Position numbers and translations under genes: made by a program
Notes under the pieces: generated by a model
Database searches by the model: none
Seen by the model: the letters and a program-made list of their open reading frames with translations, nothing else
Told to the model about the DNA's origin: nothing
Assembly: GCA_041485385.1 (NCBI GenBank)
Contig: JBGPJM010000001.1
Location: forward strand, 421 to 64,420
Origin: Phycisphaerae bacterium
GTDB lineage: Bacteria > Planctomycetota > Phycisphaerae > Phycisphaerales > UBA1924
DNA: 64,000 bases
Direction: 5' to 3'
Part shown: positions 1-64,000 of the stretch, one piece after another
Layout: each line of letters begins with the position of its first letter
Numbering within the stretch: the first letter of the stretch is position 1

Positions 1-1193
1 TCGGCGCGCCAGGATTCGACGTTGCCCTGCGGGTCGATGCCGGTGCCGACGATCACGCGGCCACTCGCCGAGATACCCCGAGCCTCGCTGAGCGTCCAGC
101 CGGTCAGGTTGATCCCGAGGTCGGTGAGGACGACCGTGAGGTCGCGCATGCCGTGCTGGGCGTCCCAGATGAACGCGCGCCCGGCGGTCTGGCACCCGAA
201 AGGCCCGCACGGGCCGAGCACCCCGGCGCGGCCGACGACAATCGAGCCGTCGGCGCTCGTCGCGTACGCCGCGCTCAGGAACCCGCCGCCGGGCAGGTCG
301 CCCAAGGGCTGCATCCCGCCACCGCCGCCCGCCGGCTGTGTCCAGCGGAATGCCTCCCAGCCGTTGGTCGGGGCCGCGGCGGTGGAGCGGCTGAGGCCGA
401 CGATGACCGAGCCGTCGCTGCTGGTGCCGTAGGCCTCGGAGAAGGGGGTGACGCCGACGGGCGTGGGGAGGTAGCCCAGGGGCTGCATGCCTGCTTGCGA
501 GTTCCAGCCGAAGGCCTGGGTGCCGTCGGCCGCGGCGGAGCTGCCGACGATCGTGAGGCCATCGGCGCTGATGCCGTAGCCGGAGCTGCCGAAGGGGCCG
601 CCGGGCAGGTCGCCGAGGCCCAGGAAGAGCGCATCGGCGGTGGTGTAGCGGAAGGCCTCGCTGCCGGAGTCGGATTCGCCGCTGCCGGCGAGGACGGCGC
701 CATCGGCGGAGACGCCGCGGGCCTCGGCGCGGGCCGAGCCGGAGGGCCCGCCGGGGAGGTCGCCGATCTCCTGGACGCCGGCCTCCTGGGTCCAGATGAA
801 GGCGACGATCTGCGTGGGGGAGAGGACGCCGTAGTCGGCGCCGCCGCCGACGACCGAGCCATCGGCGCTGGCGGCGTAGGCGCGGCAGATGCTGCCGATG
901 TTGCCGACGTCGTAGATGTTCACGAGGCCGGATTGGGCGGTCCAGCGGAAGGCGGCGTAGGTGCCGCCGAAGAGGATGTTGCCGTTGATGATGCTGGCGC
1001 CGACGACGGTGGAGCCGTCGGCGGAGACGCCCCAGGCCTCGCTGTGGAAGGAGCCGCCGGGGAGATCGCCTAGGGGTGTGAAGGAGGGCTGGGCGAGGGC
1101 GGGGGTCGCGGTGAGCATGGGGAGCACGGGGCCCGCGACCGACGCGGCCAGGATGGCGCATAGGGCGGACGCGCGGGGTACGTATGACGGCAT
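1..1193 (-). CDS. HAF-family extracellular repeat protein, N-terminal ~397 aa (gene runs off the left edge)
   Basis: Missing from the ORF track because no stop lies in the window. Minus-strand ATG at 1193-1191, in the frame that reopens after the stop at 1221-1223. My translation is MPSYVPRASALCAILAASVAGPVLPMLTATPALAQPSFTPLGDLPGGSFHSEAWGVSADGSTVVG... and stays open to base 1. It shows a signal peptide followed by repeated GDLPGG ... A-x-G-(V/I)-S-A-D-G-x-x-(V/I)-V-G ... AF(R/I)W units typical of HAF repeats. Confidence 0.75.
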   Translation of the reverse strand, partial: MPSYVPRASALCAILAASVAGPVLPMLTATPALAQPSFTPLGDLPGGSFHSEAWGVSADGSTVVGASIINGNILFGGTYAAFRWTAQSGLVNIYDVGNIGSICRAYAASADGSVVGGGADYGVLSPTQIVAFIWTQEAGVQEIGDLPGGPSGSARAEARGVSADGAVLAGSGESDSGSEAFRYTTADALFLGLGDLPGGPFGSSGYGISADGLTIVGSSAAADGTQAFGWNSQAGMQPLGYLPTPVGVTPFSEAYGTSSDGSVIVGLSRSTAAAPTNGWEAFRWTQPAGGGGGMQPLGDLPGGGFLSAAYATSADGSIVVGRAGVLGPCGPFGCQTAGRAFIWDAQHGMRDLTVVLTDLGINLTGWTLSEARGISASGRVIVGTGIDPQGNVESWRA

Positions 1194-1243
1194 GATGGGC
1201 TCCTCGGGCTGCTGGGCAGTTTACCTGAGGAGGGTGGAGAGGA

Positions 1244-1298
1244 GTGAGCAGAAAGCAGTAGGCAGTGAGCAGAAGAGGGAGAGGGAGGGGACGAGGGG
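1244..1298. repeat. Short fragment homologous to the heptamer/G-rich block of the 1.15-kb element
   Basis: gtgagca gaaagca gtaggca gtgagca gaagagggagagggaggggacgagggg aligns with 11802-11880 (gtgagca gtaagca gtgagca ... gaagaggggag...gaggggacgagaaggg). Confidence 0.6.
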
Positions 1299-1521
1299 AT
1301 AGGAGAAGGCGAGGACTCCGGGCGAAAGCCCGGAGCCACAAACCAACGACCCCGGCTCATCCGGTGGGGGGAGTGAGCCGGGGCCGCCTGGGTGCGTTGA
1401 AGCCCGGTAGCGATCGGGAGCGGGAACAAACTCTCTCCGCATGCAGCGGATCAAGGCCCGCCCGGCGATCACCGGCCGCGCTTCAACCGATCTCATGAGG
1501 GTCAGCCCTGCGCGCGGGGCG

Positions 1522-1734
1522 TCAGTCGTCGCGGTGCTCGCAGCTCCTGGCGAACTCGTCGACTTCCTTCTTCACTTCGTCCTTGGTCTTGCCGTAGACG
1601 CGCTGGATCGTCCCCTCGAGCTGCTCGCGCTTGCCATCGATCACGTCCAGCTCATCGTTGGTTATACGGCCCCACTTCTCGTGGACCTTGCCTTTGATTT
1701 CCTTCCAACTGCCCGCGATGATGTCCCAGTCCAT
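1522..1734 (-). CDS. CsbD-family stress-response protein
   Basis: 70 aa, MDWDIIAGSWKEIKGKVHEKWGRITNDELDVIDGKREQLEGTIQRVYGKTKDEVKKEVDEF. This is the classic CsbD pattern (W..KG..KE.WG.LTDD.L....GK...L.G.IQ..YG). Confidence 0.9.
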   Translation of the reverse strand: MDWDIIAGSWKEIKGKVHEKWGRITNDELDVIDGKREQLEGTIQRVYGKTKDEVKKEVDEFARSCEHRDD

Positions 1735-1855
1735 GAGCTTGCTCCTTGTGAACGTGCGGGGCGGGTGCCCCGCCGGCCGGTTCCTTGGTCACAAGAAGCT
1801 TCGCCGGTGCTCGTGAGTCGCCGCTGAATATGCTGTGAACCCGGTCTGAAACGCC

Positions 1856-1887
1856 GGGGGACTGGGGGACGGGGAGACGGGGGGAGG
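1856..1887. repeat. G-tract block (gggggactgggggacggggagacggggggagg)
   Basis: Same GGGGAGAC/GGGGGAC words as at 10762-10840 and 3275-3328. Lies between the csbD start and the plsC-like stop. Confidence 0.6.
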
Positions 1888-1902
1888 CTCTCACCTTCTC
1901 CC

Positions 1903-2577
1903 TCACCCTCTCACCCCCCCGGCCATCCGCTCGCTCAGCTCACCGTGCAGCGCCACCAGCGCCTCCACCAGCTGTTCCTCGAGTTGCTCGGGCTCCAGGC
2001 CCGGGGGGAGCGCCCGGCCGTAGATCACGCCGTAGCGGACTCGGCGCAGGGGAAGCCAGCTCCGGAAGCGGTAGTACGCCTGCGAGTTGATCACCACGCA
2101 CGGCACGACCGGGACCCCCCCTCCACCCCCTCCGGCCGCCCCCCCCGCCCCCCCCGCCAAGCGCGCGATGCGCCCCACGCCCGGGCGGATCCGCCGGCTG
2201 TGCACGACCGAGGCCTCGCCCTCGCGGATCGCCCCCTCCGGGAACATCGCCACGGCCCGCCCGCGCTCGAGGCGGTCGAGGATGATCCGCACGGTCTTGC
2301 TGTCCGGGCGCGAGCGGTCGAGCGGGAACGCGTTCAGCGAGCCGTAGAACCACCCCAGCAGCGGCTTGCGGAAGACCTCGACGATGCTGACGAAATCCAG
2401 CAGGCGCGGCGTGTGGCGGATGAGCAGCGGGACGTCGTAGGGACTCTGGTGCGTGGAAGCGATGATGCACGCGCCGCTGGCCGGCACGTGCTCGCTCCCG
2501 ATCACCACGGGCACGCTGCTGATGATGAAGGCCCCGCGGCCGACGAACCGCACCACCCTGTAGAAGGCGTCGCTCAT
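1903..2577 (-). CDS. 1-acyl-sn-glycerol-3-phosphate (lysophospholipid) acyltransferase, PlsC family
   Basis: 224 aa. HX4D motif in IIASTHQSPYDVPLL, FPEG motif in AMFPEGAIREG, plus a glycine-rich insertion. Family-level call only. Confidence 0.8.
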   Translation of the reverse strand: MSDAFYRVVRFVGRGAFIISSVPVVIGSEHVPASGACIIASTHQSPYDVPLLIRHTPRLLDFVSIVEVFRKPLLGWFYGSLNAFPLDRSRPDSKTVRIILDRLERGRAVAMFPEGAIREGEASVVHSRRIRPGVGRIARLAGGAGGAAGGGGGGVPVVPCVVINSQAYYRFRSWLPLRRVRYGVIYGRALPPGLEPEQLEEQLVEALVALHGELSERMAGGVRG

Positions 2578-2581
2578 GGGT

Positions 2582-3253
2582 TTAGGGAACCTGCTCGTCC
2601 TTCAGGCCGGTCTCCTGCAACAGGTGCTGGTACGTCCGGACGAACTCCGCTTGCAGCCGGGCGGCCATCTCGGCCCGGTCCGCCCGGCGCGAGGGCCCCC
2701 GCGCCGGCGGCAGCACGTCGCGTCCGAAGGCCATCCAGATGCGCCCGCTTCGGATCGGCAGCCAGGGGCGGATGTGGTTGAGCTTCTCGGTCCCCAGCAC
2801 CACGACCGGTACGACCGGCGCCCGCGTCGCGACCGCGATCGTGCAGACGCCCTGCTTGATCGGGGCCCCCCGCAGGACCGAGAGCCGCCCCTGCACGACG
2901 CCCCCCTCGGGGAAGATCCCCACCAGGTGGCCGCCGTCCACGAGCCGGATCGCCGTCCGCACCGCGGGGAGCGACTGCCCGAAGCGGTCGATCGGGAACG
3001 CCCCGCCGAGGTTGAGGATGGCCGCGCCAAGGCGCCAGCGGTAGAACTCGATGCGGGCCATCCAGCGCACCTGGCGGCGGACGGCCTCGCTGATCAGGAA
3101 CGGCTCGACGTGGCTGAGGTGCGTGCAGGCGAGGATGAGGCCGCCGCCTGCCGGGGGGTGGGCCCGTTCACGGTCAAGAACGGTCTGGCGGATGCACAGG
3201 CGCCTAACGCACTTGCCCATCATCACCGAGGATCGATAGAAGAGCTCGCCCAT
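2582..3253 (-). CDS. PlsC-family acyltransferase paralogue (HX4E variant)
   Basis: 223 aa. ACTHLSHVEPFLISE (H-x4-E where HX4D is expected) and GIFPEGGVVQG. Sits 4 nt downstream of the previous paralogue on the minus strand. Confidence 0.75.
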   Translation of the reverse strand: MGELFYRSSVMMGKCVRRLCIRQTVLDRERAHPPAGGGLILACTHLSHVEPFLISEAVRRQVRWMARIEFYRWRLGAAILNLGGAFPIDRFGQSLPAVRTAIRLVDGGHLVGIFPEGGVVQGRLSVLRGAPIKQGVCTIAVATRAPVVPVVVLGTEKLNHIRPWLPIRSGRIWMAFGRDVLPPARGPSRRADRAEMAARLQAEFVRTYQHLLQETGLKDEQVP

Positions 3254-3274
3254 GCGTTGCGCCGATGATACGGC

Positions 3275-3328
3275 GGGTGGGGGGGACGGGGAGGGTGAAG
3301 GCGTGAAGGCGTGAAGGCGGGGAGACGG
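3275..3328. repeat. G-tract block plus (GTGAAGGC)x3 tandem repeat
   Basis: gggtgggggggacggggagg followed by gtgaaggc x3 (3295-3318) and ggggagacgg. Lies in the divergent intergenic region between 3253 (minus start) and 3400 (plus start). Confidence 0.7.
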
Positions 3329-3399
3329 ACGCGGCCGCGGCGCGGTGTGGCCTCTGGGTGGGCGGGGGCCAAGGATTGCCCATCAGGAGGGACCAGCCG

Positions 3400-4383
3400 A
3401 TGACGTTCACTCGCCGCGATGTGGTGCGTGCCCTGACCGTGTCCGCCGCCGTGGGGGGCCTGGCGCCCCTTGTGAAGGCGGGCCACCAGACCCAACGCGC
3501 CGCCGGCGCCGCGCCCGGCCTAGACCAACCGGCGGAGAAGCGGCCCGACGACAGCGCCGCCGTCCCCGCCGTCTTCCGCCGCCGGATCCCGAAGACCGGT
3601 GAGCTAATCCCCGCCATCGGCATGGGCACCTGGAGCACGTTCGACGTCGACCCCGACGGCGATCTCGCGGGCCTCGCCGAGGTCATGCGGACGTTCCTGA
3701 ACGCCGGCGGCTCGGTCATAGATTCCTCGCCGATGTACCGGCGGTCGGAGGAGGTTGTCGGGCGCGTCCTCGCCCTGGTCGGGCGGACCGACCTTTTCTA
3801 CGCCACCAAGGTCTGGACCGACAAGGGGCGCGACGCGGGCATCGAGCAGATGAGCACGTCCATGCGGCACATGGGCGCCAAGGTCATGGACCTCATGCAG
3901 GTCCACAACCTCGTGGACTACAAGACCCACCTGCCCACGCTCCGCGAATGGAAGGCCGCCGGGAAGATCCGCTACCTGGGCATCACCGAGATGCGCGACT
4001 TCGAGACCGTCGAGCGGCTCATGCGCGAGGAGAAGGTCGACTTCATCCAGATTCCGTACTCGATCGACGACCGGCGCGTGGAGGACCGTGTCCTTCCGGC
4101 CGCGGCGGAGACGGGCACCGCGGTGCTGGTCATGCGCCCCTTCGGGGCCGGCAAGCTGTTCGACAAGGTCAAGGACCGAGCCGTGCCGACGTGGGCGGCG
4201 GAGTTCGACTGCGCATCGTGGGCGCAGTTCTTCCTCAAGTTCCTCCTCGCCCACCCGGCGGTGACGTGCCCGATCCCCGCGACCCGAAACCCGAAGCACA
4301 TGGCCGACAACATGCGGGGCGGATCGGGGCGGCTGCCGGACGAGGCGATGCGGAAGAAGATGGTGGCGGAGCTGGGGGCGTAG
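3400..4383 (+). CDS. Aldo/keto reductase with twin-arginine (Tat) signal peptide
   Basis: ORF 3358..4383. I prefer the ATG at 3400, preceded by AGGAGG at 3385-3390. N-terminus is MTFTRRDVVRALTVSAAVGG (Tat-like RR motif). The body has AKR-like IPAIGMGTW...YRRSEEVVG...VHNL...IRYLGI. Confidence 0.8.
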   Translation: MTFTRRDVVRALTVSAAVGGLAPLVKAGHQTQRAAGAAPGLDQPAEKRPDDSAAVPAVFRRRIPKTGELIPAIGMGTWSTFDVDPDGDLAGLAEVMRTFLNAGGSVIDSSPMYRRSEEVVGRVLALVGRTDLFYATKVWTDKGRDAGIEQMSTSMRHMGAKVMDLMQVHNLVDYKTHLPTLREWKAAGKIRYLGITEMRDFETVERLMREEKVDFIQIPYSIDDRRVEDRVLPAAAETGTAVLVMRPFGAGKLFDKVKDRAVPTWAAEFDCASWAQFFLKFLLAHPAVTCPIPATRNPKHMADNMRGGSGRLPDEAMRKKMVAELGA

Positions 4384-4428
4384 CTCTCGCGATCTTGAGA
4401 GGCGCGCAGAGGCAGGGGCGGGACGCGA

Positions 4429-4866
4429 ATGGACGGCAACAAACCAGAGCAAACGCCGGCTCAGGAACGACCATCGTCATCCAAACACCTGCTATCGCTC
4501 GCCGCGATCATTGCCTTGGTCTTCCTGGCGTTGGCGATCGTCGTTGCTCGGAGGGGCATGCATGAACCGACCTTGGTGGAATCGAGAAGCGATCTTGAGG
4601 CGAATGTTGGGCGGGTCGTGAGGTTCTCAGGCCGCGCGAGCATGGAGCCGCTCGGAGCAATACTGACGAACGACGACGGCTGCTTCGTCTTGATTCTGCC
4701 GACGCCGAGATGGTCCATGGCGACTGAAGGGCAATGGATGGTGGCAACGGGGCGCCTGGTCATGTCAGGTCCGGTGCCACCGGAGATCCCCAGACACCTA
4801 ATCGACCCGAATACCCTGGATGAATTCTTCATCCTTCGAGGTGCCGAGTGCGAGCCGTTGAAATAG
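4429..4866 (+). CDS. Hypothetical membrane-anchored protein
   Basis: 145 aa with one N-terminal TM helix (LLSLAAIIALVFLALAIVVA). No family recognised. Visibly lower GC than its neighbours. Confidence 0.5.
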   Translation: MDGNKPEQTPAQERPSSSKHLLSLAAIIALVFLALAIVVARRGMHEPTLVESRSDLEANVGRVVRFSGRASMEPLGAILTNDDGCFVLILPTPRWSMATEGQWMVATGRLVMSGPVPPEIPRHLIDPNTLDEFFILRGAECEPLK

Positions 4867-4909
4867 AGCGCGGAACCGGTATGCAGATACGTGCGCAGGC
4901 GGCCGAACG

Positions 4910-5395
4910 TCAGTCCTTGCGCTCGTGGCAGCACCGGTCGATCACGATCGCCGCGGCGAGGATCGTTACCTCGTCCTGCCCCGGCGCGATGTCCACGCCG
5001 TATGTATCCGTCAGCGCGAACCACCGCTTGCTCACCGTTGCCACCGCACGCCCGCTCTCGGTCCTGAACTCGTACTCGTGATCGAGGAAATCGCCCGCGG
5101 CCTCCAGATCGTCCGGCCCGGGCACATCCACGGTGAACTTGCACCGCAGGAGGGTGAACAGGTGCTTGTGGACGCTCGTGACGCGCCCGGCCCGCTCGAT
5201 CTGGTACGTCGGCCCCAGCGAGAGCAGCCGCCGGTGGATCCGGGCCAGCTCGTTCCCCTGCATGTCCTGGAAGCTCAGCGCATCGCGGATGGTCAGGACC
5301 TTGCCGTCGACGAAGTACACGTCGCGCCCGTGCTCGTCGCGGATCGTGAAGTCGTCGCCGAAGGAGAGGAGCCTCTGTCGAAGGATGTACCGCAT
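4910..5395 (-). CDS. LURP-one-related (DUF567, tubby C-terminal-like) family protein
   Basis: Internal ATG at 5395 of ORF 4910..5506. MRYILRQRLLSFGDDFTIRDEHGRDVYFVDGKVLTIRDALSFQDMQGNELARIHRRLLSLGPTYQIE...FTVDVPGPDDLEAAGDFLDHEY matches the bacterial LURP-one-related consensus closely. Confidence 0.88.
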   Translation of the reverse strand: MRYILRQRLLSFGDDFTIRDEHGRDVYFVDGKVLTIRDALSFQDMQGNELARIHRRLLSLGPTYQIERAGRVTSVHKHLFTLLRCKFTVDVPGPDDLEAAGDFLDHEYEFRTESGRAVATVSKRWFALTDTYGVDIAPGQDEVTILAAAIVIDRCCHERKD

Positions 5396-5564
5396 GCCGG
5401 TCTCCGGCCCGCCCCCCAACCCCGCCCGGGGGGATTGTTCCGCGGCCGGCGCCCCGGGTTTCGCGCGGGGCGGCGCGGTCGTGCGACGCGGAAACAAAGC
5501 CACCACCGGCGTCGATCACGCCGGTGGTGGCATCAGAGGGTCAATCAGGGAATACGCGTGCCGC

Positions 5565-6404
5565 TCAGCCGCCGCCGCCACCGGGGCCGGGGCCGGGGCC
5601 GCCGCCGTCCGGGCCGCGCCCGCCGCCGGGGCGACCGCCGCCGCGCATCGATTCCTGGAACTTGGTGAACTGCTCCGCGGTGAGGACCTTCTTCATCGCG
5701 TCGGTGAGCTTGGTGCGCGACTCCTGCATCGCGGTGCGCATCGCCTCGCGGTCGGCGTCGGGGCCGCCGCCGCGGGCCTTGGCCTGCGCGACGACGAAGT
5801 CCTCGATCGCGTCGAGCGCCGTCTGCTGCTTGCCCGCTTCGAGCTTGAAGCCGGCCACGGCGTCGGCCATAGTGTCCCACTGGCGGTTGAACGTCCCCAG
5901 CGACGCGACGGCCTTGGTCGTCTGCTCGGGCGTGAGCGTGGAGCCCAGCGTCTTCTCGAGCTTGCCCCGGTCGGCCTTGTTCAGATCCTCCATCGCCTTC
6001 ATCGCCTCGGGACCCATCCCGCCCCGCCCGGGACGCTGGTTGTCGTCCCCGCCGGCATCGCGGGCCTTCTTCATGAGGTCCTCGCGCAGCTTGTCCGCGG
6101 CGGCGTCATGAGTCGTGCGGGCCTCGGAATACGCCTTCACCACCGCGGTGGTCTGCTCCGCCTTCACGCCCAGCCGCTTGCTCACACCGGTGGCCTGCAG
6201 CTCCCACGCCGCCTTGGCCTTCTCCGGCGAGAGCGCCTGAGGTCGCTGCGGGCCGGCGCCGTCGGGGCGCGGCTGCCGATTCGCGGGCGCCGCCGGGGCG
6301 GGGGGGGCTCCCTCCTTGGGCTTGGGTGGGGTGTTCTGCGCCGAGGCCGCGAAGGCCATGGCGCCAACCGCAACACTACAGATGACTGTTTTCAACGTTC
6401 GCAT
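5565..6404 (-). CDS. Secreted protein with LTxxQ motifs (Spy/CpxP-like, tentative) and Gly/Pro-rich tail
   Basis: 279 aa. Signal peptide MRTLKTVICSVAVGAMAFAASAQ, helical body with LTPEQ and LTAEQ motifs, C-terminal GGGRPGGGRGPDGGGPGPGPGGGGG. The family call is weak. Confidence 0.65.
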   Translation of the reverse strand: MRTLKTVICSVAVGAMAFAASAQNTPPKPKEGAPPAPAAPANRQPRPDGAGPQRPQALSPEKAKAAWELQATGVSKRLGVKAEQTTAVVKAYSEARTTHDAAADKLREDLMKKARDAGGDDNQRPGRGGMGPEAMKAMEDLNKADRGKLEKTLGSTLTPEQTTKAVASLGTFNRQWDTMADAVAGFKLEAGKQQTALDAIEDFVVAQAKARGGGPDADREAMRTAMQESRTKLTDAMKKVLTAEQFTKFQESMRGGGRPGGGRGPDGGGPGPGPGGGGG

Positions 6405-6545
6405 GTGCCGACTCCGAATAAAAACCTATCAAACGATCCCCGGACGTAGCGGTTAACACCGCTCCCGGAAGGCTCAACGTGCCAACCCGTTGGTTATTCC
6501 ACCTTCCGGCCCGCTCGGACCACAACGGCGAGCGCCGACCCCGTC

Positions 6546-7535
6546 TCATCCCGCGCGCTTGAACAGGTCCAGGAACCGGTCCTCGTACTGCTTGAACACC
6601 GTCAGCCGATCCAGCTCCTCTTTCAGCGGCATCGCCTTCGACCGGTCACGCCGAGCCTCCTCGAACATCCTCTCGATCCGCTCGCGCGTCGTGTAATCCG
6701 GACCAGGCTGGCCGGGGCCTTCGTCTTCGGATGATTCGGCCGCCGCTTCATCCCGCTCGGGCGCCCGCTCCGGCTTCAGCTCCGACTCCTCGTCCGGATC
6801 CTGCCCCTCGCGCTGCTGCTCGGCCGCGTGCTTGGCCTTCTCGAGGATCTCCAGCAGCACGCGATCCATCGCGGCGATGTGCGGCGCCAGCCCGTCCAGG
6901 CTGATGTCGATCCCCGCGATCACGCTGAACACACTCAGCACGGCCCGCGCCGCCTTCGGGTTCGGCACGCCCCCCGCATAGAACGGGATCTCGCCCAACA
7001 GGCACAGCCCCGGCACGCCGCAATCGATCCCGGCCCCCAGGAGCACGCCGTTGAGCCCGCCGATCTGGCCCTCTTCGAGCGGCTGGACCTCCGCCCGCTT
7101 CAGGTCCGCCAGCGTGGTCTCCCCGGTCGCCGCGCCGAAGACTCGCGGGTCGCCGGTGGGGTGCAGGGCTGTCGACATCGACGCGAACGTCACCATTCGT
7201 TCCGCCCCCATCTCCACGGCCCGGCCCAAGAGCTCGTGGGCGTACCCGTACGTCCCCGCGCCCGGCTGCGCCTCGCCCAGGAACACGATCAGGTCCCGCC
7301 CCGGCCCCGGGTTCTTCCACCGGAAGAACAACCCGCGCGGCAACCGCGGCGGCGCGATCATGCCTCGCCGCACCTCCACGTGCTGCACGTCGAAGTGATC
7401 CGGTGAAGCAAGTTCGCCCGCCGGCTCCATCTGCAGTTGCTGCACCAGGTACCCCGCCGCAACCACCGCTACGTTCCCCATTCCGGGCCACGCCGCGATC
7501 AACCATGGCTTCAATGTCTTCGTGTTGTTGACCAT
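6546..7535 (-). CDS. PAC2 (proteasome-assembly-chaperone-like) family protein
   Basis: Start moved to M30 (MVNNTKTLKPWLIAAWPGMGNVAVVAAGYL) of ORF 6546..7622. PAC2-like core followed by an acidic linker and a conserved helical tail. Family call from memory of the N-terminal G-x-G-N-V pattern. Confidence 0.6.
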   Translation of the reverse strand: MVNNTKTLKPWLIAAWPGMGNVAVVAAGYLVQQLQMEPAGELASPDHFDVQHVEVRRGMIAPPRLPRGLFFRWKNPGPGRDLIVFLGEAQPGAGTYGYAHELLGRAVEMGAERMVTFASMSTALHPTGDPRVFGAATGETTLADLKRAEVQPLEEGQIGGLNGVLLGAGIDCGVPGLCLLGEIPFYAGGVPNPKAARAVLSVFSVIAGIDISLDGLAPHIAAMDRVLLEILEKAKHAAEQQREGQDPDEESELKPERAPERDEAAAESSEDEGPGQPGPDYTTRERIERMFEEARRDRSKAMPLKEELDRLTVFKQYEDRFLDLFKRAG

Positions 7536-7767
7536 ACCCCCATCGCGGCAAGCCGCGTGCCACGCGAGGGCGCCCCAACCGTGCCCGCAACTGCCCCCCG
7601 CGGCTGTCAACATGGCAGGCACGCACCCAGCATGCCAGAACCCGCCCCAATCAAGGATGCTCGCTCTTCACCCTCGCCCTCGAACCGCCGATCTGGAAAC
7701 GGATTCTCGCTCGTTCTCCTCCGCCGCCGACCCGGCCTCGATCTAGCATCCCGGCCCGGCGTCGCCC

Positions 7768-9000
7768 ATGGCCCGACCCGTACACGGAGAGCACCGGATG
7801 TCGTCCAAGAGCGTCCTCGTCCTCGGAGCCGGCAAGGTCGGCAAGTCGGTCGCCGAGCTCCTGCTGGGAACCGGCGGCGGGTCCTACCGCGTCACCATCG
7901 CCGACCGCGACGACGGCACACTCCGCGAAATCGACGGGAGCCTCGACCGCCTGCGGGCGCACGTCCCGCACCCCGTTGACGCCGCCACGCGCCGCGTCGA
8001 TGTCTCCGACGCCGGCGCCGTCCGTTCCGCCCTCAAGGGGCACGACTACGTCATCTGCATGCTCCCCTTCAACTTCGTCGCCGGCATCGCCGAGGCCGCC
8101 GGCGACCTGGGCGTCCACTACTTCGACGTCACCGAGGACGTCGAGACCACCGACCGCGTCAGGGCCATCGCCGCCCAGGGACGCGCCACCGTCGCCCTGG
8201 TCCCGCAGTGCGGCCTGGCCCCGGGGTACATCGCCATCGCCGCCTACGACATCGCCCGCGGCTTCAGCGAACTGCACGACCTCCGCCTGCGCGTCGGCGC
8301 CCTCCCTCAGTTCCCCACCAACGCCCTCAAGTACAACGTCACCTGGAGCGCCGCCGGCGTCGTCAACGAATACTGCGAGCCCTGCAACGTCATGCTCGGC
8401 GGCCGGCCCGTGCAGGTCCCCGCGCTCGAAGGCCTCGAGAACTTCTCCTTCGAGGGCGTCGAGTACGAGGCGTTCTACACCTCCGGCGGCATCGGCAGCC
8501 TCATCGAGACGCTCACCGCCGAGAAGCGCACGACTCCCGAAACCACCCTCGCCTACAAGACCATCCGATACCCCGGCCACTGCCAGATCATGAAGGTCCT
8601 GCTGCAGGACCTCCGCCTCGGCGTTGAGCACGCCGCCCCGACGCGCGACGGTACGAAGTTCGACCGCTCGCTCGCCGTGAGCCTCCTCGAGCACGCCCTG
8701 CCGCGGACCTTCCAGGACGTGGTCGTCGTCTTCATCAGCTGCATCGGCATCCGCAACGGCCGGCGCGAGCAGGTGAACTTCCGGCGCGCCATCCGCGCCA
8801 CCGAGGTGTTCGGGCGCGTCTGGCCGGCCATCGAGCTCACCACCGCCGCCGGCGTGTGCGCCATGGTCGACCTCCACCGCCTCGGCAAGCTCCCCCGCAC
8901 CGGCTTCGTCCGCCAGGAGCAGTGCACCCTGGACATGTTCAACCAGACCCCCTTCGGGCGCACGTTCGACGACGCCGGGGACCTGTCGCCGGCCACCTGA
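7768..9000 (+). CDS. Saccharopine dehydrogenase family NAD(P)-binding protein
   Basis: 410 aa. Rossmann motif VLVLGAGKVGKSVAELL, then LPFNF...YFDVTEDV and TSGG motifs of the saccharopine dehydrogenase-like family. The start could be M11 at 7798. Confidence 0.75.
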   Translation: MARPVHGEHRMSSKSVLVLGAGKVGKSVAELLLGTGGGSYRVTIADRDDGTLREIDGSLDRLRAHVPHPVDAATRRVDVSDAGAVRSALKGHDYVICMLPFNFVAGIAEAAGDLGVHYFDVTEDVETTDRVRAIAAQGRATVALVPQCGLAPGYIAIAAYDIARGFSELHDLRLRVGALPQFPTNALKYNVTWSAAGVVNEYCEPCNVMLGGRPVQVPALEGLENFSFEGVEYEAFYTSGGIGSLIETLTAEKRTTPETTLAYKTIRYPGHCQIMKVLLQDLRLGVEHAAPTRDGTKFDRSLAVSLLEHALPRTFQDVVVVFISCIGIRNGRREQVNFRRAIRATEVFGRVWPAIELTTAAGVCAMVDLHRLGKLPRTGFVRQEQCTLDMFNQTPFGRTFDDAGDLSPAT

Positions 9001-9080
9001 CGGCCTTCCCGATTGCCGCCGCGGCCCCCACCCGTGCCCGGCGCAAACGGCGTAGACTGGCGAGGATCCCGGAGGCCCTC

Positions 9081-10349
9081 ATGCTGAGCTGGTCCCTCAA
9101 GATCGGTTCCGTCCGCGGGATTCCCATCTTCATCCATTGGACCTTCCTGATCCTCATCGCCTGGATCATGGCCGGCCCGCTCCTGTCCGGCACGCCCGGC
9201 GCCGCGGCGGAGGGCCTCCGCAGCGCCGCGTTCGTCCTGGCCGTCTTCGCCTGCGTCGTCCTCCACGAGCTCGGGCACGCCCTGGCCGCGCGCCGTTTCG
9301 GCATCCGCACCATCGACATCACCCTCCTCCCCATCGGCGGCGTCGCGCGGCTGGAGAAGATGCCCGAGAAGCCGATGCAGGAGCTCATCGTCGCCCTGGC
9401 CGGGCCCGCCGTGAACGCCGTCATCGCCGCCCTCGTCGTTCCCGCGGTGCTGGCCACCGCGGGCGCCGAGGCCTTCACCGGCGCCGCGGCCATCGGCCAC
9501 CATCGCGCCCACTTCCTGGCCAGCCTCGGCGCCGTCAACGTCACCCTCCTCCTCTTCAACCTCATCCCGGCCTTCCCCATGGACGGCGGGCGCGTCCTGC
9601 GCGCCCTGCTCGCCATGAGCATGGGCCGGCCCAAGGCGACCCGCATCGCCGCGATCGTCGGGCAGGCCCTGGCCGTCGTCTTCGCGCTCCTGGGCTTGCT
9701 CAACGGGCACGTCCTGCTCATGCTCGTCGCCCTGTTCGTCTTCCTGGGAGCGGGCGCGGAGGCGCACGCGGAACAGTTCCGATCGGCTCTGCGCGGCCTG
9801 CCCGCCTCCGCGGCCATGATCACGCGCTTCGTCTGCCTGCGCGAGTCCGACACGCTCCGCAGGGCCGTGCAGGAGCTCCTTGCCGGCAGCCAGCAGGATT
9901 TCCCCGTGCTGGCCGACGGCGCCGGCGCCGCCGATGCCTCGGCCCTGGTCGGCGTCCTCACCCGCGCCGACCTGCTCCGCGCGCTCGCCGAGGGCATCGG
10001 CGCCGACCCCGCGGGCGACCAGCCGACGGTCGGCGCGATCATGCGCCGGCCGTGCCCGGTGGCCCTCGAGGATGAGGACCTCCAGGCCGCGCTGGATCGT
10101 GTCCGCGCGGAAGCACGCTGTGGGCCCGACGGCGCGCCCGCCGACGCCGCGGGCATCATGGGCTGCCCCGTCATCGCGGTGGTGCGCCGCGCGCCCGAGA
10201 TACCGCCCCGTGACGACCCGTCCGGGCGCGCCCAGGGGCGCCTCGTCGGCGTCCTGACCCCGGACAACGTCGTGGAGCTCGTGATGATCCGCTCCGCGTC
10301 GGAGCGCCGGCGCGATGCACGTGCCGTCACGGTCCCCGCTTCGCGATGA
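9081..10349 (+). CDS. Site-2 protease (peptidase M50) with C-terminal CBS pair
   Basis: Start at M76 of ORF 8856..10349 (MLSWSLKIGSVRGIPIFIHWTF). HExxH in VVLHELGHALAARRFG. LLFNLIPAFPMDGGRVLRA contains the M50 DG motif. C-terminal CBS-like segments. Confidence 0.88.
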   Translation: MLSWSLKIGSVRGIPIFIHWTFLILIAWIMAGPLLSGTPGAAAEGLRSAAFVLAVFACVVLHELGHALAARRFGIRTIDITLLPIGGVARLEKMPEKPMQELIVALAGPAVNAVIAALVVPAVLATAGAEAFTGAAAIGHHRAHFLASLGAVNVTLLLFNLIPAFPMDGGRVLRALLAMSMGRPKATRIAAIVGQALAVVFALLGLLNGHVLLMLVALFVFLGAGAEAHAEQFRSALRGLPASAAMITRFVCLRESDTLRRAVQELLAGSQQDFPVLADGAGAADASALVGVLTRADLLRALAEGIGADPAGDQPTVGAIMRRPCPVALEDEDLQAALDRVRAEARCGPDGAPADAAGIMGCPVIAVVRRAPEIPPRDDPSGRAQGRLVGVLTPDNVVELVMIRSASERRRDARAVTVPASR

Positions 10350-10363
10350 GACATTCCCCCGAC

Positions 10364-10384
10364 CCCCCATCCCACATCCCCCAT
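10364..10384. repeat. (CCCMCAT)x3 heptamer repeat
   Basis: cccccat cccacat cccccat. Its reverse complement ATGKGGG is the same word as in the palindrome at 53426-53455. Confidence 0.6.
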
Positions 10385-10704
10385 CACTCCCGCGCCCGCC
10401 TCCCCCTCTTCTTCTCGAACTCCGGCACCGCCACCCCCCGCTCCACCAGCAGCACCCGCCACGCCTCCCCGGCCGGCCCGCCTCGCTCGCTGAACCGCCC
10501 GCTCTCGGCCCGCTGAACCAGCGACAACAGATCCGTCGCCGAGAAGACCCACGTCCGCCCGCCGTGCGTCGGCCCGCTCACCCTCGCGGCCTTGCGGATC
10601 GTGTCGAACGTCTTGGCCGACAGCCCGCTGACATCCAGCAGCTCCTGCTTCGTCCAGCCCTCGGGCGCCTCGACAGGCGGCGATATATTCTGTCCACGTC
10701 CCAT
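10384..10704 (-). CDS. Hypothetical small protein (possible HTH DNA-binding)
   Basis: 106 aa from the internal ATG of ORF 10384..12090. MGRGQNISPPVEAPEGWTKQELLDVSGLSAKTFDTIRKAARVSGPTHGGRTWVFSATDLLSLVQRAESG has normal composition. The rest of the listed 568-aa ORF is read-through of the repeat element. Confidence 0.5.
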   Translation of the reverse strand: MGRGQNISPPVEAPEGWTKQELLDVSGLSAKTFDTIRKAARVSGPTHGGRTWVFSATDLLSLVQRAESGRFSERGGPAGEAWRVLLVERGVAVPEFEKKRGRRARE

Positions 10705-10761
10705 GCTCTGATCGTTGCACCCTTGCGGGCGTGGAAAGCGGAAAACAGGACGCCGGGACAC

Positions 10762-10840
10762 GGGGAAGGGGAGACTGGGGGACTGGGGGGACGGGGAGAC
10801 GGGGCGACGGGGAGATGGGGAGACGGGGAGATGGGGAGAC
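10762..10840. repeat. (GGGGAGAY)n G-tract array, 11 runs of four or more G in 79 nt
   Basis: ggggaaggggagactgggggactggggggacggggagacggggcgacggggagatggggagacggggagatggggagac, read directly from the sequence. Lies between divergent starts at 10704 (minus) and 10936 (plus). Confidence 0.85.
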
Positions 10841-10935
10841 GAAGGATGACGGTTCCCCCTTTCCGCATACGCCGCCCGCGCCCGCACAGCCCGGTACACT
10901 CCCCGCCCAACGCCTTCACCTCCCGGAGTCCCCGC

Positions 10936-11496
10936 ATGACCTGCCCGACCTTCCGTCTCCGCGCCCTCATCGCCGCCGTCTGCCTCGCCTCCATCGCCGG
11001 CGCCGTGATCGCGTTCCAGGCCGCGCAGCCCGAGCCGGCCTCGCCCGGTTCCAGGCAACCCTCCCCGCCCCCGCAGCCCGGCCAGCCAGGTGAACGCGGT
11101 CGCCCGGGCGGCCCCGGCGCCGAGGGCCGCCCGATCAGTATCGAGGGCGCGATGAAGACCATGAACGGCTCGCTCAGGCGCCTCAGGGGCCAGATCGCCG
11201 ACCCCGCCAAGAAAGTCGAGAACCTCCGCCTCATCAACGACATGCAACGCGGCTGCGTCATGGCCAAGGGCCAGCCCCTCCCGCCCGACCGCGTCGAAGA
11301 CGCCAAGGACGACGCGGCCAAGGCCAAGCTCAACGAAACCTTCCGCAGGGACCTCATGGCCGCGATGCGCACGCTCCTGGACATCGAACAGGACCTCATG
11401 GACGGCAAGGCCGACTCCGCCAAAGCACGCTTGGAGGAAGTCATCAAAGCCCGCGACGCCGCGCACAAAGAGTTCGGCGTCAAGGAAGACGAGTGA
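10936..11496 (+). CDS. Cytochrome b562-like four-helix-bundle protein with N-terminal signal/anchor
   Basis: Internal ATG of ORF 10315..11496. MTCPTFRLRALIAAVCLASIAGAVIAF, a Pro/Gly linker, then IEGAMKTMNGSLRRLRGQI ... EVIKARDAAHKEFG. This mirrors b562 (LEDNMETLNDNLKVIEK ... TTRNAYHQKYR), including candidate Met and His haem ligands. Confidence 0.6.
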   Translation: MTCPTFRLRALIAAVCLASIAGAVIAFQAAQPEPASPGSRQPSPPPQPGQPGERGRPGGPGAEGRPISIEGAMKTMNGSLRRLRGQIADPAKKVENLRLINDMQRGCVMAKGQPLPPDRVEDAKDDAAKAKLNETFRRDLMAAMRTLLDIEQDLMDGKADSAKARLEEVIKARDAAHKEFGVKEDE

Positions 11497-11557
11497 TCGG
11501 CAAGCGGTACGGCGCGCCCCCTCCTCTCCGTGCCCCCAGCGCCTCTGCGAGAGCCTC

Positions 11558-12728
11558 TGAGGTTCCGTGAGGTTCGGCGAGGTTCGGCGAGGTTTGGCGA
11601 GGTTTGGCGAGGTTTGGCATGGGTTTTTTGAGGTTCGATGGGGGTTTTCTGAGGTTCGGCGAGGTTTTTTGAGGTTTCGAGAGGTTTTTTGAGATTCATT
11701 TTCGGGGTGTTTTTGATGTAAGTTGTTGTAGCGTGGGGAGTTGTGTTGGTTCGAGGTGGCTTGGTTGGGTCGGGGGCTGAAAATGCATCGCTCGAAAAGA
11801 AGTGAGCAGTAAGCAGTGAGCAGTGAGCAGTGAGCAGAAGAGGGGAGAAGAGGGGCGTGGGGGAGAGGGGACGAGAAGGGTCGAGAGATGTTGAGAAGGG
11901 TCGAGAGTTTTTGAGAAAAGCAGAGAAGGGCGGGGAAGGGTCGAGAGAAGCAGGGCAGGGTTTTTGTGTAAGTGCTTGTGATATTGAGAGTTGTGATTTT
12001 TGAAGTGGTGTTTTTCGCGGCGAGGGGATTGAGTTTCTCGGGGTTTTTGGGTGATTTTTGAGGGTCGGCGCGGCGGCGTGATCGCTGCAAGTTGCTTTCT
12101 GCAAAGCACGTGTGTTGATGCCTGGCTGATTGGACGCGGTTCTGAAATTCGTGTGCTCCTGGGATGGGGAGGCGTTGAGGCGTGGGGGCGTGGAGGCGTT
12201 CAGACGTGGGGCGGGCGCGGAGCGTGCGCGCGACGTCTCTCTACCCATGGGCCGTCGGTCCTGTTTGCGCGCGCAGAATGGGAATCGGCGGGGGTCGAAT
12301 CGCGTAAGTGCTTGTGGCGCAAGGAGAAGAAAATTTTGAGGTTTGCGCTTTTGCGCGCGCCGGGCGCGCCTGTTCTGCGCGCGCAAACTGGCTCCACCGT
12401 TCAGGGGGGCTGGTTGCCGCGGTGGCCGCGGGTGCCCAGATGGCCGCGGGTGGGCGGGGTGGGGTGGTGTGATGCGCACAGCCTGCGACTTCCGTCGTGG
12501 AGATGACGACTCGCTGCGCATCGTGGCTCGTGGGGTGCGTCCGCGGTTGATTGGGGACCGGATGCGGGGCGGTGGCCGCGCTCCTCTCGAGAGGCAGAGG
12601 GCATAGCCCCGACCTCGACGCCCGCGCGATCGCGGACGCACCGGACGAGCCCCCGCGGACCGCGTCCCCGCGCTCCGCCCGCCCGCTGCGCGAGGCGGCT
12701 CGTCGGGTACGGTCCCCGCGAAATTCAG
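11558..12728 (+). repeat. Copy A of a ~1.15-kb non-coding G+T-skewed element
   Basis: Aligns end to end with 52257-53398 in the same orientation, with many substitutions and small indels. Contains (GAGGTTYGGC)x6 at 11559-11618, (GTGAGCA)x5 at 11802-11836, phased T-tracts and a conserved core at 12263-12388. No believable protein in any frame. Confidence 0.85.
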
Positions 12729-13051
12729 GGTGGGACCGGTGAACGGGGCGAGCCGTTCGGTTGGACCGCGAAGTGCGGCAAGAACAATTTCAGGAATCGC
12801 GCAAGGAAGCTGCCCGAGCACAGCACAGGCTTCCAGGACGCCGGCCCGCGCTCCTGCCGGCCCGCCGACGAGCTCCTCGCCACGAAGCACGCGGGCGCGG
12901 GCCGGACCAAGGGCGCGGCCTTCGGCCCGGCTCGCGAACCGGGCGAGCCCCTCAAGGCCGAGTGCCTGCGTCGGCGGGCGGCGGAAGCACCGCGACCTTT
13001 CGCCGCCGCCCCGCACTCCGGGCAGGGCTCTCCGCGCCGATGCCGCGGCGG

Positions 13052-15694
13052 TCAGGGGCAACCGGCGAAGAACGCCGGAAGGAAGTCGAAGAAGTCCTGA
13101 GCCGTGGTCATGCCGTCGGCGTTGAAGTCGGCGCGGCCGGCGAAGAACGCGTTCAGGAAGTCGAAGAAGTCCTGTGAGTTGGCGGAGCCGTCGTTGTTGA
13201 AGTCGGCGGGGCAGGGGCTGTTGGAGCAAGCGCCGGGCGTCGCGGCGGGCGTGAGGCTGAACGACCTGGGACTGGGAGGGAAGAGCGAGTCGGAGGGGAT
13301 CTGCAGGGTGTCAAGTCCCTGAGAGTCCTTCAGTCCGACGGTGACATCGGACGTGTCGCCTGGGAAACCGCTGAACGTGCTGCGGTCGTCGAGTTCGGCG
13401 TAGCGGAGTTCGATGCGGTTCGAGCTTTCGAAGAGCACGACCTGGAAGGTGTCCGTACCGTCAAACCAGCCGCCGGGCATGTGTTGCCATGAGGCGATGA
13501 ATCGGCGGGAGCCGGGGATGCCGTCGGTGCGGACATACATGGCACCGCCGATCGGATACAGATCATCCCAGAGGGCGAAGATGGCGTTGTTGGGCGGGGT
13601 GGAGTAGAACCGATTGGTGTTCTGGGCCACGCCCAGCGGCTGGTTGCCGAAGGCGAGATAGCCGTTGTCGCCGATGCCGATGCTGGTGTAGCGGCGGCCG
13701 TAGAACTCAAACTCAAAGCCGATGTCGACGGATCGACCGGTGTTGTTGGCCAGCACGATCGGAGTGCCATCGGCGGAAATATCTTCAAAGGGTGCATCGG
13801 CCTCGGCTTGTGTGTAGGCGGCGCTGGGGCAGACGGTGTTCTCGCCGGAGAATCGGCCGAACTGGGCGGCGCAGTCGGCGGCGGTGGTCAGCGAGCAGCC
13901 GTTCTGCGTGCAGCAGGCGCCCAGTGGCTGCGAATCGATCGTCAGGATGTAGCGTGTGGGTAGCGCGCAGGGCCAGTCCCAGAAGAGACCCGAGTTGTTG
14001 CCGGAATCCGGGAAGACGAGCACGCCGAAACGCCCGGCGGGCAGTGTGAATGAAAGGCTGGCAGGGCCGGCGCAGCGAGTGAGTTCCAAATCGTTGGCGA
14101 TCACCTCGGCCGGGCAGGTGTCGGACATCAGCAGGACGCGCACGGGGAACTCGGCGGTCACGTTGATCGTGACGAAGGCGGGGTGGTCGAGCGTGCAACG
14201 GTACCAGTCGAAGTCGCGTCTGCCGCCGTTGGCATAACTGGAACCCCAGACAGTGATGTTGGGCGAGGGCAGGTCCTGGAAGAGCGGCGGGTCGCCTGGG
14301 GCGTAACCCCTGCAGCCGTAGTTGTTCTGCTGGCCGCATAATTCGGGCTCGATGAATGCGCCGGCGGGCTGGGTGAGGCAGGGGAGGATCGGCGCCGAGG
14401 TGCTGAGGGTAAGGGTGCCGGTGCCGGAGTCGCCGCCATCGCCGGCGATGCGAACAAGGTAACTGCGCCCGGCGATCGCGTTGAACCGGGCATCCATGCG
14501 GCCTCCGCAACTGATCCCGTTGATGAAGCGAAGGACCGATCGGGAGCAGACGAGTTCCGTGTCGGTGGCCTGGTCGATCACCGACATGACGCCGTCGTAG
14601 AGATACCCCCCGCCAGTTGCGCAGGAGACGAGAGTGACGAGGTTGTCGACCGACGCCTGATAGACGAACCAAATGTCATTGGCAGTGAACCCGCCGCCGC
14701 CGTCGCAGGTGGACGAGCCGTCCGTGAGCGCCCCGCGGGTGGTGAACGGGTTGGCACCTTCAACCAGCGGGGCGGCGTTGGCTCGCAGATCGTTGGGCGG
14801 CGGCTGGACGATCGTGACGGACAACTCGCCCATGTAGCCGTTTGGAAGGGGAACGCCTTCTGAATGGCCCGCCGTGCTCGACGCTACGCGGAGAAGCACG
14901 ACTTGGCCAATGGTGACGGGCAAGGAAAGCGAAGCCTGCGATGCGCACGCGAACGGGGATGAGCCGCACGAGTCGAACGCGGCAGTCGTCCATCCGCCGC
15001 TCACTATCGCAACACCGGACGCGGCGGCCGTGTACCTGAACCAAACATCCCTCACGCCGCCAAAGGTATCCGAACCGCAGGGAGCACTGATCTCGGTGGC
15101 CGCGGCGAGGCTGCTGAAGGCAAGGGGTGTGTCGGCGAAGAGGTCGATCGCATCGACGCACACGTCATTAGCGGGCGGAGGCAGCATCGTAATCGTGAAG
15201 GTGCCGATGACGGAAGATGGACCGACCGGGCCGTTCGTAGGTCCGCCGATGCGGATGAGGATGCTCTGGCCTTCGGAAACGTTGACGTACACCTGCGAGA
15301 TGACACAGAATGGGTTGGAGGAACCATCGTCGCCGACGGGATCGCACGCCAGTTCCGTGCCGCCGCAGGATGACTGGACAGTCAGTGTTGCAGCGTTGTA
15401 CCAATAGTCAGGCTCGAATGGGGTGCTGCAGGCGACGATCCAGGCCGCTCCCGCCGAGGGGGCGGTGAAACTGAACCAGACGTCTCCGCGAACGTCGCCG
15501 CCGGGGCTGTTGGCGGCAACGCACGGCCAGGGATCGGCGCTGCGCGTGGCGGTGGTGGTGTCGAACGCCTCCTCGGTGTCGATCACGACGGGAATCGCAC
15601 CCGAACACTCGTCGTTGGCGGGTTGCGCCCGCACCGACGTCTCGATGAATAGCAGGGACGCACACCCAACAAGGACGGAGCAACAACATCGCAT
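13052..15694 (-). CDS. Large secreted protein with PxNDxC-initiated modules and a C-terminal double dockerin-like (GC-type) tag
   Basis: ORF 13052..15742. Probable start is M17 (MRCCCSVLVGCASLLFIETSVRAQ, signal peptide). At least three modules begin PANDEC / PPANDVC / PPPNDLR. A NIDO-like IGDNGYLAFGN segment follows. The C-terminus is [53 protein letters not shown]. Confidence 0.85.
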   Translation of the reverse strand: MRCCCSVLVGCASLLFIETSVRAQPANDECSGAIPVVIDTEEAFDTTTATRSADPWPCVAANSPGGDVRGDVWFSFTAPSAGAAWIVACSTPFEPDYWYNAATLTVQSSCGGTELACDPVGDDGSSNPFCVISQVYVNVSEGQSILIRIGGPTNGPVGPSSVIGTFTITMLPPPANDVCVDAIDLFADTPLAFSSLAAATEISAPCGSDTFGGVRDVWFRYTAAASGVAIVSGGWTTAAFDSCGSSPFACASQASLSLPVTIGQVVLLRVASSTAGHSEGVPLPNGYMGELSVTIVQPPPNDLRANAAPLVEGANPFTTRGALTDGSSTCDGGGGFTANDIWFVYQASVDNLVTLVSCATGGGYLYDGVMSVIDQATDTELVCSRSVLRFINGISCGGRMDARFNAIAGRSYLVRIAGDGGDSGTGTLTLSTSAPILPCLTQPAGAFIEPELCGQQNNYGCRGYAPGDPPLFQDLPSPNITVWGSSYANGGRRDFDWYRCTLDHPAFVTINVTAEFPVRVLLMSDTCPAEVIANDLELTRCAGPASLSFTLPAGRFGVLVFPDSGNNSGLFWDWPCALPTRYILTIDSQPLGACCTQNGCSLTTAADCAAQFGRFSGENTVCPSAAYTQAEADAPFEDISADGTPIVLANNTGRSVDIGFEFEFYGRRYTSIGIGDNGYLAFGNQPLGVAQNTNRFYSTPPNNAIFALWDDLYPIGGAMYVRTDGIPGSRRFIASWQHMPGGWFDGTDTFQVVLFESSNRIELRYAELDDRSTFSGFPGDTSDVTVGLKDSQGLDTLQIPSDSLFPPSPRSFSLTPAATPGACSNSPCPADFNNDGSANSQDFFDFLNAFFAGRADFNADGMTTAQDFFDFLPAFFAGCP

Positions 15695-15698
15695 CGTT

Positions 15699-15760
15699 TG
15701 ACTTGGCATTCTGTTCACCTCACGAAAAAGCCGACATGACACGCGTGTCCCCGCCCGGCT
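15699..15760 (-). promoter_or_regulatory. Conserved 62-nt leader/promoter box, copy 1
   Basis: Almost identical to 17117-17179. Gene-sense sequence is AGCCGGGCGGGGACACGCGTGTCATGTCGGCTTTTTCGTGAGGTGAACAGAATGCCAAGTCAA. Contains the perfect 12-bp palindrome GACACGCGTGTC (15738-15749). Confidence 0.6.
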
Positions 15761-15767
15761 GAGAACA

Positions 15768-15797
15768 CCCGCGCGATGGCGTCAACCATCGCGCGGG
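15768..15797 (-). terminator. Strong hairpin after the 15820..17028 gene
   Basis: cccgcgcgatgg / cgtcaa / ccatcgcgcggg gives a perfect 12-bp GC-rich stem with a 6-nt loop, 23 nt downstream of the stop. No obvious U-tract. Confidence 0.5.
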
Positions 15798-15819
15798 CGT
15801 GTGCTGCGTAAGTCGGCTC

Positions 15820-17028
15820 CTACGGGCAGGGAGCGAAGAACGCACCGAGGAAGTCGAAGAAATCCTGGGAGTTGATGATCGAGTCGTGGTTGAAGTCGGC
15901 GCTCGGGTTACCGGCAAAGAAGGCGGCGAGGAAGTCGAAGAAGTCGCCTGAGTTCGCGATGCCGTCTTGGTTGAAATCCGCCGCGCAGAAGAGCGGCCGC
16001 GTCCAGAGCAGGGCTTCGGTGTAACCCGTCAGCGAGTTGGTGCCGAAGCCCGCGACATAGAGGTTCGTGCCATCGCTGGAAAGCCCCGATGCTCGACTCT
16101 CCGTGAACCCGGCGGGGAGGAAAACGTGGAGATCGACCCAGGAGTCCGCCGTGCCGCTCCACAGGCTGGCGTGGGCCGCGCCGCCCACAAATGCACTCCC
16201 CGCCTGCTGCCCGCCGCTGATGGCAATGGCGTAGGAACTGGTCAAGCCCGCCGGGCCGAGACTGACCCACGAGTCCGCCGTGCCGCTCCACAGGCTGGCG
16301 ACGGTCACGCTGCCGCCGTCCCAGGCATACCCCACCTGCTGCCCGCCGCTGCCGCCAAAGACTTCGGACCACACCGCGCCCGCCGGGTTGAGATCGACCC
16401 ACGAGTCCGCCGTCCCGCTCCACAGGCTGGCGTGGTAATCGGCAAAGTCGCCCACAGCGGCATACCCCGCCTGCCGCCCGCCGCTGGCGACCCGGGCCAT
16501 GGACTCGTATTCGCCCGCCGGGTGGAGATCGACCCACGAGGCCGCCGTCCCGCTCCACAGGCTGGCGCGGTACTGGTCATCCACAGAGACATACCCCACC
16601 TGCTGCCCGTCGCCGACGCCAAGGGCTTCGGACTCCGGCGATCCCGCCGGGTTGAGATCGACCCACGAGGCCGCCGTGCCGCTCCACAGGCTAGCGCGGA
16701 CCGCGCCGTCCACAATGGCAACCCCCACCTGCTGCCCGCCGCTGGCCGCGGTGGCAAAGGACAACGCCGAGCCGGCCGGGTTGAGATCGACCCACGAGGC
16801 CGCCGTGCCGCTCCACAGGCTGGCGCGGTACACGCCGCCCACGGTGGCACCTCCCGCCTGCTGACCGCCGCTGGCGGCACGGGCATCGCAGTGCGTCGAG
16901 CCCGCCGGGTTAAGTCTGGCCACGGTCCACTGGGCGTGGGCCGTTGAGGCGAGCATGACACTCGCGAGCGCAGGCAGCGCTGCCATGATGGTGTTTCGGA
17001 TGGTATTTCGAATGTATGTCACGTTCAT
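15820..17028 (-). CDS. Secreted HAF-like repeat protein with C-terminal double dockerin-like tag
   Basis: ORF 15820..17064. I prefer the ATG at 17028 (MNVTYIRNTIRNTIMAALPALASVMLASTAHA), preceded by GGAGGAG. About eight repeats of ...GGQQ(V/A)G...ASLWSGTA(A/D)SWVDLNPAG.... C-terminus is [55 protein letters not shown]. Confidence 0.85.
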   Translation of the reverse strand: MNVTYIRNTIRNTIMAALPALASVMLASTAHAQWTVARLNPAGSTHCDARAASGGQQAGGATVGGVYRASLWSGTAASWVDLNPAGSALSFATAASGGQQVGVAIVDGAVRASLWSGTAASWVDLNPAGSPESEALGVGDGQQVGYVSVDDQYRASLWSGTAASWVDLHPAGEYESMARVASGGRQAGYAAVGDFADYHASLWSGTADSWVDLNPAGAVWSEVFGGSGGQQVGYAWDGGSVTVASLWSGTADSWVSLGPAGLTSSYAIAISGGQQAGSAFVGGAAHASLWSGTADSWVDLHVFLPAGFTESRASGLSSDGTNLYVAGFGTNSLTGYTEALLWTRPLFCAADFNQDGIANSGDFFDFLAAFFAGNPSADFNHDSIINSQDFFDFLGAFFAPCP

Positions 17029-17116
17029 TACTCCTCCAGGCTTGTTGTTCCGTCCCGGGACCATGCCATTTTCTCGCGATCAACTGCCGAGGTGTCGCAC
17101 AATCGCGCTCTTGCGC

Positions 17117-17179
17117 TTGACTTGGCATTCTGTTCACCTCACGAAGAGCCGACATGACACGTGTGATTCCCGCCCGGCT
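17117..17179 (-). promoter_or_regulatory. Conserved 62-nt leader/promoter box, copy 2
   Basis: ttgacttggcattctgttcacctcacgaagagccgacatgacacgtgtgattcccgcccggct. Differs from copy 1 at only a few positions. Palindromic core is ACACGTGT. Lies about 90 nt upstream of the ATG at 17028. Confidence 0.6.
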
Positions 17180-17297
17180 ACGCCGCCGGAACGTTCAGAC
17201 TCCAGCATGACTCCGTTCCGTGCGGCCGCCCGGACGACATTGCCGACCACGAACGTGGGCGGCGCCCCTTGCCAGGAGCGCGGGGCGAGCAAGCAGG

Positions 17298-17317
17298 TTC
17301 GATGCTCACGCATCGAA
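17298..17317 (-). terminator. Hairpin downstream of the kinase gene
   Basis: ttcgatgc / tcac / gcatcgaa gives a perfect 8-bp stem with a 4-nt loop, about 145 nt after the kinase stop at 17461. Confidence 0.3.
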
Positions 17318-17460
17318 TGGCGGTGGACACCAGGACGCGGATCGCCGCAGTGTGTCTGTCACACTCCTACAGGCGACGCCGGCGATGGCGGGGGATCAAA
17401 CAACGTCAAGATCGTCGCCTGATTGGAGATATTTCTCCCGTCAGGTCGAGCTGTGCCGGC

Positions 17461-20400
17461 TCACGGCATCGGCAACTTGGACCGCCACTGGGCGGCCTTG
17501 AGGGCGTGTCCCTGCTCCGGGTCGGACCGGTCCCAAGCTTCGTAGAACGCGGCGAGGCGCTCGATGGAGGCGTTGAGCTGCGGGCTGGCGGGCGGGGCAT
17601 CGCCGGCGTCGGCTGGGGGCGCCAACCGTTCGCACGCTTCGACGAGCAGGGCCTCGGCCTGGGGCATCTCGGCTCGGGCCGTGCGATACTCGGCGAGGTT
17701 GAACAGATCGCGGGTGATATCCGGATGGCTGCGCGGCTGGAGGCGTCGGCGCATGCCCAGAGCTTCCTCGAATTGGGCCAGGGCCAGCTCGTCCTTCCCG
17801 AGAGCCCGGAGACAACCCGCCACACCCGCGAGGCTCTGGGCCGTGTCCACCTGATCTCCGGGCGCGATTCGCCGGCGCATCGCCAGGGCCTGCTCGTATC
17901 GGCCCAGGGCCTCCGCCGGTTCTCTCATCGATTCGTAGCAGGCGCCGATGTGTTCGAGAGTCGATGCGGCGTCGGCGCTGTCGGGGCTGGCGAGGTGCTG
18001 GAAGATCTCGAGGGCATGCTCGTGTGCCTCGATCGCCTTCGACGGGTTCTTAAGTTTCGTCAGACAGTCGGCCATCCGGTTGGTCATCTGGGCCGTGTGG
18101 ATGCGGTAGGGCTCGCCGAGACGTTGGGCGATGTCGCGTGCCTCGGTGAATCGGTCGAGCGCGTCCTGGAAGTGTTCGAGGGACAGCAGGCACAAGGCGG
18201 TGTTCATCAGGTCGTAGGAGATGTTGATGTGGTCGCCGTCGTAGTAGCCGCGCCAGAACGTCAGCGCCTGGTCGTACTTGTCGAACCCATCCTGGAAGCT
18301 GCCCATGCCCTGGAAGCAGTAGCCCATGCAGTCGAATGTCGCGGCTTCCCGCTCGCTCCTGCCGGGCCAGGCGCGGTGGCACAACTCCAGGGCGGTCCGG
18401 TACTTGGCCATCGCGTCGTCCCGCCGGTTGAACGCCTCGAGGGTTCTGCCAAGTTCGAAGAGGCTTGTGATCGCGGCGCGAGGGTCCTGCTCGACCAGGC
18501 GTGCCCGCATCGCCGCGCCGGCCTCGAGGCTCTCGATCGCCTTGTCTTCGCGACCCAGGCGCCTGTAGACGGCGCCGAGCTCTGTCAAGCCTTCTGCAAC
18601 CCATGGATCATCTCCGGGGCGTGCGCTCTTGCGCCTGGCCAACTCCTGCTGCATCATGAGCAGCGCCTCGTCGGGGCTGCCCAGTGCGATGAGGCTTCTG
18701 GACTCCTGGTGCAGCATCAACGTGGTGTTCAGGCTGGGACCGGGACAGAAGAGCTGTTGCATGCAGCGGGCGGCGTGCGACGTTGCCAGGGACTCGTCGT
18801 ATTGACGATTGCTCCACAGGCAGATCGCTTGATTGGAGAGCGCTGCCGCGAGGTTCAGGTTTCCACCCGGGAACAGACGATGGAACATGGAAACGGCCAC
18901 TTCGTACTCGACCAGCGCGTCGGCTGTTCGCGTGAGATCTTTGAGGCAGTCGGCCACGACCCTATGGCCCTGCGCGACAGCCGCGTGATCCCCGGGGTGG
19001 AGGCGTTGCGCCATCGCGAGAGCCTCGCTGTAGAGCGGAAGCGCCTGGTTGGGCGGGACGCACCAGCCGATGGCTTCCAGACTCTTCACGATGCGATCAT
19101 CGTCGCCTGTGCATTCGCGCCGTCGGATCTCGAGCGAGCGCCGCAGCAGCGGGAGCGCCTCACCGGACATCTCGCGGGAACGGAGCACGAGGCCCAGCTC
19201 GTACATCACGCCGGCGGCCTCCAAACTTCCGGGACCATCGCCGGCGCTGGCGAGCTCCAGAGCCCGGCGGAGCATCCGGTCGGACCTCTCCCACTCGGCG
19301 ATGCCCCGGTACACGCTGCCGATCATGAACCGGAGCCGCCATTCTTCCTCCGGCGCCGCGGAGAGTTCCCCGGCATCAATGCGGGCGGCGGCGGCGTCCA
19401 TCATCTCCTGCAACATCCTGGTGTCGCGCCCGAGAGCCACCGACGGGCCGACGCCGGCAAACACCTCCCCCATGAACTGCCCGACCCCTTCGGCGCGGTG
19501 ACGCGCGGCCGCCTCCTTGACGAGCGCCGCCTCTTTGGCGTCGTTCTTGTATTTCGCCTGCACGAGGCCGTACGTCGCCAGCCCCAGCCCCAGCACCAGC
19601 GCGCCAAGCACCGCGGAACCCGCGAGGAAGACGCCGAGGTTCCGCCGCACCAGCTTTCCCAGCCGGTACACGGTGCTGGGAGGGCCGGCCAGCACCGGCT
19701 CGTCGCACAGGTACCGCTGCACCTCCATCGCCAGACCGTTGGCCGTCTCGTAGCGGCGGGTGCGGTCCTTCTCCAGGCACTTCATCACGATCCAGTCCAG
19801 CTCGCCGCGCACCAGCCTGCCGATCCTTGAAGGCTCCGTCCGGCGATTCGTCGCCACCCGCGCGAGCGCATCTCCCAACGTGCTCAGGCGCGTGCTGGGA
19901 GTAGGTGGCTCCTCCTCCCGGATCATCCGCTGCATCTCCGCCCACGCCGCGGAACGGAGCCGCTTGGGGTCCAGCGGCGTCGTCCCGGTGAGCAGTTCGT
20001 ACAACAGCACTCCCAGGCTGAAGATGTCGCTGCGCGTGTCGATGTCCACGCCGGTCATCTCCGCCTGCTCCGGGCTCATGTACTCGGGCGTGCCGATGAG
20101 CTGGCGGTGCTCGGTGAAGAGCGTCTTCTCCGTGAGGCGTGCGGAGGTCGCCTTGGCGATCCCGAAGTCGATCACCTTCGGGATCGGCTTGCCGTCGGAC
20201 ACGGTTACCAGCACGTTGCCCGGCTTGATGTCCCGGTGGATGACCCCTTTCTGGTGCGAGTGCTGCACGGCGTTGCACACCTGCGCGAACAGCTCCAGGC
20301 GCTCGCGGGTGCTGAGGCTGTTCGTATCGCAATACTCCGTCACCGGCTCTCCGCGCACCAGCTCCATCACGAAATAGGGGCGCCCCGTAGGCGTCGCTCC

Positions 20401-20877
20401 GGCATCAAGAACCCTGGCAATATTCGGGTGGTCCATGAGGGCCAGGGCCTGGCGCTCCTGCTCGAAGCGGGCGACGACCTGCCCGGTGTCCATCCCCAGC
20501 TTGATGATCTTCAGCGCCACCCGCCGCCGTACGGGCTGCTCCTGTTCCGCCAGGAAAACGGCTCCGAAGCCGCCCTCCCCGATGAGCTGGAGCAGCTTGT
20601 AGGGTCCGATCCGGGCGCCGGGCCCCTCTCTGAGCGGCCCCATGGCGGTCGACGTCGACAGCTCGGATCCTTCACCAGCCGGCAGCGCGTTCCCCGCCGT
20701 CGGCGAGGCCATGAAGTCTCCCGCCCTTGCCCCGGCCGCCAGCAACCCCAGCACGCGCTGCAGGAGTTCGGCGTCGTTCGCGCACTCGGCGCGCACAAAC
20801 GCCTCTCTCGCCCCCGGCGGTTGCTCCATCGCCTCGCCGAAGATCCGCTCCATTTGCCGCAGCTTGGTCCCGGCCAT
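17461..20877 (-). CDS. Ser/Thr protein kinase with transmembrane helix and long TPR domain
   Basis: 1138 aa. Kinase motifs [34 protein letters not shown] and SPEQ. One TM helix ([23 protein letters not shown]), then about 700 aa of TPR-like repeats. Confidence 0.92.
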
Positions 20878-20887
20878 GGCCGCCCTT

Positions 20888-21502
20888 CTAGGACTCCCCC
20901 GCGTCGCGCTCGGCGCCCTCCTGGTCTCCCAACTCCTGGAACAGCAACGCCCGCGCGAACGCCCACCGCCGCTTCACCGTCGCCGGCGACAACCCAAGCG
21001 CCGCCGCGGTCGTTTCCACGTCCAGGCCGGCATAGAACCGCAGCCGTACCACCCATGCCAGCTCGGTGTCCTGCATCTCCAGGCGACGCACCGCCTCGTC
21101 GAGGCTCAGGATCGCGTCGGAATCCAGCTCCGCGGCCAGGTCCACCACACACAACGGCACGCGACGCGCCGGGGATCCATGACTGTCGCCGCCCCGTTTC
21201 ATCCGCCCGCGCGCTCGCGCATGCTCGATCAGGATTCGGCGCATCGCCTCGGCGGCGGCCGTGTAAAAATGAGCCCTGCCCGACCACTGGGGCTCGCCGC
21301 CGCCGACCAGGCGCAGATAGGCCTCGTGGACCAGCGCGGTGGCCTGCAGCGTGTGGCCCGCACGCTCCTGCGCCATCCGCTCCTGGGCAATGGCACGGAG
21401 CTGACCATACACGAGCGGGAGAAGGTCGGCTGCGGCCTGGACATCACCCCCCGCGACCCGTTGCAGCAGCCGCGTTGCCGGTGTAGTTGAGTTCCCGGGC
21501 AT
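20888..21502 (-). CDS. ECF-type RNA polymerase sigma factor (PF07638 / ECF43-like)
   Basis: 204 aa. [41 protein letters not shown]...[20 protein letters not shown] is the hallmark N-terminal region of this family. Lies 10 nt upstream of the kinase gene. Confidence 0.9.
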
Positions 21503-21701
21503 GCAGGCAGCATAGGGCCCCGCACGCTTCGAATGCGTCGGCCGCCAACGGCGCGATGAACTTCGGCCGGGAGTCGCCGTGCATCTCGCGGCACTCGTCG
21601 TAGATGACGACGTGGCCGCTGGTCGGGGGCGAGCCGGTCGGAACGTTCAGAACCTCGTGGTTCGTCCACCGAACATGCCCAAAAACGTCCGAAAACCGCA
21701 T
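21444..21701 (-). CDS. Candidate small protein (85 aa) overlapping the sigma-gene start
   Basis: Tail of ORF 21444..22385 from the ATG at 21701. [68 protein letters not shown] has normal amino-acid composition and mostly G/C third positions. No family recognised. Overlaps the sigma ORF by 59 nt. Confidence 0.3.
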   Translation of the reverse strand: MRFSDVFGHVRWTNHEVLNVPTGSPPTSGHVVIYDECREMHGDSRPKFIAPLAADAFEACGALCCLHARELNYTGNAAAATGRGG

Positions 21702-21845
21702 GGTATTACCCGATTCGGGCGCGCAGGAAGGGCCCACCCCCATCCCATATCCCGCATTCCGCAAGGTCTCCCTGAAGTCCCCCGGCCTCCCGGCCGATCC
21801 CCTCGGGTTGCTCGACACGCAGCACCTCAAGCCCCGGAGCCTCAC

Positions 21846-22271
21846 ATGACCAGCCTCTTGACCCTCGCGCAGAATGCCGCCTCGTCGGGCGGCAGCCCCG
21901 TCGTCCTCGTCATCCAGCTCGCCGTCGTCATCCTGACGATCGCGGGCCTGTGGAAGGTTTTCGAGAAGGCCGGCCAGCCCGGATGGGCCGCGATCGTCCC
22001 GGTCTATAACCTGTTTATTCTCTGCAAACTGGCCGGCAAACCCGCCTGGTGGGTGGTGCTGTTCCTCGTCCCCGTCGTGAACCTGATCGCGCTGGCGGTG
22101 GTCTCGATGGAGGTCGCCAAGGCCTTCGGCAAGACCGCCGCGTTCGGCGTCGGCCTCTTCCTGCTGGGCTTCATCTTCTACCCCATGCTGGCCTTCACCG
22201 ATGCGCAGTACCGGGCGCCGGGCGCGCCGGCGAGTCCCGCGGCCGATGCCCGCACCCGTGCGGCGGCCTGA
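21846..22271 (+). CDS. DUF5684-family small membrane protein
   Basis: Internal ATG (M90) of ORF 21579..22271. IAGLWKVFEKAGQPGWAAIVPVYNLFILCKLAGKPAWWVVLFLVPVVNLIALAVVSMEVAKAFGKTAAFGVGLFLLGFIFYPMLAF is the characteristic DUF5684 pattern. Confidence 0.8.
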   Translation: MTSLLTLAQNAASSGGSPVVLVIQLAVVILTIAGLWKVFEKAGQPGWAAIVPVYNLFILCKLAGKPAWWVVLFLVPVVNLIALAVVSMEVAKAFGKTAAFGVGLFLLGFIFYPMLAFTDAQYRAPGAPASPAADARTRAAA

Positions 22272-22296
22272 AAAGGGCCTGAAAAAGCCGGCCGGA

Positions 22297-23604
22297 TCAC
22301 TCCAGCGGCGCCAGGCGCACGCTGCGGAACTGGATCTCCGCGCCCTCGCTCTGCAGGCAGATCTTCCCGGCCACTTCTTCGACATCGGTCGCGCGATTCA
22401 GCTCCTCGCCGTTGACCTTCAGGATGATCTGGCCGTGGTTGACGATGATCTCGTACTCGTTCCACTCGCCGATCGGGCGCTCGGCGCCGTGCGTTTTCTT
22501 CGTGTTCCGGCCGCTCGTGCGAGACCTGTCTGCGGTCATCCTGACCTCGTCGATGTTCCAGAAATCCCCGGCGTTTCCTGATTCAAGCTGGGCCTCGACG
22601 CTCTTGGGCCACACCTTGTCGGCCCCCACCATCCGCAGGAGCACGCCGCTGTTCCCGGCCTGCCTGGTGACCGGGTTGAACCGCCACTCGACCTTGAGCA
22701 CGAAGTTCCTGTAGTCCTTCTCGGTGCGGATGTAGCCGATCGGGTTGCCCTTGCAGATGAGGATCCCGTCCTTCACGCTCCAGACGTCCTCGGGCTTCAT
22801 CCCCGCCTTGGCCGCCTCCGGGACGATGGCCACCCACCCGGTCAGGTCCTTGCCGTTGTACAGCTTCATTTCACCCGGGAGCGGCGCGCCGAGGTCGCGG
22901 ATCCGGACGTCCGTGTAGGAAATCTCGCCGTCATGTTCCTGAAGGGCGATGTGGCCGCGGGGCTGCACGCCGAAGCCCGGGTATTCCTTGAACTTGCTCG
23001 CGGCGATCTTCTCCAGCCACTCCTGCGTCGGCTTGCCGGCGTCGTCGGCGATGACGGCCTCGACGACCTGCTGGCCGTTGAGCCAGTGCTGGACGACGCC
23101 GTTGCGGAGGTAGATGCGTCCCTCGTTCCACTGGCCCGCGGGCATCATGGTCTTGCCCTCCGACGGGGAGAAGAGGTCATAGAGGGCCGCGCAGGAGTGC
23201 GCATCGGTGGACTTGGCGCCGTAGGTGGCGTCCTCGAGGACCTGGTACTCGGGGCCGGTCTGCCAGGAGGCGTCGTGCTGCTCGGTGCAACGCCAGATGA
23301 TGCCGCTGTTGGCCTTGGGGGCCATTTTGAAGCGGCAGGTGAGCTCGAAGTCGCCGAACTGCTCGGTGGTCATCAGGTCGCCACCGCCTGCGCCGGCGGT
23401 GGAGAGCACGCCCTCGGACAGCGCCCATCCCTTGGCGGGGAAGGCGGGCTGCTTGTAGGCGCGCCAGAGGGACTTGGCGTCGGGGCCGGTATAGAGCTTC
23501 CAGCCGGCGGCCTGATCGACCTTGGTGAGGGTGGGCTGCGCCGCCGCGGGCTGGGGGGCGGCGATGAGGGCGGCGACTGTCAACGGCAGGATGGTGGTGA
23601 GCAT
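22297..23604 (-). CDS. Secreted protein with two DUF1080 (3-keto-disaccharide hydrolase-like) domains
   Basis: Only the last 435 aa of ORF 22297..25968 are real. MLTTILPLTVAALIAAPQPAAAQ is the signal peptide. There are two copies of the W...G.L....GG.L.T...F.DFEL..E(F/W)(K/R)....NSG(I/V)..R...EYQ(V/I)LD pattern. Confidence 0.85.
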   Translation of the reverse strand: MLTTILPLTVAALIAAPQPAAAQPTLTKVDQAAGWKLYTGPDAKSLWRAYKQPAFPAKGWALSEGVLSTAGAGGGDLMTTEQFGDFELTCRFKMAPKANSGIIWRCTEQHDASWQTGPEYQVLEDATYGAKSTDAHSCAALYDLFSPSEGKTMMPAGQWNEGRIYLRNGVVQHWLNGQQVVEAVIADDAGKPTQEWLEKIAASKFKEYPGFGVQPRGHIALQEHDGEISYTDVRIRDLGAPLPGEMKLYNGKDLTGWVAIVPEAAKAGMKPEDVWSVKDGILICKGNPIGYIRTEKDYRNFVLKVEWRFNPVTRQAGNSGVLLRMVGADKVWPKSVEAQLESGNAGDFWNIDEVRMTADRSRTSGRNTKKTHGAERPIGEWNEYEIIVNHGQIILKVNGEELNRATDVEEVAGKICLQSEGAEIQFRSVRLAPLE

Positions 23605-23703
23605 GGGCGTGGCCTCCGTGGGGTGGTTGGGCATTCTACGGGATCTGCCTCCGGCCCCGCTCCCTCCCCCGTCTGTCAGCGGCTCGCCGCCAAGGATCCC
23701 GGC

Positions 23704-24399
23704 ATGCCACTTACACCACACGTCGAGAAGCACTTCGCCGCGCCCGAGGCGGTCCGGGACGTCGTCATCGGGATGTCGGATGGACTGACGGTGCCGTTTG
23801 CGCTGGCGGCCGGGCTCTCGGGGGCGATCGATTCCACGGCGGTGATCGTGACGGCGGGGCTGGCGGAGATCGCGGCGGGCTCGATCGCGATGGGCCTGGG
23901 CGGGTTCCTTGCGGCGCGCACCGATGCTCAGCATTACGAGGCCGAGCTGGCCCGCGAGCGCAGGGAGGTGAAGGAGGTGCCGGAGGTAGAGAAGAAAGAA
24001 GTCGCCGAGCTGCTGACCGGGTACGGCCTGACTGCCGAGCAGGCGGCGCCGGTCGTCGAGGCCTTGGCCGCCGACGAGGGGCGGTGGGTGGACTTCATGA
24101 TGCGGTTCGAGCTGGGGCTGGAGCCGATCGAGCGGACGCGGGCGAGGAACAGCGCCCTGACGATCGCCGCGGCATATGTCGCGGGCGGGATGGTGCCGCT
24201 GACGCCGTACATGCTGGCGGGATCGGCGCGGAGCGCGACGTGGTGGTCGGTGGTGGTGACGCTTCTGGCGCTGCTGGTCTTCGGGTTCGTGAAGGCGCGG
24301 TTCACCGGGGCGCCGCCGCTGCGCGGGGCATTGCAGACGGTGCTGATCGGGGGTTTGGCGGCGGGGGCGGCGTTCGGGATCGCGAAGCTGATCGGGTGA
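23704..24399 (+). CDS. VIT1/CCC1-family iron/manganese transporter
   Basis: 231 aa from the internal ATG of ORF 22933..24399. VIGMSDGLTVPFALAAGLSGA ... EIAAGSIAMGLGGFLAARTD ... a coiled acidic linker ... C-terminal TM helices. This is the typical VIT layout. Confidence 0.85.
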   Translation: MPLTPHVEKHFAAPEAVRDVVIGMSDGLTVPFALAAGLSGAIDSTAVIVTAGLAEIAAGSIAMGLGGFLAARTDAQHYEAELARERREVKEVPEVEKKEVAELLTGYGLTAEQAAPVVEALAADEGRWVDFMMRFELGLEPIERTRARNSALTIAAAYVAGGMVPLTPYMLAGSARSATWWSVVVTLLALLVFGFVKARFTGAPPLRGALQTVLIGGLAAGAAFGIAKLIG

Positions 24400-24468
24400 G
24401 CGGAGGGCGGCGGGCGGTGCGTGTCCGAGCGGTGCAGCCGCGGACTTGACAGCCTGTATCCTGAACAT

Positions 24469-25797
24469 ATGTGGACGTTCCTCGCTCGGCTCCGGGGCGT
24501 TGCCTATGCGATCTTCGTCGTGGTCGCCGGGCCCCTGGGCGCGCAGCCGCCCGAAGCGGGCGCCCCCCCCACCCCTGCGTCCGCCGCCTCGCCGGCTGTC
24601 GAGGGCGCGACCAGCGACGGGACGCGGCTGTTTCTGGAGGCGTGGCGGATCACGCAGCTCGCGTTCTACGACCCGAAGATGCACGGCGTTGATTGGGACG
24701 CCGTGCGCGATGAGCTGCTGCCCAGGGCCCATGCGGCACGCGACTCGGGCGAGCTTTCGGCGGTCATCAACGAGGCCCTCTCGCGTCTGCACGCGTCGCA
24801 CACGGCGCACTATACCCGCGACCAGCGCGAGTACTACGAGATCCTCGACGTCTTCTGGCCTCACGGCGTGCCCGAGCACGGCGACTCGGCGATCCGCCCC
24901 GGCCCGGTGGAGTATGTCGGCGTCGGCCTGGTCGCGCGGGTCATCGACGGGCGCACGTTCGCGGCGGACGTCTACGACGCCGGTCCGGCGGCGGCGGCGG
25001 GCATCCAGGTCGGCGACGAGCTGGTCGGAATTCTGCTCGACGACGACACGAGGATCCCGTGGTCGGACATCGCGCCGTTCCGCGGGCGCGAGGGGAAACC
25101 CACCCGCATCGTCGTCCGGCGCACACCCGGGCCGGAGAGCCTGGAGACGGTGACGGTTGTCCCTGAGCGCATCCACCCGCGTGAGATGTACCTCAAGTCG
25201 ATGCGGGCGGGAGCACGGATCATCGAGAAGGGTGGACGCGCAATCGCCTACGCGCGCGTCCGCTCGTACGCGAACGTGGCGTACCACGATCAACTCAAGG
25301 AGTTGCTGGCGGGGAAGCTCGCGGATGCCGACGCCCTCGTTCTGGACATCCGCGACGGCTGGGGCGGCGCCAGCCCGTCCTACATGGACATCTTCAACCC
25401 TGCCGCCCCGACGCTTGCGCTCCATTCCCGCGACGGCACGGTGCACCGCAGCACGGGCGCGTGGGGCAAGCCCACCGCGGTGCTCATCGACGGCGGCTCG
25501 CGCAGCGGCAAGGAGATGCTCGCGTACGCCATGAAGAAGCACCACGTCGCCACGCTGGTGGGCGAGCGCACCGCCGGCGCTGTACTCGGCGGGACGGTCC
25601 GCCCGCTCTCGGATGGGAGCATCCTGTTCATCGCCGTTGCGGACGTCGACGTCGACGGCGAGCGCCTGGAGGGGATCGGCGTCGAGCCCGATGTGCGCGT
25701 CGAACGCTTGCTGCCCTATTGCCACGGGCGGGACGAGCAACTTGACGCGGCGGTGGAGGTGCTGCTCCGGCAGCTCGCCGAGCCGAAGCCGCGGTGA
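24469..25797 (+). CDS. S41-family (tail-specific/C-terminal processing) peptidase
   Basis: ATG at M17 of ORF 24421..25797. Signal peptide, PDZ-like segment (AAGIQVGDELVGI), LVLDIRDGWGG and IDGGSRSGKEMLAYAMK...GERTAGAV blocks. Confidence 0.7.
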   Translation: MWTFLARLRGVAYAIFVVVAGPLGAQPPEAGAPPTPASAASPAVEGATSDGTRLFLEAWRITQLAFYDPKMHGVDWDAVRDELLPRAHAARDSGELSAVINEALSRLHASHTAHYTRDQREYYEILDVFWPHGVPEHGDSAIRPGPVEYVGVGLVARVIDGRTFAADVYDAGPAAAAGIQVGDELVGILLDDDTRIPWSDIAPFRGREGKPTRIVVRRTPGPESLETVTVVPERIHPREMYLKSMRAGARIIEKGGRAIAYARVRSYANVAYHDQLKELLAGKLADADALVLDIRDGWGGASPSYMDIFNPAAPTLALHSRDGTVHRSTGAWGKPTAVLIDGGSRSGKEMLAYAMKKHHVATLVGERTAGAVLGGTVRPLSDGSILFIAVADVDVDGERLEGIGVEPDVRVERLLPYCHGRDEQLDAAVEVLLRQLAEPKPR

Positions 25798-25808
25798 GCC
25801 CACGCCCG

Positions 25809-28748
25809 CTACTTCCCGATCTCCTTCCCGACCACCACCGTCGTGCTCGCTTTTCTCTTCCCGCAGGTGAGCGTGACTTTGTACTCGCCCGGCGGGACGA
25901 ACTGCTTCTGCCCGAGCTGCGAATCCGGATCGCTGAGCCGGTCGGTCTCTTCCGCCTGCAGGTCCCACGCCACGCGGTTCAGGCCCGGGCGCTGCGGGCC
26001 TTTGAGTTCGCGCACGGGCGTGCCCTTCGCGTCCTCGACGGTGATCTTCACCTCGTCGCCGGGGTACTCCCGCAGCCAGTACGTGATCCGCGCCCCCGGC
26101 TCGGGGTTGGCGCCGCGGAACTGGCGCTCGTCCCAGAAGCCCTCGTAGGGCCCCACCTGGTGCGGCGTCGCCGGCTTCACGTCGAATAGGTGCACCTCCT
26201 CCTGCACCACCTCGGGCGTGAGCTGCGAAAGGAACGACGCATCATCGAGGATCCAGATGGAGCGCCCGTGCGTCGCGGCCACGAGATCGGCCTCGCGCGG
26301 GTGCTCCACCAGGTCGTCCACCGCCACCGTCGGCAGGCTCTCTCCGTTCATCCGCACCCACCGCTCCCCGCCGTCGATCGTCACGAACATCCCTCGCTCG
26401 GTCCCGGCGAAGAGCACCCGCGGGTTCCACCGGTCCTCCTTCACGACCTGCACGCTCCCCGTGATCGCCGGCAGATCGCCCGTCACGTCCCGCCAGCTCT
26501 TGCCGGCGTCCGACGTCATGATCACGTGCGGGAGCATGTCGTCGCCGCGGTGCCCGTCCACCGCGACGTACGCGATGTTGCGGTCGTGGTGCGACGGCTC
26601 GATCTCGGAGATGTACTTTCCCTGCACCTCCGCCGGCGTGATGTTCGCCCAGGTCTTCCCGTCGTCGGTGGTCACGTGGATCAGACCGTCGTCGGTCCCC
26701 GCCCACAGCATCCCCCTGGCGACCGGCGATTCGGCCAGCGAGACCACCGTCCCATGGGTCTCCGCCTCCGACCCCACCGTCTCGATCTTCTCGATCGCGC
26801 GCGTCGAGAGGTCCGGGCTGATTCTCTCCCACTTGTCTCCGCCCTCGGTCAGCTTGAAGACGTAGTTTCCGCCCAAGTACAGGACCGTTCCGCCGGGCTC
26901 CCCGGCCTTGCAGTGCGGCGAGGCGAAGAACGGCGTGTTCCAGTTGAAGCGGTGGCGCGGCTGGCCCTCCTTGGGCGCCGGCTTGAGGACCTTCATCTGG
27001 CGCGTCGAGAGGTTGTGCCGGATGATGCCGCCTCCCTGCGACTCGGCGTAGATCACATTGGCGTCGAAGGGGTCGAAGGCGAAGTGGTAGCCATCGCCGC
27101 CGCACACAAACTGCCAGTCCTGGTTGCTGATCCCGCCGCCGCGTTCACCGGGCTTGTCCCCGCTCATCTCGCGCCAGGAGGCGCTGGGGCCCATCCAGCT
27201 GCCGTTGTCCTGCAGGCCGCCGCCGATCCGGTAGGGCTCCGACATGTCGGTTGCGATGTTGTAGAACTCGCCCACGGCCATCGAGTTGAGGAAGTCCCAC
27301 GTCGCCGCGCCGTCGTAGCTCACGTACACGCCGCCGTCGGTTCCCATGATGAGGTGCTTGGGGTCGCTGGGATCGATCACGAGCGCGTGCATGTCCCCGT
27401 GCGGGCGCTTGGCCCCGCCGGCGCGCCAGTGCCGCCCGCCGTCGTCGGAGACGTAGAGCGTGAACCCCAGCAGGTACACCCGCTGGTCGTTGGTCGGGTC
27501 CATTTTCACCTTCGAGAAGTAGAACGCGCGCGGCGTGCGGTCGCTCACCCGCGCCCACGTCTCGCCGCGGTCTTCTGATCGGAACACCCCGCCCGCGCGG
27601 CTGCGCTCGTCCCCCAGGTCGATCGGCTCCCCGCCGAGATCGGACTCCACCACCGCGTAGACGATCCGCGGATCCTTGGCGTAGATGTCCAGCCCGATGC
27701 GCCCGGTTTGGGCGGGCAGACCGCCGGCGAGCTTCTTCCACGTCGCGCCGGCATCGTCCGACCGGTAGATCCCGCCCTTCGGCCCGCCGCTGCGGTAGCT
27801 CCACGCCGTCCGCCTCCGCATGTACATCGCGGCGTAGACCGTGCCCGGGCTCGTGGGGTCCACCATCACGTCGCAGCACCCGGTGTCCTTGTCGATCTTC
27901 AGCACCGCCGCCCAGGTCCTGCCGCCGTCGCTGGTCTTGTAGACGCCGCGCTCTTCATTGGCGCCCCATAGATGCCCCAGCGCCGCGGCGTAGCAGACAT
28001 CCGGGTTCCGCGGGTCCACGGCCAGGCGCGGGATGTCGTGCGAGTCGGTCAATCCCACATTCGCGAATGTCCCGCCGCCGTCGGTGGACCGGTACACGCC
28101 GTTCCCCCACGACGAGCTGTTCCGCCCGTTCCCCTCGCCTGTCCCCACCCACACGATCTTGGCTTTCCCCTTGTCCTTCTCGTCCTTCCCTCCCTCGGGC
28201 CCGGCGGCGCCTCCGGCCGCGCCCCTGTCTTTCTCTTCTTCCGCCTTCCAGCCCGGCCATTCGGGCGGTGCATTGCACACCACCACGCTCCCGATGGATG
28301 CTGTCACTTCCTTGTCCATCAGCGGCGAGAACGTCGTCCCGTTGTTGGCGGTCTTGAACAGACCGCTGGTCCCGAACCCCACGTAGAACGTCTTGGCCCC
28401 GCCTTGCCCAGGCGCGATCGCGATCTCCGCCACCCGGCCACCCATGTTCGCGGGACCGATGCTCCGCCACGCCAAGCCCTTGAAGTCCTCGGGCCGCAGC
28501 ACGCGGACGCCACCCGGTGCGCCGGTCGCGGGCGCGCCGGCCGACTTCAAGGACTCGCTGGTCGCGACGGACGCGGCGGGCTTGGCGGGCGCGCCGCTCG
28601 GTTGCGCGGGCGCCGCACCCGTTTTCGCCGCCCCTGGGCTAGGCTGGGTGGCCGCGCCACCACCCGCCGCCGCGCTTCCCGCCCCGCTGCACCCTGCCGC
28701 CATCCCCATCAATGCCATCACCCACACCGCGCGCGTCCGCTCGTTCAT
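25809..28748 (-). CDS. Sortilin/VPS10-type BNR (Asp-box) repeat protein, secreted
   Basis: 979 aa. Lipoprotein-like signal MALMGMAAGCSG. Many Asp-boxes: STDGGGTF, TSDGGRTW, SDDAGATW, SEDRGETW, SDDGGRHW, SYDGAATW, TDDGKTW, SDAGKSW. Confidence 0.8.
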   Translation of the reverse strand: MNERTRAVWVMALMGMAAGCSGAGSAAAGGGAATQPSPGAAKTGAAPAQPSGAPAKPAASVATSESLKSAGAPATGAPGGVRVLRPEDFKGLAWRSIGPANMGGRVAEIAIAPGQGGAKTFYVGFGTSGLFKTANNGTTFSPLMDKEVTASIGSVVVCNAPPEWPGWKAEEEKDRGAAGGAAGPEGGKDEKDKGKAKIVWVGTGEGNGRNSSSWGNGVYRSTDGGGTFANVGLTDSHDIPRLAVDPRNPDVCYAAALGHLWGANEERGVYKTSDGGRTWAAVLKIDKDTGCCDVMVDPTSPGTVYAAMYMRRRTAWSYRSGGPKGGIYRSDDAGATWKKLAGGLPAQTGRIGLDIYAKDPRIVYAVVESDLGGEPIDLGDERSRAGGVFRSEDRGETWARVSDRTPRAFYFSKVKMDPTNDQRVYLLGFTLYVSDDGGRHWRAGGAKRPHGDMHALVIDPSDPKHLIMGTDGGVYVSYDGAATWDFLNSMAVGEFYNIATDMSEPYRIGGGLQDNGSWMGPSASWREMSGDKPGERGGGISNQDWQFVCGGDGYHFAFDPFDANVIYAESQGGGIIRHNLSTRQMKVLKPAPKEGQPRHRFNWNTPFFASPHCKAGEPGGTVLYLGGNYVFKLTEGGDKWERISPDLSTRAIEKIETVGSEAETHGTVVSLAESPVARGMLWAGTDDGLIHVTTDDGKTWANITPAEVQGKYISEIEPSHHDRNIAYVAVDGHRGDDMLPHVIMTSDAGKSWRDVTGDLPAITGSVQVVKEDRWNPRVLFAGTERGMFVTIDGGERWVRMNGESLPTVAVDDLVEHPREADLVAATHGRSIWILDDASFLSQLTPEVVQEEVHLFDVKPATPHQVGPYEGFWDERQFRGANPEPGARITYWLREYPGDEVKITVEDAKGTPVRELKGPQRPGLNRVAWDLQAEETDRLSDPDSQLGQKQFVPPGEYKVTLTCGKRKASTTVVVGKEIGK

Positions 28749-28858
28749 GGTCGTCCTCCGGTCAAGAGGAGACCACGATACCGCGGTTCGCCCATGGCCG
28801 CGTGGCAGTCAGAGCACTGCCACGGCACCCGCGCGGGGTTGCGGGGCTACGCCTTGCC

Positions 28859-30136
28859 CTACTTCTTCGCCTTCTTCTCCAGCGCCTCGTCGAGCGTCTT
28901 CTCCAACTCCTCGCCGCGCAGGGAATTGCCTGCGGCCAGGATCTCGCCCGTGTCGCCGTCCACGAGGAAGGCCGCGGGGATCGAGCTGATGGCGTACTTG
29001 TCGGCGATCGCGGCCTTCCAGAACTTCCCGTCGTAGACCTGCGCCCAGGTCATCTTGTTCTCGCCCGTGACCTGCTTGATCTTCTCCTCGGCCTTCTCTT
29101 TATCCAGGGTCACGCCCAGGATTTCGAAGCCCTTGGGATGGCGCTTCTCGTATGCGGCGGCCAGCCCCGGCACTTCGCCCATGCACGGCCCGCACCAGGT
29201 CGCCCAGAAGTCCAGCATCACGACCTTGCCCTTGTAGTCACCTGGGAACTTCACCGTCTTGCCGTCCATCGTTTTGGCCTCGAACGGCATGATCTTCTTC
29301 CCCACCGAGTGGTCGGGCGGCGTGGGCACCTCGTCCACTTTCTTGGTCGACTTCACGACCTTGAAGCTCAGCCCGTCCTGCGCCATGTCGGCGATCTCGT
29401 ACGTCGTCCCGGCGATGTTGAAGGGCTTGCGCACGTCGAAGCTCTCGCCGCGGCTGTCGAACTTCCCATTCCCGTTCACGTCGAGCATGAGGTTCACGCC
29501 GGACCGCGCGTCCTCCTTCCCCTCCTCGAGCGCCTTGCCGCGGAAGTCTCCCGCGGCGGCATCGTCGGAGAGCATCGCCTTCATCGTCTTCCCACCGAAC
29601 GTAGCCTCGCCGGTGGCGGCGTAGTCGCGGTAGTAGAGGATCACGTCCTTGAGCGCCGCCCGGCCGGGATCGCTCGGATCAAACCGGTACATCCCCAAGC
29701 TCGCGCTGAACGGCGACCCGCTGGACCCAATCTGCACGGCCGCGGACCCGCCGTACTGCGTGTACTCCTTCCCGTCCCGCCCCGGCTGGGGTTTGCCGCT
29801 CCACTCCGCCGGCGCATCGTCGGTCAGATCGCCGTTGCCGTTGCTGTCGACCAGGAGCGTCGCGGGCTTGCCCTCCGGCTCGTCGAGCACCACGTGGAAG
29901 ACCACGCCCTCGGCGGCCGCCAGCGGCAGCACCGCGTAGCGCGGGGCCGCGAGACCGTCGGGGAGCTTCTTCAGCGTCGCCGGCTTCTCCGCGACCAGCG
30001 TCAGCCGCTGCGGCATGTAGAAGCCGATCTCCTTCATCGCCCCCTTCTCCATCGGCTTAAGCTTCACGCTGTCGTCTGCGCCGGCGGAGGAGACGAGCGC
30101 GGCGGCGGTTAAGGCGGCGAGGGCGACGGTATTCAT
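28859..30136 (-). CDS. TlpA-like thiol:disulfide oxidoreductase with N-terminal extracytoplasmic domain
   Basis: 425 aa. Signal peptide, two DxNGNG calcium-loop-like motifs (DSNGNGDLTDD, DVNGNGKFDS), and a C-terminal thioredoxin fold with WATWCGPC. Confidence 0.85.
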   Translation of the reverse strand: MNTVALAALTAAALVSSAGADDSVKLKPMEKGAMKEIGFYMPQRLTLVAEKPATLKKLPDGLAAPRYAVLPLAAAEGVVFHVVLDEPEGKPATLLVDSNGNGDLTDDAPAEWSGKPQPGRDGKEYTQYGGSAAVQIGSSGSPFSASLGMYRFDPSDPGRAALKDVILYYRDYAATGEATFGGKTMKAMLSDDAAAGDFRGKALEEGKEDARSGVNLMLDVNGNGKFDSRGESFDVRKPFNIAGTTYEIADMAQDGLSFKVVKSTKKVDEVPTPPDHSVGKKIMPFEAKTMDGKTVKFPGDYKGKVVMLDFWATWCGPCMGEVPGLAAAYEKRHPKGFEILGVTLDKEKAEEKIKQVTGENKMTWAQVYDGKFWKAAIADKYAISSIPAAFLVDGDTGEILAAGNSLRGEELEKTLDEALEKKAKK

Positions 30137-30337
30137 GGAATCTCCAGTCCAGATCGAGATTGGGCAGGCGGCGAATACGCGCAGGCCGCCCGAGCGGTGC
30201 TCAGCATACCGCCTTTACGTCCGGAACGTCCGGTTGTTGCGAGGCCGATCGCCGCGCTGCGCCAGGATCCGCTTCAACCACGTTGCTCACGCGCCCGGAA
30301 CTGCCGACCCCGTCCAAAAGGAGGCCGCTGTTTCCGA

Positions 30338-30919
30338 TCAGCCCTGCCCCGCCAAGTCACGCAGCGGCCTGATATCCAGCGTGAACCCCGGCAGCGCGGT
30401 CGATGCCAGCGTGTCCCCGCTGACCGGCGCCTCGACCAGCAGCGTCTCCTGGCGACAGTAGCATCGGACGCGCCCGTCGCCCGGATCCACGGCCCAATAC
30501 TCGCCAACTCCGAATCGCTCGTAGTCATCCTTCCTCGTCGTGAGGTCAAAGGCCTTTGTACCCGGCGACAGCACCTCGACGATGAGGTCCGGCGCTTCCG
30601 TCAGCGCGCCCGGGAACCCGGTGACGCGACCCGGTCGGTAACACACCAGATCCGGCGCGTACACGGTGCTGGGGCCAAGTTCCAGATCAACATCGGGGAA
30701 GTACCTGAACCCGGGGCTCGACCTCACGAACAACTCGAGTTGGAACTGCACAAGACTCAACGCCGCTTGATGCCGGGTCGTCGGTCGCGGCGACATGCAG
30801 ACAACTCCATCTATGAGTTCCGTTCGCTCCGCCGTCTCGCCCAGCGCAAGGTACTCGCTGGCCGTCATGCGCAGCCCCGCGTACCCCATGCTCGTAGGCC
30901 GTCTCGGTGCGGCGGACAT
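30338..30919 (-). CDS. Uma2-family (DUF820) endonuclease
   Basis: TASEYLALGE...ELIDG...PDLIVEVLSPGTKAFDLTTRKDDYERFGVGEYWAVDP is the canonical Uma2 pattern. The start may be an internal Met. Confidence 0.88.
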   Translation of the reverse strand: MSAAPRRPTSMGYAGLRMTASEYLALGETAERTELIDGVVCMSPRPTTRHQAALSLVQFQLELFVRSSPGFRYFPDVDLELGPSTVYAPDLVCYRPGRVTGFPGALTEAPDLIVEVLSPGTKAFDLTTRKDDYERFGVGEYWAVDPGDGRVRCYCRQETLLVEAPVSGDTLASTALPGFTLDIRPLRDLAGQG

Positions 30920-30951
30920 GCTCAGATCTTACGCCGCATGCGCTCTCCCCA

Positions 30952-32168
30952 TTATCCCCCCACCTCCCCCAGCCGCCCCTCCAGAAACCGCCGTTCCACG
31001 GTATTGGTCGCCAGCACCAGCGCCCGCCTGTACGCCGCCGCAGCTTCCTCCCGCCTGCCCAGACGCCGCAGGAACTCCGCGCGGGCCGAGTGCAGGTACT
31101 GGTAGTCGCTCAGCCGCCCCGAGCGGTCCAGCTCGTCGAGCACCGCCAGGGCGCGCTCCGGTCCCTCGGCCATCCCCATGGCCGCGGCCCGGTTCAGCTC
31201 CACGATCGGCGTCGGCGCGAGTGCGAGCAGCTCGTTGTAGAGCGCCACGATGCGCGGCCAGTCGGTGGCGCCGGCGGTGAGGGCCGCGCTGTGCTCGGCC
31301 GCGATCGCCGCCTGGAGCTGGTACGGCCCGGGCCTGGCCATCTCCCAGGCGCGCAGCAGGAAGTCGAGCCCGCGCTCGATCTTGTCCAGCAGCAGCATCC
31401 GCCCGTCCGGGCCACTCGCGCCGCGCGGCGCGCATCGTGGAGCAGCATGAGCGAGAGGAGCCCAGCACCTCGGGCTCGCGCGGCATCAACTCGGCCAGCA
31501 CGCCCGCCAGGCGCACCGCCTCGCCGGAGAGGTCGGCACGTGTCAGCGCGTCGCCCGCCGACGCGGTGTGCCCCTCGTTGAAGACCAGGTAGATCACCCG
31601 CAGCACCGAGTCCAGCCGCCCCGGCAGGTCGCCGTCGGTCGGCAGATCGAAGGGGATCGCCGCGCCCTTGATCTTGTTCTTTGCGCGCGTCAGGCGCTGC
31701 GCGATCGTGGCGACCGGCGCCACGAATGCGCGCGCCAGCTCCTCGGTCGTCAGGCCCGCCGAGGCTGCGGAGCGTCAGCGCGACCTGGGCTTCCTGGGCG
31801 AGCGCGGGATGGCAGCACATGAAGATCAGCCTCAGCCGCTCGTCCTCGAGTGCGCTGTCGAGCATGTCGTCCCTGTCCGGGGGCGGCGAGCGCGTGTCCA
31901 CCGGCTCGGCCGGCGTGGTCTCCTGCCGCCGCTGGGCCACACGGCGCCGGCGCAGGCGGTCCATGGCGTTGCGCCTGGCCGCGGCCATGATCCAGGCGCC
32001 GGGGCGCTCGGGTATCCCCGTGGCCCAGTGGTGCAGCGCCTCGACGAAGGCGTCCTGAAGGGCTTCTTCGGCGAGGTCGAGGTCGCCGAAGCGCCGCATC
32101 AGCGTGGCCAGGACCAGCCCCCGCTCCTCCTTGAAGACGCCCTCGACCGATTGCCTCGCCGCCGACAT
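30952..32168 (-). pseudogene. ECF sigma factor with C-terminal DUF6596/TPR-like domain, disrupted by three 1-nt indels
   Basis: The protein is split over ORFs 31194..32168, 30929..31723 and 30952..31398. Reading across gives ...LTLRSLGG|LTTEELARAFVAPVATIAQRLTRAK...EPEVLG|LLSLMLLHDARRAARVAR|DGRMLLLDKIERGLD.... The shifts are at about 31753-31757 (+1), 31461-31463 (-1) and 31405-31411 (-1), all in G/C runs. Confidence 0.8.
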
Positions 32169-32287
32169 CAGCAGAGCGTATCAGCCGGGCCGGGCCCCCC
32201 CCGGTCCCCTTGCCGGAGAAACCGTCCACAGAGACAAGGAGTCTGCTTGCGCTTCCGCCGAGCTCTGTGGACGGTCTCAGGACGACC

Positions 32288-32883
32288 TCATTTCTTCCGG
32301 GCCAAGGCGAATGCCGCGGTGTAGGTCACCTTCCCGTTCTCGATCATCCGCCACTCGACTTGATGTGGTCGTCATCGGCGATCTGCACCACCGCCTCGTG
32401 CATGTGCGCGTCGTCCTCGCTCTTGACGTTCGTCGCGCCGTAGCACTTAAAGACCAGCCTGCCGGCGGTGCTCTCGTCCTGGGCCCGCATGCGCGGCTGG
32501 TTCCCCTTCACGCAGTAGTGGGTCAGCTCAAGCCTCTCCCCGTTCATGTGGTAGACCGTCAGCATCTCGTGATCGGTGCCCGGCATCACGGTTTCCACCA
32601 CGGCCGACCCCGCCGCGGTGACCCGCATCGACGAGATCACCGTGCTGGTCGGCTTCCCGTCGTCGCCCACCTGCACCCACTCCCCCGCCAGCTTCTTGAT
32701 CGTCTCCAGCGTCGGCCGGTCGGGCGCCGCGGGGGCAGCCGGGCGGCCGATCTCCGCCCCGCCGCAGCACCCGGCCGCGGCCGGTGCATTATTTCCCAGC
32801 CCGGCCGCGGGCCCGACCGCCGCCAGCACGCACGATAGACCAAGGCCCGCCGCCAGCACCGTGTACACGCCGCTCCGCTTCAT
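32288..32883 (-). pseudogene. Secreted hypothetical protein with a 1-nt frameshift near its 3' end
   Basis: Start at M43 of ORF 32344..33009 (MKRSGVYTVLAAGLGLSCVLAAVG). The listed frame ends ...DDDHIKSSGG*. Shifting by one base near 32352-32357 continues as ...WRMIENGKVTYTAAFALARKK* to the stop at 32288-32290. The span is 596 nt, which is not a multiple of 3. Confidence 0.65.
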
Positions 32884-33040
32884 GACTGTTCCTTTCACTT
32901 TCGATTCCGGGTTGATGGACCATGCCGGCGCCGCGCACGGCGACACCGGCCCCCGTCCCTGTCTTCCAATTCGTTTCGAGGTGGGACGCGTCTCAGGGCG
33001 CGCAGGCAATCCCAGGCCACCGCACGGCCTCAGCCGCGGC

Positions 33041-33385
33041 TCACACCCACACCGGGCGCACCTCGATCGATCCGTGGGCCGACGACGGCAGCTTGGCCGC
33101 CCACCTCAGCGCCTCGTCCAGGTTCGGCACGTCGATCAGGTAGTACCCACCGAGCTGCTCCTTGGTCTCCGCGAAGGGGCCGTCGGTGAGCAGCGTCTTC
33201 CCCGCCCGCACCCGCACGGTCGTCGCGGCGATCGTCGGCTGCAGCCTGTTCGCCCCAACCAGAGCCCCCGACCCCTTTAACTCCGTCGTGAACCGCTGGT
33301 ACGCCCCCATCAACTCACCGATCTCGCTCTCCTTCATCTTCGGGTACTGGCTCTGATCGGCATAGATCAACAACATGTAGTGCAT
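33041..33385 (-). CDS. YCII-related domain protein
   Basis: 114 aa from M54 of ORF 33041..33544. MHYMLLIYADQ...LTDGPFAETKEQLGGYYLIDVPNLDEALRWAAKLP is the canonical YCII/DGPF pattern. It has the usual genomic partnership with a DUF6596-type ECF sigma factor. Confidence 0.9.
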   Translation of the reverse strand: MHYMLLIYADQSQYPKMKESEIGELMGAYQRFTTELKGSGALVGANRLQPTIAATTVRVRAGKTLLTDGPFAETKEQLGGYYLIDVPNLDEALRWAAKLPSSAHGSIEVRPVWV

Positions 33386-33657
33386 CGGCGGTCTCCTTTG
33401 GGTGAGAGGGGGTTCCAACGGGGCCCGCCTCATACCGACGCAGTGCCGTCCCCGAAAACCACAGCCTATGAAAACAAGAAATCGCGTCGGGGTACGCTCC
33501 ACGCCACCGCGCCGTGCCCCCCCACTCCCCCCCCCCCCAATCAACCGTCCTCTCGGTCACGCCGAGGCGCATCAATGTTCTACACTCTCCGGATCACCCT
33601 GTTCGTGGCACGGTGTCCCCAGGTCGCACAGGTACTCCTCTCGTGAAAGGCTCTCCC

Positions 33658-34110
33658 ATGACCCGGATGATTCTCCTCGGCATCGCCGTCGTCTCCTTGG
33701 CTCTCCTCCCCGCCTGCGAGAAGAAAAAGGCCCCGACGACCCCCTCCAGCGCGCTCGACGCAGCGAAGAAGGCCGCCGGTGGCACCCCCGGCGCGACCTC
33801 CGACGCCACCGCCGCCATCAAGACCGCCAAGGACAACGCTGTCACCGCCGCCGGGGACGCCCTCGCCGCCGCGCAGTCCAAGCTCGATACCCTCAGGCAG
33901 AAAGCCTCCGCTGTCGCTCCGGACGCGAAGGCGGCCTTCGACCAGGCGGTGAAGGACCTCGAGACTCAGTTCGCCGCCGCCAAGGCCAAGCTCCAGGATC
34001 TCAAGAGCGCCGGCAACGACGCCTGGCAGAAGATCTCCACCGACGTGAGCGGCGCCGTGACCAAGCTCAACGACGCGCTCAAGTCGGCGATGGACAAATA
34101 CGCCAGGTGA
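33658..34110 (+). CDS. Alanine/lysine-rich helical lipoprotein
   Basis: M49 of ORF 33514..34110. MTRMILLGIAVVSLALLPAC carries a lipobox-like LPAC. The remainder is a helical A/K/D-rich repeat-like sequence. Confidence 0.7.
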   Translation: MTRMILLGIAVVSLALLPACEKKKAPTTPSSALDAAKKAAGGTPGATSDATAAIKTAKDNAVTAAGDALAAAQSKLDTLRQKASAVAPDAKAAFDQAVKDLETQFAAAKAKLQDLKSAGNDAWQKISTDVSGAVTKLNDALKSAMDKYAR

Positions 34111-34123
34111 TCCCCCACACGGT

Positions 34124-34723
34124 TCACGAGCCCCCCTGGAACAGGCTCCCCCTTTCCAGTTCCAGGAGCAGCCTCTTTCTTTCGAGCCCTCCGCCGTACC
34201 CCCCAAGGCCGCCGCCGCGCTCGATGACCCGGTGGCACGGCACGACGATTGCCACCGGGTTCCGTCCGTTCGCGAGGCCGACCGCGCGCTGCCCGTTCTT
34301 CATTCCCAGCCTCGCCGCGAGATCGCTGTAGCTCACGGTCTCGCCATAGCGGATGCGCCGCAGCTGGGCCCACACAGCGGCCTGAAACTCAGTCCCCCGG
34401 AGCGCCAGCGGCACACTGAACTCCCGGACGCGCCCCGCGAAGTAGCCCGCCAGCTCCTCTTCCAAGAGCGCGAGGCACTCGTCGCGCCTGTGCTCGACCT
34501 CCGGCGCGCCGTGGGTCGTTTTTCCTATTCGCTCGCCCGCGCGCCGCTCGTCGGTATCGAACTCCAGGAAACAGATCCCCCGCTGCGCGAGCGCGCCCAT
34601 CGGCGTCGACGCGGCAACCATCGGTCCCAGCGGCGTTTGGATCGTGCACACATGCGCCACGCCGCAGGCGGCGTCCGGCGTCGCCGGGTTATGCACCGGT
34701 TTCTCCACCGCTCCTCCACGCAA
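34124..34723 (-). CDS. ogt: Methylated-DNA--protein-cysteine methyltransferase
   Basis: C-terminal ...GETVSYSDLAARLG...RAVGLANGRNPVAIVVPCHRVI..GGGLGGYGGGLERKRLLLELE with the PCHRV active site. The true start may be an internal Met. Confidence 0.85.
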   Translation of the reverse strand: MRGGAVEKPVHNPATPDAACGVAHVCTIQTPLGPMVAASTPMGALAQRGICFLEFDTDERRAGERIGKTTHGAPEVEHRRDECLALLEEELAGYFAGRVREFSVPLALRGTEFQAAVWAQLRRIRYGETVSYSDLAARLGMKNGQRAVGLANGRNPVAIVVPCHRVIERGGGLGGYGGGLERKRLLLELERGSLFQGGS

Positions 34724-34960
34724 GACCGGACTTATTCCAATCCCCGCTTTCTGTGACCATCCGCCCTATCTGGGAATCATACCGAGACTCCGCCGCGCCT
34801 CTCGCTTTCGCGCGAACCTCCGGAGCCGCCCGTGCGAAACGGCAACATCCGCGTCTGATCCGAAAGGGTCGTGCTCGCCCAGCCTTGTACGGGCGAGGCG
34901 GCAGGGCGCGGCTCGTCTCAACCGCGCGCAGTCCAGGTTTGAGCTGTCAGGGAGCCGAGC

Positions 34961-35422
34961 ATGGTCACGCTGACCGACGACGGGCGATGCGCCTTCCGCG
35001 TCTACCTGCCCCACGCCGGGTAGGTGCTCCTCGTGGGCAGCTTCTCCAACTGGCAAGACGGCGCCACCCAAATGGAGCGTGACGGCACCGGATGGTGGGC
35101 CACGGAGACTCTCGTCCCCCCCGGTGAGCACGAGTTCTCCTACCTTGTCGACGGCGAGCTGTGGATGCCCGACTACGCCGCCTGCGGCATCCGGCGCAAT
35201 CATTCCGGCAACTGGATCAGCCTGCTCACGGTCCAGGAGCCCGGTGTGCTCGCCGAGTCCGACCGCCCCGCCGGCGCGGCCGCCCAGCCCCGCGGCGCGC
35301 GCGCGGACCGCGACGCCGATCAGGGGCGCGTCGCCATACGGCCAGGCGCCGGGGATGCGCTCTTCAATACCGAAGGACCGAGTGCACCTCGCCGTAGCGG
35401 CGCAGATGCTCCCGGGCGCTGA
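34961..35422 (+). pseudogene. CBM48/AMPK-beta-like glycogen-binding-domain protein with in-frame TAG
   Basis: ATG at 34961 gives MVTLTDDGRCAFRVYLPHAG, then TAG at 35021-35023. In the same frame comes VLLVGSFSNWQDGATQMERDGTGWWATETLVPPGEHEFSYLVDGELWMPD (ORF 35024..35422). Together the two halves form one CBM48-type domain. Confidence 0.65.
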
Positions 35423-35897
35423 GGAAGGTCAGCTCCATCAGCACGGTGATCCCGACGATCGACGCCTTCATCGAGTCCACCAGCTCGCAGCAGGCCTTCA
35501 TCGTCCCGCCTGTCGCCAGGAGGTCGTCCACCAGCAGTACGCGCTGGCCGGGCTCGATCGCGTCGGCGTGGATCTCCATCGTGTCCTTGCCGTACTCCAG
35601 CGAGTAGCTCATCGCCAGCTTCTTCGACGGCAGCTTGCCCGGCTTGCGCACGGGCACGAACCCCGCCGAGAGCGCCTGCGCGATCGCGATCCCGAAGATG
35701 AACCCGCGCGACTCGGCCCCGACCACGAGATCGACCTTCCTCCCGCGGTACGGGTTGGCCATCAGCTCGACCGCCAGAGCCAGGCCGGCGGGGTCGCGGA
35801 TGAGCGGCGTGAAGTCCTTGAAGAGGATCCCCGGCTTGGGGAAATCCGGTATGTCGCGGATCAGCGACTTCAGTTGCAGGATCTGGTCCGGTTCCAT
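35364..35897 (-). CDS. apt: Adenine phosphoribosyltransferase
   Basis: 177 aa from M68 of ORF 35364..36098. LKSLIRDIPDFPKPGILFKDFTPL...VGAESRGFIFG...VLLVDDLLATGGT is the canonical Apt sequence with the PRPP motif. Confidence 0.95.
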   Translation of the reverse strand: MEPDQILQLKSLIRDIPDFPKPGILFKDFTPLIRDPAGLALAVELMANPYRGRKVDLVVGAESRGFIFGIAIAQALSAGFVPVRKPGKLPSKKLAMSYSLEYGKDTMEIHADAIEPGQRVLLVDDLLATGGTMKACCELVDSMKASIVGITVLMELTFLSAREHLRRYGEVHSVLRY

Positions 35898-36049
35898 CCG
35901 CAGCCCGCTCCGCGATCCCGTGCCGTCCCCCGCGGTCCACGCGCACGATACACCGCCCGCCCCGGACCCGCCAGAACCCCACGGCCCCGCACGCCGCCGC
36001 CCTCCCCATCCCCCGCCCCCCCTCCGCCTCTCCTCCCTAGACTCCGGCG

Positions 36050-36388
36050 ATGCCGAAGGAACCGCGCGCCACGTCCAAGCTGGAGATCGTCGAGCCAATC
36101 GGCGCCCGCGTGCTTATCCGCAAGGACGAGGACCGCAAAACCACCAAGCAGGGGATCCACCTCCCGGACAAGATCGAGATCCCCACGCTGACGGGACGCG
36201 TCGTGGCGATCTCCGCGCAGGTCGAGCGCGACGAGAACTACCCCATCAAGCGCTACGACCGCGTGCTGTTCAACCCCAAACACGCCATCCCCGTCGAGTT
36301 CGAGGGCGACAACCGCCTCTTCGTCATCCCCGTCGAGGACGTCGTCGCCGTCTTCCGGCGCGACGGCGATCCGGAATCCGGAGCGTAA
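36050..36388 (+). CDS. GroES/Cpn10-family co-chaperonin-like protein (no groEL adjacent)
   Basis: 112 aa. IEPIGARVLIRKDEDRKTTKQGIHLPDKIEIPTLTGRVVAIS...YDRVLFNP...FVIPVEDVVAVF follows the GroES fold pattern. Confidence 0.7.
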   Translation: MPKEPRATSKLEIVEPIGARVLIRKDEDRKTTKQGIHLPDKIEIPTLTGRVVAISAQVERDENYPIKRYDRVLFNPKHAIPVEFEGDNRLFVIPVEDVVAVFRRDGDPESGA

Positions 36389-36454
36389 GCGACCGGCGGC
36401 CACCCCCCGCCCCCCCACCCCCACGCCGCCCCGACTTGTGCCGCGCCCTTCACC

Positions 36455-37891
36455 GTGGACCGCACCCAGCTCATCGCGAACCTCCGGCTGCCGCTGGACC
36501 GGCTGCCCGATCCGCTCCCGATCCCGGTGATCGAGCGCCCGTTCAACGTCTCGATCACGCCGCCCGGCTCCAAGAGCCTGACGAACCGCGCGATCGTGCT
36601 GGCCGGGCTTGCCGAGGGCACCTCCACCCTGCGCAACGCGCTGGCGGACGCCGACGACGCCCGGGTGATGATCGCGGCCGTCGAGACGCTGGGGGCCCGC
36701 GTGGTCCAGCGCGGTGAGGACCTGCACGTCAGCGGGGTCGGCGGCGCGTGGCGCGTCCCGCGCGAGGGCGTGACGCTGAACCTGGGCAACGCCGGCACGG
36801 CCACCCGCTTCCTCGCCGCCGCGGCGATCCTCGCCCCGCCGGGGGCCGGGGGGATCACCATCGACGGCAGCGCCCGCATGCGGCAGCGTCCGATCGGCGA
36901 GCTGGTCGCGTTGCTGCGGGAGCTGGGCGTCCGAGTGGACGAACTGGGCAACCCCGGCTTCCCGCCGATCCGCGTGCTGCCGCCGGCCGATCTGGGCGCG
37001 CTCAAGGCGGGGCTGGAGGTCGGCACGACGGCCTCCAGCCAGTTCATCTCGGCGCTGATGCTCGTGGCGCCGATGCTGCCGCGCGGCCTGCGCCTGGAGT
37101 TCACCGGCGAGGTCACCAGCCGCTCGTACGTGGACATGACGCTGGGGCTGCTGACGGCGCTGGGGGTGAGCGTCCACGCCGCGTCGGACGACGTCGCCGA
37201 AATCCGCCCGCTGGGCCCGGCGCACGGGGGCGGGCGCACGCCGCTGTTCTGCTTCGACTACCAGGTTGAACCGGACGCCAGCGGCGCGACGTACTTCTGG
37301 GCCGCCGCGGCGCTGGTGCCCGGCGCGACCTGCACGGTCCCGGGGCTGAACCGCGACTCCCTGCAGCGCGACGCCGAGTTCGCCGATGAGCTGTTCGACG
37401 TCGGGGCCGATGTCCTCTTCGCCAGCCCCGACGGCTCGCCCCCCGCGCCCGCCTCGACTACCGTCACCGGCGCCTCGCCGATCCGGCGCGCCGTCGCCGA
37501 CCTGTCGCTCATGCCCGACGCGGCCATGACTCTCGCCGCCGTCTGCTGCTTCGCCGGCGGGCCGAGCAGGCTTACGGGCCTCCGCACGCTCCGTGTCAAG
37601 GAGACCGACCGCATCGGCGCGCTGCAGCGCGAGCTGGGCAAGGTGGGTGTCGACGTGCAGGCCCGCGCCGCCGACGGCAACGAATCGGTCTGCATCACCC
37701 CGCCCGCCGGCGGCCTCGACTGCTCGCCCGGGGCGCCGCCGGTCGAGTTCGACACGTACGACGACCACCGCATGGCGATGTCGCTGGCCCTCATCGGCCT
37801 GCGCCGCCCGGGCGTCCTGATCAGGAACGCCGGGTGCGTCGCGAAGACTTACCCGACGTTCTGGCGGGATCTGGCGAAGCTCTTTGAATAG
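36455..37891 (+). CDS. aroA: 3-phosphoshikimate 1-carboxyvinyltransferase (EPSP synthase)
   Basis: 478 aa, GTG start. PPGSKSLTNRAIVLAGLAEG, LGNAGTATRFL, SSQFISALML, RVKETDRI and DDHRMAMSLAL motifs. Confidence 0.92.
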   Translation: MDRTQLIANLRLPLDRLPDPLPIPVIERPFNVSITPPGSKSLTNRAIVLAGLAEGTSTLRNALADADDARVMIAAVETLGARVVQRGEDLHVSGVGGAWRVPREGVTLNLGNAGTATRFLAAAAILAPPGAGGITIDGSARMRQRPIGELVALLRELGVRVDELGNPGFPPIRVLPPADLGALKAGLEVGTTASSQFISALMLVAPMLPRGLRLEFTGEVTSRSYVDMTLGLLTALGVSVHAASDDVAEIRPLGPAHGGGRTPLFCFDYQVEPDASGATYFWAAAALVPGATCTVPGLNRDSLQRDAEFADELFDVGADVLFASPDGSPPAPASTTVTGASPIRRAVADLSLMPDAAMTLAAVCCFAGGPSRLTGLRTLRVKETDRIGALQRELGKVGVDVQARAADGNESVCITPPAGGLDCSPGAPPVEFDTYDDHRMAMSLALIGLRRPGVLIRNAGCVAKTYPTFWRDLAKLFE

Positions 37892-37979
37892 GGCCGGCGC
37901 GCACAAAGAGACCCCGGTCATCCCGGGGCCTCCTTGGCCGCGAACGAATCGGTGTGAACTCTCCGGTCACACCGGCGGC

Positions 37980-38744
37980 TTATCTTTTTCGCAGGGCCGC
38001 GATGATCGCCCCCAGGCCCAGGAGCGCAAGCGAGCCCGGGGCAGGGATATTCGGCCCGCCGGTCACCTGGAACGCGTAGATCGTGTGCGGGAACGTCGAG
38101 TCGGCGGGGAGGCCGCCCTCGTTGTCGCCGATCTGGGTGTCACCGGTGTAGTACCAGCGGAGGGTCGTCGGCAGCGGATCGGAGGGCGTGCCCGTCCCGC
38201 CGCTCACCTGCACGAAGCCCGCGTTGTCCACCATGACGTTCTGCGCCGGCTGGACCGGGATCGACCACCCGCCGATCTGGTACGTCGGGGCATTCCACGC
38301 GAATCCGTCGATCAGGATGCCGCTGGAGTTGAAGAAGTCGAAGAAGATCCTGTGACCGCCGCGCCCGCCCGCGGCCGGGCCGACCGCTCCGCCGATGAAC
38401 GTGAAGCTGGTGAGGTGCAGGTCGGTCTCGCCGACGCGGTTGCCGGCGAAGTCGTCAACGATGCCATCGCGTCCGCCGACGGTCTGGTAGTAGCTGATGG
38501 GGCTGAACGGGCTGATGCCGGAGGAATAGAACGCCGTGGGGGGGCCGCCGCGCGGAACGAGCCCCTCGCCGCCGGCGGGCGGGCTGTCGGGATCGCCGAA
38601 GTCGGGCACCGGGATGAACCAGTCGTATTCGTCGATGACCGGATAGGCGGACCGGTCGATCGGATCACCGATCATCTGCGCGTTGGCCGCGGAGCCGACG
38701 CACAGCGCCACTGCCGCGGCGAGGACCGTGTGGGAACACCTCAT
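37980..38744 (-). CDS. PEP-CTERM-type sorting-signal protein
   Basis: Start at M27 of ORF 37980..38822 (MRCSHTVLAAAVALCVGSAANAQ). C-terminus IPAPGSLALLGLGAIIAALRKR is a PEP-CTERM variant: P-x-P, a TM helix, then a basic tail. Confidence 0.7.
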   Translation of the reverse strand: MRCSHTVLAAAVALCVGSAANAQMIGDPIDRSAYPVIDEYDWFIPVPDFGDPDSPPAGGEGLVPRGGPPTAFYSSGISPFSPISYYQTVGGRDGIVDDFAGNRVGETDLHLTSFTFIGGAVGPAAGGRGGHRIFFDFFNSSGILIDGFAWNAPTYQIGGWSIPVQPAQNVMVDNAGFVQVSGGTGTPSDPLPTTLRWYYTGDTQIGDNEGGLPADSTFPHTIYAFQVTGGPNIPAPGSLALLGLGAIIAALRKR

Positions 38745-39071
38745 CTTGGTCGAGCTCCAGAGGCGAAACGAAGGACACAAACTCCGCCCGATCGGGTGAT
38801 CGGACGGTGACCGGTGTGTCACTCGCTCCTCCGGAATCAGGCGAGCGCGTCAGCGGGGTCTCTCTCGCGCGGCTCGCCTCTCTAAGATCAAGGTAAGCGA
38901 CGGTCGCCGTTTACGCAAGGAATTCCTTATCAATTCGCGGTGATCAGCACGGCAGATTGCCCGTCTTTACATATTCCACAAGCCGATAACGCCCGGACCA
39001 CTAGACTCCTGTGCCACCCGCCGTTCACGGGTCTTTTGCGATCGGCTTCCGGCCCATCTTGAGGAACCGCC

Positions 39072-40442
39072 GTGCCCGTCAGCCACCCCCGAGTCGTCAT
39101 CACCGGACTGGGCGCGGTCTCGTCCATCGGCGCCGGCGTCCCGGCCTTCACCCGCGCGCTCCGGGCCGGGCGGTCGGGTGTTCGGCCGCTGGACTTCACC
39201 GACCCCCACATGGTGTCCACGGTCGCGGCGAAGGTCTGGCCGGACGTATTCGATCCGTGCTCGGTGATGGACGACATGGACCAGAGGCGTCTGCCGCGCC
39301 TGGTCCCGATGGCGCTGGCGGCGGCGAGGGAGGCGATGGGGCAGGCGGGGATGAAGACCGGTGAGGCGCGCAACGGCGGAGCGCCGGAGGAAGAAGGGAC
39401 CGACGGCGCGGTGGACCGCTCGCGGCGCATCGGGCTGATCCTGGGGACCGGCGCAGGGGGGATCGATTTCACGCTCGACCAGTTCCACACGGTGCACCGG
39501 GGAAAGAACGCGTCGCTGTGGACGATCACCAACGCGACGCACGGGAACCTGGCGGGGGAGCTGTCGATCCGGCTGGGGCTGCGCGGGCCTTCGTGGTGCA
39601 TCTCCACAGGGTGCGCATCGTCGTCGGACGCGGCGGGGATGGCGCTGCAGCAGCTCCGGATCGCGCGGGATCCCGACCGGGGCACGCTGGACGGCATGGT
39701 GGTCGTTGGCGCCGATGCGCACGTGCGCTGGGAGACGCTCAGCGGGATGGAGCTCTTGAAGGTGATCACGACGCGGGACTGGAGGGGGGCGGGCGAGGAT
39801 CCGGCGACGGCCTCGCGCCCGTTCGATGCGACGCGGGACGGGTTCGTGCTCGGGGAAGGGGCCTGGGCGATCGTGCTGGAGCGCGAGGAGACGGCCCGCC
39901 GGCGGGAGGCGACCGTGCTAGGGGAGCTGCTGGGGTACGGCGCCACGTGCGACGCCTTCCACCGCGTGCGCCCCGCGCCGGACATGGAGGAATCGGCCCG
40001 CGCGATGCGGCTGACGATCGCCGACGCCGGCGTGCACCCGCGTGAGATCGAGGTGCTGCACTACCACGGGACCTCGACGAAGGTGAACGATGCGGCGGAG
40101 ACAATGGCGGTAAAGATGGCCTTCGGCGACGGCGCGGGCGGGGACGGGCATGCGCGCCGGCTGGTGGGGACCTCGGTGAAGTCGCAGATCGGCCACCCGC
40201 AGGGGGCGTGCGGCCTGGCGGCGCTGGTGGCAACGCTGGCGGGGCTCACGAACCAGGATCAGGGGGAGGGGAGCTTCGTGGCGCCGACGATCAATCTGCG
40301 GCACGCCGACCCGGAGTGCGACCTGGACTACACGCCCAACGCGCCCGCCGCGACCCGGGCCCGCACGGCGTTGATCAACTGCCTGGCGTTCGGGGCGAAG
40401 AACAGCGCGCTGGTGGTGAGGGCGGCGGATCTGCGCGGATGA
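39072..40442 (+). CDS. Beta-ketoacyl-ACP synthase II-like (KAS) protein
   Basis: 456 aa, GTG start. VVITGLGAVSSIG, active-site ISTGCASSSDA, HYHGTSTKVND and GHPQGACG motifs. A divergent FabF-like enzyme. Confidence 0.85.
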   Translation: MPVSHPRVVITGLGAVSSIGAGVPAFTRALRAGRSGVRPLDFTDPHMVSTVAAKVWPDVFDPCSVMDDMDQRRLPRLVPMALAAAREAMGQAGMKTGEARNGGAPEEEGTDGAVDRSRRIGLILGTGAGGIDFTLDQFHTVHRGKNASLWTITNATHGNLAGELSIRLGLRGPSWCISTGCASSSDAAGMALQQLRIARDPDRGTLDGMVVVGADAHVRWETLSGMELLKVITTRDWRGAGEDPATASRPFDATRDGFVLGEGAWAIVLEREETARRREATVLGELLGYGATCDAFHRVRPAPDMEESARAMRLTIADAGVHPREIEVLHYHGTSTKVNDAAETMAVKMAFGDGAGGDGHARRLVGTSVKSQIGHPQGACGLAALVATLAGLTNQDQGEGSFVAPTINLRHADPECDLDYTPNAPAATRARTALINCLAFGAKNSALVVRAADLRG

Positions 40443-40467
40443 ACGCAGACGACGCTATGCTGCGGGC

Positions 40468-41505
40468 ATGAGGATGCGGCTGGGCGCGGCGGCGGTGATA
40501 GTGGTAGCGGTGGCGGGCCGTCCGAGGTTGGTTTGCGCGCAGGCGTCGGAGCTGAGGCTGGACAAGTCGGGGCAGTGGACGCCCGGCCCGGCGGCGGCGC
40601 CGGCGCCGGGGACCGACGAGGCGCTTATCGCCGAGGCCCGGCGCGAGTTGGCGGAGGACCGTCCGGAGAAGGCGAAGGACCTGCTGGATGACTTCATCGA
40701 CACGCACAAGGACGGGGAGCATCCGCTGCTGGCGCAGGCGTACCTGCTGCGGGGCGACGCGATCACGGCGATGGGTAACGAGTTCAAAGCTCTGTACGAC
40801 TACGACAAGGGCGTGATCGAGCGGTTCCCGGGCTCGCCGGAGTACGTCACGGCGCTGGAGCGGGAGCTGGAGATCGGGATCCGGTACGTCAACGGGCTGC
40901 GCTATACGTGGCTGGGGGTGCGGATCTGGGACGCCTCGGACATCGGGGAGGAGATCCTGATCCGAATCCAGGAGCGGCTGCCCGGGAGCAGGCTGGCGGA
41001 ACGCGCCGGGATCGAGCTTGCGGACTTCTACTACCGGAAGCGCGACCTGGAGCTGGCGGCGGTGGCGTACGACCTGTTCCTGCAGAACTACCCGAACAGC
41101 CAGTACCGGATGAAGGCGATGGAGCGCCGCGTGTACGCCGCGATCGCGCGGTTCAAGGGCCCCCGGTACGACGGGTCGACGCTCATCGACGCCCAGGTGC
41201 TCATCAGGAAGTTCAGCTCGCTGTATCCCGAGGAGGCGAGCAAGGTGGGGCTGGACGAGTCGCTGACGGCGCGGCTGGAGGAATCGGCCGCGGCGGAGAT
41301 GCTGGAGACCGCCCGCTGGTACATCAAGCAGGGCGATCCCGTGTCGGCGCGGTACGTGCTGACACGGCTGGTGAGCAAGTATCGGCCGACGGCGTCGGCG
41401 AACGCGGCGATCGAGATGATGCAGAAGAAGGGGTGGCTGGACAGCAAGGGGGCCGGCGACGCGGGCCAGAAGAACGACCGGGGCGGAAAGGGGGAGAGCC
41501 GATGA
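40468..41505 (+). CDS. BamD/YfiO-like TPR outer-membrane assembly protein (tentative)
   Basis: 345 aa. Signal peptide, TPR-like helical repeats (LLAQAYLLRGDAITAMGNEFKALYDYDKGVIERFPGSPEY...). The stop overlaps the next gene (ATGA). Family call is by architecture and context only. Confidence 0.5.
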   Translation: MRMRLGAAAVIVVAVAGRPRLVCAQASELRLDKSGQWTPGPAAAPAPGTDEALIAEARRELAEDRPEKAKDLLDDFIDTHKDGEHPLLAQAYLLRGDAITAMGNEFKALYDYDKGVIERFPGSPEYVTALERELEIGIRYVNGLRYTWLGVRIWDASDIGEEILIRIQERLPGSRLAERAGIELADFYYRKRDLELAAVAYDLFLQNYPNSQYRMKAMERRVYAAIARFKGPRYDGSTLIDAQVLIRKFSSLYPEEASKVGLDESLTARLEESAAAEMLETARWYIKQGDPVSARYVLTRLVSKYRPTASANAAIEMMQKKGWLDSKGAGDAGQKNDRGGKGESR

Positions 41506-42026
41506 GCCGGCCCGGCGCGGCCGTTGTGACCTGGCTGGCGGTCTCGTCGTGCCTGGCGGGCTGCTCGTCGGACCCGCACAGCGGGTACTCGTTCTCGCCC
41601 GCGCACGACACCGGGATCGCGACGGTGCACGTGCCGATGTTCCAGAACAACACGTTCAGCCGCGGGCTCGAGGTGGAGCTGACCGACGCGATCATCAAGG
41701 AGATCCAGAAGAGCACGCCGTGGCGGACGACGGCGGAGCCGGCGGCGCAGGCCACGTTGACGGGAACGATCGTGTCGTCGGAGCTGCGCCCGCTGTCGTA
41801 TGCGCGGACCAGCGGGCTGGTGCAGGAGGAGGCGGTGGTGCTGACGATCGAGTTCGACTTCAAGGACAATCGGACAGGGAAGGTGCTGGTGAGCCGGCGG
41901 GGGTTCACGGCCAGCGACTCGTTCGTGCCGTCCCGGGTGGTGGGGGAGCGGATCGAGGTCGGCCTGAACGGGGCGATCCAGAAGCTGGCGAGGGACGTGG
42001 TGGCGGAGCTGCGCGCGGCGTGGTAA
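41502..42026 (+). CDS. LptE-like outer-membrane lipoprotein (tentative)
   Basis: M199 of ORF 40908..42026. Perfect lipobox LAGCSS, about 150 aa. The VHVPMFQNNTF...LTGTIVS...VLTIEFDFKD pattern resembles LptE. Confidence 0.5.
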   Translation: MSRPGAAVVTWLAVSSCLAGCSSDPHSGYSFSPAHDTGIATVHVPMFQNNTFSRGLEVELTDAIIKEIQKSTPWRTTAEPAAQATLTGTIVSSELRPLSYARTSGLVQEEAVVLTIEFDFKDNRTGKVLVSRRGFTASDSFVPSRVVGERIEVGLNGAIQKLARDVVAELRAAW

Positions 42027-42215
42027 GGCTCCCGGGCGGCACCAGTGGCCGGTGCCGCGGGCGCAGTGGGAGCTGGAGCGCGCCTAGCGTTGAACCGGAG
42101 AACCGGGCTGCGGGTGAAGCCGAACATGCTCCGCACAGGTAGCCTTCGCACAAGTTTCACTCATCCAGGGTCGGGGGTGCGGCGAACATAGGGGGACGCC
42201 CGTCGGTTCGAACGG

Positions 42216-44324
42216 GTGCCCAAGCGAGGCCCATTGTTGAGAACCAAGCCAGGACAGGTCGGTGGGAGCCGGTTGGATGGGGGGGCGATGTTCAACCAGG
42301 ATGGCGGGCGGGAGGGCGGTGGCGGCGCGGGCGGTGGAGGGGGCGGGCCGGGGGGCGGGGGCGGTCCTCCGAATCTGCGTCCCAGCCGCGGGCTGTTCGG
42401 GGTGGCGTCGATCCTGCTGATCATCGTGATGCTGTTCCTGGTGGTCACGTCGGTGACGCAGCAGGCCAAGAAGATCTCCTGGGCCGAGTTCGCCAGGCTG
42501 ATCCAGCAGGACCAGATCAAAGAGCACACGATCGTGATCCGCGATTCGGCGATCACGGCGGTGCAGAAGTCCGGCGACGAGAGCCCGAGCGAGACGAACA
42601 TCCAGTTCCCGCTCACCGGCAGCGAGCGGGACTTCTACCGGCGGGAGCTGCTGAGCCTCGCGAAGGGGGACTTCCAGGAGCGGACGACGCCGATCTGGAC
42701 GCAGGTGATGATCAGCGTGCTGCCGTTCGTGCTGATCATCTTCGTGCTGTGGATGATCATCTCGCGCGGCCTGCGGAGCGCGACCGGCGGGGCCGGGGGG
42801 GTGCTGGGGAACTTCGGCAAGTCGCGGCACCGGGTGCTGGCCAAGGAGATGACGGGGGTGACGTTCAACGACGTCGCCGGCATCGACGAGGCCAAGGAAG
42901 AGGTCACCGAGATCATCGAGTTCCTGAAGAATCCCAAGAAGTTCATGCGGCTGGGTGGACGGATCCCGCGCGGGGTGCTGCTGATCGGCGAGCCGGGGTG
43001 CGGGAAGACGCTCTTGGCGAAGGCGATCGCCGGGGAAGCGGACGTGCCGTTCTTCTCGATCAGCGGCTCGGACTTCGTGGAGATGTTCGTGGGCGTGGGG
43101 GCCAGCCGCGTGCGGGACCTCTTCAAGCAGGCGAAGGAATCGGCGCCCTGCATCATCTTCCTGGACGAGATCGACGCGGTGGGGCGGCGTCGCGGCGGCG
43201 GCTTCACGACCGGCGGGCACGACGAGCGTGAGCAGACGCTGAACGCGATCCTGGTGGAGATGGACGGGTTCAACAGCTCGGACGGGGTGATCGTGATCGC
43301 GGCGACGAACCGGTCGGACGTGCTGGACCCGGCGCTGACGAGGCCGGGGCGGTTCGACCGGCAGATCGTGGTGCCGCGCCCGGACCTGCTCGGGCGGGTC
43401 GAGATCCTGAAGGTGCACGCCAAGAAGGTGAAGATGGGGCCGGACGTGGACCTGGAGCGGATCGCGCGGGCGACGCCGATGTTCTCGGGCGCGGACCTGG
43501 CGGCGCTGATCAACGAGGCGGCGATCGCGGCGACGCTGCACAACAAGGACTTCGTCGAGCACGAGGACCTGGAGGAAGCGCGCGACAAGGTGAAGTGGGG
43601 CCGCTCGCGCAAAAGCCGGGCGATCGAGGAGAAGGAGCGGATCGCCACGGCGTACCACGAGGCGGGGCACGCGGTGCTGCAGCTGCTGCTGCCCGACGCG
43701 GACCCGCTGCACAAGGTGACGATCATCCCGCGCGGGATGGCGATGGGAGCGACGTTCAGCTTCCCGGAGAAGGACCGGTACGGGTTCAGCCTGAAGTGGC
43801 TGCGGGCGTCGATGCGGGTGGTGTGCGGCGGGAGGATCGCGGAAGAGAAGAAGACCGACGACATCTCGTCGGGGGCGGCGATGGACATCCAGCAGCTGAC
43901 CAGCTTCGCGCGGGCGATGGTGCTCGAGTGGGGGATGAGCGAGAAGCTCGGGTTCGTGCGGTACACGGGCATGGACACGCGCGAGACGTTCATGCCGGAG
44001 CGGGAGTACTCGGAGGCGACGGCGAAGCTGATCGACGAGGAGATCCGCTCGTACGCGCACGAGGCCTTCGAGGACGCCAGGCGGCTCTTGTACGAGAACT
44101 GGGAGAAGGTGGAGGCGGTCGCGCAGGCGCTCCTGCGGTACGAGACGCTGACGCGCGTGGAGGTCGAGCGGCTGATGCGGGGCGAGTCGCTGGGGAAGCC
44201 AACAGTGAGCGACCTCTTGGCGGCGGAGGCGAAGCGGGCCGGGGACGAGCTCGCGAAGCGGCCCAAGCCGGCCGCGGCGCCGGAGCCGCACCTGCCGCCG
44301 GGGGCGAGGCCGCGCCCCGCGTGA
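42216..44324 (+). CDS. ftsH: ATP-dependent zinc metalloprotease FtsH
   Basis: Walker [19 protein letters not shown], Walker [13 protein letters not shown] region [20 protein letters not shown], and HEAGHA zinc motif. The start is uncertain; an alternative is the ATG at 42288 (MFNQDGG). Confidence 0.95.
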
Positions 44325-44441
44325 GCGGCAGGGGCACGGCTCAGCTCGCATGAACTCAGGTATTTCGGTGCGGCTCCGGGCGTTCTAGCCGAGATGCGAG
44401 GACGGTGGCGCGGCGCTTGACGGTCGCGCCGGGGAGTCTGG

Positions 44442-45179
44442 ATGGAACTGCTGCAGCAGGCATTCGAGTGGGTGGTGCACATCGACAGGCACCTGGACGC
44501 GCTGGTCAGCGAGTACGGACCGCTGATGTACCTGCTGTTGTTCGCGGTGATTTTCGCGGAGACGGGGCTGGTGGTGACGCCGTTCCTGCCGGGGGACTCG
44601 CTCCTGTTCGCGGTGGGGGCGATCGCGGCCCGGCCGGGGGCATCGCTGAACGTGTGGGTGCTTCTGGCGGTGCTGATGCTCGCCGGGGGGCTGGGGAACA
44701 CGGTGAACTACTGGGCGGGGCGGCTGCTGGGGCCGCGTGTGGCCAGAACGGGGACGCTCCCGCTCGTGAACCCGCGGAACCTGGAGCGGACGCACGCGTT
44801 CTTCGAGAAGCACGGGGCGAAGGCGGTGCTGCTGGCGCGGTTCGTGCCGATCGTGCGGACGCTGGCGCCCTTTGTGGCGGGTGCGGGGATGATGGGGCAT
44901 GCGCGGTACCAGGTGTACAACTGGGTAGGGACCGTGGCGTGGGTGGGTGTCTGCGTGTTGGGGGGGTATTTCTTCGGGAACTTCCGAGCGGTGCGGGAGA
45001 ACTTCGCGCTGGTGGCGCTGGGGATCGTCGTCGTCTCGCTCCTCCCCATGGCGATTGAGGTAGTCCGGCACAGGGCCGCATCGCGAAGGAACCAACCCAG
45101 TGCGTGCCCCGGCTGCGAATACAACCTTCGCGGCGTGACGGCGCCGAACTGCCCCGAGTGCGGCCGTCCGATCGGCTGA
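44442..45179 (+). CDS. DedA/VTT-family membrane protein with C-terminal CxxC...CxxC tail
   Basis: [23 protein letters not shown]...[21 protein letters not shown] is the DedA signature. The tail is [24 protein letters not shown]. Confidence 0.85.
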
Positions 45180-45287
45180 GCCGTCCTGCGACAACCCGAG
45201 GGAACCGATCCACGAGAATCCCGGGGGGGTCATCTCGCGGCTATCCTGTCCCCCTTGGGCCTTGAGTGAGCAGGGACATCGGAGACC

Positions 45288-46148
45288 GTGATGAGCCGAG
45301 CAGAAATCTCGTTGCCGCAAGCGCCGGCAGGTTTGCCCACGCCGCGGGCGCTGGGGCAGACGTCGCGGGAAGACCTGTGGTGGGTGCAGCCGCTGGCGGT
45401 GTTTCTGGGGCTGGGGGCGTTCATCGTGTACTCGACGTGGGCGGCGCTGCAAGGGGCGCACTATTTCGTGGCCGGAACCGAATACCTTTCGCCGATGTAC
45501 TCGCCGACGCTGTGGGATGCGCCGGGGCAGCACTCGGGCCACGCGTGGCTCGGGCCGTGGCCGAGCTGGCTCTCCTGGGTGCCGGTGGCTGTGGCGTCGC
45601 CGGCATTCCTGATTCTCTGGGCGCCGGCCGGGTTCCGGTTCACTTGCTACTACTACCGGGGCGCGTACTACAAGGCGTTCTGGGCGGACCCGCTGACGTG
45701 CGCGGTGGGCGAGCCGGGATTCCGCGGGAAGAGGTTCCGCGGCGAGCGCTCGCTGCCGCTGATCCTGCAGAACGTGCACAGGTATTTCTACTACCTGGCG
45801 GCGCTGTTCATCGTGCTGCTGAGCATCGACGCCGTGAAGTCGTACTGGTTCACCGACATCGCGGGCAAGGGCCATTTCGGGATCGGCGTCGGGTCGCTGG
45901 TGCTGACGATCAACCCGATCCTGCTGGGGGCGTACACCTTCGGTTGCCACTCGCTGCGGCACCTGATCGGCGGAAAGAAAGACTGCCTCTCGAGCCTGGG
46001 GCCGAAGAAGAGGGCCTACGACTGCGTGAGCTGCCTCAACCGGAACCACATGAAATGGGCGTGGTTCAGCCTGTTCTGGGTCGGGTTCACGGACTTCTAC
46101 GTTCGGATGGTCTCGATGGGGTACATCACCGACTACCGGCTGCTGTAG
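45288..46148 (+). CDS. Succinate dehydrogenase/fumarate reductase membrane-anchor (cytochrome b-like) subunit, tentative
   Basis: 286-aa polytopic membrane protein with conserved His residues, immediately upstream of the flavoprotein and Fe-S subunit genes. The call rests mainly on operon context. Confidence 0.6.
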   Translation: MMSRAEISLPQAPAGLPTPRALGQTSREDLWWVQPLAVFLGLGAFIVYSTWAALQGAHYFVAGTEYLSPMYSPTLWDAPGQHSGHAWLGPWPSWLSWVPVAVASPAFLILWAPAGFRFTCYYYRGAYYKAFWADPLTCAVGEPGFRGKRFRGERSLPLILQNVHRYFYYLAALFIVLLSIDAVKSYWFTDIAGKGHFGIGVGSLVLTINPILLGAYTFGCHSLRHLIGGKKDCLSSLGPKKRAYDCVSCLNRNHMKWAWFSLFWVGFTDFYVRMVSMGYITDYRLL

Positions 46149-46169
46149 TTGCGAGGAGCCCGGACTCTC

Positions 46170-47984
46170 ATGGCGCAGTACGAAACGCACGAGCACGACG
46201 TCCTGGTGATCGGCGCCGGCGGCGCGGGCCTCCGCGCGGCGATCGAGGCCTCGACGAAGGGGTGCCGCACCGCGGTGGTGTGCAAGTCGCTCCTGGGCAA
46301 GGCGCACACGGTGATGGCCGAGGGCGGGGTGGCCGCGGCGCTGGCCAACGTGGACGACCGCGACTCGTGGAAAGTGCACTTCGCGGACACGATGCGCGGC
46401 GGGCAGTATCTGAACAACTGGAGGATGGCCGAACTGCACGCCAAGGAGGCGCCGGACCGCGTGAAGGAGCTGGAGGCGTGGGGCGCGGTGTTCGACCGGA
46501 CGAAGGACGGGCGGATCCTGCAGCGGAACTTCGGCGGCCACCGCTACCCGCGCCTGGCGCACGTAGGGGACCGCACGGGCCTGGAGATGATCCGCACGCT
46601 GCAGGACCACGGGGTGCACCAGGGGATCGACGTCTACATGGAGATGACGGTCTTCAGCCTTTTGAAGGAAGGCGGGAGGGTGGTGGGCGCGTTCGGCTAC
46701 GACCGGGAGCGCGGGCGGTTCCGAGTGTGGCGCGCCAAGGCGGTGGTGCTGGCGACGGGGGGGATCGGGCGGGCGTTCCGGATCACGAGCAACTCGTGGG
46801 AGTACACCGGCGACGGCCAGGCGCTGGCGTACCAAGCCGGGGCGGACCTGATGGACATGGAGTTCGTCCAGTTCCACCCGACCGGGATGGTGTGGCCGCC
46901 GAGCGTGCGGGGGATCCTGGTGACCGAAGGCGTGCGCGGCGAGGGCGGGCGTTTGCTCAACATCAAGGGCGAGCGGTTCATGTTCAACGACATCCCGGAG
47001 AACTACCGCAACCAGACCGCCAAGGACGCCGAGGAGGGGTGGCGCTACGTGACGGGGGACAAGTCGGCAAACCGCCCGCCGGAGCTTCTGACGCGCGACC
47101 ACGTGTCGAGGTGCATCAACCGCGAAGTGAAGGCTGGGCGCGGTTCGCCGCACGGGGGCGTGTTCCTCGATATCGCGTGGATCAGGGAGAAGTTGCCCAA
47201 CGCCGAGGAGCACATCAAGAAAAAGCTCCCCAGCATGTACCACCAGTTCCACACGCTGGCGGGCATCGACATCACGAAGGAGCCGATGGAGGTGGGCCCG
47301 ACGACCCACTACGTCATGGGCGGTGTGCGAGTGGACGGGGACACGCAGATGAGCACGGTGCCGGGGCTCTTCGCCGCGGGAGAGGTGGCCGCGGGGCTGC
47401 ACGGCGCCAACCGGCTGGGGGGGAACTCGCTGAGCGACCTCCTGGTGTTCGGCAAGCTGGCCGGTGAGTTCGCGGCGGAGTACGCCAAGAAGAACAGCCT
47501 GGGGACGGTGAACGGGCAGCAGGTGGAGGAGGCGGGCAAGCGGGCGCTGGAGCCGTTCGAGCGCGGGTCCAAGGGGGAGAACCCGTACGCGATCCAGCAC
47601 GACCTGCAGGACATGATGCAGGACCTCGTGGGCATCGTGCGCACGCAGAACGAGATGGAGCGGGCGCTGGAGGGGATCGGGCGGTTGAAAGCGCGGGCGA
47701 GGGGCGTGGGCGTGCCGGGGAACCGCGAGTACAACCCCGGCTGGCACACGGCGATCGACCTGGACAATCTGCTGACCATTTCGGAGGCCGTGACGCGGGC
47801 GGCGCTGGAGCGCCCGGAAAGCCGCGGGGCGCAGTTCCGCGATGACTACCCCAGCAAGAGCGATGAGTGCGCGAAGTTCAACATCGTGCTGCGGAAGAGC
47901 GAGGATGGGTCGATGCGGGTGGTGCGGGAGCCGATCAGGCCGATGCGGGAGGACCTGAAGCAGATCATCGAGGAGAACAAGTAG
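46170..47984 (+). CDS. sdhA: Succinate dehydrogenase/fumarate reductase flavoprotein subunit
   Basis: ATG at M8 of ORF 46149..47984. DVLVIGAGGAGLRAA, HTVMAEGG, VQFHPTG (FAD-histidyl site), GLFAAGE and RLGGNSL motifs. Confidence 0.93.
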   Translation: MAQYETHEHDVLVIGAGGAGLRAAIEASTKGCRTAVVCKSLLGKAHTVMAEGGVAAALANVDDRDSWKVHFADTMRGGQYLNNWRMAELHAKEAPDRVKELEAWGAVFDRTKDGRILQRNFGGHRYPRLAHVGDRTGLEMIRTLQDHGVHQGIDVYMEMTVFSLLKEGGRVVGAFGYDRERGRFRVWRAKAVVLATGGIGRAFRITSNSWEYTGDGQALAYQAGADLMDMEFVQFHPTGMVWPPSVRGILVTEGVRGEGGRLLNIKGERFMFNDIPENYRNQTAKDAEEGWRYVTGDKSANRPPELLTRDHVSRCINREVKAGRGSPHGGVFLDIAWIREKLPNAEEHIKKKLPSMYHQFHTLAGIDITKEPMEVGPTTHYVMGGVRVDGDTQMSTVPGLFAAGEVAAGLHGANRLGGNSLSDLLVFGKLAGEFAAEYAKKNSLGTVNGQQVEEAGKRALEPFERGSKGENPYAIQHDLQDMMQDLVGIVRTQNEMERALEGIGRLKARARGVGVPGNREYNPGWHTAIDLDNLLTISEAVTRAALERPESRGAQFRDDYPSKSDECAKFNIVLRKSEDGSMRVVREPIRPMREDLKQIIEENK

Positions 47985-48037
47985 GGAGGGGCGAAGGACG
48001 GGACGATGCGGCGTGGGCGCGGGCGGAGAAGCATGGC

Positions 48038-48874
48038 ATGACGACGACAACGACCAGATCAAGCCCCCCCTCCCCACCCGCCGCGGCAGGCGCCGCCGGG
48101 GGGGGCTCGTCGGTGGAGAGGAAGGTCTCTCGCCTGTTCCGGGTCTGGCGCGGCGACAAGACCAAGGGGGAGTTCAAGGACTACAAGACCGAGGTGACCG
48201 AGGGGATGGTCGTTCTGGACGCCGTGCACCAGATCCAGGCCGAGAGCGCCCCGGACCTGGCGTGCCGATGGAACTGCAAGGCCGGCAAGTGCGGGAGCTG
48301 CTCGGCGGAGGTCAACGGCAAGCCGCGGCTGATGTGCATGACGCGCCTGCAGGACCTGCCCGAGGACATGCCGGTGACGGTCGAGCCGATGCAGGCGTTC
48401 CCGCTGATCAGGGACCTGGTGACCGACGTGTCCTGGAACTTCGAGGTGAAGAAGAGGATCAAGCCGTTCACGCCCCGGAAGCCGGATGCGCCGGACGGCA
48501 CATGGCGGATGCAGCAGGAGGACGTGGACCGGGTGCAGGAGTTCCGCAAGTGCATCGAGTGCTACCTCTGCCAGGATGTGTGCCATGTGCTGCGTGACCA
48601 CCACAAGCACGGGGAGTTCATCGGGCCGCGGTTCCTGGTGCACGTGGCGGCGCTGGAGATGCACCCGCTGGACACGGCGGACCGGGTGGCGGACCTGAGG
48701 AAGGAACACGGGATCGGGTACTGCAACATCACCAAGTGCTGCACGAAGGTCTGCCCGGAGAACATCACGATCACCGACAACGCGATCATCCCGCTCAAGG
48801 AGCGCGTGGTTGACGAGTTCTTCGACCCCCTGACGAAGCTGTTCCGGATGTTCACGCCGAAAGAGTCGCCGTAA
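48038..48874 (+). CDS. sdhB: Succinate dehydrogenase/fumarate reductase iron-sulfur subunit
   Basis: M58 of ORF 47867..48874. Cysteine clusters CRWNCKAGKCGSC, CIECYLCQDVC and CNITKCCTKVCP. Confidence 0.9.
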   Translation: MTTTTTRSSPPSPPAAAGAAGGGSSVERKVSRLFRVWRGDKTKGEFKDYKTEVTEGMVVLDAVHQIQAESAPDLACRWNCKAGKCGSCSAEVNGKPRLMCMTRLQDLPEDMPVTVEPMQAFPLIRDLVTDVSWNFEVKKRIKPFTPRKPDAPDGTWRMQQEDVDRVQEFRKCIECYLCQDVCHVLRDHHKHGEFIGPRFLVHVAALEMHPLDTADRVADLRKEHGIGYCNITKCCTKVCPENITITDNAIIPLKERVVDEFFDPLTKLFRMFTPKESP

Positions 48875-48886
48875 CGCGCAAGCGGA

Positions 48887-51565
48887 TCATGGTGTAACGC
48901 GGCCCCGCCATTCGGTCGCGGAGGTGGTGTCGCCCCGGGCCTCGAAGTGCTTGACGATGCGCTCGGCGGCCCGCCGGCGGCGGTCGTCCGGGGTCTGCGG
49001 GCTGGCCTTCATGATGGTGTAGCCGTCGATGAGCAGGGGCTGGGCGTCGTCGAAGCGCCCCTGCATCGAGAGGCACGCCCCCAGCAGGTTCATCGACGAG
49101 CCGATGAGCCAGTGACCGGCCGGGAGCTTCTCGCGCCGGATGTCGAGGGACTCGCGGAGGAGCGGCTCGGCCTCGGCGGCGCGGCCGAGCTCGAGCAGGT
49201 CCCACCCGAGGTTGGCCTGGCTGCGGGCGATGTCCGGATGATCCGGCTCCAGCAGCGCGCGGTTCATCTCGAGCGCCTCGCGGAAGAGCGGCTCGGCCTT
49301 CGCGGCGTCGCCGCGCTCCAGGTAAAGACCGGCGAGGCTGTTGGCGGCCTTGGCGACGTCCGGGTGCGGCGTCCCCAGCAGCGTCCGCGTCATCTCCAGC
49401 GACTGAAGCAAGAGCGGCTCGGCCTGGCGGAACTTGCCCTGGGCGACCAGGAGAAGACCGAGGTTGTTGAGCGCGCCGGCAAGGTCGGCGGTGGGCGCCT
49501 GCTTGAGATCGCGGATGATGCGCAGCGACTCGGTGTACAGCATCTGCGCCTCGTCGAGGTTGTCCCGCTCGACGAGGATGAGCGCGAGGTTGTTGATCGC
49601 CGCGGCGACGAATCCATCGGTCGGCGGGCGCGTGCGCCGGCTGAGCTCGACATCCTCCCGCGCCAGCGCCTCGGCCTGGTCGAGTTTGCCCTCGAGCCGG
49701 TAGACGGTAGAGAGACTCTCGAGGGTGGCGGACACGTCGGCCGGGTCCTCTTCGGGAAGGGACCGGCGGAGGATGAGGGCCGCGGTGAGGTGCTTCTCGG
49801 CCTCGGGGTAGCGTCCGAGGGACTGATAGGTACGGCCGATGGTCGTGCGGACGTCGGCCTCGATCTGGGGCTGGTTGCGCAGGGAGCCGGCCTCGACCTT
49901 GGCCGCGGCGGCGTCGAGGGCGTCGCCGATGGTGGTGTCCTTGCCGCGCGTGTTCGCCGGGTCGGCCGCGCCGAGGACCTCCTGCATGAAATCGTTGGCG
50001 GCGCGGGCGCGGGCGGTCTGCAACGTGGCGGCCTGCGTCTGGAGGTCGGCGATGTGGTGCTGGGTCGCCTCGGCCTCGCGCGCCCGGTTGGCCTGGCCCA
50101 GCGCGATGGTGGTGCCGATCAGCCCCAGCACGAGGGCCGCGGTCACCAGCCCCGCGCCCACGAGCAGGGCCCGGTTGCGGCGCGCGAACTTCGTCAGCCG
50201 GTACGAGACACTCGGCGGGCCGGCGAGGACCGGCTCGTGCCGAAGGTGGCGCCGGACATCTTCGGCCAGGTCGAGGGCGGAGGCGTAGCGGCGCGTCCGG
50301 TCCTTCTCCATGGCCTTCATGGTGATCCAGTCCAGGTCGCCGCGCAGCGAGCGCGCGAGCGTGGACGGGCTGGCGCCGCGCTGGCGGGCGATCAGGTCCG
50401 GGGATGCGCCCGGGGCGGGCTGGGGCTGCGCCGGGGGCCCGGGGGGGGCGGGGGACGCGGGGGGCGGAGAGGAGAGGCCGCTGAGGCGGGTGCTGGGGCG
50501 CGGCGGCTCGGAGTCGCGGAGGATGCGCTGGATCTCGGCGAAGCCGGCGAAGCGGAAGGTGCGGGGATCAAAGGGGGGAGAACCGGTGAGCAGCTCATAA
50601 AGGAGCACTCCCAGGGAGTAGACGTCGGAGCGCGTGTCGATGTCCTGGCCGGAGAGACCGGCCTGCTCGGGGGACATGTAGGCGGGGGTGCCGATGATCT
50701 GGCCGTGCTCGGTCAGGCCGGTCTCTTCGAGGGCGCGGCTGCTGACGGCCTTGGCGACGCCGAAGTCGATGACCTTGGGAACGGCTCGCCCCCACGCCCC
50801 CCCCACTCCCGACGCCCCTGATCCGCCGTCGCGCTCGACGGCCTCGATCAGGACGTTCCCCGGCTTGAGGTCGCGATGGATAACGCCCTTCTGGTGCGCG
50901 TGCTGCACGGCCTCGCAGACCTGGATAAACAGCTCGAGGCGCTGGCGGACGCTCAGACGCCGCTGGTCGCAGTACAGGGTGATGGGCGGCCCGTGGACGT
51001 ACTCCATCGCGAAATACGGGCGCCCTCGGGGTGTGGCGCCGGCGTCGAAGACGCGCGCGACCGAGGGGTGCTCCATCACGGCCAGCGCCTGGCGCTCGGC
51101 GCGGAATCGCTCGATGACGTGCCGCGTGTCCATCCCGAGCTTGATGACTTTGAGAGCGACCTTGCGCCGGATGGGCTCGGACTGCTCGGCAAGGTAGACG
51201 GTGCCCATGCCGCCGGCGCCGATGGTGGAGAGGATGCGGTAGGGGCCGATCATCGTGCCGGGAGGGTCGTCGGTGAGGATGTCGACGCTGGAGTCCGCGC
51301 CCCCTCCCTGGCCCCGGCCACCCCCACCTCCCCGATCCGCGCCCCGATCCCCCCCACTCCTATCAACCACCGCCGGGACCTGCATGAACTGCTGGTCGGC
51401 GTCGTGCTCGCGCAGGAGCGACTCGATCTCGCGACGCAGGGCGCTGTCGGGGCCACACAGGGCGTCGAGGCAGGCTGGCCGCTCGGCGGGCGCGAGGGCG
51501 GCCGCCGCGGCGAAGATCCGTTCGGTGCGACCGTGTTCGGGCATGGAGGGAGACTGGGTGGGCAT
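48887..51565 (-). CDS. Ser/Thr protein kinase with TM helix and TPR domain (paralogue 2)
   Basis: Real start is M225 of ORF 48887..52237 (MPTQSPSMPEHGRTERIF...). IGAGGMGTVYLA, VALKVI, HRDLKPGNVLI, DFGVA and SPEQ motifs. TM helix ALLVGAGLVTAALVLGLIGTTIAL, then TPR repeats. The ATG overlaps the sigma stop by 1 nt. Confidence 0.92.
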   Translation of the reverse strand: MPTQSPSMPEHGRTERIFAAAAALAPAERPACLDALCGPDSALRREIESLLREHDADQQFMQVPAVVDRSGGDRGADRGGGGGRGQGGGADSSVDILTDDPPGTMIGPYRILSTIGAGGMGTVYLAEQSEPIRRKVALKVIKLGMDTRHVIERFRAERQALAVMEHPSVARVFDAGATPRGRPYFAMEYVHGPPITLYCDQRRLSVRQRLELFIQVCEAVQHAHQKGVIHRDLKPGNVLIEAVERDGGSGASGVGGAWGRAVPKVIDFGVAKAVSSRALEETGLTEHGQIIGTPAYMSPEQAGLSGQDIDTRSDVYSLGVLLYELLTGSPPFDPRTFRFAGFAEIQRILRDSEPPRPSTRLSGLSSPPPASPAPPGPPAQPQPAPGASPDLIARQRGASPSTLARSLRGDLDWITMKAMEKDRTRRYASALDLAEDVRRHLRHEPVLAGPPSVSYRLTKFARRNRALLVGAGLVTAALVLGLIGTTIALGQANRAREAEATQHHIADLQTQAATLQTARARAANDFMQEVLGAADPANTRGKDTTIGDALDAAAAKVEAGSLRNQPQIEADVRTTIGRTYQSLGRYPEAEKHLTAALILRRSLPEEDPADVSATLESLSTVYRLEGKLDQAEALAREDVELSRRTRPPTDGFVAAAINNLALILVERDNLDEAQMLYTESLRIIRDLKQAPTADLAGALNNLGLLLVAQGKFRQAEPLLLQSLEMTRTLLGTPHPDVAKAANSLAGLYLERGDAAKAEPLFREALEMNRALLEPDHPDIARSQANLGWDLLELGRAAEAEPLLRESLDIRREKLPAGHWLIGSSMNLLGACLSMQGRFDDAQPLLIDGYTIMKASPQTPDDRRRRAAERIVKHFEARGDTTSATEWRGRVTP

Positions 51566-52167
51566 CAGGAATCTTCGGGGTCGCCGTCGCCCTGGAGCTT
51601 GCGGACCTCGCGCCTGAGCCAGGCGCGGGCGTAGGTCCACTCGGTCTTTACAGTAGTAAGGGAGAGTCCCAGCGCGGCGGCGGTCTGTTCGATGCTGAGG
51701 CCGGCGAAGTAGCGGAGGTGGACGATCTCGGCCTTGCGCGGGTCGCGGGCCTCGAGGAGCTTGAGGGCCTCGTCGAGGGAGATGAGGTCCTCGGGGGTCT
51801 GGGTATCGCCGACGGCCTCCACATCCCAATCGACGCGCTGCCGCCCGCCGCCGTGCTTGAGGCGGGCGCGGCGACGGGCGCGCTCGACGAGGATGCGTCG
51901 CATGGCCAGGGCGGCGGCGCCGTAGAAGTGGCCGCGGGAGCGCCACTGGGCGTTGGGATCGGCGACGAGGCGGAGGTAGGCCTCGTGGACGAGCGCGGTG
52001 GGCTGGAGGGTGTGGCCGGAGGATTCGCGCGCGAACTGGTTGCGGGCGAGGCGGCGGAGCTCGGCGTAGACCAAGGGCAGGAGCTGCTCGGGCGCAGTGG
52101 GATCGCCGCCGGCGGCGCTGACCAGCAATCGAGTGACGTCCTGGTGTGCGGTTGAGGAGGTCGGCAT
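51565..52167 (-). CDS. ECF-type sigma factor (PF07638 / ECF43-like), paralogue 2
   Basis: The last 200 aa of ORF 51565..53433 starting [68 protein letters not shown]. The upstream 422 codons are read-through of the repeat element. Confidence 0.9.
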   Translation of the reverse strand: MPTSSTAHQDVTRLLVSAAGGDPTAPEQLLPLVYAELRRLARNQFARESSGHTLQPTALVHEAYLRLVADPNAQWRSRGHFYGAAALAMRRILVERARRRARLKHGGGRQRVDWDVEAVGDTQTPEDLISLDEALKLLEARDPRKAEIVHLRYFAGLSIEQTAAALGLSLTTVKTEWTYARAWLRREVRKLQGDGDPEDS

Positions 52168-52216
52168 GGTGTGCTGGGGGCTGGCGCGACGGGGGCGACG
52201 GGAGACTGATGACCAA

Positions 52217-52248
52217 TGTCCGCTGTCCATTGTCCACTGTCCACTGTC
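52217..52248. repeat. (TGTCCRY)n heptamer array
   Basis: tgtccgc tgtccat tgtccac tgtccac tgtc, 50-80 nt upstream of the sigma start codon. Confidence 0.75.
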
Positions 52249-52256
52249 GGGGCTCG

Positions 52257-53398
52257 GAGGTTTCGTGAGGTTCGGCGAGGTTATTTGAGGTTCGGGGTGG
52301 GTTTTTTGAGGTTCGATGGGGGTTTTTTGAGGTTCGGCGAGGTTTTTTGAGGTTTTTGGGGGTTTTTTGAGGTTCGTTTTGGGGGTGTTTTTGATGTAAG
52401 TTGTTGTGGCGTAGTGAGTTATGTCTGTTAGCGGTTGCTTGGTTCGGGGTGGGACCTGAAATGCATCTCTCGAAGAGAAGTAAGCAGTGAGCAGAGAGCA
52501 GTAAGCAGTGAGCAGAAGAGAAGACGGGCGTGGGGGGACAGGGGACGAGAAGGGTCGAGAGATTTCGAGAAAGGTCGAGAGTTTTTGAGAAAAGCAGAGA
52601 AGGGCGGGGAAGGGTCGAGAAAAGCAGGGCAAGTTTTTCATGTAAGTGCTTGTGTTATCGATAGTTGTGACCTTTGATGGGGTGTTTTTCGCGAAGAGGG
52701 GGGGGGTCGGTTTCTCGGGGTTTTTGGGTGGTTTTTGAGGGTCGGCGCGGCGGCGGCGTCGCTGCAAGTGGCTTTCTGCAAAGCACTTGCGTTGAGGCTC
52801 GGCTGATGGGGTGCGAGTCTGAAATTCGGGTGCTCCTGGGCAGGGTTTCGGACCGGACGTTCGCCCCCCCTCCCGTCGGGCGCAGCGTGCGCGCGACGTC
52901 CCTCTACCTATGGGCCATCGGCCCTGTTTGCGCGCGCAGAATGGGAAATCGGCGGGGGTCGAATCGCGTAAGTGCTTGTGGCGCAAGGAGAAGAAAATTG
53001 TGAGGTTTGCGCTTTTGCGCGCGCCGGGCGCGCCTGTTCTGCGCGCGCAAGCGCGCTCCACCGTTCGGGGGAGTTGGTTGCCGCGGTGGCCGCGGGTGCC
53101 CAGATCGCCGCGGTGCGTGTGACGATGCGCTGCCCGCCCCCCGATCGTTCGCCCACCCCTCGCTCGCGCGTCGGGTTCGTCAGGCGTCCGCGGTGATCGG
53201 GGACCGGATGCGGGGCGGCGGCCGCACTCCTCTCGATCGGCGGGAGACGTATCCCGAATCTCGGCGCCCGAGCGATCGCGGGCGCACCTGACGAGCCACT
53301 CAGGCGGCGTCCCCCGTCCCCGCGTCCCTCCGTCGGCGCACGCTCCCCCCCGCCCGCTGCGCGAGGCGGCTCGTTGGAACGATCCCCGCGAGTTCAGC
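52257..53398 (+). repeat. Copy B of the ~1.15-kb non-coding G+T-skewed element
   Basis: Collinear with 11558-12728: same tandem words, the same GTAAGTGCTTGTG boxes, and the same core at 52926-53052. Confidence 0.85.
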
Positions 53399-53425
53399 GC
53401 AGGAAGCGGTCTCCCCGTCTCCCCG

Positions 53426-53455
53426 TCCCACATCCGACATATGTGGGATGTGGGA
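53426..53455. promoter_or_regulatory. 30-bp near-perfect palindrome
   Basis: tcccacatccgacat|atgtgggatgtggga has 15-nt arms with no spacer and one mismatch (53436/53445). The centre is ACATATGT. Confidence 0.55.
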
Positions 53456-53738
53456 TGCGCTGCTCAACCCTTCCGGCTGATGCACCGCGCGTGGCGTTCA
53501 ACCACGAATGCGGTTGTCCGCGCCGAGTGGCTTAGTTCGACCACTTCGATGGCGGCTGCGTTCAACCAGCGGCGATGTTTTACGCAACTTTCATAGTCGC
53601 CGCTGCGCGTTTCGGGCGAACCGGCTCGCGGCACCGGGTTTGCCTCTGTACTCAGTCTGACTGCTCCGTCGCCGTTTTCGCTTTCGGCCGGGCATATCCG
53701 GAGAGGCCCCGTTCCGGGGCCGGTGTTATCGCTGCGCC

Positions 53739-55613
53739 ATGGCCAAGCACCCCACGCCATTCACGCGTTCGCCGAAGTCGCCCGGGCGTGCGCGACGGTT
53801 GCGTGGCGAGGAGACGTCGGCACCGCGCCTCGGGCCGCTGGGGCGGCTGTCGCATTGGTCGGGCCTGACTCGGCTGATCTGGTCGTACGGACGGCCCCAC
53901 CGGCGGCTGTTCCTCTTCGGGGCCGCGTTCGCCCTGGCGGTGGTCGCCTTCCGGCTGGCGCTGCCGTGGACGTTGAAGGCCGCGCTGAGGCCGTGGCTGA
54001 AATCGGGCCCCGGCAAGGGCGAGCACACGATGCCGGGTGGGACGCTCTGGAGCCACGCCGCGGCGATGGCCGGCGTGTTCCTGGTGCTGCTCCTGGCGCT
54101 GGGGCTGGCGGACCTGCTGGAGCGGCTGTATTTCGCGAAGTTCTCGATCGGGACGGTGCGTGATCTGCGGGCGGCCGCGTTCGGCCGTGCGGTGGCGACG
54201 GGGGAGGTCTCCGGCTCGGTGCGGTCGGGCGACCTCATCGCCCGGCTGATCGGCGACACGACGCGGATCAAGGCGGGGATGAAGGGGTTCCTTGTCCATG
54301 TCGCGACCAATGGCGTGCTGTACCTGGGCACGATCGGGATGCTGCTGTGGATGAGCCCGCTGCTGGGGGCGGTCTTCGGCGCGGCGGGCGTGCTGTTGCT
54401 GGTGGCGACCTACCTGGGGGCGGTGCGGATGTACGACCGCGCGGCGAGGTACAGGTCAAAGGAGGGGAGGCTCGCCAACTCGATCCACCACGCCTGGACC
54501 GACGACGGCGTCGAGGCAACGTTTGCCAGGGTCAACCGGTCCAGCGGCACCCAGGAAGCGAAGCTGACCAAGATCCAGGGGGTGACGACGCTGTGCGCGC
54601 ACGCGATCTTCGGCCTGGCGGTGGTCGGCGCGTTCTGGATCGGCCTGGCGAGTTCGGCCGGCCGGCTGGACCGCGGCGAGATGATCGTCTTCGTCCTCTA
54701 CGCGATCTCACTCCGGGCGCCCGTGGTGCAGCTCGCCCGGCAGGGCACAAGGACGGGGAAGATCCTCGCGTGCGTCGAGAGGCTGGACCACCTCCTGAAG
54801 CGGACGAACGCGCCCGGCGGGGCGTCGCTCCCGGCGTCGCTGAGCGACCGGATCGTCCTGGAAGGCGTGAGGGCCCGTTCCGGCCGGTCGCACGGACGGC
54901 GACGCAAACTCGGACCCATCACCCTCGAGATCCCGGCGGGTCAGCACGTTGCGGTGGTTGGCCCGCCGGGCTCGGGTAAGACGACGCTGCTGCGCCTGGT
55001 CTCCGGGCTGGAGAACGCCCGTGGCGGGAGCGTGCGGTGGGATTCCACTCCGCTGCCGCTGCTGACGCGGATGGCCTGGTCGGCGCGGGCGCTGGGGTAT
55101 CTGCCGGAGCGGCCGAGCTGGCGGCGCGCGCCCTTGCGGGCGTTTCTGGGAGTCAAGGGCGACCTGCCGGAGGCGGCGGTCGAGCTCCTGGAGGGCTCCG
55201 GGGCCGATCGCGTCATCCGCCGGCTGCACGATGGACTGGAGACGAAGATCGGCTCGCAGGACCTGTCGATAGGCGAGTGCCGCGGGCTCTTCCTGCTCCG
55301 CGTGGTGCTCGCCGAGCCGTCGGTCCTCCTGCTGGACGACGCCGCGGGCGCGCTCTCGGAAGAGCATGCGGCGCGCCTGGTGAAGCGGGTTCTGCGGGGC
55401 TGCGCGGGTCGGACGGTGGTCATGACGCTCACGCGCCCGGCGGAGGTCGGGGAGTTCGACCGGGTGATCGAGCTGAAGAAGGGACGGGTCGTGTTCGACG
55501 GTCCGCCGCTGATGTGGCACGAGCGTGGGTCGTCGGACATCCCGCAGGTGGCCGCGGGCGCCGACGCCGGGCGCGAGGACGAGAACGAGGAGAGATCCGC
55601 ATGCAAGCCGTAA
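53739..55613 (+). CDS. ABC exporter, fused permease/ATPase (MsbA-like architecture)
   Basis: 624 aa. N-terminal six-helix-type TMD, Walker A GPPGSGKTTLL, signature-like LSIGE, Walker B VLLLDD. Confidence 0.85.
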   Translation: MAKHPTPFTRSPKSPGRARRLRGEETSAPRLGPLGRLSHWSGLTRLIWSYGRPHRRLFLFGAAFALAVVAFRLALPWTLKAALRPWLKSGPGKGEHTMPGGTLWSHAAAMAGVFLVLLLALGLADLLERLYFAKFSIGTVRDLRAAAFGRAVATGEVSGSVRSGDLIARLIGDTTRIKAGMKGFLVHVATNGVLYLGTIGMLLWMSPLLGAVFGAAGVLLLVATYLGAVRMYDRAARYRSKEGRLANSIHHAWTDDGVEATFARVNRSSGTQEAKLTKIQGVTTLCAHAIFGLAVVGAFWIGLASSAGRLDRGEMIVFVLYAISLRAPVVQLARQGTRTGKILACVERLDHLLKRTNAPGGASLPASLSDRIVLEGVRARSGRSHGRRRKLGPITLEIPAGQHVAVVGPPGSGKTTLLRLVSGLENARGGSVRWDSTPLPLLTRMAWSARALGYLPERPSWRRAPLRAFLGVKGDLPEAAVELLEGSGADRVIRRLHDGLETKIGSQDLSIGECRGLFLLRVVLAEPSVLLLDDAAGALSEEHAARLVKRVLRGCAGRTVVMTLTRPAEVGEFDRVIELKKGRVVFDGPPLMWHERGSSDIPQVAAGADAGREDENEERSACKP

Positions 55614-56401
55614 TACTTGCGGCCGGGAACGGGCGTCGGCTGGGCGACGCCGCCGCTGGTCTGCCGAAGGGATTGCTTCGCGTGGGGCCGTGCTCGCTGC
55701 TGGAGCACCAGGTGCGCACGCTGCGCCTGACCGGCATCACGCGGGTCTGCGTGGTCGTCGGGTTCGGGGCCGAGGCCGTGCGGGGGGCGCTGGGGAACCA
55801 GTGCGAGTACGTGGTGAACGAGCGGTACACGGAGACCAACAGCCTCTATTCGCTGTGGTTGACGCGCCGGTGGGTGACCGGGCCTTTCGTGCAGATGAAC
55901 TGTGACGTGCTGGCGCATCCGCAGATCCTGGCCCGTGTCGCGGGGGGGCGCGGCAGCGCCCTTGCGTACGACTCGACCTCCGGACGAGAGGAGGAGCACA
56001 TGAAGGTGCGCATCGAGGAAGGGATCGTGCGGTCCATCAGCAAACGGCTGGCGCCCGACGAGATCAGCGGCGAGAGCGTGGGCGTCCTTGCGTACGACGG
56101 GCCGACGGCCGGGCGGTTGTTCGACGCGGCCGAGGAGATCCTCGCTGAGGGGGGGACGCGGGCGTGGGCCCCGGCCGCGGTCGACCGGATCGCCGCCCCC
56201 CCCCAAACCGCCGCGATCCGCGCGGTGGATGTGTCGGATCTGCCGTGGTGCGAGATCGATTTCCCCGACGACCTCGCGCACGCGCGGCAACAGGTCTGGC
56301 CGGCGATCAGCGGGGAGGCCGCGCACCGGCGCGACGGAGTCGTCACGGTCGTCGCCCCGACGTCCGGCGGCGCGATCGCCTCTGCGAAGGAGATCGTATG
56401 A
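55601..56401 (+). CDS. Sugar/alcohol-phosphate nucleotidyltransferase (LicC/MobA-like NTP-transferase fold)
   Basis: 266 aa from the internal ATG of ORF 55037..56401. MQAVILAAGNGRRLG is the G-x-G-x-R-L signature. Overlaps the ABC gene by 13 nt. Confidence 0.75.
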   Translation: MQAVILAAGNGRRLGDAAAGLPKGLLRVGPCSLLEHQVRTLRLTGITRVCVVVGFGAEAVRGALGNQCEYVVNERYTETNSLYSLWLTRRWVTGPFVQMNCDVLAHPQILARVAGGRGSALAYDSTSGREEEHMKVRIEEGIVRSISKRLAPDEISGESVGVLAYDGPTAGRLFDAAEEILAEGGTRAWAPAAVDRIAAPPQTAAIRAVDVSDLPWCEIDFPDDLAHARQQVWPAISGEAAHRRDGVVTVVAPTSGGAIASAKEIV

Positions 56402-57522
56402 GCCTGCAGGTTCTGTTCACCGGCTACGCCCCGGTGCACTTCGCGTGCTTCCGTCCGATCTACGAGCAGATCGCCGGCACGCCCGGCGTGGAGATCTCCC
56501 TTTCCGGGGGGCTGCGTTCCACCCCCCCACTCGTGGAGGGCGAGGAGGACGGCGAGGAGAAGGTCCGGAGTTACGACCATCGCGCGCTCTACGAGCCGTT
56601 CGGCCTGGGCGGGGAGAACGTGCTGAGCGTGGACGAGATCCGTGATCGCGACTACGACGTGGTGTTTGCCAGCAACACCAAGATGATCCTGCCCCGTGTC
56701 GCGCGGACGAGGGTGCAGATCTTCCACGGGATCTCCTTCCGGAACAAGGCGGTCCGGGAGGAGAATCTCGGCGCGGACTTCTACTTCATCGTCGGCCCGT
56801 ACATGCGCCGCGCGTTCGCGCAATCGGGACTCCTGCCGGAGGGCGATCCGCGTGCGCTCAACATCGGATTCCCCAAGACCGACGGCCTTCTGAACGGCGA
56901 GATCGATCGGCAGGAGCACCTGCGCCGGCTGGGGCTCACCGGGCATCGGCCGGTCATCCTTTACGCCCCGACGGGCCAGAGGAAGAACTCACTGGAGACG
57001 ATGGGCGAGGAGCTGATCCGCAACATCGCCTCGACCGGGCGCTACGACCTGATCGTCAAGCCGCACGACCACCCGAAGAACATGTCGATCGACTGGGACG
57101 CGCGCCTGGCGCCGTGCCTGGACGCCCACACGAAGCTGGTGCGAGACCCGGACATCATCCCGCTGCTGCTGCTGGCCGACCTGCTGATCACTGACGCCTC
57201 GTCGGTCTCCAGCGAGTTCTCCTTGCGAGACCAGCCGATGGTGTTCCTGGACGTGCCGGAGCTGTTGGCGAAGGTTTCGGCCGCGGGCGGTTCGAAGCTC
57301 GACCTCAAGACCTGGGGGCGCCGCGCCGGCGTCCTGGTCCAGGCGCCCGACGAGGTCGTGCCGGCCGTGCAGAGCAGCCTGGCGCACCCGTTCCGCTACG
57401 CCGAGGTCCGACGGTCGATGGCCCAGGATCTTTTCTACAACCCCGGGCACGCGACCGACGCGGCCGTCGCCTGGTTCCTGCGGAGTTTCAACGTCTGTCG
57501 GACGGAGGCCGTCGCCGTCTGA
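56398..57522 (+). CDS. CDP-glycerol glycerophosphotransferase (TagB/TagF) family protein
   Basis: M79 of ORF 56164..57522. VILYAPT..., IVKPHDHP, and [17 protein letters not shown] match the TagF-family LITDYSS block. ATGA overlap with the previous gene. Confidence 0.75.
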
Positions 57523-57590
57523 GAATCCCACATGTGTTCGCCGTGCGCCGTCACACCCGGCGGCCACGGCTTTTCCCGGAGTCATCCGCC

Positions 57591-59162
57591 ATGCACGCTC
57601 GAACCTTCGCCGTCGGCCTTTCCCTGGCCCTGCTGGCCTCCACCGGGAGGGCCCAGGTCGTCATCAACGAGGTCTTCTCCAATCCCCCGGGGGTCGGCAA
57701 CGACCCGCGCTACGAGTACCTCGAGCTCTTCGGTGAACCGGGCACGGACCTAACCGGGTTTGTGATCGTGGCCGTCTTCGGCGGGGGCGACTCCAACGCC
57801 AACAACATCCCCGGGCCGTTGCCGTCGTCCTGGAACCCGGGCGATGATCTGCCCGAGATCAACGGGGCGTGGAGCCTGGACGGCCTGGCGCTGGGCTCGA
57901 ACGGGCTGCTGGTGCTGTACAACAACACGCTCAACAACAGCGCGATCCCGGCGCTCCTGCCGCCGGCGACCAGCCGGGCGACTTTCACGGCGACGCACAT
58001 CCAGCTCGCCGGCGTGCCGGCGGCCGGCGACATCCGCAACAACGGGTCGCAGACCTACATGCTGCTCCGCCGACGTCCGTTCCATTCGATCGTGGGCGGG
58101 GTGAGCGTGTACGGCGCGGGGTATGCCTGGGCCAAGGGGACCGACCCGGACGTGGACTTCGACAGCCGGATCGACTTCAACGGCGTCGGCCTTCTGCCCG
58201 GGGGGCTGCCTCCGCCACCGGAGATGCCGGTGAACTCGGAGACGTCGGGCGAGCCACCCACGCCCGGCCCGCGCACCCTGGAGCCCTACCAGATGGTGGA
58301 TGAGATCGCCAACTCGGACGGGCGCGGCAAGGAGTACACGCGCTCGACCGAACAGAAGATCTCCGACACCCACGGGGAGAACCCCGACGCCCTGTGCCGC
58401 ATCAACTTTTTCGGCGCCAACCCGAACCGCGGCTGGCGCTTCGACACGACCGGCACACTGGTACGGACCAGGATGGGGGACGAGGAGTTTATCTACGGCG
58501 AGATCCTGGGCGTCCCGGCCATGGACTTCGACCCGATCATCTCCGGCGGCCCGACCGACCCGGCCGGCCCTCGCTACAACATGTTCGGGCAGCCCGATCC
58601 CAACGGTACGTACCTGTTCGACGACCTCAGCCGCGTGGGATATCACCTGACGCCCGGCAGCATGAACGACGTTGACTCGCGCGGGGTGGGCGGGGCCAAC
58701 ATCGTCGAGTTCCGTTTCGTCCGCGGCGACTTCAACTTCGACGGCGTGGTGAACGCCGACGACGATGCGCTGATCACCGGGCGCGTCGGCGCCACCATGG
58801 ACGACCTTGGCCCTTCCACGGACACCAACGGCACGCCGGACCCATCGGACGACATCACGATCACCAACGCCTGGCGATGGCAGGGGCGGGACCTCGAGGC
58901 GATCATGGCGATGCGCAACATGAACAAGACCGACGGACCGGGGGGGACCAACGCCCCCGACGTCACCGCGGCCGACCTCGCCGCGTTCCACGCGCTCAAC
59001 TGCCCCGCCGACTGGAACCACTCCGGCGCGGTGAACAGCCAGGACTTCTTCGACTTCCTGGGTTCGTTCTTCGCGGGAAACGCCGATTTCAACCATTCGG
59101 GAACGACCAACAGCCAGGACTTCTTCGATTTCCTCACCGCGTTTTTCGCCGGCTGCCCATGA
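57591..59162 (+). CDS. Secreted LTD-like domain protein with C-terminal double dockerin-like tag
   Basis: M20 of ORF 57534..59162 ([22 protein letters not shown]). [26 protein letters not shown] is lamin-tail-domain-like. C-terminus is [53 protein letters not shown]. Confidence 0.85.
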
Positions 59163-59469
59163 GGCCCATGAGAGACGGGCCGGGCAGGGGGCAGTGCCCG
59201 CCGGTTCAGGAGCGGATTCGGTCTGGTATCAACGGACTTCCGGATGTCTACGGGCGGCAGCGGCTCCGCCCCCCGGGGAATGCCCAGAACACGCTATCGG
59301 GCCTGGGTTCATTGGCTGGTTTCAGCCAACCGAGCCCGAGACATCGTTTGGGCAACACCGGCAAGCCGTGCCGGCATACCGTGAACAGGGCGGACCGCCC
59401 GCTTTGACGTCCGCGGCGGTGTGGTACACTTGGAGGGATTTTTTCTGAAACTCTGCCTCCCTTCACGAC

Positions 59470-60321
59470 ATGTATCACGGGCGCCGTTGTATGGACCGGG
59501 AAGTTCACACATGGCATCGACGTGGCCACCGCCGCTCGCAGGCCTGCGCGGCGGGGGCCGGCGTGCGCCCGGGGCGACGCCGTGCGTTCACGCTCCTGGA
59601 GATCCTCATCGCGGTCGCGATCATCGGCGTGCTGCTCTCGCTGGTGCTGCCGCTGGCGCGGCGCACGCTCGCATCGGCCCGCGCCTTCAAGTGCCAGATG
59701 GGCCTGCGCAACATCGCCTATGACTTTGCGCTCTTCGCCGACGACACGCTCCACAGCAACCGCGGCAACGACGAGAATGAGACTCCGCGGGGCATGTTCA
59801 GCCTGGAGACCTTCCAAGCCAGTGAGTACTGCGTGAACGAGTTCTGGTGCTTCGACGGCGAGGATCGGCACGAGCTGCCCGACCTGGCCGGGAACGACCC
59901 GATGCGGTGCCCGGAGGTGAGGGGAAAACTGATTCTGCGGAGCAACTTCCCGTGCACCGGGGGCGCCGTGAGCCCTTGGGAGAACGTGTCGTTCGGGTTC
60001 AACGTGCGGCTCCGGGTCGCCGAGCGCGTGTCGCCGCCGGGCAGCTCGACCTTCAAGCTGAGCAGCCGCATCATGGCGGAGGGGAACGTGCCCCTGCTCT
60101 GGGACGTGGACGGGGCCGCCGCCGCGGCGCGGGGGCATCCGCCGTTCTTCTCCGGGCCCTCACTGGACAGCCCGATGGCCTTCGCCAACGACCAGTACTG
60201 GTTCCCGGGGATGCGGCACAACGGGACAGGCAACTTCGCCTTCATCGACGGTCACGTGGCCGCGTCTCGCCGGCCGCTCGACGAAACCGGCTGGCGTTGG
60301 GGCTACGTGCCGCCGCACTAG
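59470..60321 (+). CDS. DUF1559 / prepilin-type N-terminal cleavage-methylation domain protein
   Basis: RRAFTLLEILIAVAIIGVLLSLVLP is the prepilin motif, with a C-terminal H-x9-DG block (HNGTGNFAFIDGHV). The true start is probably the GTG at 59563 (VRPGRRRAFTLLE), giving a normal short leader. Confidence 0.85.
   Translation: MYHGRRCMDREVHTWHRRGHRRSQACAAGAGVRPGRRRAFTLLEILIAVAIIGVLLSLVLPLARRTLASARAFKCQMGLRNIAYDFALFADDTLHSNRGNDENETPRGMFSLETFQASEYCVNEFWCFDGEDRHELPDLAGNDPMRCPEVRGKLILRSNFPCTGGAVSPWENVSFGFNVRLRVAERVSPPGSSTFKLSSRIMAEGNVPLLWDVDGAAAAARGHPPFFSGPSLDSPMAFANDQYWFPGMRHNGTGNFAFIDGHVAASRRPLDETGWRWGYVPPH
59512..59526 (+). promoter_or_regulatory. Possible sigma-54 -24/-12 element (weak)
   Basis: TGGCAT-cgacg-TGGC has GG and GC at the canonical 10-nt spacing, 37 nt upstream of the GTG at 59563. 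I estimate roughly one such match by chance in a window of this size. Confidence 0.2.
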
Positions 60322-60330
60322 CAGACCCGC

Positions 60331-61917
60331 ATGTCCCTCAGGCACAAGTTCGCACTCCTGATCGGGATGTTCGGGTTGGCGGTCGCCGGCAGTCTCGGCG
60401 CGGCATGGTGGTCGTTCACGGTGCTCGACCGCGAGTTGACCGGCCCATTCCTCAGCGCGAACAACGTGCTGGACGCGCTGGGGCACATCAAGCGACAGGC
60501 GGGCGAACAGCGAGAACTGCTCCGTGACCGCGCCGACACGGACGTCGGGCCGCTTGCGACCGGCGCGCACGAGGCCGAGGACTCGGGACGGAGAGACGTG
60601 GCCGTGGGAGACAGCGCCGCTTCCCCCGTCATCGCACAACCCGGACCGGACGTCGCGACACGCTATCAAGAGAGGGGGACCGCGATCGTCCGCTGGCTGC
60701 AGCAGTTGGAGACGGGGGAGGCTTACCGCACGCGCATCGGCCCCGGCACCTGGCGGGACCTCAAGTCCCGTATCTTGCAGGCCGACGTACTGGCCGCGCG
60801 CTGGTTCGAGAGCGGCGACGGCCAAGCGCGACGGCAAGCAGGTGAAGTGCTCTTTCAGATCCACGAGGTCATCGAGAAGACCGAGCTGCGCATCCTCAGC
60901 GACGCCAGAACGGCCCTGGGGTACGGCCAGATCGTGCGGACGCGCCTGCTGCTGTGGCTCGGCTCGGTTTTCCTCGTCGCGGTGCTGACGAGCGTCCTGG
61001 GCGTGGTCCTCCTGAACCGGTGGGTGCAGCACCCCGTCGCCACGCTCCGACATGCGGCCGCACGGATCGCCGTCGGCGACTTCAAGCACCGGGTACCCGT
61101 GGTCGGTCACGACGAGCTGTCGCTGCTGTCGGGCGAGGTGAACCACATGGCCGCCATGGTGCATGAGCTCCAGGAGCAGCGGGTTGAGCAGGAGCGTCTC
61201 GCCGCCGTGGGGGGCATGGTCCGCCGCCTGGTGCACAGCCTCCGGAACCCGCTGTCGGGCATCCGCGCTCTGGCCGAGGTCACCCGACAGGACGTTCCGG
61301 ACCGGCCACGGCCCCGCGAGAACCTCGAGTTGATCGTCTCGACGGTCGACACCTTCGAGAAATGGCTCGGCGAACTGCTGGATTCGACGTCGCCCGCTGC
61401 GGTGACGCTGAAGGAGCACCCGGTTCGCCCATGGATCGAGCGCCTGGTTGATGCTCATAGACCTCTGGCACAGGGGAAAGGCATCGAGCTCGTTGTCTCA
61501 ACCGAAGCCGCGCCCGAGACGGCCGTGTTCGATGAACTCCACATGGATCACGCTCTCGCGGCGATCATCACCAACGCGATCGAGGCCTCGCCGAGCCACT
61601 CCTGCGTTGGCGTCGACGTTCGCAATGCCCCCGATGGAGCTTGGGAGATCCGAGTGCTGGACACAGGGCCCGGAATCCCGGCGGAGCTCCGTCGCCGGGT
61701 CTTCGAGCCCCACTTCACGACCAAGCAGCGGGGACATGGCATCGGGCTTGCAGTAGCCCAACAGGTGCTCGCGGCCCACGGTGGGCGAGTCAGCGTTGAG
61801 GGTGCGTCTGGAGGCGACTGCGAGGCGACTGGAGCGTGCTTCGTAGCACGTCTGCCCGTCAGGCCTGGCCCCAGAGAGCCGATGGTGGTGGCTGAAAACA
61901 GCCATAACCCGAACTGA
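60331..61917 (+). CDS. Sensor histidine kinase (two TM helices, HAMP, HisKA, HATPase)
   Basis: 528 aa. TM1 FALLIGMFGLAVAGSLGAAWW and TM2 LLLWLGSVFLVAVLTSVLGVVLL. HAMP (IAVGDFKHRVPVVGHDELSLL), H-box VHSLRNPLSGI, G-boxes DTGPGIP and GHGIGLAV. Confidence 0.88.
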   Translation: MSLRHKFALLIGMFGLAVAGSLGAAWWSFTVLDRELTGPFLSANNVLDALGHIKRQAGEQRELLRDRADTDVGPLATGAHEAEDSGRRDVAVGDSAASPVIAQPGPDVATRYQERGTAIVRWLQQLETGEAYRTRIGPGTWRDLKSRILQADVLAARWFESGDGQARRQAGEVLFQIHEVIEKTELRILSDARTALGYGQIVRTRLLLWLGSVFLVAVLTSVLGVVLLNRWVQHPVATLRHAAARIAVGDFKHRVPVVGHDELSLLSGEVNHMAAMVHELQEQRVEQERLAAVGGMVRRLVHSLRNPLSGIRALAEVTRQDVPDRPRPRENLELIVSTVDTFEKWLGELLDSTSPAAVTLKEHPVRPWIERLVDAHRPLAQGKGIELVVSTEAAPETAVFDELHMDHALAAIITNAIEASPSHSCVGVDVRNAPDGAWEIRVLDTGPGIPAELRRRVFEPHFTTKQRGHGIGLAVAQQVLAAHGGRVSVEGASGGDCEATGACFVARLPVRPGPREPMVVAENSHNPN

Positions 61918-61940
61918 ACCCTGTCGAGCAGGAGAGTCTG

Positions 61941-63428
61941 TTGGCTCGAATCTTGATAATCGAGGATGAAACGGCTCTCCGGGTCGCGATCGGTCAGTCG
62001 CTGACGAGAGTAGGACACATGGTCGTTGCGGCCGCGGACCTCGCCGCCGCGATCACGGCGTTCCACCAGGCCGAGCCGGACCTGGTCCTCACCGATGTCG
62101 GCCTTCCGGATGGCTCGGGCATCGACATCGTCCGCCAGATCAGGTCCGAGGGCTTCGAGGGCGTCGCCGTGGCGATCACGGCGTTCGGGACGATCGAGAA
62201 GGCCGTGGCCTCGATGAAGGAAGGGGCCGACGACTTTCTGCAGAAGCCCCTGAAGCTCGACGCGTTCCCGGCACAGGTCGAGAAGTGGCTGGCCCACGGG
62301 CGAGCGACCCGAAGATTGCGTCTGTATGAGCGCCTCGAGCAGGCACGGGACGGGTCCGAGGCGGTTCTGGGCCGCAGCCCGGACTGGGAGAGCACGCTCC
62401 GGTTGGCCAGGAGGCTGGCGGCCGTGCCTTTGGACGCGCCGAGCGAGCACGGCGGCGTCACGCTTCCTGCGGTACTGCTCCTGGGAGAAACTGGAACGGG
62501 CAAGGGCGTACTCGCGCGGTACATCCATTCCGTGGCCACGCAGGGCGCATCCGCCGCCGCGCCCGGCGGCGCCCCGGGCGACGCCCCGCCCTTCGTCCAC
62601 GTCAACTGCTCGGCCCTGCCGGCAACACTGGTCGAGGCCGAGCTGTTCGGGCATGAGCGCGGCGCGTTCACGGACGCTCGCGACGCCCGACCGGGCCTGT
62701 TCGAACTGGCCGACGGCGGGACGATCTTCCTCGACGAGATCGGCGACATGCCGCTCGAGCTCCAGGCCAAGCTGCTGCTGGTTGTCGAGCAGGGTCGCTT
62801 CCGTCGTGTGGGCGGTACAAAGGACCGGACGGTGCGGGTGCGGGTGATCGCCGCGTCGAATACCGATCTGGCGGCGAGGGTGGCGGAAGGCCGATTCAGA
62901 CAGGACCTGCTCTACCGTCTCAATGCGCTCACGATCCGGATCCCGTCGCTCCGCGAACGCGAGGGCGACGCGGTGCTGATCGCCGAGGAGACGCTGGGCC
63001 GCCTGGCCGCGCGGTACGGGCGCCCGTGCCCGAGGCTGGGCGACGCGGCCCGCGCAGCGATCGCCGCGCACGAGTGGAAGGGCAATGTCCGAGAGCTGGT
63101 GAACACCATGCAGCGGGTGGCGATGTTGTGCGACGGCGACACCGTCCAGCCGCACCATCTGGGCCTGGCCGAGGACGAGCGCGCGAACGCCAGCCAGCCG
63201 TCGCACGGTCGCATCCGGTCCGAGGGCGGGCTGCCGGTCTTTGACTTCTCCCAGGGGGTGCACAGCGCCGACGAGATCGAGCGGACGCTCCTTGAACAGG
63301 CCCTTCGCCATACGGACGGGAATGTCTCGCGGGCCGCACGACTTGTCGGGCTCACGCGCGCCAGCATGCGCTACCGGATGGAGCGCCACAAGATCTCCGA
63401 TCTCCACGCAGGCGTGAACGGACAATGA
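61941..63428 (+). CDS. Sigma-54-dependent response regulator (NtrC/Fis family)
   Basis: 495 aa, TTG start. Receiver domain (ILIIEDE...[14 protein letters not shown]), AAA+ domain with [28 protein letters not shown] (GAFTGA-like) and FLDEIG, and a C-terminal Fis HTH ([21 protein letters not shown]). Confidence 0.92.
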
Positions 63429-64000
63429 CCGCGCGAGCCCTGAACATCATCATCGTGACGATGCTGGCGATGGACGGCGGATCGGCCGCGTCCGCGCAGG
63501 AGGAGGGCGCTCACGTGTTCCTCGACGCGCGCGGTGACGCCGTGGTCCGTCGGACCGACCCCGGCAACGACGGCCCGGTCTCCCCGACGGCCACGCTGCC
63601 GGACCTGCTCAGCGCCCGGCTGAGCGGCTGGACGGCCCCGAACTCCGCAACGGACCCCTACACGGGATGGAACGTCGATTCCGATGCCCATCTCTTCCGG
63701 CTGGACGTGGTCTTCGCGGGGCTCGTCAACCCGCCGGGCACGATCGGGCAGAACGGCGAGCCATTCGATCCGTTCCAGTACGGCCCCAGCCCCGTTTTCG
63801 GGTTCATCGAGATCGACGCCGACCGCGACCGGGACACCGGCGGCGAGCTCGGCGGCGCAGCCACACAGCGCTACCTCGCCAACGTCGCCCGCTTCGGCTC
63901 GCTCCCGGGGGTCAACGGGCTCGCCGCCCGTGCCGCGCGTTCCGGCGCCGGTCAGGACTACGACGGGGACTTCTCCTCGTCGCCGCAGTTCGAGCGGAGC
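63425..64000 (+). CDS. Secreted hypothetical protein, N-terminal 192 aa (runs off the right edge)
   Basis: Missing from the ORF track because there is no stop in the window. The ATG at 63425 overlaps the regulator stop (ATGA). My translation is [62 protein letters not shown]...IEIDADRDRDTGGELGG... and stays open to the window end. Confidence 0.6.
   Translation, partial: MTARALNIIIVTMLAMDGGSAASAQEEGAHVFLDARGDAVVRRTDPGNDGPVSPTATLPDLLSARLSGWTAPNSATDPYTGWNVDSDAHLFRLDVVFAGLVNPPGTIGQNGEPFDPFQYGPSPVFGFIEIDADRDRDTGGELGGAATQRYLANVARFGSLPGVNGLAARAARSGAGQDYDGDFSSSPQFERS

Follow-up and report, generated by a model that had tools for sequence, protein, structure and literature searches.

Several described systems resemble parts of the locus studied here. 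The wall teichoic acid systems of Firmicutes combine the TagF/TarL polymerases and TagB/TarF primases (PDB 3L7I-3L7M, 8VA1) with the exporter TagGH and a TagD- or TarI-type nucleotidyltransferase, in a context that includes TagO, TagA and LCP proteins. In diderm bacteria, the PF04464 enzymes Cps3D/Cps7D, Bcs3 and Cps7A, polymerases and transition transferases of Gram-negative pathogens, serve lipid-anchored anionic polymers with ABC export. The group 2 capsule polymerases are large proteins with glycosyltransferase, TagF-like and TPR domains, are encoded in kps-type loci, and depend on KpsMT/KpsDE for export and on a poly-Kdo glycolipid as primer (PMC5974469, PMC11666461, PMC10299916). The Lic pathway joins a kinase (LicA), a cytidylyltransferase (LicC) and a phosphotransferase (LicD), and PntC serves phosphonate tailoring (PMC6697681). 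We analysed a window of 64,000 nt from a Phycisphaerae bacterium, in which three adjacent genes invite comparison with these systems. The trio belongs to an unstudied gene module whose product is probably a phosphate-linked surface polymer or lipid, made and exported in a way unlike classical teichoic acid synthesis.

All three genes lie on the + strand. The gene g1 (53739-55613) encodes a fused ABC TMD-NBD protein of 624 aa, g2 (55601-56401) a LicC/PntC-fold nucleotidyltransferase of 266 aa that begins MQAVILAAGNGRRLG, and g3 (56398-57522) a TagF/TagB-family (PF04464) phosphotransferase of 374 aa. The tight coupling described in an earlier, sequence-only reading of this DNA is borne out by the open reading frames, the translations and the DNA itself. 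The first two genes overlap by 13 nt, with the g2 ATG at 55601 and the g1 TAA at 55611-55613, and the g3 ATG at 56398 shares an ATGA overlap with the g2 TGA (gtATGAgc). The g2 ATG follows GAGGAGAG, and AAGGAG precedes the g3 ATG. The GC3 pattern of g1, g2 and g3 is that of real genes, in a genome of 70% GC. We propose that the three are translationally coupled in a single operon, which represents a conserved and self-contained envelope module in its most reduced version. The intergenic stretch 5' of g1 (53434..53738, no strand assigned), bounded by the maximal upstream ORF, is presumably the promoter region of this operon; no sigma-70-like promoter, terminator or Rfam family was detected in it.

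Genes for an ECF sigma factor and a Ser/Thr kinase-TPR protein lie 5' of the trio on the opposite strand, and a secreted dockerin-tagged protein, a prepilin-type protein, a histidine kinase and a sigma-54 regulator are encoded on its 3' side. The dockerin-tagged protein is the product of g4 (57591..59162, + strand), which starts 69 nt 3' of g3 and has a signal-peptide-like N-terminus and a C-terminal GC-type dockerin (NCBIfam NF041540 dockerin_GC, 35.4 bits vs a cut-off of 29). It is kept immediately 3' only in the two nearest Phycisphaerales loci (L010 and L011, 57% identity), and other planctomycete loci have a PD40-repeat protein or a dockerin/PATR secreted protein in its position. Hence, g4 lies outside the conserved core, although it may be an accessory gene. 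The annotation of the neighbours agrees with the earlier statement that no primer glycosyltransferase or ligase is present in the window.

The assignment of g3 to the CDP-glycerol glycerophosphotransferase family was upheld by the profile search, which gave PF04464 Glyphos_transf (54.1 bits, cut-off 22.1, residues 121-341). A profile of 74 g3 homologues matches TagF (E 6e-10) and TarL (3e-8). The AF2 model (pLDDT 91.7, pTM 0.90) retrieved TagF at Foldseek ranks 1-11 (top 3l7x; E 1e-13, TM 0.60-0.65, ~16% identity), then TarL 8va1 and the structures of the group 2 capsule polymerases Cps3D (8qoy) and Bcs3 (8a0c). From profiles and model, g3 is predicted to be a soluble single-domain GT-B (two-Rossmann) alcohol-phosphate transferase, which has its Pfam family and fold, and presumably its CDP-alcohol chemistry, in common with TagF/TarL and TagB/TarF. 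Unlike TagF, it has no N-terminal membrane-association region. Unlike the group 2 capsule systems, the trio lies outside any capsule locus and pairs a single 374-aa transferase domain with a TMD of type IV.

Two motifs stand out in g3, KPHDHP at residues 221-226 and a 12-residue motif at 263-274; QIFHG, YAPTG, KPHDHP and one 10-residue motif are invariant in the 74 homologues. H223, within KPHDHP, aligns with TagF H584, the histidine that binds the donor pyrophosphate and that the mutant chain of 3l7m lacks. The LITD-SSV motif for donor binding, C-terminal in TagF, is kept as well. H110 lies in the invariant QIFHG, at the place in the N-terminal domain expected for TagF H444/TarL H300, and is proposed here as the equivalent of the catalytic base His444 of TagF; the HMMER and Pfam alignments stop short of it. 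With its 374 aa, g3 is about as short as TagB, TarF and CpsA, primases that perform single transfers. The NCBIfam matches of g3 are weak and to TarB and TarF only. Therefore, g3 may catalyse a single addition instead of polymerisation.

The earlier view of g2 as a LicC/MobA-fold nucleotidyltransferase also stands. The protein matches PF12804 NTP_transf_3 (49.7 bits, cut-off 27), carries the GxGxR nucleotide-binding motif (LAAGNGRRLG), and has PntC (6pd1), LicC (1jyk) and IPCT (2xme) as structural relatives in the PDB. PntC and LicC are the nearest of these, the g2 family profile scoring 119 bits and 90 bits against them, respectively. N100, D102, D124, E132, K135 and W189 are invariant in the family alignment. 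By these matches g2 is placed in the LicC/PntC/IPCT branch of NTP_transf_3, and it is probably a cytidylyltransferase making the activated donor. The transferase of the Lic pathway is LicD, whereas that of the trio is of the TagF family. We rejected a TagD-type (CTP_transf_like) or TarI-type (IspD) identity for g2, given its relatives and an IspD score of 18.5 bits (cut-off 27). Because g2 is of neither type, neither CDP-glycerol nor CDP-ribitol can be taken as the established donor.

Amine substrates are held by acidic residues in PntC (E104, E196) and LicC (D105, D192) (PMC6697681). In contrast, the corresponding positions of the g2 family hold N100, invariant in 28 sequences, and A190, which is A, M, L, S or Q across the family. 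An invariant Asn and a non-acidic residue 190 suggest that the donor is not of the amine type, which makes phosphocholine and 2-aminoethylphosphonate unlikely substrates. No phosphonate-biosynthesis gene was recognisable in the cassette loci retrieved, in a survey without a dedicated PEP mutase (PF13714) search. CDP-inositol is an unlikely donor too, because inositol-1-phosphate synthase was not found in the genome, a 360-contig draft (91% complete) in which absences are not absolute.

Both halves of the fused TMD-NBD exporter-type protein that had been recognised in g1 score above their cut-offs (PF00664 ABC_membrane 44.5 bits, cut-off 28; PF00005 ABC_tran 63.3 bits, cut-off 25). The six-helix TMD spans ~residues 45-345, in line with the ~6 TM segments in the hydropathy profile, and the NBD ~380-600. 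The best NCBIfam matches are CydC- and MsbA-related, all far under the cut-offs. The AF2 model (pLDDT 77) has Rv1273c/72c, MsbA, TmrAB, TM287/288 and Atm1 as top Foldseek matches and indicates a type IV (MsbA/TmrAB-fold) half-transporter, with the six-helix ABC_membrane domain and domain-swapped fold of the lipid-flipping exporters MsbA and PglK. A two-component TagG/TagH ABC-2 exporter was considered and rejected, g1 being a fused PF00664 and PF00005 protein of type IV.

In contrast to MsbA and PglK, the NBD of g1 is degenerate in both halves of the presumed homodimer. Walker A (GPPGSGKT) and the signature (LSIGE) are intact. The Q-loop (LPERP) has Glu in place of Gln, Walker B (LLLDD-A) lacks the catalytic Glu, and the H-loop (LTRP) lacks His; hence, ATP is probably bound but not efficiently hydrolysed. 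This decay runs through the 19 full-length family members, all of which retain Walker A, while Walker B reads Asp-Glu in two and Asp-Asp in 15, the H-loop His occurs in two and the Q-loop Gln in seven. Mean pairwise identity is 45% for the TMD and 33% for the NBD, the reverse of the usual pattern in ABC exporters, where the NBD is better conserved than the TMD. As judged from these identities, the NBD of the g1 family evolves faster than the TMD.

Some relatives go further. TMD-only, NBD-less genes adjoin g3 homologues in four loci (L005, L023, L027, L034), three others have single-ORF ABC_membrane-Glyphos_transf fusions (L025, L031, L051), and in two more (L066, L077) a vestigial NBD lies between the fused domains. 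According to the domain assignments, the NBD is missing from many lineages, and several have a TagF-like domain fused in its place. In Actinomycetota, a kinase bears an NBD remnant. The NBD-less, ABC-TMD-like transporters SbmA/BacA provide a precedent for a fold of this kind working without an NBD; in the literature, we found no description of a fusion that puts a TagF-like enzyme where the NBD would be.

The module is not a planctomycete speciality. Orthologues of g3 occur in 264 of ~185,000 species genomes, with a patchy distribution over at least 11 phyla; the best 80 loci span 11 phylum-level groups. They form a tight clade separate from their TagF/TarL relatives and are 50-74% identical between phyla. 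About 5% of the sampled Planctomycetota genomes carry other PF04464 paralogues. A g2 homologue adjoins the g3 homologue in every sufficiently long locus but one, and every architecture includes an ABC-type TMD gene apart from that of the cyanobacteria, where an MFS transporter takes its place. Since the flanking genes differ between loci, the cassette is self-contained. Two-component regulators often adjoin it, and its hosts include Entotheonella, Scytonema, Chlorogloeopsis and Sandaracinaceae as well as monoderm Actinomycetota.

Additional genes accompany the cassette in some lineages. An APH-family kinase gene is added in about one third of the loci (27 loci), which thereby mirror the kinase-cytidylyltransferase-phosphotransferase logic of the Lic pathway. 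Cyanobacterial loci contain a second PF04464 paralogue and a glycerophosphodiester phosphodiesterase, and the PF04464 pair could be a primase and a polymerase. The L005 operon includes an alginate-export porin (PF13372, 123 bits), and that of L031 a homologue 29% identical to it; both operons are proteobacterial. A conserved gene for a putative outer-membrane barrel lies 5' of all ten Gemmatimonadota loci, with sub-threshold OMP_b-brl matches (E 0.007-0.07) and no profile similarity found to AlgE-like proteins. Outer-membrane porins are thus present in some lineages only, and none was found in our window.

Taken together, the trio's output is most likely a CDP-alcohol-dependent, phosphodiester-forming, exported product. 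We tentatively favour, at a little short of even confidence, a reading in which a CDP-polyol is made, a TMD-docked enzyme polymerises it or transfers it to a universal membrane acceptor, and the TMD exports the product. Here, g2 would use CTP to turn a phosphorylated sugar or polyol into the CDP-activated donor, with sn-glycerol-phosphate as the default candidate. The enzyme g3 would transfer alcohol-phosphate from this donor to a hydroxyl at the cytoplasmic face of the inner membrane, forming phosphodiester bonds. The cassette works in hosts of many phyla without a linked primer glycosyltransferase. Its acceptor is therefore most likely to be found among the universal components of membranes, e.g., the headgroup of phosphatidylglycerol or of some other common lipid. 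An anionic chain resembling teichoic acid would result, an oligo- or poly(polyol-phosphate) anchored to a lipid. The enzyme g3 would act while docked, from the cytoplasm, on the MsbA-type membrane domain of g1, and this domain would move the product across the membrane. The proteobacterial porins, the Gemmatimonadota barrels and the cyanobacterial PF04464 pair with its phosphodiesterase argue for an exported anionic polymer, and the domain fusions and NBD-less TMD genes beside g3 homologues for a coupling of enzyme and TMD. Against the favoured reading count the shortness of g3, the restriction of porins to some lineages and the sub-threshold matches of the Gemmatimonadota barrel. In addition, this draft genome lacks the APH-family kinase added in about one third of the loci, which makes the precursor supply less certain, and the NBD-less variants could borrow an NBD encoded elsewhere.

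An alternative explanation, possible though on balance rather unlikely, is that g2 and g3 place a single phospho-alcohol on a membrane lipid or lipid-linked glycan (e.g., lipid A-core), as in Lic- or Kennedy-like pathways, and that g1 flips the decorated lipid, with no polymer being formed. The TagB-, TarF- and CpsA-like size of g3 and its weak matches to TarB and TarF would fit, as would the fold that g1 shares with lipid flippases such as MsbA and the 27 kinase-containing loci, which mirror LicA/LicC/LicD and Kennedy pathways. Moreover, PF04464 includes proven single glycerol-phosphate transferases, for example Cps7A, which adds one glycerol-phosphate to a glycolipid (PMC11666461). Yet, the porins in two proteobacterial operons and the putative Gemmatimonadota barrels suit a long anionic chain better, monoderm Actinomycetota carry the module without having LPS, and the two cyanobacterial paralogues suggest priming plus elongation. 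We give very little credence to a small soluble phosphodiester of the glycerophospho-alcohol or diglycerol-phosphate type, exported by g1 as a solute, signal or secondary metabolite. Such a product would suit a compact, self-contained cassette that often lies next to two-component regulators in metabolite-rich hosts, and a g2 family that resembles solute-pathway cytidylyltransferases, with IPCT among its best matches. However, fusion of the TagF-like domain to a membrane domain points to a membrane-associated substrate, AlgE-type porins are polymer channels, and we know of no PF04464 enzyme that makes a free small molecule.

A classical teichoic-acid- or capsule-like pathway appears very unlikely. 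In that case, g3 would act on an undecaprenyl-PP disaccharide supplied by unlinked TagO/WecA and TagA/WecG, followed by export through g1 and ligation to the wall or a glycolipid. The PF04464 membership and TagF-like fold of g3 are compatible with this, and the earlier analogy with Firmicute wall teichoic acid synthesis holds for the families. It fails for the enzyme set in detail: the trio has an MsbA-type TMD where TagGH- or KpsMT-type ABC-2 exporters would be expected and a LicC-fold enzyme in place of TagD or TarI, and TagO, TagA and LCP are not encoded around it. In favour of such a pathway, the genome has one WecG/TagA-family gene (PF03808), at C30:18780-19289. It is unlinked to the trio, however, and part of a GT4/GT2 exopolysaccharide-type cluster without a PF04464 gene; no second PF04464 gene was found in the genome. 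No LCP ligase was detected with the PF03816 profile in this 91% complete draft, while the control genomes responded. The recurrence of the cassette without a primer glycosyltransferase, across very different neighbourhoods and phyla, also argues against a classical route.

The favoured reading of a TMD-docked transferase can be extended, although we regard the extension as doubtful. The TMD of an ABC exporter may have taken on a new role, serving a synthase-type machine for poly(polyol-phosphate) secretion as both translocon and docking platform. The slot vacated by the ATPase would be filled by the TagF-like polymerase or, in Actinomycetota, by the kinase with the NBD remnant. The energy for export would then come from the growing polymer or from the proton-motive force and not from ATP hydrolysis, and an AlgE-type porin would finish the route in some diderms. 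If true, this would represent an undescribed, phylum-spanning pathway for teichoic-acid-like polymers that operates without an undecaprenyl primer.

The locus consists of three co-oriented genes on the plus strand. The first (g1, 53739-55613, 624 aa) encodes an ABC protein with a membrane domain (TMD) and a nucleotide-binding domain (NBD), matching Pfam ABC_membrane and ABC_tran. The second (g2, 55601-56401, 266 aa) encodes a LicC/PntC-fold nucleotidyltransferase (NTP_transf_3), and the third (g3, 56398-57522, 374 aa) a TagF/TagB-family phosphotransferase (PF04464, Glyphos_transf). The HMM search proposed in the sequence-only reading confirms these families, all with scores above the gathering thresholds. 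The three-gene set that it described is borne out by the open reading frames and by their codon-position GC pattern, which is typical of genuine genes at the 70% GC of this genome. The tight coupling can be read in the DNA as claimed, with a 13-nt overlap of g1 and g2, an ATGA overlap of g2 and g3, and a Shine-Dalgarno-like purine run ahead of each overlap; the sequence motifs that it quoted are present in the encoded proteins.

Upstream of the trio, the same strand carries genes for FtsH, a DedA/VTT protein and succinate dehydrogenase subunits, while directly upstream of g1 the opposite strand encodes an ECF sigma factor of planctomycete type and a TPR-repeat Ser/Thr kinase. Downstream follow a secreted GC-type dockerin protein, a prepilin-type N-methyl protein, a histidine kinase and a sigma-54 response regulator. 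As the first reading had stated, the window holds no primer glycosyltransferase or ligase; around the operon there is no glycosyltransferase of any kind, no ligase and no polysaccharide gene. Searches around the operon detected no promoter, terminator, Rfam element or regulatory RNA. Between the ECF sigma gene and g1 lies a lower-GC, G-skewed stretch of ~1.5 kb (~52000-53400; GC down to 0.59, GC skew up to 0.38), which contains a tandem-repeat cluster (52213-52600) of about six copies of GAGGTTTTTTGAGGTTCGGC plus 7-, 10- and 21-nt arrays. For the most part the stretch probably does not code for protein, because the Sigma70_ECF domain of the 622-aa ORF at 51565-53433 (minus strand) is confined to residues 431-611. 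The dockerin gene (57591-59162, plus strand) begins 69 nt past g3. It is conserved at this position, with 57% identity, only in the two closest Phycisphaerales MAGs (L010:7179-8780; L011:4233-5891); the same slot is occupied by a PD40-repeat secreted protein in eight other planctomycete loci and by a 1151-aa dockerin/PATR protein in locus L006. It is conceivable that the secreted downstream protein serves as a product-binding partner.

Our results show that the module is conserved and not a planctomycete curiosity. The protein collection holds more than 1,400 homologues of g3, the top ones 55-74% identical, and relatives are encoded at 264 loci in one-genome-per-species data. The best 80 of these 264 loci (47-72% identity) fall into 11 groups: Planctomycetota, Actinomycetota, Gemmatimonadota, Pseudomonadota, Cyanobacteriota (including Chlorogloeopsis fritschii PCC 6912), Myxococcota, Verrucomicrobiota, Acidobacteriota, Thermodesulfobacteriota, Nitrospirota and Entotheonella. 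A g2 homologue (36-59% identical) adjoins the g3 homologue in all sufficiently long loci but one. The genes flanking the cassette vary between loci, and hence it is self-contained.

Five architectures can be distinguished. The window's type, mostly planctomycete, has the TMD-NBD gene, the nucleotidyltransferase and the TagF-like transferase, sometimes followed by an APH-family kinase. In Proteobacteria and Myxococcota the order is nucleotidyltransferase, NBD-less TMD, in some cases the kinase, and transferase; this type includes single-ORF fusions of the TMD to the transferase, with or without a vestigial NBD in between. Cyanobacteria, Entotheonella and Inquilinaceae have an MFS gene, a GDPD gene and then the nucleotidyltransferase, kinase, transferase and a second PF04464 paralogue; theirs, in its cyanobacterial form, is the only type lacking an ABC-type membrane-domain gene. 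Gemmatimonadota combine a putative outer-membrane barrel, a small protein, the transferase, a canonical ABC protein and a long nucleotidyltransferase. Actinomycetota have the nucleotidyltransferase and transferase, followed by a TMD, a kinase with an NBD remnant and another TMD. An alginate-export porin (PF13372) lies within the operon of locus L005 and a homologue of it within that of L031; hhalign found no relationship between the Gemmatimonadota barrel and AlgE-type porins. The small Gemmatimonadota protein (~114-125 aa, no Pfam match; L056:5654-5998, with homologues in 8 Gemmatimonadota loci) keeps its position between the barrel and the TagF-like gene.

The predicted structure of g3 is a GT-B fold (pLDDT 91.7, pTM 0.90) whose nearest structures are TagF first, then TarL, Cps3D and Bcs3. 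In alignments, TagF H584 pairs with H223 of g3 (in KPHDHP) and TagF LITDYSSV with the g3 motif LITDASSV; the catalytic His is probably supplied by an invariant QIFHG, a motif outside the alignment. No transmembrane segment was found in g3. PF04464 comprises TagB/F, TarF/L and the capsule enzymes Cps7A and Cps3D (PMC5974469, PMC11666461), and its family membership suggests that g3 has the chemistry of these enzymes.

The closest relatives of g2 are PntC (6pd1, phosphonate cytidylyltransferase), LicC (1jyk, phosphocholine cytidylyltransferase) and inositol-1-phosphate cytidylyltransferases. In PntC and LicC two acidic residues touch the substrate amine (PMC6697681). In the g2 family these positions hold Asn100, which is invariant, and a residue 190 that is not acidic, and therefore a polyol or sugar phosphate is a more likely substrate than choline or AEP. 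PntC-like phosphonate tailoring was rejected, both because the amine-binding residues are absent and because no phosphonate-biosynthesis gene was recognised in the cassette loci retrieved. CDP-inositol was likewise rejected as donor, since the 91% complete draft of the window genome has no inositol-1-phosphate synthase.

The g1 protein is a half-transporter of type IV (MsbA/TmrAB-fold) with about six transmembrane helices. Among 19 full-length family members, the Walker A GK[ST] is kept in all, the Q-loop Gln in seven, and the Walker B Asp-Glu and the H-loop His in only two each; 15 of the 19, including the window protein (LLLDD), have Asp-Asp at Walker B. On average, pairs of members are 45% identical in the TMD and 33% in the NBD, whereas ABC exporters usually show the opposite. 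Together with the NBD-less genes, and with fusions that place the TagF-like domain directly after TM6, this excess of TMD conservation indicates that selection has kept the membrane domain as the partner of g3, while ATP hydrolysis appears dispensable. Across its members the module runs from an intact NBD through degenerate and vestigial forms to none, and on to fusions in which an enzyme domain takes the NBD's place. In Actinomycetota, an NBD remnant at the N-terminus of the APH-family kinase (L068:7883-9715, L070:8082-9698, L049:5181-6842, L054:3325-4953) retains a signature-like LTxSQRLRL and a Walker B/D-loop VVxDDPTAGLD and lacks Walker A. Two NBD-less TMD genes flank this kinase gene, and its product may dock on the membrane domain as an NBD would.

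Our functional statements throughout are drawn from sequence, predicted structure and gene context. In the mechanism that we propose, g2 would make a CDP-activated polyol or sugar phosphate, and g3, docked on the cytoplasmic face of the g1 dimer, would move the alcohol-phosphate to a universally available membrane acceptor and probably elongate the product bound to it. The anionic product would then cross the inner membrane through the TMD and, in some diderms, be carried onward by lineage-specific outer-membrane components. We infer a universal acceptor because a primer glycosyltransferase is absent across very different hosts. A polymer is suggested by the porins and by the paired PF04464 paralogues. 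The main rival explanation is that the module adds a single unit as decoration, which would agree with the small size of g3 and with its weak matches to TarB/TarF. That the module represents a new synthase-type export route seems rather unlikely to us.

A classical teichoic-acid system, as the sequence-only reading had suggested, is only partly recovered. The assignment of g3 to Glyphos_transf stands, but g1 belongs to a different family than the TagGH exporter, and g2 is not close to TagD/TarI and is of a different nucleotidyltransferase family. Of the tagA-like and LCP genes that it advised looking for, the window genome (91% complete, 360 contigs) contains no LCP ligase, and its sole WecG/TagA-family gene lies in an unlinked GT4/GT2 cluster. 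Adjoining that cluster is a 1600-aa protein (G000:C30, L090:13080-17882, plus strand) with formyltransferase, AMP-binding, luciferase-like monooxygenase and PP-binding domains, which looks like an NRPS-like acyl-activating enzyme. Neither a second PF04464 paralogue nor a further module copy was found in the window genome. Supply of the kinase in trans was rejected, because tblastn of this genome with four family kinases gave no match. Anti-phage defence was rejected as well, as PADLOC matched g1 only to generic ATPases and found nothing for g2, g3 or the kinase associated with them.

Within Planctomycetota the module is rare, with one orthologue-level match among 401 genomes sampled and no g3 orthologue in the sampled genomes of the same family or order. 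The g3 tree groups the window copy with two Phycisphaerales MAGs (100/100 support) and sorts largely by phylum (14 label changes; minimum 10, shuffled mean 48.5). Recent horizontal transfer alone was therefore rejected as the cause of the patchiness; ancient presence with frequent loss and some transfer fits the tree better. The near-identical sister orthologues of a Phycisphaerae MAG (L039) and a Vicinamibacteraceae MAG (L047), bins of different phyla (branches 0.11 and 0.06, 100/100 support), indicate either a very recent transfer or a mis-binned contig. One planctomycete family (f28) has an expanded TagF-like repertoire, as eight genomes (G022, G055, G165, G182, G199, G262, G363, G376) each encode at least four PF04464 paralogues, 36-48% identical to g3 and some very large (up to 1200 aa).

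In the literature searched, we found neither a description of the cassette nor a paper that brings these families together; its cross-phylum spread, its pairing with an ABC membrane domain of type IV, and an NBD that decays and gives way to enzyme domains are likewise not described there. The module documents this NBD series as an evolutionary sequence, which makes a long-standing question directly testable, namely how polymer synthesis is coupled to translocation across the membrane and whether an ABC-type membrane domain is able to function without its motor. Cultured carriers, including C. fritschii PCC 6912 and Phormidium sp. LEGE 05292, make such experiments feasible. Phosphodiester polymers of the teichoic-acid type are familiar from textbooks for Firmicutes and for a few Gram-negative capsules. 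With a gene set that is compact and independent of a primer, the module would carry this chemistry to Planctomycetota, Cyanobacteria, Gemmatimonadota, Actinomycetota, Proteobacteria and other phyla. For planctomycete biology, it suggests that a minority of lineages have an anionic envelope component that has so far gone unrecognised.
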